Positions 1 through 33,147 of a stretch of 33,147 nucleotides of DNA are shown one piece after another (position 1 is the first letter of the stretch; each line of letters begins with the position of its first letter). The position numbers and the translations under genes are program-made. The notes under the pieces are model-generated. The model did not search any database, was not told the origin of the DNA, and worked only from the letters and a program-made list of their open reading frames with translations. Location of the stretch: positions 1 to 33,147 of the forward strand of contig JAKIWU010000001.1 of assembly GCA_022749905.1 (NCBI GenBank), read 5' to 3'. The stretch comes from Thermoplasmata archaeon (GTDB taxonomy: Archaea; Thermoplasmatota; Thermoplasmata; Lutacidiplasmatales; UBA184).

Positions 1-4
1 TACC

Positions 5-3000
5 CTACAAGCCCGCGGGAGGCAGCACCGGCCTCTCGGTATTTGGCCGTTTGGAATCCGGGCTCGGGCGCGCGCCGACGTCGAGGGTCGCGGCGGGGTC
101 GGAGGCGCTGGCCGCACCGTACCGCTCGAGCGTCGTCTGCGAGGCGGTGCTGGGGAAGAGCGTAAGCAGGGACGACTCGAGGATCTGGATCCGCTGGCGG
201 ACGTACGGGGTCACGCCCGGGGTCGCTGCGAGCTGCTGGGAGAGACCGAGGTATTTGCGCACCGCTCCCTCGAATACCGTCGGGGTGAGCGCTCCGCCGC
301 ACACGCCGCCGGGCTCCTTCGGCTCCGTGCACTGCCCGGCGAGCGGCGGACGACGGAAGGAGGCCCCGCAGGCCTTGCAACGGAAGCGTTGGGTCGCGAA
401 CCCCTTCAGGTTGCCCATGAGGTCGGGGAGGAAATGGGCGTTCAGGACGAGCTGGATCGCATCGGCGACGTCGACCGCGCGGATCTGGGAGGTGAGCCGC
501 AGCGACTCCTCGACGATCGAGCTCATCGACGCGGCGTCGCGGTAGGCGGAGCGGACGGGCGCCCCGGCGATGTCGGTGGTGTCGTGGGTGAATCCAAGCC
601 CCTCGAGGGGCGCCTCGTGGCCGAGCCGATGGCGGAGGGTCTCGAGGAGAGGGGCGACCTCGTTCGCAGATCGGCCGGCCTCGGCGGCCCGGAAGAGCGC
701 GAGGGGGTAGCGCGCGACGATGTCGAGGTTGTGCACCTCGCTGTCGACCTCCGAGGGATCGAGCCGGGTCGTCAGGACGAGCGGCTTGTCCATCAGCGCG
801 CCCCGGCTGTCGGGAAGGTAGGCACGCGAGAAGTTGAGGAGCGCGTCGAGGAGGAGCGTCACGGAGTCCTCGTCCCCGTCGCAGTTCCGGCGCTTCGCGG
901 CGTGGAAGACCGGGTGGGCGAAGCACGCTTCGGCGTCCGTGAACCCGAGGATCCGGCCCGCGACACCGCCCGAGGTATGCGGCGCCAGGGCGACGACGAG
1001 CTGCCCGACCAGGTCCGCCTCCCCCTGGGCCCGGTAGAACGGCTCGCGGCCATAGAGCCACGTGAGCTCGTCGTCGACGAATTGGGCGATCCGGAGGAGA
1101 TACTGGCCGCAGCTGTGGGAGACGACGAGGTCCTGCGGGGCGATCTCCACCAGCTGGTCGTCGGCGACGAGCGGGGCGCCGGCCCAGTCGGTGGCGTAGC
1201 CGAGCGAACGCGCCCGCTCGGACGTAAGTCCGATCTCGCGCGGTCGGAAGTGCGTGAGCGGGAGGTCGGTCAGGTCGAAACGCGCCGTCCCGTCCTGGTA
1301 GACGGAGACGCCGTGCGAGGCCCGGAGGATCGCTTTCTCGAGGGTCTCGGGGACCTTTCCCGCGGACGTGAGGCCCTTTACACCCTTCACCTCGGGGGCC
1401 TTGCGGAGCCGGAGGCGCCGGAGGGCGTCGGCCCAGAGCGACCCCACCGGGAACTCCTGCGTGAGCACTTCGCCCGTCGGGGCGGTGTGGCCACCGCACG
1501 CGCACTTCATCCAGACGCTCGAGCGCCCGCACGCCGGGCACGTCCGGACACCGAGGCGCGTCTTCACCGGTCGCGTCGCTCCGGCAAGCGCTGCCGTCGG
1601 GACCGAGCGGTGCGGACCGCCCGCCTCCCCGACGGGGAACAGGCCGTGGACGTTCGGACTCATCGAGCGCTGGCGCGCCTTCTCCGGACGCCCGACCCTC
1701 GCGCCGATCCGCGACGGGGCTCGCGCCTTGATGCGAACGCCGGCGAGTCGACTGACGAGGAGGAGCGCGTCCTCTCCTGGTTCCCCCACGGGGATCCTTC
1801 GAACGGGTCGGGCCCGGTCGAGGGAGAGTCCGAGCCCGCCCGCGAGAGCGGCGGACGACTCCGGCTCTCCCCGCAGACGATGGCCGGGGAGCGGCGCGTG
1901 GAGGAAGCCGAGGCGGACGAGCAGCTCGCGCTCCGCCTCGGCCCACGGTAGGACGAGGCACCCGTCGTCGACTCTCCCCGCACGCTCGACGAACTCCGAG
2001 AGCTGGGCGATCTCCGCGGGTAGGAGGTCGTGCCAGAATAGCAGGTAGCGAGGATGCAGGGGAACGCCGAGCTTCGTGGAGACCTCGACGGCGTCGGCAT
2101 AGCCGGCCGGCGGGACGCCCGCGTCCTCCCCGCTCCTCGCCAATCGGCATTCCTCGGCGTGCCACTCGAGCGAGTAGGCGCCAGGGACGAGCGGCCGGTT
2201 GTTCTCGAGGAACTCGCCGAACGGCACGAGGATCTCTCCGAGGTCGACGATCCGACGGACGTCGTTGACGAGGCTCTCGGCCCGCGCGCGGTCGTGGACC
2301 GCGGTAACGGTGCCGTCGACGAGTTCGACGATCGGCCCCTCGACAGTGTCGCAGACCGAGATCGCCGACGCCTTCCCGGGGAACTCGACCTTGAGCTGGG
2401 TCCCGACCGCGATGAACTTCCGCAGGAGGATCATCGTCGCAGGATTCACCGCGCAGGAGGCGAGCCCCGAGGTGCGGGCGCGGCCGTACACGAGCCGAAA
2501 GCCACCGGGGCGCCCTGGGTAGGCGAGAACCGGTCGGCCCCCAACCGCTTCGCGGAGGTACTTCGGAGCGCCGGACTCCGCTGCCTCGGCGAGACCGGAA
2601 TGTCCGAGCTCGGAGAGGAACTCCCATCCGGGAACCTGGAGCTTCACGGCGATCTTGCGGAGCTTGGCGGCCTTCTGGCAGATCCCCTCCGCGATGACGA
2701 GGCACGCCCCTCCGCGGATCCCGTTCGTGGAGACCCGTGCGAGATTGCGGAACGCGCTCACCTCCGCGTCCCCCTCGGTCGATTCGCCCGAGATGCAGAC
2801 CGGGACGTTCCGGACGACCGTTTCGATCTCGTTCGCGGAGGGAACGTACTGGAGATGCTGGTAGTGCTTGTAGAGCGGGATCTCCTCGCAGTAGCGCTCC
2901 ACCTCGGCTGTGTCGGCCGTATAGGTCCCGAGGCCGAGGTCGCGCCGAACGGCGTCAGCGAGGAGCACGGACAGCGCTTGGGCCGTGCCTCCGGCCGCGC

Positions 3001-3424
3001 GGATCGGACCCGCGTAGTAGAGCTCCACATACGATGCGCTCCCTCGCCCCTCGCGCACATGCACCTCCGCGAGCCCCTCAAGGGGCGCCACGAGAATCCC
3101 TTCGGTGAGGATCGCGAGACCGACCCGGAGCGCCGCGTCGAGCCTTGGCTCGACGGCCGCACCACGAGCGGTGTCGCGTGCGATCCGCCGTGCGATGGTG
3201 ATCGCAACCTCCTCCCGCGGCATCCGGGAGCTGAGCTCGCGGATCTCGAGCGCGATCCCCTCGATCCCGAGGTGCGCGAGGAGCTTCTCGACCCGCATCG
3301 CCATGTCCTCAGCGCACGGGATCTCGACGTGGATCTCCGGATCGAGACCGAGCGATCGGGCCTCCTCGGCGAGCGCGTACGCGCGGCCTACCTCAGCATC
3401 GATCGCACGAGAGTACTCGTGCAC
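5..3424 (-). CDS. polC: DNA polymerase II (PolD) large subunit DP2
   Basis: About 1140-1153 aa ORF. The N-terminus (VHEYSRAIDAEVGRAYALAEEARSLGLDPEIHVEIPCAEDMAMRVEKLL) matches the archaeal DP2 N-terminal pattern, and Cys clusters sit near the C-terminus (CKACG...CGG). No intein-sized insertion. The maximal ORF begins at GTG 3466. I prefer in-frame GTG 3424 because a TTTAT box lies exactly 24 nt upstream, the same geometry as radA and sodN. Stop TAG at 5-7. Confidence 0.95.
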   Translation of the reverse strand: MHEYSRAIDAEVGRAYALAEEARSLGLDPEIHVEIPCAEDMAMRVEKLLAHLGIEGIALEIRELSSRMPREEVAITIARRIARDTARGAAVEPRLDAALRVGLAILTEGILVAPLEGLAEVHVREGRGSASYVELYYAGPIRAAGGTAQALSVLLADAVRRDLGLGTYTADTAEVERYCEEIPLYKHYQHLQYVPSANEIETVVRNVPVCISGESTEGDAEVSAFRNLARVSTNGIRGGACLVIAEGICQKAAKLRKIAVKLQVPGWEFLSELGHSGLAEAAESGAPKYLREAVGGRPVLAYPGRPGGFRLVYGRARTSGLASCAVNPATMILLRKFIAVGTQLKVEFPGKASAISVCDTVEGPIVELVDGTVTAVHDRARAESLVNDVRRIVDLGEILVPFGEFLENNRPLVPGAYSLEWHAEECRLARSGEDAGVPPAGYADAVEVSTKLGVPLHPRYLLFWHDLLPAEIAQLSEFVERAGRVDDGCLVLPWAEAERELLVRLGFLHAPLPGHRLRGEPESSAALAGGLGLSLDRARPVRRIPVGEPGEDALLLVSRLAGVRIKARAPSRIGARVGRPEKARQRSMSPNVHGLFPVGEAGGPHRSVPTAALAGATRPVKTRLGVRTCPACGRSSVWMKCACGGHTAPTGEVLTQEFPVGSLWADALRRLRLRKAPEVKGVKGLTSAGKVPETLEKAILRASHGVSVYQDGTARFDLTDLPLTHFRPREIGLTSERARSLGYATDWAGAPLVADDQLVEIAPQDLVVSHSCGQYLLRIAQFVDDELTWLYGREPFYRAQGEADLVGQLVVALAPHTSGGVAGRILGFTDAEACFAHPVFHAAKRRNCDGDEDSVTLLLDALLNFSRAYLPDSRGALMDKPLVLTTRLDPSEVDSEVHNLDIVARYPLALFRAAEAGRSANEVAPLLETLRHRLGHEAPLEGLGFTHDTTDIAGAPVRSAYRDAASMSSIVEESLRLTSQIRAVDVADAIQLVLNAHFLPDLMGNLKGFATQRFRCKACGASFRRPPLAGQCTEPKEPGGVCGGALTPTVFEGAVRKYLGLSQQLAATPGVTPYVRQRIQILESSLLTLFPSTASQTTLERYGAASASDPAATLDVGARPSPDSKRPNTERPVLPPAGL

Positions 3425-3448
3425 GGTTCGCGCACAAGGCTCCGGACC

Positions 3449-3453
3449 ATAAA
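3449..3453 (-). promoter_or_regulatory. Candidate archaeal TATA box (GGTTTATGG on minus strand), 24 nt upstream of GTG 3424 of DP2
   Basis: AT island in GC-rich DNA. The TTTAT-N24-start spacing is identical to the boxes upstream of sodN and radA. Confidence 0.4.
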
Positions 3454-3505
3454 CCTGAGCGAGCACAGGAGCCGAACGCCGGACACGGATCGGCTCCAGC
3501 GGGGC

Positions 3506-4354
3506 TCAGGAGAGCGGATAGTTCGTCCAGAGAAACTCTTGGCGTGGGCGCTTCACCGAGTGCGCAGTCCTCCGGGGTCCCGCCCAACGATGCCAGCCTT
3601 CGTACAGGGAATCCATGAGGTCACATCGGTACCCTGAAACCGCGACGCGACCTCGGCACGCCCGGAGCACGTCCGCAAGCTTCCCGTGCTCGGCCTCGTC
3701 GAACTCGTGCGCGTAGATCCTGCTGTCGCCCCGCGTACTGTGGGGGTAGGGCGGGTCGCAGTACGTGAGGGTGCCGAGGGAGTCATACCGGCGCACGACC
3801 TCGAGCGCGGGCCGATCCTCGATCTGGACCCGGAGGAGGCGTTCTGCGATCTCCGGGAGACCCTCGACGCTGCCGAGCCACCGGGAGACCGCACCCGACA
3901 TGCCGGAACGGCTCACGGTCCGGCAGTTGGCCCATCGGCCCATCGAGGCGGCCTGCGCGAGTCCGGTACGGGACTGGCGGGCGCGAACGAAGAAGCGACG
4001 CGCCCTCTCTACGGGCCGGAGGCCGGGCTCCTGGGGCCGGAGCGCGGCCTCGTACTCCCTCCGTGAGAACGGCGTGAGTCCGATCGCCTCGATCAGCGCC
4101 GCGCGATCGTTCCGAAGGACGCGGAAGAAGTTCGCGACCTCGCCATCCAGGTCGTTGTACGTCTCGAGCTTCGCCGGGGCACGGTTGAGGAGGACCGCGG
4201 CCGATCCCCCGAACGGTTCGACGTAGTGATCGCACGCGGGGAGGAGAGGGAGGAGCCAGTCGAGGTGGCTGAACTTCCCGCCGTACCACCCGAACGCGAT
4301 CCGCTTCGGCCCCGCGAGCCTCACCGCCGGATGCTGAGTCTGGGGAGTCGTCAC
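3506..4354 (-). CDS. Dam-family (D12 class) N6-adenine DNA methyltransferase, orphan
   Basis: Motif I EPFGGSAAV and motif IV DPPY (TYCDPPYPHS). N-terminal FGWYGGK is typical of the Dam/MethyltransfD12 family. The N-terminal 60 aa of the track ORF (3506..4534) are Arg/Ser-rich and overlap the upstream gene. GTG 4354 gives 282 aa, 10 nt after the TfoX-like stop. No nuclease-like ORF is adjacent. Confidence 0.85.
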   Translation of the reverse strand: MTTPQTQHPAVRLAGPKRIAFGWYGGKFSHLDWLLPLLPACDHYVEPFGGSAAVLLNRAPAKLETYNDLDGEVANFFRVLRNDRAALIEAIGLTPFSRREYEAALRPQEPGLRPVERARRFFVRARQSRTGLAQAASMGRWANCRTVSRSGMSGAVSRWLGSVEGLPEIAERLLRVQIEDRPALEVVRRYDSLGTLTYCDPPYPHSTRGDSRIYAHEFDEAEHGKLADVLRACRGRVAVSGYRCDLMDSLYEGWHRWAGPRRTAHSVKRPRQEFLWTNYPLS

Positions 4355-4364
4355 GACGTTGCGC

Positions 4365-4727
4365 TCAGCCCTTCTTCCCCTTCGCTCCCTTCGCGGGAAG
4401 GTGCCCGGCGAACTCAAGCGAGCTCGCGAGGAGCGCACCGAATTTTCGCCGATCGGAGAGGAGTTCGTGGGAGAGCACACAGTAGCCGCGCATCGGACGG
4501 CCCGGCATCGGTTCGAACGGTCGGGCCCCCTCACCCTTCGCCGCCTCTGCGAGGTCTGTCTCGGGAAGCCGGAGGAAGATGTCCGGGCCGAAGACGCCGA
4601 AGAACATGTTGCCGTTCGCGAAGGCGGCGGGCTGTCCGAACACCTTGCGCACCGTCACGCGAGGGTCGGCAGGAACGAGCTTTTCGAAGCGCGCGATCGC
4701 CTCCGGGGAGGGGCTCGGCATCTTCAT
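4365..4727 (-). CDS. TfoX N-terminal domain-like protein
   Basis: MKMPSPSPEAIARFEKLVP...VTVRKVFGQPAAFANGNMFFGVFGPDIFLRL resembles the TfoX_N fold signature (K-hF-G-x-AF-x-NGNMF-x-Gh). The upstream 82 codons of the 202-aa track ORF look non-coding (R/G/P-rich), so the start is placed at ATG 4727. Confidence 0.65.
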   Translation of the reverse strand: MKMPSPSPEAIARFEKLVPADPRVTVRKVFGQPAAFANGNMFFGVFGPDIFLRLPETDLAEAAKGEGARPFEPMPGRPMRGYCVLSHELLSDRRKFGALLASSLEFAGHLPAKGAKGKKG

Positions 4728-4828
4728 GGATCGGGACAAGGGGCGGAGCACGTCGCCGTGGATAAGCACCGCAGCCGGCTCACTCCACGTCCATCGCTGC
4801 GCGCCGTTCCCGTCGTAGCTCCCGTCGC

Positions 4829-4852
4829 GACGGGGGTTCAAATACCCCCGTC
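4829..4852. repeat. Perfect 8-bp stem hairpin GACGGGGG-TTCAAATA-CCCCCGTC in the 248-bp divergent intergenic region
   Basis: Read directly from the sequence. The loop carries the AT island TTCAAATA. A near-repeat GGTTCAAGTA follows at 4862-4871. Confidence 0.6.
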
Positions 4853-4975
4853 CGGGCCATAGGTTCAAGTAGCGTTTCCGACCAAGTCTTGGACGTCCAT
4901 CAGAGCCCGCTTCGGCCCCCGGTGAATCCCGGGGTCGCTGGGGTGGGGCCAGTTGACAGGAGGTGATGTGCACAT

Positions 4976-5371
4976 ATGACGAATTTGACGGAGAAGAACC
5001 TCGGGTACGGCTTCGGACTCCTCGGAGGCCTCCTCATCGCCCTCGGCGCCCTTACCGCCCTCGTTCTGGGCGCGGCGGACCTGGTCGTCGGGCGATGGTT
5101 TGGTGCTGCGAGCTTCGCGAGTGAGGCCGTCGTCCTCTTCGTGGTCGGAGCCCTCGCCGCGTTCTTCGCCTACCTCGGGAACCACGGCTGGAAGGATCGC
5201 CCCTCGACGAGCGGAGTGATCCTCGTTGTCGTCGGTCTTCTGGGATGGGGTCTGCTCGGGATCGGCACGAACCTGCTCGCAATCGTGGGCGGGATCTTCG
5301 TGTTCCTGGCAGGGATCCTCTACCTAGTAGAACCGATGCGAAAGGTCGCGGTCGCCACGGTAGCGGCGTAG
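4976..5371 (+). CDS. Small integral membrane protein (about 4 TM), unknown function
   Basis: Four hydrophobic Gly/Leu/Val-rich segments. A 10-nt Shine-Dalgarno match AGGAGGTGAT (4958-4967) lies 8 nt before ATG 4976. Confidence 0.6.
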   Translation: MTNLTEKNLGYGFGLLGGLLIALGALTALVLGAADLVVGRWFGAASFASEAVVLFVVGALAAFFAYLGNHGWKDRPSTSGVILVVVGLLGWGLLGIGTNLLAIVGGIFVFLAGILYLVEPMRKVAVATVAA

Positions 5372-5484
5372 AGCGCCCTTCCCAACCCTTTCCCCCCTCC
5401 CCATTGGCGGGGAGACCCACGGAATCCGCTACACGCCCCGCGAGGGACGGCGCGATTCGGCTCCGGCCAGTGGGTGGAGGCGAC

Positions 5485-6168
5485 CTACGGGGGGCGACGC
5501 AACCTGGCGACTGCGATCGCTGCGGCCGCCGCGATTCCCTGAGCGAGGAAATACACCCAAAGATCGGTGTAAGTTCCAGAGAGAATCGCCGGGGCGAGGG
5601 ATCGCGCGAGGTTCAGGGAGCTCCCCGAGATAGGGCCGATGACGAACGTTGAGACTCCCACGACGGCACCAGGGAGCACGAGCCGCCACCGGAGGGTCCC
5701 GGGACCCGCTGCGGCCAGGTAGAGGACGCTGAACAGGAGCAAGAGCGTGAAGACCGACTCGCCAAGCAAGGCCAGCATCCAGGCGCCGCCGCTCGGGACG
5801 GTCGATCCGAGGCGGGCTCCCGATCCGAGAACGAGCGCGACGGCCGTGCTCCCGAGCACCGCGCCGGCGAGTTGGGCCACCACGTAGACGGGAATCTCGA
5901 TCCTTGGGAACGTCCTCGCCCCCCACAAGACGACCGTCACGAGAGGATTGAGATGGGCCCCAGATGTCCCGGCGACCAGCAGGATCGGGATCGTGACCGC
6001 GAGGAACCACGCGACCGGGAGGACCCAGACGGGGGTGTTCCCATGATTCGACCCCGCGACGATCGCTCCCGTTCCAATCGCCACGAGCAAGGCCGTGCCG
6101 CCCACCTCGGCCGCGGCTCGGAGCCGGCGGCTCGGGGGGACGAGCTCGTCGCCGGAGGGAGGGCTCAC
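5485..6168 (-). CDS. MIP/aquaporin-family channel (aquaglyceroporin-like, candidate arsenite channel)
   Basis: Two hemi-pore boxes, SGAHLNPLVT and SGSSLNLARS, corresponding to the canonical SGxHxNPAVT and NPARS, with six hydrophobic segments. GTG 6168 overlaps the arsC stop (GTGA), giving 227 aa. The upstream 38 codons of the track ORF overlap arsC. Confidence 0.85.
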   Translation of the reverse strand: MSPPSGDELVPPSRRLRAAAEVGGTALLVAIGTGAIVAGSNHGNTPVWVLPVAWFLAVTIPILLVAGTSGAHLNPLVTVVLWGARTFPRIEIPVYVVAQLAGAVLGSTAVALVLGSGARLGSTVPSGGAWMLALLGESVFTLLLLFSVLYLAAAGPGTLRWRLVLPGAVVGVSTFVIGPISGSSLNLARSLAPAILSGTYTDLWVYFLAQGIAAAAAIAVARLRRPP

Positions 6169-6584
6169 ACGTGATCCGTGCGCCGGATCTCCACGATCAA
6201 CTTGCGAATCCGCGTTCGGAGCTCGTCGCGAACCGCACGGAATCCGGCTTCGTCGAGGTGCGCTGGATCGGGAAGGCCCCAATCCTGGGGATGCGCGTCG
6301 CGCAGGCGCGCCGGGCAGCTCGCATCATCGAGGCAGCCCATCGTGACCGCGATCGTCGCCGACCGCATCGCCTCGTCCGTCAGGGCCTGAGGGGAATGGT
6401 TCGGGAGCTCGAGCCCGAGTTCGCGGAGCAACGGGCCGGTCCGCGGGTTCGGCGCGGCTGCCGGCCGTGTCCCGGCCGAAGTCGCACGCCACCCCGGCGG
6501 GGCTTCGGCGTTGAACAGCGCTTCCGCCATCAAGGAGCGGCCCGCGTTCCCGACGCAGACGAAGAGCACGCGTCGGTCAGCCAT
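6165..6584 (-). CDS. arsC: Arsenate reductase, LMW-PTP / thioredoxin-coupled type
   Basis: MADRRVLFVCVGNAGRS carries the CX5R(S) P-loop. A downstream Cys pair (GCLDDASCP) and DP motif (GLPDP) are present. Size is about 139 aa. ATG 6584 is preferred over GTG 6590. Confidence 0.85.
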   Translation of the reverse strand: MADRRVLFVCVGNAGRSLMAEALFNAEAPPGWRATSAGTRPAAAPNPRTGPLLRELGLELPNHSPQALTDEAMRSATIAVTMGCLDDASCPARLRDAHPQDWGLPDPAHLDEAGFRAVRDELRTRIRKLIVEIRRTDHV

Positions 6585-6652
6585 CAGCACCAGTCACAGC
6601 AGCCGGGGGGACACCCCAGCGGGTCGCAGCAACCCGGATCGTTCTCGCTCAT
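6584..6652 (-). CDS. Unannotated 22-codon cysteine-rich small ORF (MSENDPGCCDPLGCPPGCCDWC)
   Basis: ATG 6652 is preceded by GGAGGTG with a 4-nt spacer. Six Cys in 22 residues. The TGA stop (6586-6584) shares a nucleotide with the arsC ATG (TGATG). An in-frame stop lies 18 nt upstream of the ATG. It falls below the ORF-track length cutoff. Confidence 0.45.
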   Translation of the reverse strand: MSENDPGCCDPLGCPPGCCDWC

Positions 6653-6714
6653 CGCCCACCTCCGTTCACTTCAAGGACTGAAGCAATCATAAGCTTCCGC
6701 TACGTGAAGGGGTA
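6653..6714. promoter_or_regulatory. Divergent promoter/operator region of the ars-like module
   Basis: 62 bp holding nested inverted repeats of a TGAAG/CTTCA unit: CTTCA(6669-6673)...TGAAG(6679-6683), GAAGC(6680-6684)-AATCATAA-GCTTC(6693-6697), and TGAAG(6705-6709). The only AT island (CAATCATAAG / CTTATGATTG) sits between the GAAGC/GCTTC arms. It is about 22 nt from GTG 6715 and about 36 nt from ATG 6652. Confidence 0.4.
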
Positions 6715-7038
6715 GTGAACGACTGTTGCCCGGACCCTCTTACGTGTCCGTGTCCCCCGGTGGGGCTCATCGACGTCGTCGGCAAGAAGTGGGCGATGTG
6801 CGTGGTCACCCTCCTCGGAAGCTACGGGACCCTGCGGTTCGGACCAATCCACCGGTCCCTTCCGGCGGTGAGCCCCGCGACCCTGACAGGCACGCTGAAG
6901 GCTCTCGAGCGGGAGCGGATTGTCCGCAGGGTGCCGGTCCCCGAGGACCGGCGAGCTCCGGGGGCGTACGCGTTGACGACCCGGGGGACCGCGCTCTACA
7001 GGAGCCTCCTGCCGCTCGCGAGCTGGCTCCGCGGCTGA
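6715..7038 (+). CDS. HxlR/DUF24-family winged-helix transcriptional regulator with Cys-rich N-terminus
   Basis: GKKWAMCVVTLLGSYGTLRFGPIHRSLPAVSPATLTGTLKALERERIVRR...PGAYALTTRGTAL matches the HxlR pattern (KW..L..L..G..RF..L......S...L...L+.LE...+V.R....P..V.Y.LT..G..L). The N-terminus MNDCCPDPLTCPCPP has 4 Cys. GTG start. Confidence 0.8.
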   Translation: MNDCCPDPLTCPCPPVGLIDVVGKKWAMCVVTLLGSYGTLRFGPIHRSLPAVSPATLTGTLKALERERIVRRVPVPEDRRAPGAYALTTRGTALYRSLLPLASWLRG

Positions 7039-7143
7039 GCCGGATCCATCGGCGCTCCGACACCCTCCGGCCCGAGGTCGGCGAGTCGAGCCGGTTCCCG
7101 ACCCCGAGGCGCTATGTGCGAACGCGCCGGTTCCGGCCGCACC

Positions 7144-7554
7144 ATGGAACCCGAGCAGAGTGGATGGCGCCGCCTGACGAAGGCGGAGGAACGCGTGATC
7201 GTCCACCGGGGGACCGAACCGGCGTTTTCGGGGGAATACGAGACTCTGCACGAGAAGGGGACCTATCGATGCCGTCGCTGTCGGACCGCACTCTACCGGT
7301 CGGAGAGCAAGTTCGATTCCGGATGTGGCTGGCCGAGCTTCGACGACGAGATCCTGGGGGCGGTCGACCGGATTCCGGACCCCGACGGGGAACGCGTGGA
7401 GATCCGATGCCACCACTGCGGGAGCCATCTCGGCCACGTGTTCGAGGGCGAACGGTTCACGCCGAAGAACACGCGGCACTGCGTGAACTCGATCTCCCTC
7501 GTGTTCGAGCCGGCGCCCCCCGAGGGCGCCCGAATCGAGCGCCCCCGCCTCTGA
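7144..7554 (+). CDS. msrB: Peptide-methionine (R)-S-oxide reductase
   Basis: SelR signature: two CxxC zinc pairs (CRRCRTAL, CHHCGSHLGHVF), GCGWPSF, and catalytic RHCVNS. The start is placed at ATG 7144 (MEPEQSGW); the track ORF starts at 7114. Confidence 0.9.
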   Translation: MEPEQSGWRRLTKAEERVIVHRGTEPAFSGEYETLHEKGTYRCRRCRTALYRSESKFDSGCGWPSFDDEILGAVDRIPDPDGERVEIRCHHCGSHLGHVFEGERFTPKNTRHCVNSISLVFEPAPPEGARIERPRL

Positions 7555-7582
7555 GCACCCCGAGCTTTCGCCGGCTCCGCGG

Positions 7583-8689
7583 TCAATACACCGTGATCGC
7601 GGCCGCGAGGCCGGCATGGTCCGAGGGCCAGAATCCCGAGGCCGTCATGCTCGACGGGTCGTCGCCGACGAGCTTGGTCTTGTCCGCCTGGAGCGCGCCG
7701 AGCGTGAGCACGTAGTCGACCCGTTCGCTGAGGGCCGACGCCGGGTTGTTGATCACGTCCACGGTCACGCCGTTCTGGATCGTTTGGCAGCAGGTGTACC
7801 CGGAATCGTTCGGGTTCGTCTGGTTCCAGGCGTCGCCGAAGCCTGCAGCGACGAGCGCCGCGTACGTCGGATCGGTCGACACGCTGTTGAGGTCCCCCGA
7901 AAGGATCACGGGGAGCGCCACGTTGGCAGGTCCGGCGAGAATCTCGTTCGCCTGCGCCAACCGCACGGCGGGCGAGAACCCGTCGAGATGGGTCGAGATG
8001 AACCGGACGGTCGTCCCATGGAAACTGAGGTCGACCGAAGTCCACCCACCGTAGAGGACAATCGTCGATCCGAAGAATACGATCTGGAAGTTGTGGACGA
8101 AGGTCTGCGACTGGATGTTGGCGACGCTCAGCTGCCCGTTCGCGAGGTCCGAGGTCCTGACGAGGATCGCGCTGCGGTCGGTGAGCCGGACGTTGACGAG
8201 GCCGCAGGGGAAGAGTCCGGGCGACTGGACCGCGAAGTTCGAACGGACCACGAGGGTCGTGTAGTTGAGGCCGTTCGCAACGAGGGCCGTTTGGAGCATC
8301 TGCAGGTAATCGAGCGTCTGCCCCGTCGTGGACGGGCACGTCTTGCTGATCGGGGTCGTCTGCCAGAGGGCGACTTCCTGGAGTCCGATCACCGCGGGAT
8401 GGGCGGACGCCACTTCGAGGGCGATCTGGGCGGCTCGGGCCGAAAAGTTGTTGGCGAGCACGTGGCCGAAGTCCATCGCCACGGCCGACAGGAGCTGGGG
8501 AACGGTCGTCGATCGCAGGACGGCCTGCAACTCGGATCCCTGGTAGATGTTGTACGTGAGGATGTTCAGGCGTGCCCCCGCGCCGTGCTGATCCGAGCTC
8601 TGCGGGTCCCCCGCGAGCGCTCCGACGGGAACGATCAGCAGGGCGGCGAGGCTGAGGGTAAGTGCTAGGGTGCGACCGATTCGATTCAT
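7583..8689 (-). CDS. Secreted endonuclease/exonuclease/phosphatase (EEP) family protein
   Basis: N-terminal signal/anchor (MNRIGRTLALTLSLAALLIVPVGALAG). EEP blocks LNILTYNI, GLQEV, STHLD, GDLN and C-terminal PSDHAGL. Strong SD AAAGGAGGTT lies 8 nt upstream of the ATG. Confidence 0.8.
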   Translation of the reverse strand: MNRIGRTLALTLSLAALLIVPVGALAGDPQSSDQHGAGARLNILTYNIYQGSELQAVLRSTTVPQLLSAVAMDFGHVLANNFSARAAQIALEVASAHPAVIGLQEVALWQTTPISKTCPSTTGQTLDYLQMLQTALVANGLNYTTLVVRSNFAVQSPGLFPCGLVNVRLTDRSAILVRTSDLANGQLSVANIQSQTFVHNFQIVFFGSTIVLYGGWTSVDLSFHGTTVRFISTHLDGFSPAVRLAQANEILAGPANVALPVILSGDLNSVSTDPTYAALVAAGFGDAWNQTNPNDSGYTCCQTIQNGVTVDVINNPASALSERVDYVLTLGALQADKTKLVGDDPSSMTASGFWPSDHAGLAAAITVY

Positions 8690-8738
8690 GGTTCTCGAAA
8701 CCTCCTTTCTTCGTCCTTGTACTGAAGCGCACCCGGGC

Positions 8739-9389
8739 CTACTCCCCCGCCACGTTCAGGACCAGGTTGTCAATCTCGATGGGTTGGACGCCCCAGACCA
8801 GGTAGAACACGTCGCTGAGACCCGCGGTGATGGGCTTGCCTTCGATCACGGTCACGTCGATCACGGCGTTCACCGTGTTGCCCCGGGTCCCGTTCGTGTA
8901 GGTCAGACTGACGTTGAAGTAGTCGTTCCCGGGCTGAACGGACGTGCCATTGCGAGGCAGTGTGAACTCGAGCGCGAACGCGGAGGCTGGACACTTCCCG
9001 CCTGCGGAACCGTCGACGAGGGCGCAGTAGGAGCCGGCGGTAGCGGGGGAGGTGTACGTCGAGCCGTTCACGTTGGACAATCCGGCCGCCGCCGTCGTCA
9101 CCGTGAGGCTCGGCGTGTTCGGGAAGTTGCTCGGGGTCGTCTGATGGACCGAGAAGCTCGAGCGCGACAAGTTGAGGTGGGGACCCGGACCCCAGGTCAC
9201 GAAGCCGAGCGCGGTGCCCGCGGTGAGGCCGATCGAGATCGTCAAGAACACCGTGACCGCGATCCGTCCTGCCCACCCCGGTCGGCGATCCGCGCGGGGT
9301 CGCAGGACCTCGGCACGCCCCCGCGTCCCGACCCTGGTTCCCTGTTCCGTTGCGTCCCGCCCGCTCAGCCCGCTCTCCTCGTGCCTCAT
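8739..9389 (-). CDS. Hypothetical membrane-anchored extracellular protein, N-glycosylation sequon-rich
   Basis: Arg-rich N-terminus, one TM segment (IAVTVFLTISIGLTAGTALGFV), then a Thr/Ser/Asn/Gly-rich beta-like domain with five N-X-S/T sequons (NLS, NGS, NGT, NVS, NGT) and a Cys pair. High GC3 in this frame. I recognise no family. Confidence 0.5.
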   Translation of the reverse strand: MRHEESGLSGRDATEQGTRVGTRGRAEVLRPRADRRPGWAGRIAVTVFLTISIGLTAGTALGFVTWGPGPHLNLSRSSFSVHQTTPSNFPNTPSLTVTTAAAGLSNVNGSTYTSPATAGSYCALVDGSAGGKCPASAFALEFTLPRNGTSVQPGNDYFNVSLTYTNGTRGNTVNAVIDVTVIEGKPITAGLSDVFYLVWGVQPIEIDNLVLNVAGE

Positions 9390-9648
9390 TTCGAACCCCT
9401 GAAGGGCTCACCTGATTGGGGGAGTGGGAGGGTCCGAGATAGTTCGCGCGAACACGGTTGGAGGAATCCGCGTCGCGCGAGGGGTTCGAAGGCCGTTTTT
9501 CCCCGGCTCTGGAGGGGAACCGGGAAGGAGCTCGGGCCCGGGACCCGCGGAGCCCCCGGACGTCTCGCCCGGGTCGCGGGCTCCGAACACGGGGGCATTA
9601 TGGGGTGGTTCGATTCTGTGGGCGTGAACCCGTTCGGGAACGACTGAC

Positions 9649-10614
9649 GTGGACGCCCTCGACTTTGCCATCTTCCGCTGGATGTCCCCCTCCGGCGAAG
9701 CACGATTCTGGGGAACGCGCCGGCTCATCGATCCGAGGATCACCCCGAGGGAGATCGCGGAGCACGTCGGTGCGAGCGAGAACGGGGTCCGCGCCAGGAT
9801 CCGTGCGCTCGGGAAGTCCGGATTCTTCCACGGGTCCGAGGTGTGCCCCAACCCCGCGCTCTTCGGGGCCCGCTTGATGGTCGCGGAGATCCCGGTCGCG
9901 AGTGCGGGGGAATCGCGCCAGCTGTTGGACGATCTCGCGCTCGTGGAGGGTGTGACGTTCGCGCGCGACATCCTCGATGAGAGCGACCGGAAGCTGAAGG
10001 TGCACTTCGTCTCCTCCAACGGCGAAGGGACCGCGCGCCTCGCCGGTCTCCTCGCCCGTCTCGCTCCCGGGCATCGCATCCGACCTGCGGAATCGTACTG
10101 GACTCCCCCGTGCGAGCTCGAGCCCACGCCGCTCGATTGGCGGGTGGTTCGGGCATTCCGGAAAGCTCCGGATGACGCACTGAGTCGCGTGGCGCAAACG
10201 ATCGGGATCACGCTCAAGACTGCGGGCCGTCGGTTCCACCGCCTGATCGACGCACGCGCCTGCTGGTGGACGCACAGTCAGGGCTCGGAGGAGTTCCCGA
10301 TGGCCCAGCTCACCGTGACGCCAGAACCGGGAACCGACAGCGTCGACCTCGCGCGGTCCGTCGCGCTGACCGCGCAGAGCTGGATGCCGGTCAGCCACGA
10401 CGGCCGGGGCTCCGATCCCTCCGAGCCCGACGTGCGGATCGTGGGGCTCGTTCCGGTGGAGACGCCGGCCCGGCTCGAACGACTGATCGATCGGATCGCA
10501 GCCCTCCCGGATGTCTCGGGGGTGGAACGAACGTTCGCCCTCGGCTCACGCAGCTATCCGGACTGGTTCGACCGGGAGATCGAGCGTCGGGTCGAGCCGA
10601 GTCGCCGGGCCTGA
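9649..10614 (+). CDS. Tandem winged-HTH (Lrp/AsnC-like, duplicated) transcriptional regulator
   Basis: Two repeats of an HTH followed by a small alpha/beta domain: LDFAIFRWM...ITPREIAEHVGASENGVRARIRALGKSGF and LDWRVVRAFRKAP..LSRVAQTIGITLKTAGRRFHRLIDA. GTG start. Confidence 0.6.
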   Translation: MDALDFAIFRWMSPSGEARFWGTRRLIDPRITPREIAEHVGASENGVRARIRALGKSGFFHGSEVCPNPALFGARLMVAEIPVASAGESRQLLDDLALVEGVTFARDILDESDRKLKVHFVSSNGEGTARLAGLLARLAPGHRIRPAESYWTPPCELEPTPLDWRVVRAFRKAPDDALSRVAQTIGITLKTAGRRFHRLIDARACWWTHSQGSEEFPMAQLTVTPEPGTDSVDLARSVALTAQSWMPVSHDGRGSDPSEPDVRIVGLVPVETPARLERLIDRIAALPDVSGVERTFALGSRSYPDWFDREIERRVEPSRRA

Positions 10615-10786
10615 GAATCGCCCACCGGGCGCTCGGCGGATTCCCGTCGGAACATTCTTGGTCCGCCCTGCCCCTGCGGCCGCCGGCGGCGGGCCGACGG
10701 TGGAGGACCCAGACGCCGATTCGGGGGATGCGTTGCGTGTCCGGCAGGTCCACCGTGCCCGCACGACGCAGCGTCTTCGACGAGCC

Positions 10787-13700
10787 ATGAATCCCTCCAC
10801 CGTCCACGACACCGGTCTGCCGTCGGCTCCGCGCGCATCGACCACCTCAGGAATCCGGAGCCCGTCGCGGCTCGAGCGTCGGGAGGTGACGGTCCTCTTC
10901 GCGGACCTCGCAGGGTTCACGCCCTTCTCCGAAAAGGCAGGCGAAGAGGCAGCCTTCCGCTTGATCGAGAGAGTCGCGACCCTGGTGACCGAATCGGTGA
11001 GGGCCTACGGCGGCGTCGTCAAGAGCTTCACCGGGGACGGCGCGATGGCGGTCTTCGGAGCGCCCTCCGCCCTCGAGGATGCACCGCTGCGCGCCTGCAA
11101 GTCCGCTCTGCTCATCCAGCAGGGGCTGGGCGAAGGGGCACGAGGGATCGAGCTCGAATTCGGGATCGAACCGTCCCTCCGTATCGGAATCGGCACGGGG
11201 GCTGCGATCCTCGGGACTGTTCCGACGGGCGAAGGGACGGGCGCGGCCGTCCTGGGCGATGCTGTAAATCTTGCGGCGCGGCTCGAACGGCGCGCGGCAC
11301 CGGGGACGATCCTACTCAGCGAATCGACGTACCTCCTCGTCCGGGGACAGGTCGAGGTCGAGGCGATCGGGGAGCAGACGCTCCGCGGGAAGAGCGAACC
11401 TCAACGGGCCTACCGGCTGAAGGCTGTGCGATCCGACACGACGCGGTTCGATGTGGCGCGCCAGCGCGGGCTCACGCCCCTGGTCGGCCGGGCCCAGGAA
11501 CTCGCAGGACTCGAAGCGGCGCTGCGTGAATCCCGCAGCGCGGTTCGCGTGGTCGACCTCGTCGGCGAGGCCGGGCTCGGAAAGTCGCGCCTCCTGCACG
11601 AGTTCCGGCTCGAGCTCGGCCGCCAGCGGTGCGTGGTCCTTGCGGGGAACTGTACTCTGGAGGGGAAGGACGCCGCCTTCCGGCCCTTCACGGAAGTGAT
11701 CCGTCGGTCGTTCGGGGTCGAGGAGGGCGCCGCTCCGGACGTGGCCGCCGGGAGGCTCGAGAGCGGACTTCGGTCTCTCCAGCTGGATTCGCCTCAGAAC
11801 CTCGGACTCCTGCTGAACGTGCTCGGCTACCGGGTGCCCGGGGGGATCCTCGAGAACATGGACCCCACCATACTCGGCTCGCGCACCCAGGAGCTGCTCC
11901 GCAGGCTCATGGAAGCCCGAAGCAAGCGATCGGTCGTCGTCCTCATCATCGAGGATCTGCACTGGATCGACCGGCTCTCGGCTGACCTTCTCGCACGTCT
12001 CGTCGGGGGATCGAGCGCGGCGCCGTTCCTCGTCGTGCACAGTCGACGTCCGGAGTACGAGCCCGCCTGGCGTGGACAGCCGAACGTCACCGCGCTCCGC
12101 CTCGGACCGCTCGACCCGGCCGGCATCCAGAGGATCGTCGAGTCCCGCCTTGGGGTCGAGGGCCTTTCGGAGGCCTTCGCACGGCTCCTTGTGGGGACTG
12201 CGGAAGGGAATCCGCTCTTTGCCGAAGAGATCGCGACCTTCCTCCTGGAGCGGGGGGTCGTCACGCTCTCTCGAGACGGCGCGGCCTATGACCCCCGCGG
12301 CTCGGTGGCGCTTCCGTCGAGCCTGCGATCCCTTCTGACCGCGCGCGTCGACCGGCTCGATGCCGCCGAGCGGGAACTCCTGCAGGTCGCTTCGGTCATC
12401 GGGCGCGAGTTCGAGCCCGCCTTGCTCGGAACGGCATCGGGGGTCCCATCCGACAGGGTGGCGTCGCACTTGGATCGCATCCGCTCCCTCGATCTCGTCT
12501 ACCCGGATGCTCGAACGGGTCGTTGGTGGTTCAAACACGCGCTGGTCCGGGAGGTGGTCTACGAGAGCATCCTTGCCGTGCGACGGACGGCGCTCCACCT
12601 CCAGGTCGCGCGCGAGATCGAACGCGGCGCGGGGGACCATCCCAACGTCTTCGCCGCAGCGCTGGCGTACCACTACGGGCGCTCCCCGGATCGACGCCGC
12701 GCCTTCCAGTGGCTTGCGATCGCGGGCCGCAAGAGCCTCGACCTCTACGCCCTCGAGGAGGCCGAGGAGTACTACCGACTCGCGTTCGAGATCCTCCACG
12801 GCGACCCGAGTTGCGCGGAGGATTCGGCCGCGGCGGAGGCGATGCTCGATACCGTCGAGATCGCGTATCAGAAGAGCGACTTCGTCGGGATCCTGCGGCT
12901 GGCCGAGGCGCACCTCCCGCGGCTCGAAACGTTCGGCGATACCCCGCAGCTCAGCGCGGTTCTCTTCTTCCTCTGCAACGCCCTGACGAATCGCTGCCAG
13001 CCGCGCGACGCGGAACCGATCGCACGTCGCTCGCTCGCGATCGCCGAGCGGTGCGGTGATGCGAGGGCCATCGGTCGCGCGTGGGAGGCGCTCCTGTACA
13101 TTACGACCAACCTTTCGAGAACTCCGCTCGAGGAGTCGGAGCGGATGGGCGAGGAAGCGCTCCGCTTCTCCGCGGCCGCTCACGACGACTACAACATCAA
13201 TTGGGCCCACCAGGGCATCGCGTGGGACTACGCCCATCGGGGGCTGATCAATGAGGTGCAGGAGTGGTCCGAGCGCCTGATCCGATCGGGCGAGGAACGG
13301 GATGACCCGAGAGCGCTCGCGCTCGCGCACTGGACCCTGAGTTGGGCGAACATCGTCGTGGGATGGAACGACGAAGCCATCGCCCACGCCCGAACGTGCA
13401 TTGCGAGCGCCCTCACACCGTTCGACCAAACCCTCGGGCTCGTCGCGGAAGCGAGTGCGGAGATCTTCCGGGGCGCAACCCCCGAGGGGCTCGCGCGTCT
13501 CCAGCAGCTCCGGCGCCGTACGGAGAAGAACGGATGGCTGATCGTCGACGCCGCGATGGACATCGCCGAAGGAGTCGGCCTCGCCGTGACCGGAGACATC
13601 CAAGGGGGGATTCGCCTCCTGCGGACCTCCATCGCTGTGCGGGACCAGGAGGGCTTGAGGACGATCGCGGCCTGGAGCCGCATCGCCCTCGCAGAGGTGT

Positions 13701-14014
13701 ACCTCGAAATCCTGACCGGGACCCAGCGGCCTCCCGTCATGGTCCTCCTTAGGAACTTGCCCACCCTCCTGGCCGCGAAGCTGGTCGGGGCACGTCGGGC
13801 TCGTCTCCTCCTCGAGGAAGCGAGCACGCACGACCAGCTCAGTCCCCGTGGGGCGATCCGGGCGCGGATCGAGATGGACCTCGGCGTCCTCGACAAGCTC
13901 GACGGGAAGTACCTCGAGGCGAAACGCCACCTGGGGGACGCCCGGGTGTCCGCAGCGCTCCAGAAGGCGACCCCCCTCGTGGCTCGCATCGATGCGGCCC
14001 TTGCAACCCTCTGA
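10787..14014 (+). CDS. Class III adenylate/guanylate cyclase fused to AAA (STAND-type) ATPase and TPR-like repeats
   Basis: Cyclase core: VTVLFADLAGFT (metal Asp), KSFTGDGAMAVFG (Lys and second Asp), LGDAVNLAARLE (Asn/Arg). Walker A is GEAGLGKS and Walker B is VVVLIIEDLHWID. The C-terminal roughly 450 aa are helical and repeat-like. No C-terminal LuxR HTH is recognisable. Start placed at ATG 10787 (MNPSTV); the upstream 92 codons of the track ORF look non-coding. Confidence 0.85.
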   Translation: MNPSTVHDTGLPSAPRASTTSGIRSPSRLERREVTVLFADLAGFTPFSEKAGEEAAFRLIERVATLVTESVRAYGGVVKSFTGDGAMAVFGAPSALEDAPLRACKSALLIQQGLGEGARGIELEFGIEPSLRIGIGTGAAILGTVPTGEGTGAAVLGDAVNLAARLERRAAPGTILLSESTYLLVRGQVEVEAIGEQTLRGKSEPQRAYRLKAVRSDTTRFDVARQRGLTPLVGRAQELAGLEAALRESRSAVRVVDLVGEAGLGKSRLLHEFRLELGRQRCVVLAGNCTLEGKDAAFRPFTEVIRRSFGVEEGAAPDVAAGRLESGLRSLQLDSPQNLGLLLNVLGYRVPGGILENMDPTILGSRTQELLRRLMEARSKRSVVVLIIEDLHWIDRLSADLLARLVGGSSAAPFLVVHSRRPEYEPAWRGQPNVTALRLGPLDPAGIQRIVESRLGVEGLSEAFARLLVGTAEGNPLFAEEIATFLLERGVVTLSRDGAAYDPRGSVALPSSLRSLLTARVDRLDAAERELLQVASVIGREFEPALLGTASGVPSDRVASHLDRIRSLDLVYPDARTGRWWFKHALVREVVYESILAVRRTALHLQVAREIERGAGDHPNVFAAALAYHYGRSPDRRRAFQWLAIAGRKSLDLYALEEAEEYYRLAFEILHGDPSCAEDSAAAEAMLDTVEIAYQKSDFVGILRLAEAHLPRLETFGDTPQLSAVLFFLCNALTNRCQPRDAEPIARRSLAIAERCGDARAIGRAWEALLYITTNLSRTPLEESERMGEEALRFSAAAHDDYNINWAHQGIAWDYAHRGLINEVQEWSERLIRSGEERDDPRALALAHWTLSWANIVVGWNDEAIAHARTCIASALTPFDQTLGLVAEASAEIFRGATPEGLARLQQLRRRTEKNGWLIVDAAMDIAEGVGLAVTGDIQGGIRLLRTSIAVRDQEGLRTIAAWSRIALAEVYLEILTGTQRPPVMVLLRNLPTLLAAKLVGARRARLLLEEASTHDQLSPRGAIRARIEMDLGVLDKLDGKYLEAKRHLGDARVSAALQKATPLVARIDAALATL

Positions 14015-14151
14015 TCGCCGAGTCCCGGATCTCGGAGTGGTTCGGGGACTCCGAGCGGTACCCTTGAAACGGAATGTTCAAATAGCAATTTCAGAAATCC
14101 TCCTCCCAGAGCGTATGACGCTCGTCTGACAAACGACCAGGGGAACGCAAC

Positions 14152-15285
14152 ATGAAATCCATCATCCAAGAAGCGATCGCGAAGCACAAGGAGAACGAGG
14201 CGCTCACCGAGGACAAGAAGCCCGTCGCCGCTCCCTACACGAGCGCCGACGACGCGGAGCTCGCGAAGCTCGCGGAGGCCCTCAAGGTCAACATCCGGAT
14301 CGTCGGCTGTGGCGGCGGCGGCTCCAACACGATCAATCGCTGCGTCGAGGAAGGCATTCTCGGCGCCGAGATGTGCGCCATCAACACCGACGCGAAGCAC
14401 CTGCTCTCGATCCACGCGCCCCGGAAGATCCTCATCGGCCGGCGCGCGACGAAGGGTCTCGGCGCCGGCGCTCGCCCGGAAGTCGGCGAGGAAGCCGCGC
14501 GGGAGAACGAGGAAGAGCTTCGCGCCTTCCTCACGGGCGCGCACATCGTGTTCGTCACCGCCGGGATGGGCGGAGGGACCGGCACAGGATCGGCCCACCT
14601 CGTAGGACGACTGGCGAAGGAAGCCGGCGCGCTCACGATGGGCGTGGTCACGCTCCCATTCGCCGGTGAGGGTGCCGCGCGGATGGAGCAGGCTCGCGAC
14701 GGACTCGAGCGCCTGCGCAGGGTCTGCGACACGACGATCGTCATCCAGAACGACAAGCTCCTCGAGCTCGTCCCCAGGATGCCCCTCGACTCCGCGTTCA
14801 AGCTCGCGGACGCCGTCCTGATGACGGCGATCAAGGGGATCACCGAGATCGTGACGAAGCCCGGCCTCGTCAACCTCGACTACTCCGACATCATGACCGT
14901 CATGAAGGACGGCGGCGTCGCGCTCATCGGGCTCGGAGAGAGCGAGAACACCACCGACCGGGTGACCGAAGCGGTCACCGAGGCCCTCACTTCTCCGCTC
15001 ATCGGCTCCGTCGAGCTGAAGGACGCGACCGGGGCCCTCGTGCGGGTGATCGGCGGCCCGACGATGACCGTCTCGGAGGCCGAGAAGGCAGCCGCCCTCG
15101 TCGGCGGCAAGATCTCGAAGCGCGCCCGGATCATCTGGGGATGCTCCGTCGAGAACACCCCCGAGATGGAGAACACGATCAAGGTGCTCCTCATCATCAC
15201 CGGAGTCCGTGCCACGAGCCTTCTGGGGCAGAAGGGAGGCTACGCGGCCGGTGAGTCCGAGGAAGTCATCGACCTCGTCCGGTAG
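14152..15285 (+). CDS. ftsZ: Cell division GTPase FtsZ
   Basis: GCGGGGSN, the tubulin signature GMGGGTGTGSA, and NTDAKHL. 377 aa with an archaeal-type N-terminal extension. Confidence 0.97.
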   Translation: MKSIIQEAIAKHKENEALTEDKKPVAAPYTSADDAELAKLAEALKVNIRIVGCGGGGSNTINRCVEEGILGAEMCAINTDAKHLLSIHAPRKILIGRRATKGLGAGARPEVGEEAARENEEELRAFLTGAHIVFVTAGMGGGTGTGSAHLVGRLAKEAGALTMGVVTLPFAGEGAARMEQARDGLERLRRVCDTTIVIQNDKLLELVPRMPLDSAFKLADAVLMTAIKGITEIVTKPGLVNLDYSDIMTVMKDGGVALIGLGESENTTDRVTEAVTEALTSPLIGSVELKDATGALVRVIGGPTMTVSEAEKAAALVGGKISKRARIIWGCSVENTPEMENTIKVLLIITGVRATSLLGQKGGYAAGESEEVIDLVR

Positions 15286-15634
15286 TCTGGTCCACCGGCC
15301 CCGCTACCTCGGCATCGAGGTAGCCGGGGAGTTCGCGCCGCCCCGGTCCTGGCTCGAGCCCGCCCTCGCGCGGGCTCTCCCTCCCGGACCGATTGGTGGC
15401 GCCCCACGGCGCGTGCGAGTCATCCGAGTGGAGCGTTCCCGAGCCCTCGTGGAAGTCGGTCACCGTTGGGCGTCCGACGCTCGTCGGGCATGGAACGGTC
15501 CCCTCCCTGGACCGTCGGGGCGCCCGATCGATCTTGCGACGCGGCGTACCTGGGGAACGTTGCGCGGCGGCAAGCTGTGGCTCCGGGAGCCAGCGCGGCG
15601 CAAGGAAGTCCCACCGACCGTTACGGTCCCCTGA
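15251..15634 (+). CDS. rnp2: RNase P protein component 2 (Pop5/Rpp14 family)-like
   Basis: HRPRYLGIEV near the N-terminus and C-terminal TWGTLRGGKLWL parallel the archaeal Pop5 blocks (KKRYIAFKV...VSGTIKRLKRKFL in Pyrococcus). In-frame GTG 15251 puts RYL at residues 18-20, as in known Pop5. It overlaps the ftsZ 3' end by 35 nt. The call is by eye only. Confidence 0.5.
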   Translation: MSPRKSSTSSGSLVHRPRYLGIEVAGEFAPPRSWLEPALARALPPGPIGGAPRRVRVIRVERSRALVEVGHRWASDARRAWNGPLPGPSGRPIDLATRRTWGTLRGGKLWLREPARRKEVPPTVTVP

Positions 15635-15730
15635 CCTCGCGCGTTCCGCGCCGGCGGGGTCTCCGCGTCGACGCGTCCGCCTCGCGACAGGCTTAATTCG
15701 GTTCCATCTTCATACGGAAGGGTAAGGAGA

Positions 15731-17299
15731 GTGGGGAGCCCGGTCGAGTCCGACCCGGTCATCCGACGCGCCCTCCTCGCCGTTCACGACAAGACCGGCC
15801 TCGTTGAGCTCGCCCGGGCGCTCGAACGCGCAAGCGTCGAACTTCTCGCCACTTCGGGAACCCATGCGTTCCTCGCCCAGGGCGGGATCCGAGCCCGGCC
15901 AGCCGAGGAGCTGACCGGGATCGGCTCGTGGTTCGCGGGGCGGATCAAGACCCTCCATCCGGGACTCCTCGGAGGCATCCTCGCTCCCCGTACGAAGGAG
16001 GGCGTCGCCGAGCTCTCCGCCCACGGCCTCCTGCCGATCGACCTCGTCGTCGTGAACCTCTACCCGTTCGAAGCGCACTGGAAGGCAGAGCCTGGTTCAT
16101 CCAATCACGAGGAGTTCATCGACGTGGGGGGTGTAACCCTCCTGAGGGCCGCTGCGAAGAACCACGACTTCGTCGCTGCGGTCTCGTCGCCCACTCAGTA
16201 CGAGGGCGTGACCGAGGAGCTGGCCGCGCACGGAGGCCGGCTTTCGGGAGAGACGCGGCGGACCCTCGCGATGAAGGCGTTCGAGCGCACGGCGGACTAC
16301 GATGGTGTGATCGCAGCTGCCCTCGGTCCAACGTCGTCGGGATCCCTCGCGATGCCCCAGGAACTGACGCTCCGCCGAGAACCGGCCCAACTTCGCTACG
16401 GCGAGAACCCCCACCAGAAGGCCGCGATCTACCGCTGGGACGTCTCCGAGAGAGACCCCCTCGGGCATCCGGAGTTCGAGCTCATCAAGGGCGAGGCGCT
16501 CTCGTACACGAACCTCCTCGACCTCGACACGGCCCTCGGGATCGTCTCCGAGTTCGAGCGACCCGCCGCAGCGATCACCAAGCACGCGAACCCGTGTGGT
16601 GCGGCGTCCGCCGAAACGGCCGCCGAAGCCCTTGCCCGAGCCGTGGCGACCGATCCGGTCGCGCGCTACGGATGCGCGATCGCTCTCAACCGGACGCTCA
16701 CGGCAGAGGATGCCGAACCGCTCCGTGGCGTCTTCGTCGATCTCCTCGCGGCACCGGCGTTCGAAACGGACGCACTCGAACGGCTTACCGCGCGCCCGAA
16801 GATCAAGCTCGTGCGCATCGCCCCTTTCCCGGCCGGCGCGGCGCGTTGGGAGCTGCGCTCCGCCGTCGGCCGCGTGCTCCTCGAGCAGGTCGACCAGCGG
16901 ATTCTGCTCCCCGGCGATCTCCGCCAGGTCACGCGCGCGGCCGCGTCGGAACGGGACCTTGCCGCCCTCTCCTTCGCCTGGAAGGTCGTCCGACACGCGC
17001 GCTCGAACGCGATCGTCCTTGCCGACGGCTCGGCCACCGTCGGGATCGGCGCAGGTCAGCCGGTGCGCCTACGCTCCGTCGAGCTCGCGATCGGCGTCGC
17101 CGGGGAGAGGGCGCGCGGCTCGGTCCTCGCCTCGGACGCCTTCTTCCCCTTCGCGGACGGTGTGGAAGCCGCGGGGACCGCCGGTGTTCGCGCGATCCTC
17201 CAGCCCGGGGGAAGCATCCGTGACGCCGAGGTTATCGCGGCCGCGGATCGCCACGGGATCGCGATGTACTGCACCGGTTGGCGGGTGTTCCGCCATTAG
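15731..17299 (+). CDS. purH: Bifunctional AICAR formyltransferase / IMP cyclohydrolase
   Basis: [59 protein letters not shown], and C-terminal GGSIRD. GTG start. Confidence 0.95.
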
Positions 17300-17637
17300 G
17301 CGAACGCGAAGTACCGCTTGAGGATCGAGCGGAACTCGACCGAGCCGACGGGACCGATCTCTCGGCCCTTCTCGCGGCCGTGGTCGAGGAACAGGTACGT
17401 CGGGATCGAGTGGATCCCGAACGACCGGGTCACGCGGTCAGAGTCGTCGACGTTGATCTTCGCGAACTTCACGCGCCCGGCGAGGCTCGCCGAGAGCTCG
17501 AGCAGGACCGGCTCCGCGGTCTTGCAGGGTCCGCACCAGTCCGCGTAGAAGTCCACGACGACGGGAAGCGCCGACCGGATCACTTCGTTGTCGAAGGTGT
17601 CGTCTGTGACCACGATGAGCCCCGCATCGATCCCCAT
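17296..17637 (-). CDS. trxA: Thioredoxin
   Basis: VVDFYADWCGPCK active site, and TDDTFDNEV aligned to E. coli TrxA TDDSFDTDV. ATG 17637 gives 113 aa; the track ORF starts at GTG 17664. It overlaps the purH stop by 4 nt in convergent orientation. Confidence 0.9.
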   Translation of the reverse strand: MGIDAGLIVVTDDTFDNEVIRSALPVVVDFYADWCGPCKTAEPVLLELSASLAGRVKFAKINVDDSDRVTRSFGIHSIPTYLFLDHGREKGREIGPVGSVEFRSILKRYFAFA

Positions 17638-17678
17638 CCTGTCGTGGCCCCGGGCTTCGAGCACGGAGGGGGTGCTTA

Positions 17679-18872
17679 ATGATTCTCACTCGCTGGAAGG
17701 GCGTGGCCCGTCGGGCGAGCCGAACCGCCACGACGCGGCCCGGCCGGCCCTCACCAAAGATCACGCCGGCCCTGCTTCGGTGGTTTGACACTCGCCAACG
17801 GCCGCTGCCGTGGCGCCGGCGACGAAACCCGTACCGCGTCTGGGTCTCCGAGGTGATCCTCCAGCAGACCCGCGTCCTGCCGGCGGTTCGGATCTTCGAG
17901 CGGTTCGTGCAGCGATTCCCGAACGTGCAGTCTCTGGCCGAGGCGTCCGAAGAGGAGGTCCTGAAAGTGTGGGAGGGCGCCGGGTACTACGCGCGTGCGC
18001 GCCGTCTTCGGGCCGCCGCACGTCAGATCTGCGCCCACGGAGCACCGCGCTGGCCGAGGACGCTCGAAGGGTGGCGCTCCTTGCCCGGAGTCGGATCGTA
18101 CACCGCTGCAGCCGTTGCGAGCCTCGCGGATGCGATTCCTGTGGTTGCTCTCGACGCGAACGCGAAGCGCGTGGCCGCGCGCTGGACCCTCGCGACGGTG
18201 GCGGAGCGTGGACACCGCGGCGCTTCCGCTCTCGAGCACGCCTTGGGCTCGATCCTCCCGACAGGGCGCGCCGGGGCGTTCAACGAGGCGGTCATGGAGC
18301 TCGGGGAAACCATCTGCACGCCCCGGGCTCCCAAGTGTGGGATCTGCCCGGTCTCTCGGTACTGTCTGGCCTTCCGAACCCTCGACGATCCGGGAAGGAT
18401 CCCGCCTCGAGTTCCGCGAGCCCCTCGTCCCCGGATCTCTGCCGCGGTCGTCGCCCTCGAGCGCAACGGGAGGTGGTTGGTCCACCGACGAGCGTCGGAG
18501 GGACCGCTCGGGGGTCTCTGGGAGCTTCCCGGGGGCAAGATCGAGCGGGGCGAGAACGCCGAGAGGACCGCCCGGCGGGAGCTCGAGGAGGAGACGTGTC
18601 TCCAGGCGGGTCGGCTCGAGGGGGTCGGGACGGTACGCCACGCGTACACCCAGTTCGCGGTGGAGCTCCATGTGTTCCGGGCCGACCTGGACGCTCCGCT
18701 CCAGCGACCCACCACCCCTGCCGGTTGGAGGTGGGTAAGTCCCCGCGAGTTCGAGGCTCTCCCGCGACCGATCGCGACGGTGAAAGCGATGCGGCTCGTC
18801 GGCGCTCCGAGAGGACCCAGGAGCCCTCGCGGTGCCATCGGCCATAACCCATCGGTGCGGAAAACTATATAG
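17679..18872 (+). CDS. mutY: A/G-specific adenine DNA glycosylase (MutY) with NUDIX-like C-terminal domain
   Basis: LPWRRRRNPYRVWVSEVILQQTRV, the HhH-GPD region, the 4Fe-4S loop CTPRAPKCGICPVSRYC, and C-terminal GLWELPGGKIERGE..ARRELEEE. Confidence 0.9.
   Translation: MILTRWKGVARRASRTATTRPGRPSPKITPALLRWFDTRQRPLPWRRRRNPYRVWVSEVILQQTRVLPAVRIFERFVQRFPNVQSLAEASEEEVLKVWEGAGYYARARRLRAAARQICAHGAPRWPRTLEGWRSLPGVGSYTAAAVASLADAIPVVALDANAKRVAARWTLATVAERGHRGASALEHALGSILPTGRAGAFNEAVMELGETICTPRAPKCGICPVSRYCLAFRTLDDPGRIPPRVPRAPRPRISAAVVALERNGRWLVHRRASEGPLGGLWELPGGKIERGENAERTARRELEEETCLQAGRLEGVGTVRHAYTQFAVELHVFRADLDAPLQRPTTPAGWRWVSPREFEALPRPIATVKAMRLVGAPRGPRSPRGAIGHNPSVRKTI
18861..18872 (+). promoter_or_regulatory. 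BRE/TATA-like element AAAACTATATAG overlapping the last codons of mutY
   Basis: A 12-mer with only two G/C, in DNA that is about two-thirds G+C. The palindromic core is CTATATAG. It lies about 150 nt upstream of the next start codon (19020). Confidence 0.3.
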
Positions 18873-19019
18873 TCACTCGCGGATTTCTGGAGTTCGGCCT
18901 CGGGCACCGTCCGGACGCGTTCGGGTGGCAGGTCCACAAGACCCGGCGCGATCGGGCGGTGCCTTCCCACTTCCTCTCGAACGACAGCTTGAAGGGCGCG
19001 CCTGCGCCGTTTTCGTCGG

Positions 19020-19736
19020 ATGTCTCCCCTATTCGGACCCTCCCGTCACGACCTCCGTCGGGCCGCCCAAGCACTCCGCGAGCTCGGACCCACCTCGGTC
19101 GCGGGCCTCGCGGCCGCGCTCACATGGTCGGAGAGGAAGACGGAGAAGGCGCTCCACGCCCTCGTTCGGATACCCGGAAGCGGAGTGGGATACGACGCGC
19201 GCGCGCGAGCCGCCCGCCCCGATCGAGGGAAAGCGGGCGCCCCGATGCGGGCACCCGCGCTGGCCGCGCGCTCCTCGCTGCCTCCTACTGGTGGAGTCTC
19301 CGCTCCCACGGCGGGCATCGCTGTTGCCGAACCGTCGACCCCGGCCGAACCGGCACCAAGCTGGGGGGGGCGCGCGGTCTGTCCGTCGTGTTCCGCGAAG
19401 CTCGAGCCGCTCGAGACGAAGGAGGCCCTCGTCTGCCGTTCGTGCGGGCGCATCGTGCCCCTCCCTCGACGTCAGGGTTCGCCCGCTCTCCCGACAGGAT
19501 CCACCCCGAACCTCGTGGTTGGTTCGCGGGGGCCGGTCCTCGACCGCAAGGCGCAGGAGATGCTCGCTGCGTACGTGACCTCGCAGCCAATCCCCTGCCC
19601 GAAGTGCCGGCGCCCGATGCAGCACCACGGAGTCGCGGCCTACGCCTGTCCGGCCTGCGGCGAGAACATTCGGTTCACGGCTCCCGCCCTGCCCGACCTC
19701 TCTCCCGCCAGCGCGGCGGCACCGATCCCCTCCTAG
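19020..19736 (+). CDS. Hypothetical protein: N-terminal wHTH-like region plus two CxxC...CxxC zinc ribbons
   Basis: LRRAAQALRELGPTSVAGLAAALTWSERKTEKALHALV, a Pro/Ala-rich linker, then CPSC-x14-CRSC and CPKC-x14-CPAC. GC3 is about 80 percent in this frame. The competing frames are Arg/Ser/Pro-rich. Confidence 0.5.
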   Translation: MSPLFGPSRHDLRRAAQALRELGPTSVAGLAAALTWSERKTEKALHALVRIPGSGVGYDARARAARPDRGKAGAPMRAPALAARSSLPPTGGVSAPTAGIAVAEPSTPAEPAPSWGGRAVCPSCSAKLEPLETKEALVCRSCGRIVPLPRRQGSPALPTGSTPNLVVGSRGPVLDRKAQEMLAAYVTSQPIPCPKCRRPMQHHGVAAYACPACGENIRFTAPALPDLSPASAAAPIPS

Positions 19737-19788
19737 GGATGTCCTGTTCGGAGGGCGAAGTCCCTCCGTCCTCTGAGAGCGGGAAGTC

Positions 19789-21315
19789 TCAGAACGGAGT
19801 TTCCGACCGGACGCGCGCAACCAGCGAGCCATCGGCGAGGCGCTCGGAGAGCGAGCGGATATCTGGCTCCGGCGAACGATCGCTTGCCCACGGGGCAACG
19901 GTCTCCCGGACGGCCCGCAGCGCCGCCTCGGTCCCCTTCCCGCCGTTCGCCGGTCGTCGGAGCTCGAGCGCCTGCGCGCTCACGAGCCACTCGACCGCGA
20001 GGACCGTCCTCGTGTTCTCGATCACCCGGCGAAGTTTCGCGCCGGCCCACGGGCCCATGCTGACGAAGTCCTCCTGATCGGCGGAGGTCGGCAGGCTCGC
20101 GACGCTCGCAGGATGCGTGAGCGTGAGGTTCTCGTTGACGAGGGCTGCAGCGAGGTACTGCGGGATCATGAGTCCGGAACTTCGGCCGGCCTCCGGGGCG
20201 AGGAATGCGGGGAGACCGCGATTCTTCGCGGGGTCGATGAGCCGGGCCGTCCGGCGCTCGGAGAACGCAGCAAGGTACTGGGTCGCGATCGCAAGGGTGT
20301 CGAGCGCGAACGCGAGATGCTGTCCGTGAAAATTGCCGCCGTTGACGAACTCGTCCCCCTCGAAGACGACCGGATTGTCCGAGACCGCGTTGAGCTCGGC
20401 CTCGGCGACGTGGCGGGCGAAGCCGAGCGCGAGGCGTACGGCCGCGAGGACCTGCGGAAGGCAGCGGAGCGTGTAGGGATCCTGGCCGCGGTACTCGGGA
20501 CGGCTCGCCGCGAGGCGGCTTCCCTCGAGGAGGCGTCGCAGCACTTCGGCCTCGTGGCGTTGCTCCGGCGAGTGCCGAAGCTGTCCGAGGCGGTCGTCGA
20601 GAGCTCCCGGATCGCCCTGGAGGGCGTCGAAGGAGATCGCCCCGGCGACCTCCGCCGCGGCGAGAAGGAGCTCGACGTCCGCGATCGCGAGCGCGAGATA
20701 GGCGGTCATGAGGCTCGTGCCGTTCACCAATGCGACTCCCTCCTTCTCGACGAGTTCGAGCCGGGAGAGCCCCGCCTCGCGGAGTGCGGGTCCGGCGGGG
20801 AGGCGGGCCCCGGTCGGACCGAGGAACTCTCCCTCCCCGATGAGCGGGAGCGCGAGATGGGCGAGCGGCGCGAGGTCGCCGGATGCCCCCACCGAACCCT
20901 GCGTGGGGACCCAGGGGGTCAGACGGAGGTTGAGGAACTCGACGAGCCGTTCCACGAGTTCGGGGCGGACCCCCGAGTGCCCGGCGGCGAGCGAGTTCGC
21001 CCGCACGAGCAGCATGCAGCGGACGATCTCCGCCGGGAGGGGCGGACCGGCCCCGCTCGCGTGGCTCCTCAGGAGGCTCGTCTGGAGGGCACGCGCCTCG
21101 GACGGTGGGATGCGGCGGTCGGAGAGTCCGCCGAATCCGGTGGTGATCCCGTAGACGATCCGGCCCCGTTCAATGGCCCGTTCCACCACGCGCCGGCTGG
21201 CTGCCATGGCCGTGCGTGCCTCCTGGGTCACGGAGACGCCGCAGCCGGCTCGGGCGACCGCGAGAACGTGATCGAGCGAGAGGGAATGACCGTCGATCGG
21301 GAGGCTCTCGGTCAT
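19789..21315 (-). CDS. hutH: Histidine ammonia-lyase
   Basis: GITTGFGGLS and the MIO-forming GSVGASGDLAPLAHL. The selectivity pair is Ser-His (LLRSHASGAG), as in HAL rather than TAL or PAL. Confidence 0.92.
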   Translation of the reverse strand: MTESLPIDGHSLSLDHVLAVARAGCGVSVTQEARTAMAASRRVVERAIERGRIVYGITTGFGGLSDRRIPPSEARALQTSLLRSHASGAGPPLPAEIVRCMLLVRANSLAAGHSGVRPELVERLVEFLNLRLTPWVPTQGSVGASGDLAPLAHLALPLIGEGEFLGPTGARLPAGPALREAGLSRLELVEKEGVALVNGTSLMTAYLALAIADVELLLAAAEVAGAISFDALQGDPGALDDRLGQLRHSPEQRHEAEVLRRLLEGSRLAASRPEYRGQDPYTLRCLPQVLAAVRLALGFARHVAEAELNAVSDNPVVFEGDEFVNGGNFHGQHLAFALDTLAIATQYLAAFSERRTARLIDPAKNRGLPAFLAPEAGRSSGLMIPQYLAAALVNENLTLTHPASVASLPTSADQEDFVSMGPWAGAKLRRVIENTRTVLAVEWLVSAQALELRRPANGGKGTEAALRAVRETVAPWASDRSPEPDIRSLSERLADGSLVARVRSETPF

Positions 21316-21382
21316 CGGTGCGACGATGGCCCGTGGGATGCCGATCCCCAGGGCCCCGGAGGGATCTCGATCTCCGTCGGGA

Positions 21383-21919
21383 TCACGCCGCGGGGACCGG
21401 GTAGATCATGTCGCCCCCCGACTTCTGCAGGGACGGCTGGCGCCGGGTGCCCGCTCCCTTCGTCTTCCAGAAGGTCTCGGCGATCCCTTGAACGGCGGCG
21501 AGGAGCGCCTGGGCGTCCGCGAGGTTCGTGCCCTGTCGGGCCTTGGAGGCGAGCTTCATCGCCTGGAAGAACTGCTCGTGGAGCTGGGGGTACTGCTTCA
21601 GATGGTCCGGGGTGAAGTAGTCCGCCCAGATCACCCGAAGTTCGCTCTTCACGCGTTCCGCGTGGGCCTCCTTGACGAGCATGAAGCGAGCAAGCTTCGC
21701 CTGGGACGTCTCCATCTCCTCGGGGGTGTTCGGCTTCGGGAGCGCGCGCAGCTCGCCGATCAGCTGGTCCATCCGGAGGACGGTGAGCGCACCGATCTGG
21801 GCCTCGTGCGGATCGTAAATCCCGCAGGGAATGTCACAATGGGCTCGTACCGTCACCGGCGGCCGAAGCGCGTCGATGATCGCGTTGCCTAGGCTGAACA
21901 CCGCCTTCCGGTCGAACAT
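21383..21919 (-). CDS. sodN: Nickel-containing superoxide dismutase precursor
   Basis: Ni-hook HCDIPCGIYDP preceded by the pro-peptide ...PPVTVRA (compare Streptomyces ...PKVTVSA|HCDLPCGVYDP). Four-helix-bundle-sized body, 178 aa. Confidence 0.9.
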   Translation of the reverse strand: MFDRKAVFSLGNAIIDALRPPVTVRAHCDIPCGIYDPHEAQIGALTVLRMDQLIGELRALPKPNTPEEMETSQAKLARFMLVKEAHAERVKSELRVIWADYFTPDHLKQYPQLHEQFFQAMKLASKARQGTNLADAQALLAAVQGIAETFWKTKGAGTRRQPSLQKSGGDMIYPVPAA

Positions 21920-21943
21920 GACGCGCGAAGCGCCGTTGGTGGG

Positions 21944-21948
21944 ATAAA
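21944..21948 (-). promoter_or_regulatory. Candidate TATA box (TCTTTATCCC on minus strand), 24 nt upstream of sodN ATG 21919
   Basis: TTTAT-N24-ATG. It lies in the 30-bp divergent gap between sodN and sodX. Confidence 0.4.
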
Positions 21949-21949
21949 G

Positions 21950-22483
21950 ATGCCGGACGAAGGCACGCCACTACCGGTGGAGAGACCGTCCGGGCGGCCC
22001 CGATCGCTCTGGGAGAACGCCGTCCGGATGCTCCGCAGTCGCCGCGCGATCGTCGAGGATTCGAGCATGGAGCCGGAGTTCCTACCCGGAGATCGACTCC
22101 GATTCGCACCGCCCGACCCGAACCGCGCTCCGCTTGGTGTCGGTGACATCGTGGTCCTCTCGGACCCGGACCGGAGCGGCCGCCTCTTGCTCAAGGAGGT
22201 CGCTGCGACCGCAGGGTCGGCGGTCTCCGTCACGCGCTCGGGCGTCGTGGTAACGCGAGAACCGACTTCCGCCACGAAGGAGGAGGCGATCGAGCTCGTC
22301 CGGGTGCCTCCCGGACACGTGTACGTGGTCTCGCGTCGACCAGCGGGCGCCCGGGACAGCCGGACCTTCGGGCCGATCCCGGTGTCGCTCGTCCTTGGGC
22401 GAGTCTGGTATCGGTATGCACCGAACGCCCGGCGGGGCCCAGTCGGTGCTCGACCTCCCGAGGGCCCCCCTCCCAAACATTAA
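21950..22483 (+). CDS. sodX: S26-family signal-peptidase-like NiSOD maturation protease
   Basis: VEDSSMEPEFLPGDRL (catalytic Ser in the SMEP box), GDIVVL, and PGHVYVVSRRPAGARDSRTFGPIP (S26 box E-like). Divergent from sodN, as in Streptomyces. Confidence 0.75.
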   Translation: MPDEGTPLPVERPSGRPRSLWENAVRMLRSRRAIVEDSSMEPEFLPGDRLRFAPPDPNRAPLGVGDIVVLSDPDRSGRLLLKEVAATAGSAVSVTRSGVVVTREPTSATKEEAIELVRVPPGHVYVVSRRPAGARDSRTFGPIPVSLVLGRVWYRYAPNARRGPVGARPPEGPPPKH

Positions 22484-22484
22484 C

Positions 22485-22507
22485 CGATGTGGCAAGATGC
22501 CACATCG
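22485..22507. repeat. Perfect 9-bp inverted repeat CGATGTGGC-AAGAT-GCCACATCG
   Basis: Read directly from the sequence. It starts 1 nt after the sodX stop (TAA 22481-22483) and ends immediately before ATG 22508. Confidence 0.6.
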
Positions 22508-23584
22508 ATGGACCGCACTCTGTCGCGACGCCTGGAGATCCTCCTGGTGGCCGCCCTGATGGTCGTCTCCGCGGGCACGGGATACGCCGTGAGCGCCCTC
22601 GCATTGCACGGTGCTCCGGCCCCCGGTCCCTCCGAGGTCTCCCACACGCTCTGGATCAGTGCGGCAGGTACGCTCGGCGCCATCTTCCCGAAGCTCGCCA
22701 ACGATCTCGCCAATCTGACGCCCGGGATCAGCGTCCCGACGGCCTCGCAACAGTACCAAGGCAGCATCGCCGCGATCCAAGCGGCGATCGGGCATTCCCC
22801 CGCCTTCGACATCGTCGCGTCGGCGGACTATCGTCTCATTCCCCGCCTCATGGAACCCGGGCAGGCGTCGTGGGAGGCCATCTTCGCGACCACCCCCGAA
22901 GTGCTCGCCTACGACCCTTCCGTATCGGCCCTCTCGGGAATCACCACGGCGAACTGGACGACCAAGCTCGAGGCGACGGGCGTGACGCTCGGCGTCGCGA
23001 ACGCCTCGGTCGATCCGAACGGCTACAACGCGATCTTCGTCCTCGAGCTCGAGGGGCTCCTCGAGAACGGAAACGCCTCGAGCGTCTACGGACACTTCTT
23101 CTCGACTCCGCCTGGGTCGCTCGCCCTCGCGAACCCCACGACCGCGCGGGTCGAACCTGAGGCTCAGGCCGCGACGTTGCTCACCACGCACGAGATCTCA
23201 GCGTTTCTCATTTACCGGTCGTACGCGATCCAGCACCATCTCTCCTACGTTGACCTCGATCCCCGGGTCAACCTCGGCAACCTCAGCACCTCGGCCATCA
23301 CGTTCGACGCACGTGCCTCGACGATGATCCTCGGGGGGGCCGGTGGGACGACCGTCCTCCGGGGGGCACCGATCGCCTTCGCCGTGACGGTGCCGACCCC
23401 CTCGACGAACGCGACCCTCGGGGCGCTGTTCGTCCACCTTCTGCTGTCCCCGCGCGGGGTAGGCGAACTCTCCGCCGCCGGCTTCACACCGGTCTTCCCA
23501 GGTTGGGCCGACAAGACCGCCCTGGTTCCGCCTCTGCTCGCTCCCGACGTCGTAGCGATGCCATCGTCGCTTCCCGCACCGTGA
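22508..23584 (+). CDS. Molybdate/tungstate-type ABC transporter substrate-binding protein (ModA/WtpA-like), membrane-anchored
   Basis: N-terminal anchor MDRTLSRRLEILLVAALMVVSAG, a periplasmic-binding-protein-sized body, and operon context with a ModB-like permease, ATPase and ModE-like regulator. Alternative ATG 22487 lies inside the palindrome. Several N-X-S/T sequons. The family assignment is mostly contextual. Confidence 0.65.
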   Translation: MDRTLSRRLEILLVAALMVVSAGTGYAVSALALHGAPAPGPSEVSHTLWISAAGTLGAIFPKLANDLANLTPGISVPTASQQYQGSIAAIQAAIGHSPAFDIVASADYRLIPRLMEPGQASWEAIFATTPEVLAYDPSVSALSGITTANWTTKLEATGVTLGVANASVDPNGYNAIFVLELEGLLENGNASSVYGHFFSTPPGSLALANPTTARVEPEAQAATLLTTHEISAFLIYRSYAIQHHLSYVDLDPRVNLGNLSTSAITFDARASTMILGGAGGTTVLRGAPIAFAVTVPTPSTNATLGALFVHLLLSPRGVGELSAAGFTPVFPGWADKTALVPPLLAPDVVAMPSSLPAP

Positions 23585-24537
23585 CCTCGACGCTTTCTGA
23601 GACGGGAGCCCGGCTCGCCCACGGAGCGCCGCGCGCCGTCGCGATCGTTCTCTCCGCTTCCCTCCTCATCCTCTTCGTCCTTCCCATCGTTGCGCTCGTC
23701 ACCTACGTCCCCCCCGGAACGTCCGCCCCTTCGGTCCCGCCCCCTCCGCGGGCGGGCGCCCTCGCCCCGCTCTGGCCGGGCCCGGGGGCACCAACCTGGC
23801 TCGTCGAGATTGCGAAGGCCGCCGGTGACCCCGGCGCGGAGACCGCGCTCTCCTTCACCCTGTTCGCCTCCGGCATCGCCCTCGCCGTATCCTTCGTCCT
23901 CGGCGTGCCGCTCGGCTACCTCCTCGCACGCCACCGCTTCCCCGGCCGCTCGCTCGTTGAGGCAGCCGTGGCCCTTCCTGTCGTCGTGCCCCATCTCGTC
24001 GCGGGACTCGCCCTGCTCCTCCTGTTCCAGCCTCAGTCCCCGATCGGCTCCCTCGCGATCCAGCTCGGCGTGCCGGTGTTCGGAACGATCTGGGGCGTCG
24101 CGCTGGTGATGATCTACGTGAGCGCGCCCTACACCGTACTCGCGAGCGAGCTCTCGTTCCGAGCGGTCGATGCCGGCGCGGTCGAGGCGGCGCGGACGCT
24201 CGGCGCCTCCCCCGCACAGGCGTTCCAGCACGTCACTCTGCCTCTCGCCCTCCGGGGCATCCTCGCCGGAGGGATCCTCACGTGGGCCCGGGCGGTCAGC
24301 GAGATCGGGGGGTTCCTGATCCTCGCCTACTCGGTGTACCCGTCGGGTCCCTACCAGGGCCCGGTCACGAGCACGCTCTCGGTCTACCTGTACAACCTCT
24401 ACCAGATCGAAGGGATCGTTGGGGTGGCGAGCACGGCATCCGCGTTCCTCCTCCTCGCCTTCGGCATCTTCCTCGCCGTCCGCCTCCTCGAGCGGTGGGG
24501 GCGCCTCCCGTGGGCCCCCCGGGGCCTCCTCCCATGA
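23581..24537 (+). CDS. ABC transporter permease (ModB/CysTW-like)
   Basis: Multiple TM segments and the EAA loop VEAARTLGASPAQAFQHVTLPLALRGI. GTG 23581 overlaps the upstream stop (GTGA). Confidence 0.8.
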   Translation: MTSTLSETGARLAHGAPRAVAIVLSASLLILFVLPIVALVTYVPPGTSAPSVPPPPRAGALAPLWPGPGAPTWLVEIAKAAGDPGAETALSFTLFASGIALAVSFVLGVPLGYLLARHRFPGRSLVEAAVALPVVVPHLVAGLALLLLFQPQSPIGSLAIQLGVPVFGTIWGVALVMIYVSAPYTVLASELSFRAVDAGAVEAARTLGASPAQAFQHVTLPLALRGILAGGILTWARAVSEIGGFLILAYSVYPSGPYQGPVTSTLSVYLYNLYQIEGIVGVASTASAFLLLAFGIFLAVRLLERWGRLPWAPRGLLP

Positions 24538-25565
24538 GCGCGTGGTCCGCCGAGGGCCTCGTCGTGGATCGGGGAGGCTTTCGGCTCGGCCCGGTCAATC
24601 TCGAGGTCCGACCGGGCGAGTCGATCGCCGTGCTCGGACGCTCGGGGGCCGGGAAGACCACCCTCCTGCGCGCGCTCGCGGGGCTCGAGCCGATGGTCCG
24701 AGGTTCGTTGCGTCGCGACGGAGAGTCGATGGGGCGACGGGCTCCCGAACGTCGCGGCGCGGTGTACGTGCCTCCCGGCCTCGGGCTCTTCCCCCACCGC
24801 ACGGCCCGGCAGAATCTTCGGTATCCCCTCGAACTCCGCGGGGCTGGAGACGATCGGAGGCTCGACGAGGTCATCGAACGGTTCGGGATCACTCCCTTCG
24901 CGCATCGCCGACCGTCCACCCTGAGCGAAGGCGAGAAGGAGCGGGTTGCCGCGGGGCGAGCGTTGCTCGCCGATCCGGGCCTCCTGCTCTGGGACGAGCC
25001 GCTGACGTCGATCGATCCGGCGGCGCGCCGTGACCTCCTCGAGGTCCTCACCGAGGTCGTGCGGACGGACCACGTGCCGACGGTCGTCGTGACCCACGAC
25101 AGCGAGACCGCATTCACCCTCGCGGACCGCTGCCTCGTCCTCGACGGAGGCTCGACCGTCTTCGCGGGGCAGACGGACGACCTCGTGCGCTCGCCCCCCG
25201 ATGCTTTCGCGGCACGCTTCTCCGGGTTCGAGAATGTGTGGACCGTAGCGGAGGCCGAACTCGCCGGACGTGCCTGCCCCCCGCTCCGTCCGCTCGTCGC
25301 GCGCGCCGGGGCAGGAGGGCTCTGCTTCCCCGCGCCGTCGGCGTTCCCCCCTCCCTCTCCCCACGCGGATCTCCCGCTCGCCACCGTGCGCAGGCTTGCC
25401 CCGGCGCCTTCGGGATACACCGTCGACGCCGTCGTCGGGGGGATCGGGATCCGGCTGCGGTGGGATCGAACCCACGGACCGCCCCGCGGGGGCGATCCAG
25501 TGGCGTTCGGGATCTCGCTCGACGAAATTCGATCGCTCGGACGGACCGGCGGGGGTGGATCATGA
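24534..25565 (+). CDS. ABC transporter ATP-binding protein with C-terminal TOBE-like extension
   Basis: Walker A GRSGAGKTT, signature variant LSEGEKERV, Walker B LLLWDEP, and H-loop VTHD. The ATG overlaps the permease stop (ATGA). Confidence 0.9.
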   Translation: MSAWSAEGLVVDRGGFRLGPVNLEVRPGESIAVLGRSGAGKTTLLRALAGLEPMVRGSLRRDGESMGRRAPERRGAVYVPPGLGLFPHRTARQNLRYPLELRGAGDDRRLDEVIERFGITPFAHRRPSTLSEGEKERVAAGRALLADPGLLLWDEPLTSIDPAARRDLLEVLTEVVRTDHVPTVVVTHDSETAFTLADRCLVLDGGSTVFAGQTDDLVRSPPDAFAARFSGFENVWTVAEAELAGRACPPLRPLVARAGAGGLCFPAPSAFPPPSPHADLPLATVRRLAPAPSGYTVDAVVGGIGIRLRWDRTHGPPRGGDPVAFGISLDEIRSLGRTGGGGS

Positions 25566-26290
25566 GTCGGGCACGGCCCCTGGTCGAGCCGTCCGATCTC
25601 GCCCTGCTCGAGGAGATCGTCCGGCGCGGCACGCTCGTCGCGGCGGCCGTCGGGGCCGGGATGACGAGGGATCGGGCCATCTACAGGATCCGTCGCCTCG
25701 AGCGGGCGTTCGGCCAGCCGATGGTCAAGGCGCGGCGCGGTGGATCGATGCCCGGCTCCACCGAGCTGAGCCCCGCCGGTCGCTCGGTTCTCCGTGAGGG
25801 GAGCACGCTCCTCGAGGTGGGCGAGCCGGTCGAGGCCGCCCCGCACCTCGGCGCGAATCACCTCGAGGGCTTCTATCGGAGCCACCCGGAACCGACGATC
25901 GTGGCCGGATCCGTCAACATCGCCGTCGCCTTCGCGGCCCGGGACGGCGAGCGCGTGCGGGTCGCCTTCGAACCGGATTCGGTCCTTCTCGCCCGCGAGC
26001 CGTTCGCCTCGAGCGCCCGCAACGCCTGGAACGGTCGGATCGTTCGCGTCCGCGGTGCGGGCCTTCGGACCGGCCGGTGCGTGGTCGAGGTCGAGATCGG
26101 GACCGCGCGCCTGCGCGCGGCCGTGACCGAGCGTTCGCTGCGGTCGCTCGGGCTCCGTCCCGGAAGCCGCGTGACGCTCTACGTCAAGGCGACGGCCGTT
26201 CGGCGGGTCCCCCCGCCGCTCACTCTCGGATCCCTTCCGTCGCGAGCGAGAAGACCGCCTCGCCCTCGGGGAGGTTCGGCGAGTCGATGA
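25562..26290 (+). CDS. ModE-like regulator (ModE-type HTH + TOBE/Mop domain)
   Basis: [58 protein letters not shown] matches the ModE N-terminal pattern. The C-terminal [13 protein letters not shown]...VEVEIG...[30 protein letters not shown] is a TOBE fold. ATGA overlap with the ATPase gene. The 3' tail overlaps radA by 71 nt. Confidence 0.75.
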
Positions 26291-27212
26291 GCCGTGCGAT
26301 CCGCTTCGGTGGCTTCGACTTTCTGAGGTAGATCCGGTAGGTCGCCGCGTGGGCGACGATGTTTCCGCCGATCGGCCGGGTCGGGTCACCGAACAGCACG
26401 TCCGGCCGCGAGGAGACCTGGTTCGTCACGATGATCGCCGCGTTGTAGGTGTCGCCGAATCGCAGAAGTTCGTGGAGATGCTTGTTGAGGAGCTGCTGCC
26501 GGGGCGCGAGCTCGCCGCGCCCCGCATACTCGGAGCGGAAGTGCGCCGTCAACGAGTCGACGACCAAGAGCCGGATCGGCTTCTCGCGGGCGAGCTCCTG
26601 CGCCTTCTGGATGAGGAGCATCTGGTGGTTCGAGTTGTACGCGCGGGCGATGTGGATCCGCTCGAGCGCGCCGGAGGGATCGATCCCCGCGGCCTTCGCC
26701 ATGTCGACGATCCGCTCGGGGCGGAAGGTGCTCTCCGTGTCGACGTAGACCACCTCGCCCGAGAGGCCTCCCTGATCGACCGGGAGTTGGACGTTCACGG
26801 CGACCTGGTGGGCGATCTGCGTCTTCCCGGTCCCGAACTCTCCCGCGAACTCGGTGATCGCCTGCGTCTCGATGCCGCCCCCGAGAAGCTCGTCGAGCGC
26901 CCGCGATCCGCTGGTGATGCGCCCGAGCTTCTTCCGTCGCTCGAGGAGGACCGTCCCGCTCTCGAAGCTCCCGACATCGGCCTGCCGGCGCGCCTCGGAG
27001 ATGATCTTCTGCGCGATCGCGGTCCCGATCTCGGCCGCCTCCGCGATGTCGCCCGGAGAGGCGACGGCGAGCTCCATGAGATCGGTGTAGCCGGCCTCGC
27101 GGAGCTTGTCCGCCGTGGTCGGGCCCACGCCCGCAAGGTCCTCGAGGGCCATCTCGCGCTTCGCCTCGCCAGGCTCGGCGGGCGTGGTGCGGGGAGCAGG
27201 TTTCGACGGCAC
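26220..27212 (-). CDS. radA: DNA repair and recombination protein RadA
   Basis: HhH N-domain [20 protein letters not shown], Walker [10 protein letters not shown], Walker B LLVVDS, and C-terminal ATEGIRE. GTG 27212, with alternative ATG 27152. Confidence 0.97.
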
Positions 27213-27236
27213 GATCTTGCGAGCGTCGGTCGGCGG

Positions 27237-27241
27237 ATAAA
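27237..27241 (-). promoter_or_regulatory. Candidate TATA box (CTCTTTATCCGCC on minus strand), 24 nt upstream of radA GTG 27212
   Basis: TTTAT-N24-GTG, the same core CTTTATCC as the sodN box. Confidence 0.4.
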
Positions 27242-27297
27242 GAGAGGGGAGGGAGGCCGAAACGGTGGGCGTTGGAACCCGTCCGGGTCGGCCGAGC

Positions 27298-28281
27298 CTA
27301 TCCGTCCGCGGGCCGGAACGGCTCGCCCGTGAGCCGCTGGAAGACCGTGGTGTAGAGTCTGCTCACCTCGTCGACGAGGAGTGGCGGCAGCGGAGGGATC
27401 GGAGGCTCGGCCCCCCCTGCGGCCCGCGCGGCCTGCAGCTGATCGTAGTAGCCGGTCGTCCGGTAGTGCTGGCGCACGAACTCCTTGGAGAACTCGACCT
27501 GGCGGCCCCTCTCGAAGGCGCCTCGGTCCCAGAAGCGGTCCTCGTCCGCGGTGCCGAAGGTGTCGACGACCATCACGCGCCCCTCGGAATCGACGCCGAA
27601 CTCCTTCTTTCCGTCGACGTGCAGAAGCCCGCGCGGGGCGATCTCCCGCTCCATCGCGGCGTCGACCTTCAGGATCATCTCCTCGATCTCCCGGAGCCGG
27701 TTGCGATCGAGCGCGGCGAGCTCGAGCGCCTCGGGGAGCGTGAGCAGGCGATCGACCGGCTCGAGCTTCGTCGTCATCTCGAAATGCGGCTCGGGAAGCT
27801 TCTCGCCGTACGCGACCGGGTGTCCCGAGGGGAACCCGAGCGTCTCCGCGGACACCTGGCCCGAGTGGACCCGGTCCCACATCGAGCCGGCGACGAAGTA
27901 CCGGACGATGAACTCGAGCGGGACGAGGTAGTTCTTCGGCGACGGCCCGAGGGTCGCAGGCTTCGGCACGATCTGGACCCGCCGCACCCGGATCGCGGTC
28001 GGAGCCGTGAGCCCGAGGTAGTGGTGCGGGACCTTCAGGCGGGCGCAGAGCTCGAACCAGTGGGCGGCGGTCCGGGCGAGCGTTTCGCCCTTGTGGGGGA
28101 TCTCGCTCGGGACATGCTTGTCGAACACCGAGATGTCGTTCGTGAAGCGGAACTCGAGCTCGGTCGGCGAGAGCTCGTAGACCTCCTTGACCTTCCCGCG
28201 TCGCAGGTACTTCGCCGTCGCGGAGCCGGTCGTGGCGGTCGCCTTAGGAGTCATCCCGAATGGACGAACCGGAGGGTTCAT
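27298..28281 (-). CDS. purC: Phosphoribosylaminoimidazole-succinocarboxamide (SAICAR) synthase, long form
   Basis: [32 protein letters not shown], and the C-terminal extension typical of the roughly 300-aa class. Confidence 0.92.
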
Positions 28282-28312
28282 AGGCTCAGCGGGCGCGCCC
28301 GCGCGCGCGGGT

Positions 28313-28822
28313 CTACAGGAGCCGCGCGTGGTGGGCGGTGATGGGCCGGAAGCCCCGCTTCGCGTAGAAGCGCGTCGCGATCTCGTTCTGCGCCGGGAAC
28401 TCCGCGACGACGATCCCCGCCCCTTTCTCCTTCAGACGTCGGGAGGTCTCCGAGAGGACGTGCTCTCCGATCCCGTGTCGACGATAGAGCGGGAGGAGGT
28501 AGATGTCGAGGATCACGCCCTCCTGGCTCGGTGCGTAGAAGTTCCGTTCGCGCACCTGCGCCCGGACGACGCCGACGATCTTGCCCTGCTCGGGTCCCGT
28601 TCCTTCGACGGCGAGGACGAGCGAGCTCGGTTCGGCGATGTCCTGCTTCAGGATCTCCGTCGCACGCGCCTCGGCATCCTCCCGGACCTTGAGAAGCGGA
28701 TCGAACTCCTCGTTCAGGCGCTTGAGGCGCAGGAGGAGGGGAACGAGCGCTCCGACGTCCTGCGCGGTGGCTGGGCGGAGATGGATCTTGAGCGCCGCGT
28801 CCACGGGAGACGAATCGCTCAT
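28313..28822 (-). CDS. GNAT-family N-acetyltransferase
   Basis: Acetyl-CoA motif A LLPLYRRHGIGEHVL, and C-terminal ATRFYAKRGF. ATG 28822 overlaps the malic enzyme stop (ATGA). The rest of the 377-aa track ORF is alternate-frame noise. Confidence 0.8.
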   Translation of the reverse strand: MSDSSPVDAALKIHLRPATAQDVGALVPLLLRLKRLNEEFDPLLKVREDAEARATEILKQDIAEPSSLVLAVEGTGPEQGKIVGVVRAQVRERNFYAPSQEGVILDIYLLPLYRRHGIGEHVLSETSRRLKEKGAGIVVAEFPAQNEIATRFYAKRGFRPITAHHARLL

Positions 28823-30336
28823 CGCGCGGTCCCCCCGCTCCCGGGATCGTCCGGCATCGGGTGGGTGAGACCCGCCTTCGCAAGAGCCTCCGCAAGCTCG
28901 ACGGGCCGAGCCATGAGCTCGCGCGCCCGCGCCAGGAACTCCTCGCGGGAGTGCCGGCGGCGCGCGATGCCGAGGCTCACAGCACATTCCGCGACCGCGG
29001 CCGCGACGTGCGGGAAGACGTCCCTCTCGTCCATGGTGGGAAGGATATGGTCGGCCGAGAGGCCCCGATCCGCGGCGCGTCGCGCGAGCTCCTGCGCGGC
29101 GGCGAGCACGATGGCGTCTGGGATCGAGCGGGCCCGGGCATCGAGCACCCCTCGGAACACCGCCGGGAAGATCAGCGAGTTGTTCACCTGGTTCGGGAAG
29201 TCGGACCGCCCTGTCGCCACGATCGCCGCCCCCGCGGCCTTCGCGTCGGCGGGCCAGATCTCCGGCAGCGGGTTCGCGAGCGCGAAGACGATCGCCTCCT
29301 TCGCCATCGTCCGCACCCATTCCGGTCGCACCGTTCCCGGGACCGGCGTTGAGGCGGCGAGGAGCACGTCCGCGCCGTCGAGCGCAACGGCGAGATCCCC
29401 GGTCCGCCCTCCGCCCCGGGTATCGAGGGCGAGTCGGTACTTCCACCGGTTCTTCAGCATGAGCTCGTCCATGTCCTCGCGGTCCGGCTGCAGGATTCCG
29501 AGCTGGTCGACGAGCGAGATCCGGCCCGCGTCATGCCCAAGGGCAACGAGGAGGCGCGCGGTCGCGATGTTCGCGGCGCCGGCCCCGAGGAGCACCGTCC
29601 GTACCGATCCGATGGAGCGTCCCGTGAGCTCGAGTGCGTTCACGAGGCCCGCCACGGTCGAGGCTGCCGTCCCGAGTTGGTCGTCATGCCACACAGGGAT
29701 GGGGAGGCGGCGCTGGAGCTCTTCGAGCACCTGGAAGCATTTCGGCGAGGCGATGTCCTCAAGGTTGATCCCCGCGAAGGCGGGGGCGAGCCGGAGGACC
29801 GTCTCGACGATCTGCTCCGGCGACGATGTGAGGATCGGGATCGGGATCGCGTTGACCCCGCCGAGCGCCTTGAAGAGGAGCGCCTTCCCCTCCATCACCG
29901 GGAGCGCGGCATCGGGACCGATGTTCCCGAGGCCGAGAACGCGGCTCCCATCGGTCACGATGGCGATCGTGTTCCAGCGACCGGTGAGCTCGAACGCCGC
30001 ATCGGGCGTCGCGCTGATCTCGCGGCAGACCGCAGCGATCCCAGGCGTGTACCACAGGGCGAAATCCGACATCCCACGGACCGGCACGGTGGGGACGGTC
30101 TCGATCTTTCCCTGGTAGAAGCGGGCGAGCCTCACCGAACGCTCGCCGAGAGCCTCCGTGCGTTCGGCCTCGGATTCCTCGTCGGCCGGAGCGGCTCGCT
30201 TGCGGCTCCGACGCCCGGAGCCCACCACCGGCTCGGTGGCCAGAATCATCGGAAGATGGATGACTCGAACCCGCCCCTTAACTCTTGTCGCCGACAGGGT
30301 AGCGCCCCGACGAGAGAGGAGAGTCCCGCCCGGCAC
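28819..30336 (-). CDS. NAD(P)-dependent malic enzyme (oxaloacetate-decarboxylating malate dehydrogenase)
   Basis: YQGKIETVPTVPV, LWYTPGIAAVCREI, AIVTDGSRVLGLGNIGP..ALPVMEGKALLFK, and the dinucleotide fold VLLGAGAANIA. The start is uncertain. ATG 30249 (MILATEP) sits about 28 nt below a TTAA island and may be the true start. Confidence 0.92.
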   Translation of the reverse strand: MPGGTLLSRRGATLSATRVKGRVRVIHLPMILATEPVVGSGRRSRKRAAPADEESEAERTEALGERSVRLARFYQGKIETVPTVPVRGMSDFALWYTPGIAAVCREISATPDAAFELTGRWNTIAIVTDGSRVLGLGNIGPDAALPVMEGKALLFKALGGVNAIPIPILTSSPEQIVETVLRLAPAFAGINLEDIASPKCFQVLEELQRRLPIPVWHDDQLGTAASTVAGLVNALELTGRSIGSVRTVLLGAGAANIATARLLVALGHDAGRISLVDQLGILQPDREDMDELMLKNRWKYRLALDTRGGGRTGDLAVALDGADVLLAASTPVPGTVRPEWVRTMAKEAIVFALANPLPEIWPADAKAAGAAIVATGRSDFPNQVNNSLIFPAVFRGVLDARARSIPDAIVLAAAQELARRAADRGLSADHILPTMDERDVFPHVAAAVAECAVSLGIARRRHSREEFLARARELMARPVELAEALAKAGLTHPMPDDPGSGGTAR

Positions 30337-30493
30337 GCCGTGCGCACGCAGAGCGGGCAGAACCTCCTACAATCCCCGTAGGTTCTCCACGAGTCGCTGC
30401 TCAGGGTGAGAGGGCACCTCGCGCCTCACGCAACGACGTTTCCCGGGCCGCACGGCGCTACCGTTAAGGAGGGAATCGACACCGACCGCCTCC

Positions 30494-31468
30494 ATGGCGA
30501 TCGTGACGGCCCTCACCGGGCCCTTCCCGCGATCCGAGGCGCTCGTCGCAGCGACGCGCGACCTCGACCGGGGCCGCACGACCACGGCAGCCGTCGACGC
30601 CCTCGTCGAGCGCGCGGAAGCGGAGATCTCGGGCCACGAGAGTCGGCTCGGGCTCGGGATCCACAGCGGTGGGTACCTCGCCTGGGCGGATCTCTTCCGG
30701 CCGTTCTCCGAAAGCTGGAGGGGATTCACGGTCGGGCCCGTCACGCGTTGGTTCGAGACGAATACGTTCTACCGCCAACCGATCCTCCACGCGCCCCCGG
30801 AGCGGGTCGAGGGCGCGATCGCCCGCCATCTGCCCCCGTCCGCGAGGGCCGATCCTCCGCGCGCGAAGGTGACGTTGCCGGGCCCGTTCACCTTCTCCGG
30901 TCTCCTCGAGAATCGTTCGGGCGAAACGCGCGAGGCCCTCACCCACCGCATGGGCCGGCTCCTGGGCGAAGAGGTGCGATCGCTCCTCGCGTCGGGGTTC
31001 ACGACGTTCCAATTCCAGGAGCCGCTCCTCGTGGTGGAGCGGCCTACAGGACCGCTCGCGGAAGCGGCCGTCGAGGCGTACCGGTCCATCCAAACCGCCG
31101 CCCCCTCCGCCGCCACCCTCGTCTGGACGTTCTTCGCCGATGCAGCCCCGACCTTCGACCTCCTAGGACGGTTGCCCGTAGGCGGGGTGGGCATCGATCT
31201 CTCGGAGACCGATCCCGAGCGGATCCCGGAGAGCCTGAGCGGCCGCGGGGTCGGGCTCGGCGTGATCGATCCCCGGACCACGCTGCGGGAGGATCCCGAA
31301 GTGGTCGCACGCATCGCACGCGATCTGTCGAAGCGCCTCCACCCCTCGACGCTCTGGCTCGGCGCAGGCGCTCCTCTCGATCTTCTTCCCTACGAACCGG
31401 CCGTGCGGAAGATCGAACTCCTTGGGCAAGTCCGAGAGCGCCTCGCGCTCTCAGGAACGGCTGCATGA
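30494..31468 (+). CDS. Cobalamin-independent methionine synthase N-terminal-domain-like protein (non-catalytic half)
   Basis: UROD/MetE-like barrel pattern (TALTGPFPRS..., VTRWFETNTFYRQP, TLPGPFTF), but it lacks the HxC and xxCGL zinc ligands. Translationally coupled to the catalytic half (ATGA). Confidence 0.65.
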   Translation: MAIVTALTGPFPRSEALVAATRDLDRGRTTTAAVDALVERAEAEISGHESRLGLGIHSGGYLAWADLFRPFSESWRGFTVGPVTRWFETNTFYRQPILHAPPERVEGAIARHLPPSARADPPRAKVTLPGPFTFSGLLENRSGETREALTHRMGRLLGEEVRSLLASGFTTFQFQEPLLVVERPTGPLAEAAVEAYRSIQTAAPSAATLVWTFFADAAPTFDLLGRLPVGGVGIDLSETDPERIPESLSGRGVGLGVIDPRTTLREDPEVVARIARDLSKRLHPSTLWLGAGAPLDLLPYEPAVRKIELLGQVRERLALSGTAA

Positions 31469-32607
31469 GCGCTCGCCTCTTTCCAACGCAGGAGATCGGG
31501 AGCCTCGCGAAGCCGCGCTGGCAGATCCAAGGGCAGCACAGCACGCCCCTTGACGAACGGGCGCGGGCGGAGTTCGGCCGGTGGAACGATCTCCTGCACT
31601 TCGCCGATGCGGGCGATCCAGCGGTCCATGCCATCGTCGGGGGAAACGGCGCCGCCGTCGACCCGGCCGAGTTCCGTCGGTTGGGGGCGCTCTTCGGCCT
31701 GCGGTACTTCGAAACCGCAGGTCTCGACCGCGTCTACGATGGGGAGGCGCGGAGGATCGAGATGTACGAGTACCCGATCCGCCAGATGCACGGCTTCGAC
31801 TTCCAGGGGCACGTGCGCTCGTTCGACAACAAGTACTACCTCAAGGCGGCCGTGACGGGCGAGGTCCGGCTCGACCACCCGTACCACGTGGACGAATTCG
31901 ACTTCGTCCGCGAGCATGCGCGAGCGAGCCCGAAGCTCCCGATCACCGGTCCGTACACCCTCGCCGAGTGGTCCTACAACGAGCACTACCTCGGAAAGCA
32001 GACCGGATGGAAGGGCCGGGAGGCCCGGCGCCGCGCCCAGAGGGAATTCGTGGTCGACATCGCGCGCAAGGCGATCCGCCCCACCCTCGCGAAGCTCATC
32101 GAGCACGGCTGCCGGATCATCCAGATCGACGAGCCGGCGGCCGGGACGCACCCCGAGGAAGCGGCCCTCGTCGCCGAGGGATTCAACGCCGCCACCGAGG
32201 GTCTCGACGCGGTGTTCTCGATGCACATCTGTTTCTCGGACTACCGGAGCCTTCTGCCCGCGCTCCTCGAGGCGAAGGCGTGCAAGCAGTGGGCTTGGGA
32301 GTTCGCGAACCGCGACGGCCCCGAGCGCGACGGCTACGAGATCCTCCGGCTCTTCCGTGAGTACGGCGACGATCGCGAGATCGGCCTCGGCGTGCTCGAC
32401 GTACACCGGGACGAGATCGAGACGCCCGAGGTCGTAGCCGACAGGATCCGCCGCGCCGCCCACCACCTCGGAGACCCTTCGAAGATCTGGGTGAATCCGG
32501 ACTGCGGGCTCAGGACCCGATCGCTCGACGTCGCCTGGAAGAAGCTCGCCTCCCTCGTCGAGGGTGCGAAGCGGGCACGCGCCGAGTTCGCCGGGCGGGC
32601 CGCCTGA
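31465..32607 (+). CDS. metE: Cobalamin-independent methionine synthase catalytic domain (MetE C-terminal type)
   Basis: PTQEIGSLAKPRW, IQIDEPA, the zinc ligands HICFSDY and WVNPDCGLRTR, and C-terminal ...KLASLVEGAKRAR. Confidence 0.88.
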   Translation: MSARLFPTQEIGSLAKPRWQIQGQHSTPLDERARAEFGRWNDLLHFADAGDPAVHAIVGGNGAAVDPAEFRRLGALFGLRYFETAGLDRVYDGEARRIEMYEYPIRQMHGFDFQGHVRSFDNKYYLKAAVTGEVRLDHPYHVDEFDFVREHARASPKLPITGPYTLAEWSYNEHYLGKQTGWKGREARRRAQREFVVDIARKAIRPTLAKLIEHGCRIIQIDEPAAGTHPEEAALVAEGFNAATEGLDAVFSMHICFSDYRSLLPALLEAKACKQWAWEFANRDGPERDGYEILRLFREYGDDREIGLGVLDVHRDEIETPEVVADRIRRAAHHLGDPSKIWVNPDCGLRTRSLDVAWKKLASLVEGAKRARAEFAGRAA

Positions 32608-32629
32608 CGGGCGCCCCGAGCCGGTCTCG

Positions 32630-33147
32630 TTACGGGCCGGCCCCGGTCGCCGCTGGGGCCGGTCGGGCGGTCGGGGCTCCGGACGTCCCGATCCTCGTCC
32701 CATCGGCAAGGATGCGGAAGTTGCGGACGGGCAGCGCGAGGAGGAACGCGATGACCCCCATGAGGGCGATCAGGAGGAAGATGAGCTGGAAGGCGGAGTC
32801 CCCCGGGGCCCGGAAGGTGTAGAAGAAGGTCCCCAGGGTCCCGCCCCGCACCACGTAGGTGGTGAGAACGCTCGCGAGAATCGTCGATGCGAGCACGGGC
32901 CCGATCGAGGTGCCGAGATTGCGGAAGGTGAGGTTCATGCCGGTCTGGATCCCGGTGTCCTGGGGCCGGCTCGAGAGGACGACGACGTTGATCATCGCGA
33001 TGAAGATCATGATGATCCCGGTCATGATGGGGATCGGCCCGAGGATGAGGTCGATCACGGCGTTGTTGTTGAAGGCGAGGAAGCCGCCGCCGAGGACGAT
33101 GAGGGCCGCCCCGAGGAGCATCGGGACCTTCGGCCCGGTCTTCGCCA
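32630..33147 (-). CDS. MFS-type transporter, C-terminal part (5' end lies beyond the window)
   Basis: Several TM helices with GxxxGP/NLG motifs (FRNLGTSIGPVLAS). The reading frame stays open upstream of ATG 33121 to the window edge (...AKTGPKVPMLLG). Confidence 0.6.
   Translation of the reverse strand, partial: AKTGPKVPMLLGAALIVLGGGFLAFNNNAVIDLILGPIPIMTGIIMIFIAMINVVVLSSRPQDTGIQTGMNLTFRNLGTSIGPVLASTILASVLTTYVVRGGTLGTFFYTFRAPGDSAFQLIFLLIALMGVIAFLLALPVRNFRILADGTRIGTSGAPTARPAPAATGAGP

Follow-up and report, generated by a model that had tools for sequence, protein, structure and literature searches.

A Cys-rich micro-gene overlapping arsC in Thermoplasmata, a candidate metallothionein-like component of arsenic resistance

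Described systems and the layout of the locus

The described systems closest to the locus reported here include metallothioneins, namely bacterial SmtA/BmtA, mycobacterial MymT and the As(III)-binding eukaryotic metallothioneins, as well as phytochelatins and As(GS)3, in which Cys-rich oligopeptides sequester As(III) as cytoplasmic thiolate complexes. Vicinal Cys residues plus one further Cys make up the As(III) sites of ArsD (C12, C13 and C18), AfArsR (C95, C96 and C102) and CgArsR (C15, C16 and C55′), and a dual role has been proposed for ArsD, as a carrier of As(III) and as a damper of operon expression (PMC12607644). In the Sinorhizobium meliloti operon arsR-aqpS-arsC-arsH, internally generated As(III) exits through a channel (PMC6138428). 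Mycobacterial polycysteine short ORFs (sORFs) control downstream genes through an RNA duplex that masks the downstream ribosome-binding site (RBS) until a stalled ribosome opens it (bioRxiv 10.1101/834739).

The window analysed here is a 33,147-nt stretch of DNA from a Thermoplasmata archaeon (contig JAKIWU010000001.1). It contains an operon in the order sORF-arsC-aquaglyceroporin and a divergent HxlR-type regulator, with the following features.

6584..6652, minus strand: Cys-rich micro-gene, 22 codons and a stop codon, MSENDPGCCDPLGCPPGCCDWC, leading the operon as its first cistron
6657..6663, minus strand: Shine-Dalgarno (SD)-like GGAGGTG, as read from the sequence, with a 4-nt spacer (GGCG) to the sORF ATG
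6667..6684, no strand assigned: palindromic box with half-sites TGCTTCA-n5-TGAAGTG, flanked by the TATA-like box and the predicted start of the sORF transcript; presumed operator
6687..6693, no strand assigned: TATA-like box CTTATGA / TCATAAG, conserved in 70 loci, putative TATA role
6697..6706, no strand assigned: second conserved box, CACGTAGCGG in the window, consensus GTACGTAGCGG, with the TATA-like box on one side and the regulator start on the other
6715..7038, plus strand: HxlR-family winged-helix regulator, 107 aa, GTG start (Pfam PF01638 HxlR, 2.4e-15)
6715-6759, plus strand: Cys-rich N-terminal arm of the regulator, (M)NDCCPDPLTCPCPP
6165..6584, minus strand: arsC, LMW-PTP-type (thioredoxin-coupled type) arsenate reductase, 139 aa (Pfam LMWPc, 4.2e-20)
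5485..6168, minus strand: MIP/aquaglyceroporin gene, GTG start (Pfam MIP, 1.2e-28; NCBIfam MIP)

The arsC product carries a CX5R motif (C10) and a C84/C91 pair (C-x6-C), and its best NCBIfam models are 'arsenate reductase (thioredoxin)', at 67 bits, below the cut-off of 215. An AqpS-type ars operon combines an arsenate reductase and an As(III) exit protein under a metalloid-responsive regulator; the window is a candidate, in that this LMWPc protein and the MIP protein are both present, and the aquaglyceroporin is presumed to be the exit route for As(OH)3. In most of 80 related Thermoplasmata loci, arsC adjoins the regulator, and in most the MIP gene is conserved downstream of arsC; in variant loci, the same promoter serves a true arsM (NF008823, 308 bits; cut-off 263). 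As in the S. meliloti pathway, the arsenate reductase has an aquaglyceroporin as its partner in place of ArsB/Acr3, whereas the window differs in its HxlR-type rather than ArsR regulator, its archaeal host, its extra Cys-rich first cistron and its lack of arsH. The other neighbours in the window are msrB, which adjoins the regulator, a TfoX_N protein and a Dam-like methyltransferase; msrB was rejected as a module member, being adjacent in only 1 of the 80 other loci.

The sORF product resembles metallothioneins in several respects: both are very small, with about 30% Cys or more, Cys-Cys and Cys-x-Cys motifs, hardly any aromatic or aliphatic residues or His, and a gene beside a metal(loid)-responsive regulator. 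Specifically, the peptide has the composition by which metallothioneins are recognised (low mass, about 15–35% Cys, and few or no aromatics or His), but it does not belong by sequence to a recognised metallothionein family in Pfam, NCBIfam or PDB. SmtA and MymT are far larger than the sORF peptides (17–53 aa), and the poly-Cys runs and the coupling to an arsenate reductase are particular to the sORF family. Phytochelatins, by contrast, are made enzymatically from glutathione, whereas the sORF peptide would be ribosomal and genetically encoded; archaea, this host lineage included, are not known to use or make glutathione.

Like the sORF, ArsD is encoded in ars operons, and its CC-x4-C spacing is exactly that of CCDPLGC in the window peptide, while the regulator reads CC-x5-C. 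ArsD is, however, a thioredoxin-fold protein of about 120 aa, whereas the window product has 22 aa and matches nothing in Pfam or NCBIfam. Furthermore, arsA, the expected companion of ArsD, and arsB are absent from the window locus, and the exit here is a passive channel.

Conservation and translational context of the micro-gene

The sequence-only reading had picked out a minus-strand ORF of 22 codons with six Cys, opened by ATG 6652, led by GGAGGTG with a 4-nt spacer, and with a TGA that shares a base with the arsC ATG (TGATG). All of these features were confirmed: the ATG lies at 6652..6650, GGAGGTG at 6663..6657 and the TGA at 6586..6584, and the A of this TGA also begins the arsC ATG (6584..6582). 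Among the window's 301 ORFs of at least 20 aa, this sORF is the only one with at least six Cys in 22 residues; at the six-frame Cys-codon frequency of 1.7%, the binomial P is 1.5e-6 per 22-codon stretch. Across the 80 loci and the window, at least seven Cys per 20 aa were confined, among 12,508 stop-free frames, to the homologous sORF position.

The peptide had been claimed to be real, and comparison with related loci bears this out. A homologous sORF occupies the corresponding place in 43 related loci, such that a Cys-rich sORF is present in 44 of the 81 sequences (80 related Thermoplasmata loci plus the window). In soil Thermoplasmata it is a conserved leading gene of the arsenic operon. The closest relatives retain the frame and the Cys residues, and sORF-bearing loci extend to regulators of only about 57–60% identity. 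The sORF is absent in some lineages, namely those with regulators lacking an N-terminal Cys and those with arsM-first operons. In DNA-aligned pairs compared in all three frames, pN/pS is 0.40 in the Cys frame versus 1.23 and 1.21 in the other two. The 22-codon ORF is a genuine, previously unannotated gene which is probably translated.

The 44 sORFs have in common an ATG start and an N-terminus of M-P/S-E, and encode 22–43 aa with 6–15 Cys (35% Cys), while sORF length and sequence are highly variable (17 to 53 aa). The family composition is 35% C, 12% P and 8% G, with only 1.5% aliphatic plus aromatic residues and 0.3% His. The window peptide, with 22 aa, 27% Cys and one Trp, contains three CC pairs and no longer Cys run, and many relatives contain runs of 5–9 consecutive Cys codons. 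One subfamily has a conserved non-Cys motif, D-P..C-P-P-G, with an acidic residue preceding the terminal CC. Cys codons are mixed (381 TGC and 101 TGT), their usage differs between loci, and the length of the (TGC)n tract differs between assemblies (L090 versus L091). The non-Cys codons of the sORF are under weak constraint (pN/pS 0.81). Because constraint is weak outside the Cys codons and length and sequence vary, selection could target the Cys codons rather than a folded product. The natural peptide series, from 3 to 15 Cys, offers a set for As(III)-thiolate chemistry, arsenic-binding tags, biosensors and bioremediation strains.

An SD-like GGAG, GAGG or AGGT is found at −17..−3 of 37 of the 44 sORFs, and the consensus at the SD position is G-a-GG over 70 loci. 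The sORF stop overlaps the arsC start in at least 30 of the 44 loci, as TGATG, TAATG, GTGA or ATGA, and an SD-like tetramer is found at only 6 of the 30 overlapping arsC starts. This conserved geometry, together with an arsC that mostly lacks an SD of its own, supports the earlier proposal that the two genes are translationally coupled, and corresponds to the arrangement expected for termination-reinitiation, in which a stop overlaps the next start and that start has no SD. In addition, the GTG start of the MIP gene overlaps the arsC stop (GTGA). The resulting stop-start chain of sORF, arsC and aquaporin could serve as a clean archaeal model for translational coupling.

Copies of the sORF also occur apart from arsC. 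In loci L073 and L036, a stand-alone sORF adjoins the regulator with no co-directional downstream gene, and in loci L053, L058, L065 and L090 the neighbours of the sORF are genes other than arsC. Locus L081, a single 1.1-kb contig that is actinobacterial-like and has GlgE adjoining, encodes MTRNDCCDPECCPPGCC with its own SD, divergent from ArsR-MIP and followed by a hairpin; the cross-domain case consists of this contig. Among the options raised by the sequence-only reading (a mini-metallothionein or metalloid chaperone, a decoy tuning the regulator, or a regulatory leader peptide), both the stand-alone copies and this case from a second domain of life speak for a binding peptide that acts in trans and against a pure leader. 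A metagenome pattern scan with CCDPxxCPPGCC, a pattern that fits only a minority subtype, matched one contig. In actinobacterial plasmid arsR-MIP loci resembling L081 (H1, H2 and H4), an ArsI/VOC gene or another gene is directly divergent; no Cys-rich sORF was found at the one such plasmid locus scanned, and a tblastn search of plasmids with one family member returned nothing, which the low-complexity filter probably explains.

Database searches did not reveal a described relative. A profile of 26 family members found nothing in protein databases, even at E ≤ 10, and none of 10 exact sORF products was found among 15 billion predicted proteins, a silence attributable to non-annotation and short length rather than to absence. 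Pfam gave no match for the window peptide, NCBIfam gave none for three family members, and the family profile gave only noise at E > 2 against PDB, with no metallothionein. Neither a paper on such a peptide nor an archaeal or ars-operon metallothionein was found in the literature searched. In agreement with the sequence-only reading, which had not recognised it as an ars component, the sORF peptide is a component not previously described for arsenic resistance systems.

Promoter, putative operator and the HxlR-type regulator

The palindromic box is unique within the window and occurs once per locus, together with the TATA-like box, in 44 loci. Its family consensus is CACTTCA-n5-TGAAGTG, with column conservation of at least 90% over 70 loci, and it is presumed to be the operator of the HxlR-type regulator. 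The TATA-like box, with the variants CTTATGA, CTTAAGA and CTTATAA over 70 loci, lies about 25 nt from both the regulator GTG and the predicted sORF transcript start. It is possibly a shared bidirectional promoter element; its TATA role and the start sites are predicted from archaeal promoter geometry. The second box shows 80–90% column conservation over 70 loci, and is possibly a second operator or the initiator region of the regulator.

For the regulator, 245 homologues were found, and its nearest solved relatives are HxlR, YodB, QsrR and YybR/HypR (E 1e-6 to 4e-10 to PDB sequences). These HxlR/DUF24 relatives, which sense electrophiles and oxidants, have the winged-helix core and an N-terminal reactive Cys in common with the window regulator. 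In particular, they have a single sensing Cys, whereas the window regulator has an arm of four to five Cys (CC-x5-CPCPP plus C29) and presumably controls arsenic genes. Twenty-six homologues align through the Cys-rich part of the N-terminus; all of them keep CPCPP and C29, and many also have the CC pair. In the AlphaFold model, pLDDT is 43–52 for residues 1–20 and about 90 for the core, and the Cys-rich arm is predicted to be flexible; its position corresponds to that of the sensing Cys in the YodB, QsrR and HypR-type relatives. No paper linking an HxlR-type regulator to arsenite was found in the literature searched, and the peptide, if it binds arsenite, would be tied to a previously unrecognised HxlR-type arsenic regulator.

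The earlier reading had also argued from a pattern, ND..CC..DPL..CP, shared by the peptide and the regulator. This argument carries little weight. The pattern CC-x4/5-C-P holds family-wide, but 'DPL' and 'ND' are common to both products in the window only: elsewhere, regulators read CCEGxLECPCPP and peptides read CCDP(T/S)xCPPGCC. By sequence comparison, the common 'DPL' is a window-specific coincidence.

Possible functions of the peptide

The reading that we favour, with only slightly better than even confidence, is that the sORF encodes a metallothionein-like micro-protein that binds As(III), is co-produced with ArsC and buffers arsenite or hands it on. It builds on what is directly established: a conserved ORF that bears a coding signature, is placed for coupling to arsC, lies among arsenic genes and also occurs in stand-alone copies. 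The operon would have a conserved archaeal promoter, and the divergent HxlR-type regulator would presumably bind the palindromic operator within it. Ribosomes finishing the peptide would reinitiate on arsC, because the stops overlap the starts and arsC is mostly without its own SD, and the peptide and the reductase would therefore be made together. Six Cys would suffice for two three-thiolate As(III) sites, and relatives have up to 15 Cys. The peptide would capture the As(III) that ArsC makes from arsenate, plus any As(III) that enters, and cellular thiols would thereby be protected until As(OH)3 leaves downhill via the aquaglyceroporin. In addition, the peptide probably damps induction by competing for As(III) with the similar CC...C arm of the regulator. 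If the peptide binds arsenite, it would be a new component for one of the best-studied resistance systems and, for archaea, a genetically encoded As(III) chelator of minimal size.

Several points speak against this picture: constraint is weak outside the Cys codons, some lineages lack the sORF, and the cross-domain case comes from a single 1.1-kb contig. A cytoplasmic As(III) buffer would lower the gradient of free As(OH)3 that drives passive efflux, and the stretches of as many as 9 consecutive Cys codons are reminiscent of known Cys-sensing leaders. The main rival is that the sORF is a cis-acting leader whose product is irrelevant: translation of its Cys codons would report the supply of Cys-tRNA or thiol, depleted by arsenite, and gate arsC translation. 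Such a leader could act by stalling ribosomes next to the arsC start that it overlaps, and would then be the archaeal equivalent of the polycysteine attenuators of mycobacteria. We consider this improbable, although several features speak for it. The sORF is the first cistron, its stop overlaps the start of an arsC that mostly has no SD of its own, and selection falls almost wholly on Cys codons, which in relatives form the runs noted above. Moreover, there is a mycobacterial precedent (bioRxiv 10.1101/834739): those attenuators, like the window family, are unannotated Cys-rich first-cistron sORFs, sometimes with long Cys-codon runs, and consecutive Cys codons in a short first-cistron ORF are found here as well.

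The two systems nevertheless differ in mechanism and targets. The mycobacterial sORFs are leaderless and lie upstream of Cys-metabolism genes, whereas the window sORF is SD-led, has zero spacer and precedes arsenic genes. An attenuating RNA structure between the sORF and arsC is not supported: there is no spacer, and the predicted fold of the leader (6668..6550) is no better than that of shuffled sequences (z = −0.94). Nor is a downstream gene always present, since intact sORFs persist without a target in loci L073, L036 and L081. The window sORF itself has Cys pairs but no run, and a codon sensor would need neither the D-P..C-P-P-G motif nor the subfamily's acidic residue before the terminal CC.

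The cis and trans roles could also be combined, a joint reading that we put forward tentatively and rather doubt. Ribosomal poly-Cys micro-proteins of archaea and actinobacteria would then be an encoded counterpart of phytochelatin and glutathione. In trans they would chelate As(III), exchange it with the Cys arm of the regulator and set the induction threshold; in cis their Cys-hungry translation would be a checkpoint, such that ArsC, the maker of the more thiol-toxic As(III), is produced only when the thiol buffer is affordable.

That the peptide acts chiefly on the HxlR-type regulator, as a donor or acceptor of As(III) or via mixed disulfides, and is a decoy or anti-repressor rather than a bulk buffer, seems to us quite unlikely. 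The regulator and the sORF do make up a conserved core pair that persists where arsC and MIP are missing (L073 and L036), and the flexible Cys arm lies at the place of the sensing Cys of the YodB, QsrR and HypR-type relatives. Furthermore, regulators with an N-terminal CC tend to go with an sORF (Fisher p = 3.6e-4; Spearman rho 0.48; not phylogeny-corrected), and the two decay in parallel in loci L030 and L055, in which the sORF has decayed and the regulator CC has changed to GC or CG. Against this, four loci break the correlation (L035, L050, L062 and L065, with an sORF and a regulator without N-terminal Cys), and shared ancestry confounds it; the correlation stays suggestive because the neighbour-joining tree built from the regulator core lacks the resolution needed to count independent gains and losses. 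In L081, the same kind of peptide is paired with an unrelated ArsR-type regulator, and peptides with 10–15 Cys suggest capacity, not signalling.

The peptide is very unlikely to serve a different soft metal (Cu(I), Cd, Hg or Zn) as a metallothionein, or to be a general thiol- or redox-stress peptide, placed in the ars locus by chance. Many soft metals are bound where Cys content is high, HxlR/DUF24 relatives respond to electrophiles and oxidants, and msrB adjoins the window regulator, but all conserved neighbours are arsenic-specific (arsC, aquaglyceroporin and arsM, and ArsR in L081), and msrB is not among them.

Finally, the idea that the ORF is not a gene, being instead a chance ORF, a simple (TGC)n repeat, an N-terminal extension of ArsC made by programmed frameshifting, or the precursor of a RiPP, can largely be dismissed: at 69% GC stop codons are rare and short ORFs common, the (TGC)n length varies between assemblies and the sORF and arsC frames lie one base apart, but start, SD, frame and stop position are kept across 44 loci of differing length, TGC and TGT are mixed, the pN/pS signal is restricted to the Cys frame, stand-alone copies exist, no slippery heptamer occurs at the overlap, and no RiPP-modifying enzyme, such as a radical SAM protein, cyclodehydratase or lanthionine synthetase, is found among the window neighbours or among the genes conserved around the 80 loci.

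The locus illustrates how genes are hidden by gene callers. The sORF is unannotated, arsC is over-extended across the sORF in some assemblies, and the NCBI annotation gives the regulator only 92 aa, such that its sensor arm is cut off.

Organization of the sORF-arsC-MIP locus

The contig of the Thermoplasmata archaeon MAG, the source of regulator entry P0001, spans 33,147 bp with a G+C content of ~69%. All elements described in the sequence-only reading (sORF, Shine-Dalgarno (SD) sequence, TGATG junction, arsC and divergent regulator) were recovered in place.

Features of the locus
6663-6657, minus strand: SD sequence GGAGGTG, 4 nt before the sORF ATG
6652-6584, minus strand: sORF, ATG at 6652, stop TGA at 6586-6584, product MSENDPGCCDPLGCPPGCCDWC
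6584, minus strand: sORF/arsC junction TGATG, the A of the sORF TGA being the first base of the arsC ATG
6584-6165, minus strand: arsC, LMW-PTP-type (Pfam LMWPc, 4.2e-20)
6168-6165, minus strand: GTGA containing the GTG start of the MIP/aquaglyceroporin gene (Pfam MIP, 1.2e-28) and overlapping the arsC stop
6715 (GTG), plus strand: divergent HxlR-family regulator, 107 aa (Pfam HxlR, 2.4e-15), N-terminus NDCCPDPLTCPCPP
7114-7554, plus strand: msrB (SelR domain, 4e-41), 76 nt 3′ of the regulator on the same strand

With the GTGA overlap at 6165-6168, the sORF, arsC and the MIP gene are all chained through stop-start overlaps. ArsC contains a CX5R loop (C10) and a C84-x6-C91 pair, and it is best fitted by the NCBIfam 'arsenate reductase (thioredoxin)' models, but at 67 bits it stays well under their cut-off of 215. 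Since msrB adjoins the regulator in only 1 of 80 related loci, it probably lies outside the module. The public annotation starts the regulator 15 codons late (92 aa, P0001) and loses 6715-6759; the Cys-rich arm removed in this way is conserved, with 26 homologues aligning through it.

The DNA upstream of the sORF is conserved across 70 loci (consensus GTCCGTACGTAGCGGCGcCTTATGAgCACTTCAgcTATTGAAGTGgtcGaGG...ATG), with a TATA-like box, a palindrome (CACTTCA-n5-TGAAGTG) and the SD sequence in that order. Each locus has the composite of box and palindrome exactly once, and the window contains no second copy of the palindrome. In archaeal promoters of standard geometry the transcript starts ~25 nt downstream of the TATA box, and a start predicted at this distance would give the sORF a leader of ~10-13 nt with the SD sequence. 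The single TATA-like box of the window (CTTATGA/TCATAAG, 6687-6693) lies ~25 nt both from the regulator GTG (6715) and from the predicted sORF transcript start, an arrangement that suggests a single archaeal promoter serving both directions, with the regulator mRNA leaderless. Between this box and the regulator start is a second box of strong conservation, GTACGTAGCGG (6697-6706).

A stop-start overlap joins the sORF to arsC in 30 of 44 loci (TGATG/TAATG in 20, GTGA in nine, ATGA in one). An SD-like tetramer precedes the arsC start in only six of these 30, and the distance from the predicted 5′ end to arsC is 70-130 nt. From this geometry, translation of arsC most likely depends on ribosomes terminating on the sORF, in which case production of ArsC would always entail translation of the sORF. 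The RNA fold predicted for 6668-6550 of the window, across the sORF and the arsC start, is no better than that of shuffled sequence (z = -0.94).

Conservation and coding signature of the sORF

Among the 301 window ORFs of at least 20 aa, the sORF is the sole one with at least six Cys in 22 residues; with Cys codons at 1.7% over all six frames, the binomial P is 1.5e-6 per 22-codon stretch. Alignment of 245 regulator homologues reveals an N-terminal arm with CPCPP and C29 invariant and a CC pair frequent. A genome scan using this alignment yielded 80 loci, and almost all of these belong to soil and peat MAGs of Thermoplasmata. In most of the 80 the regulator is divergent from arsC-MIP across a gap of 110-200 nt. 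Forty-four sequences, the window counted, contain a Cys-rich sORF inside this gap. A blind six-frame census covered 12,508 stop-free frames, and all stretches with at least seven Cys per 20 aa lay at the sORF position. The closest relatives of the window regulator (78-80% identity) all retain a Cys-rich sORF, namely MSSERVCECAPRRDGPTGCSCRCVPPSGPPSAAPGLSAACCGGAECPPDCC (with the TGATG overlap), MPSTCCAEKACCDP... (interrupted by the contig end) and MDPKCDCRCATTSTTTACCCCCCC..., with none of the loss of frame or Cys in close relatives that would have counted against the sequence-only reading.

The family sORFs are 22-43 aa long (median 30) with 6-15 Cys (median 11), the window sORF being the shortest and least Cys-rich. 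Cys makes up 35% of residues and the remainder is mostly P, G, S, D, T, A and E, with aliphatic and aromatic residues together at 1.5% and His at 0.3%. Three flavours track the regulator tree: M-P-E...CC-x3-CCDP-x2-C(P/C)PGCC(D/E)xCC, the type of the window; ...PCCDPS-x-CCCCCCCC...; and ...CCCCCC-x-CDCSE...PGCCRSE. The start is ATG in 41 of 44, followed mostly by P/S/T-E/D at residues 2 and 3, and a GGAG/GAGG/AGGT motif lies at -17 to -3 in 37 of 44.

Cys codons are mixed (TGC 381, TGT 101) and vary in position between loci, so that simple DNA repetition does not account for the tracts. DNA-level alignment of 18 locus pairs (72-97% identity) gave a pN/pS of 0.40 for the Cys frame, against 1.23 and 1.21 for the remaining two, and of 0.81 for codons that are non-Cys in both sequences; the constraint falls mainly on Cys. 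An earlier, motif-restricted analysis of the coding signature was circular and was disregarded. L090 and L091, from two assemblies with an identical regulator (P0005), differ by one in-frame TGC (seven versus six Cys), which indicates in-frame repeat slippage that may tune Cys number. The comparison across loci is the decisive evidence that the sORF is more than chance, and we regard the sORF with high confidence as a real, conserved, translated gene.

The regulator arm and variant loci

The sequence-only reading had the peptide and the regulator share ND..CC(P)DPL(G/T)CP. The literal 'ND...DPL' is confined to the window, whereas the CC-x4/5-C-P pattern is family-wide: other regulators read CCEGxLECPCPP and other peptides CCDP(T/S)xCPPGCC. 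The sORF accompanies 27 of 32 regulators with an N-terminal CC versus 20 of 46 without (Fisher p = 3.6e-4, kinship ignored), and only 4 of 20 regulators with zero N-terminal Cys; upstream Cys content rises with the number of N-terminal Cys in the regulator (rho 0.48, kinship ignored). In the two visibly decayed sORFs, L030 (every CC reduced to a single C) and L055 (two Cys), the regulator CC is changed to GC or CG. As the tree is too weakly resolved for counting independent events, this link between regulator arm and sORF is suggestive only. The arm is predicted to be flexible (residues 1-20, pLDDT 43-52; core ~90), and solved relatives of the regulator are HxlR, YodB, QsrR and YybR/HypR, known as N-terminal-Cys sensors.

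Some sORFs lie apart from arsC. In L073 (MPDKCCTNGCCDPTNCCPGCCEDCC) and, similarly, L036, an intact sORF adjoins the regulator with no co-directional gene; in L073, the end of a convergent ABC permease gene follows after 90 nt. In L053, L058, L065 and L090 the neighbour is an IS element, a predicted phosphatase, a Glyoxalase_6 protein or a convergent gene. A metagenome scan with the back-translated motif returned one contig, L081 (1-1138), where a 17-codon sORF, MTRNDCCDPECCPPGCC, has its own SD sequence (GGGGAGGTGA) and runs divergently to the gene of an ArsR-family regulator (HTH_5 1e-15; motifs ACC and CVC), after which comes a MIP gene. On its 3′ side this sORF has a GC-rich hairpin (inverted repeat of 8 bp) and then a GlgE gene, an actinobacterial-looking context, so that a like peptide would accompany another arsenic regulator class in another domain of life. 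In similar arsR-MIP-arsC-GNAT loci of Kitasatospora and Streptomyces plasmids, an ArsI/VOC gene takes the divergent position.

Variant Thermoplasmata loci
L027, L028, L045-L047, L049, L056, L067, L068: ~900-bp regulator-arsC gap; same promoter, arsM-arsC-MIP with arsM first and the sORF absent
L014, 1588-1544, minus strand, and L023, upstream of the regulator: mini-ORFs of 13-14 codons with three Cys, ending CGCKNPREC (MIGKNCGCKNPREC, MAPGCGCKNPREC)
L013, 3541-3945, and L020, 3527-3940, minus strand: 134-137-aa protein with N-terminal CxCC and internal 'CCSH'

The variant-locus ArsM passes the curated arsenite methyltransferase model NF008823 (308 bits, cut-off 263) and carries two or three N-terminal 'SSCCG' repeats. 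The mini-ORFs lie behind the same promoter, beside regulators without the N-terminal CC, and could represent the peptide reduced to one site. The 134-137-aa protein, without a match in Pfam or NCBIfam, replaces the sORF-arsC pair in the divergent position beside CC-type regulators. L005 and L054, with Cys-less regulators, contain a Cys-free ORF of ~24 codons behind the same promoter between arsC and regulator, in L054 still with an ATGA overlap with arsC; it could be chance at 69% GC, or a relic kept only for coupling.

Possible functions of the peptide

The family composition resembles that of metallothioneins. The CC-x4-C of the peptide has the spacing of the As(III) site of ArsD (C12, C13, C18), and the CC-x5-C of the regulator that of AfArsR (C95, C96, C102) (PMC12607644). 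We prefer a peptide that acts in trans, beyond a leader role, on the basis of the stand-alone copies, the sORFs with neighbours other than arsC, L081, the arsM-first loci, and composition and Cys spacing, and we lean modestly towards an As(III) buffer or chaperone. Specifically, after arsenate enters the cell, As(III) binding at the Cys arm would release the HxlR-type repressor from the palindrome, SD-driven translation of the sORF would follow, and ribosomes terminating on it would reinitiate at arsC and subsequently at the MIP gene. The peptide, with two S3 sites in the window and as many as five in relatives, would capture As(III) made by ArsC, shielding cellular thiols until As(OH)3 leaves by diffusion through the aquaglyceroporin, on the pattern of AqpS and ArsC in S. 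meliloti (PMC6138428). It would also compete with the regulator for inducer, giving negative feedback of the kind once proposed for ArsD.

The main rival, a purely cis-acting poly-Cys leader, draws on the analogy with mycobacterial attenuators, but the spacer and RNA structure are missing, the targets are not Cys-metabolism genes and stand-alone copies exist; we consider it unlikely. Rather less probable is a dedicated partner or decoy of the regulator, which overlaps with the As(III)-buffer model. A role with another soft metal or in redox chemistry is improbable, as the neighbours are uniformly arsenic-related and msrB beside the regulator is unconserved. A chance ORF, simple repeat, frameshift fusion or RiPP precursor, even taken jointly, is scarcely credible.

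If the As(III)-buffer function holds, the sORF is a new, extremely small metallothionein or metallochaperone variant within an ars operon. By sequence, the peptide belongs to no defined family: Pfam, NCBIfam and the PDB gave no family match, no protein scored among 5.8 billion protein clusters, and 0 of 10 sORFs were present by exact look-up among 15 billion predicted proteins. Literature searches found neither an HxlR-arsenite connection nor an ars operon with a small Cys-rich ORF. One reason for the invisibility of the family in protein databases is over-extension of arsC: in L085-L088 (842-1387, minus strand), gene callers lengthened arsC by ~40 codons upstream (LMWPc, 181 aa), across a 51-53-codon Cys-rich sORF in another frame.
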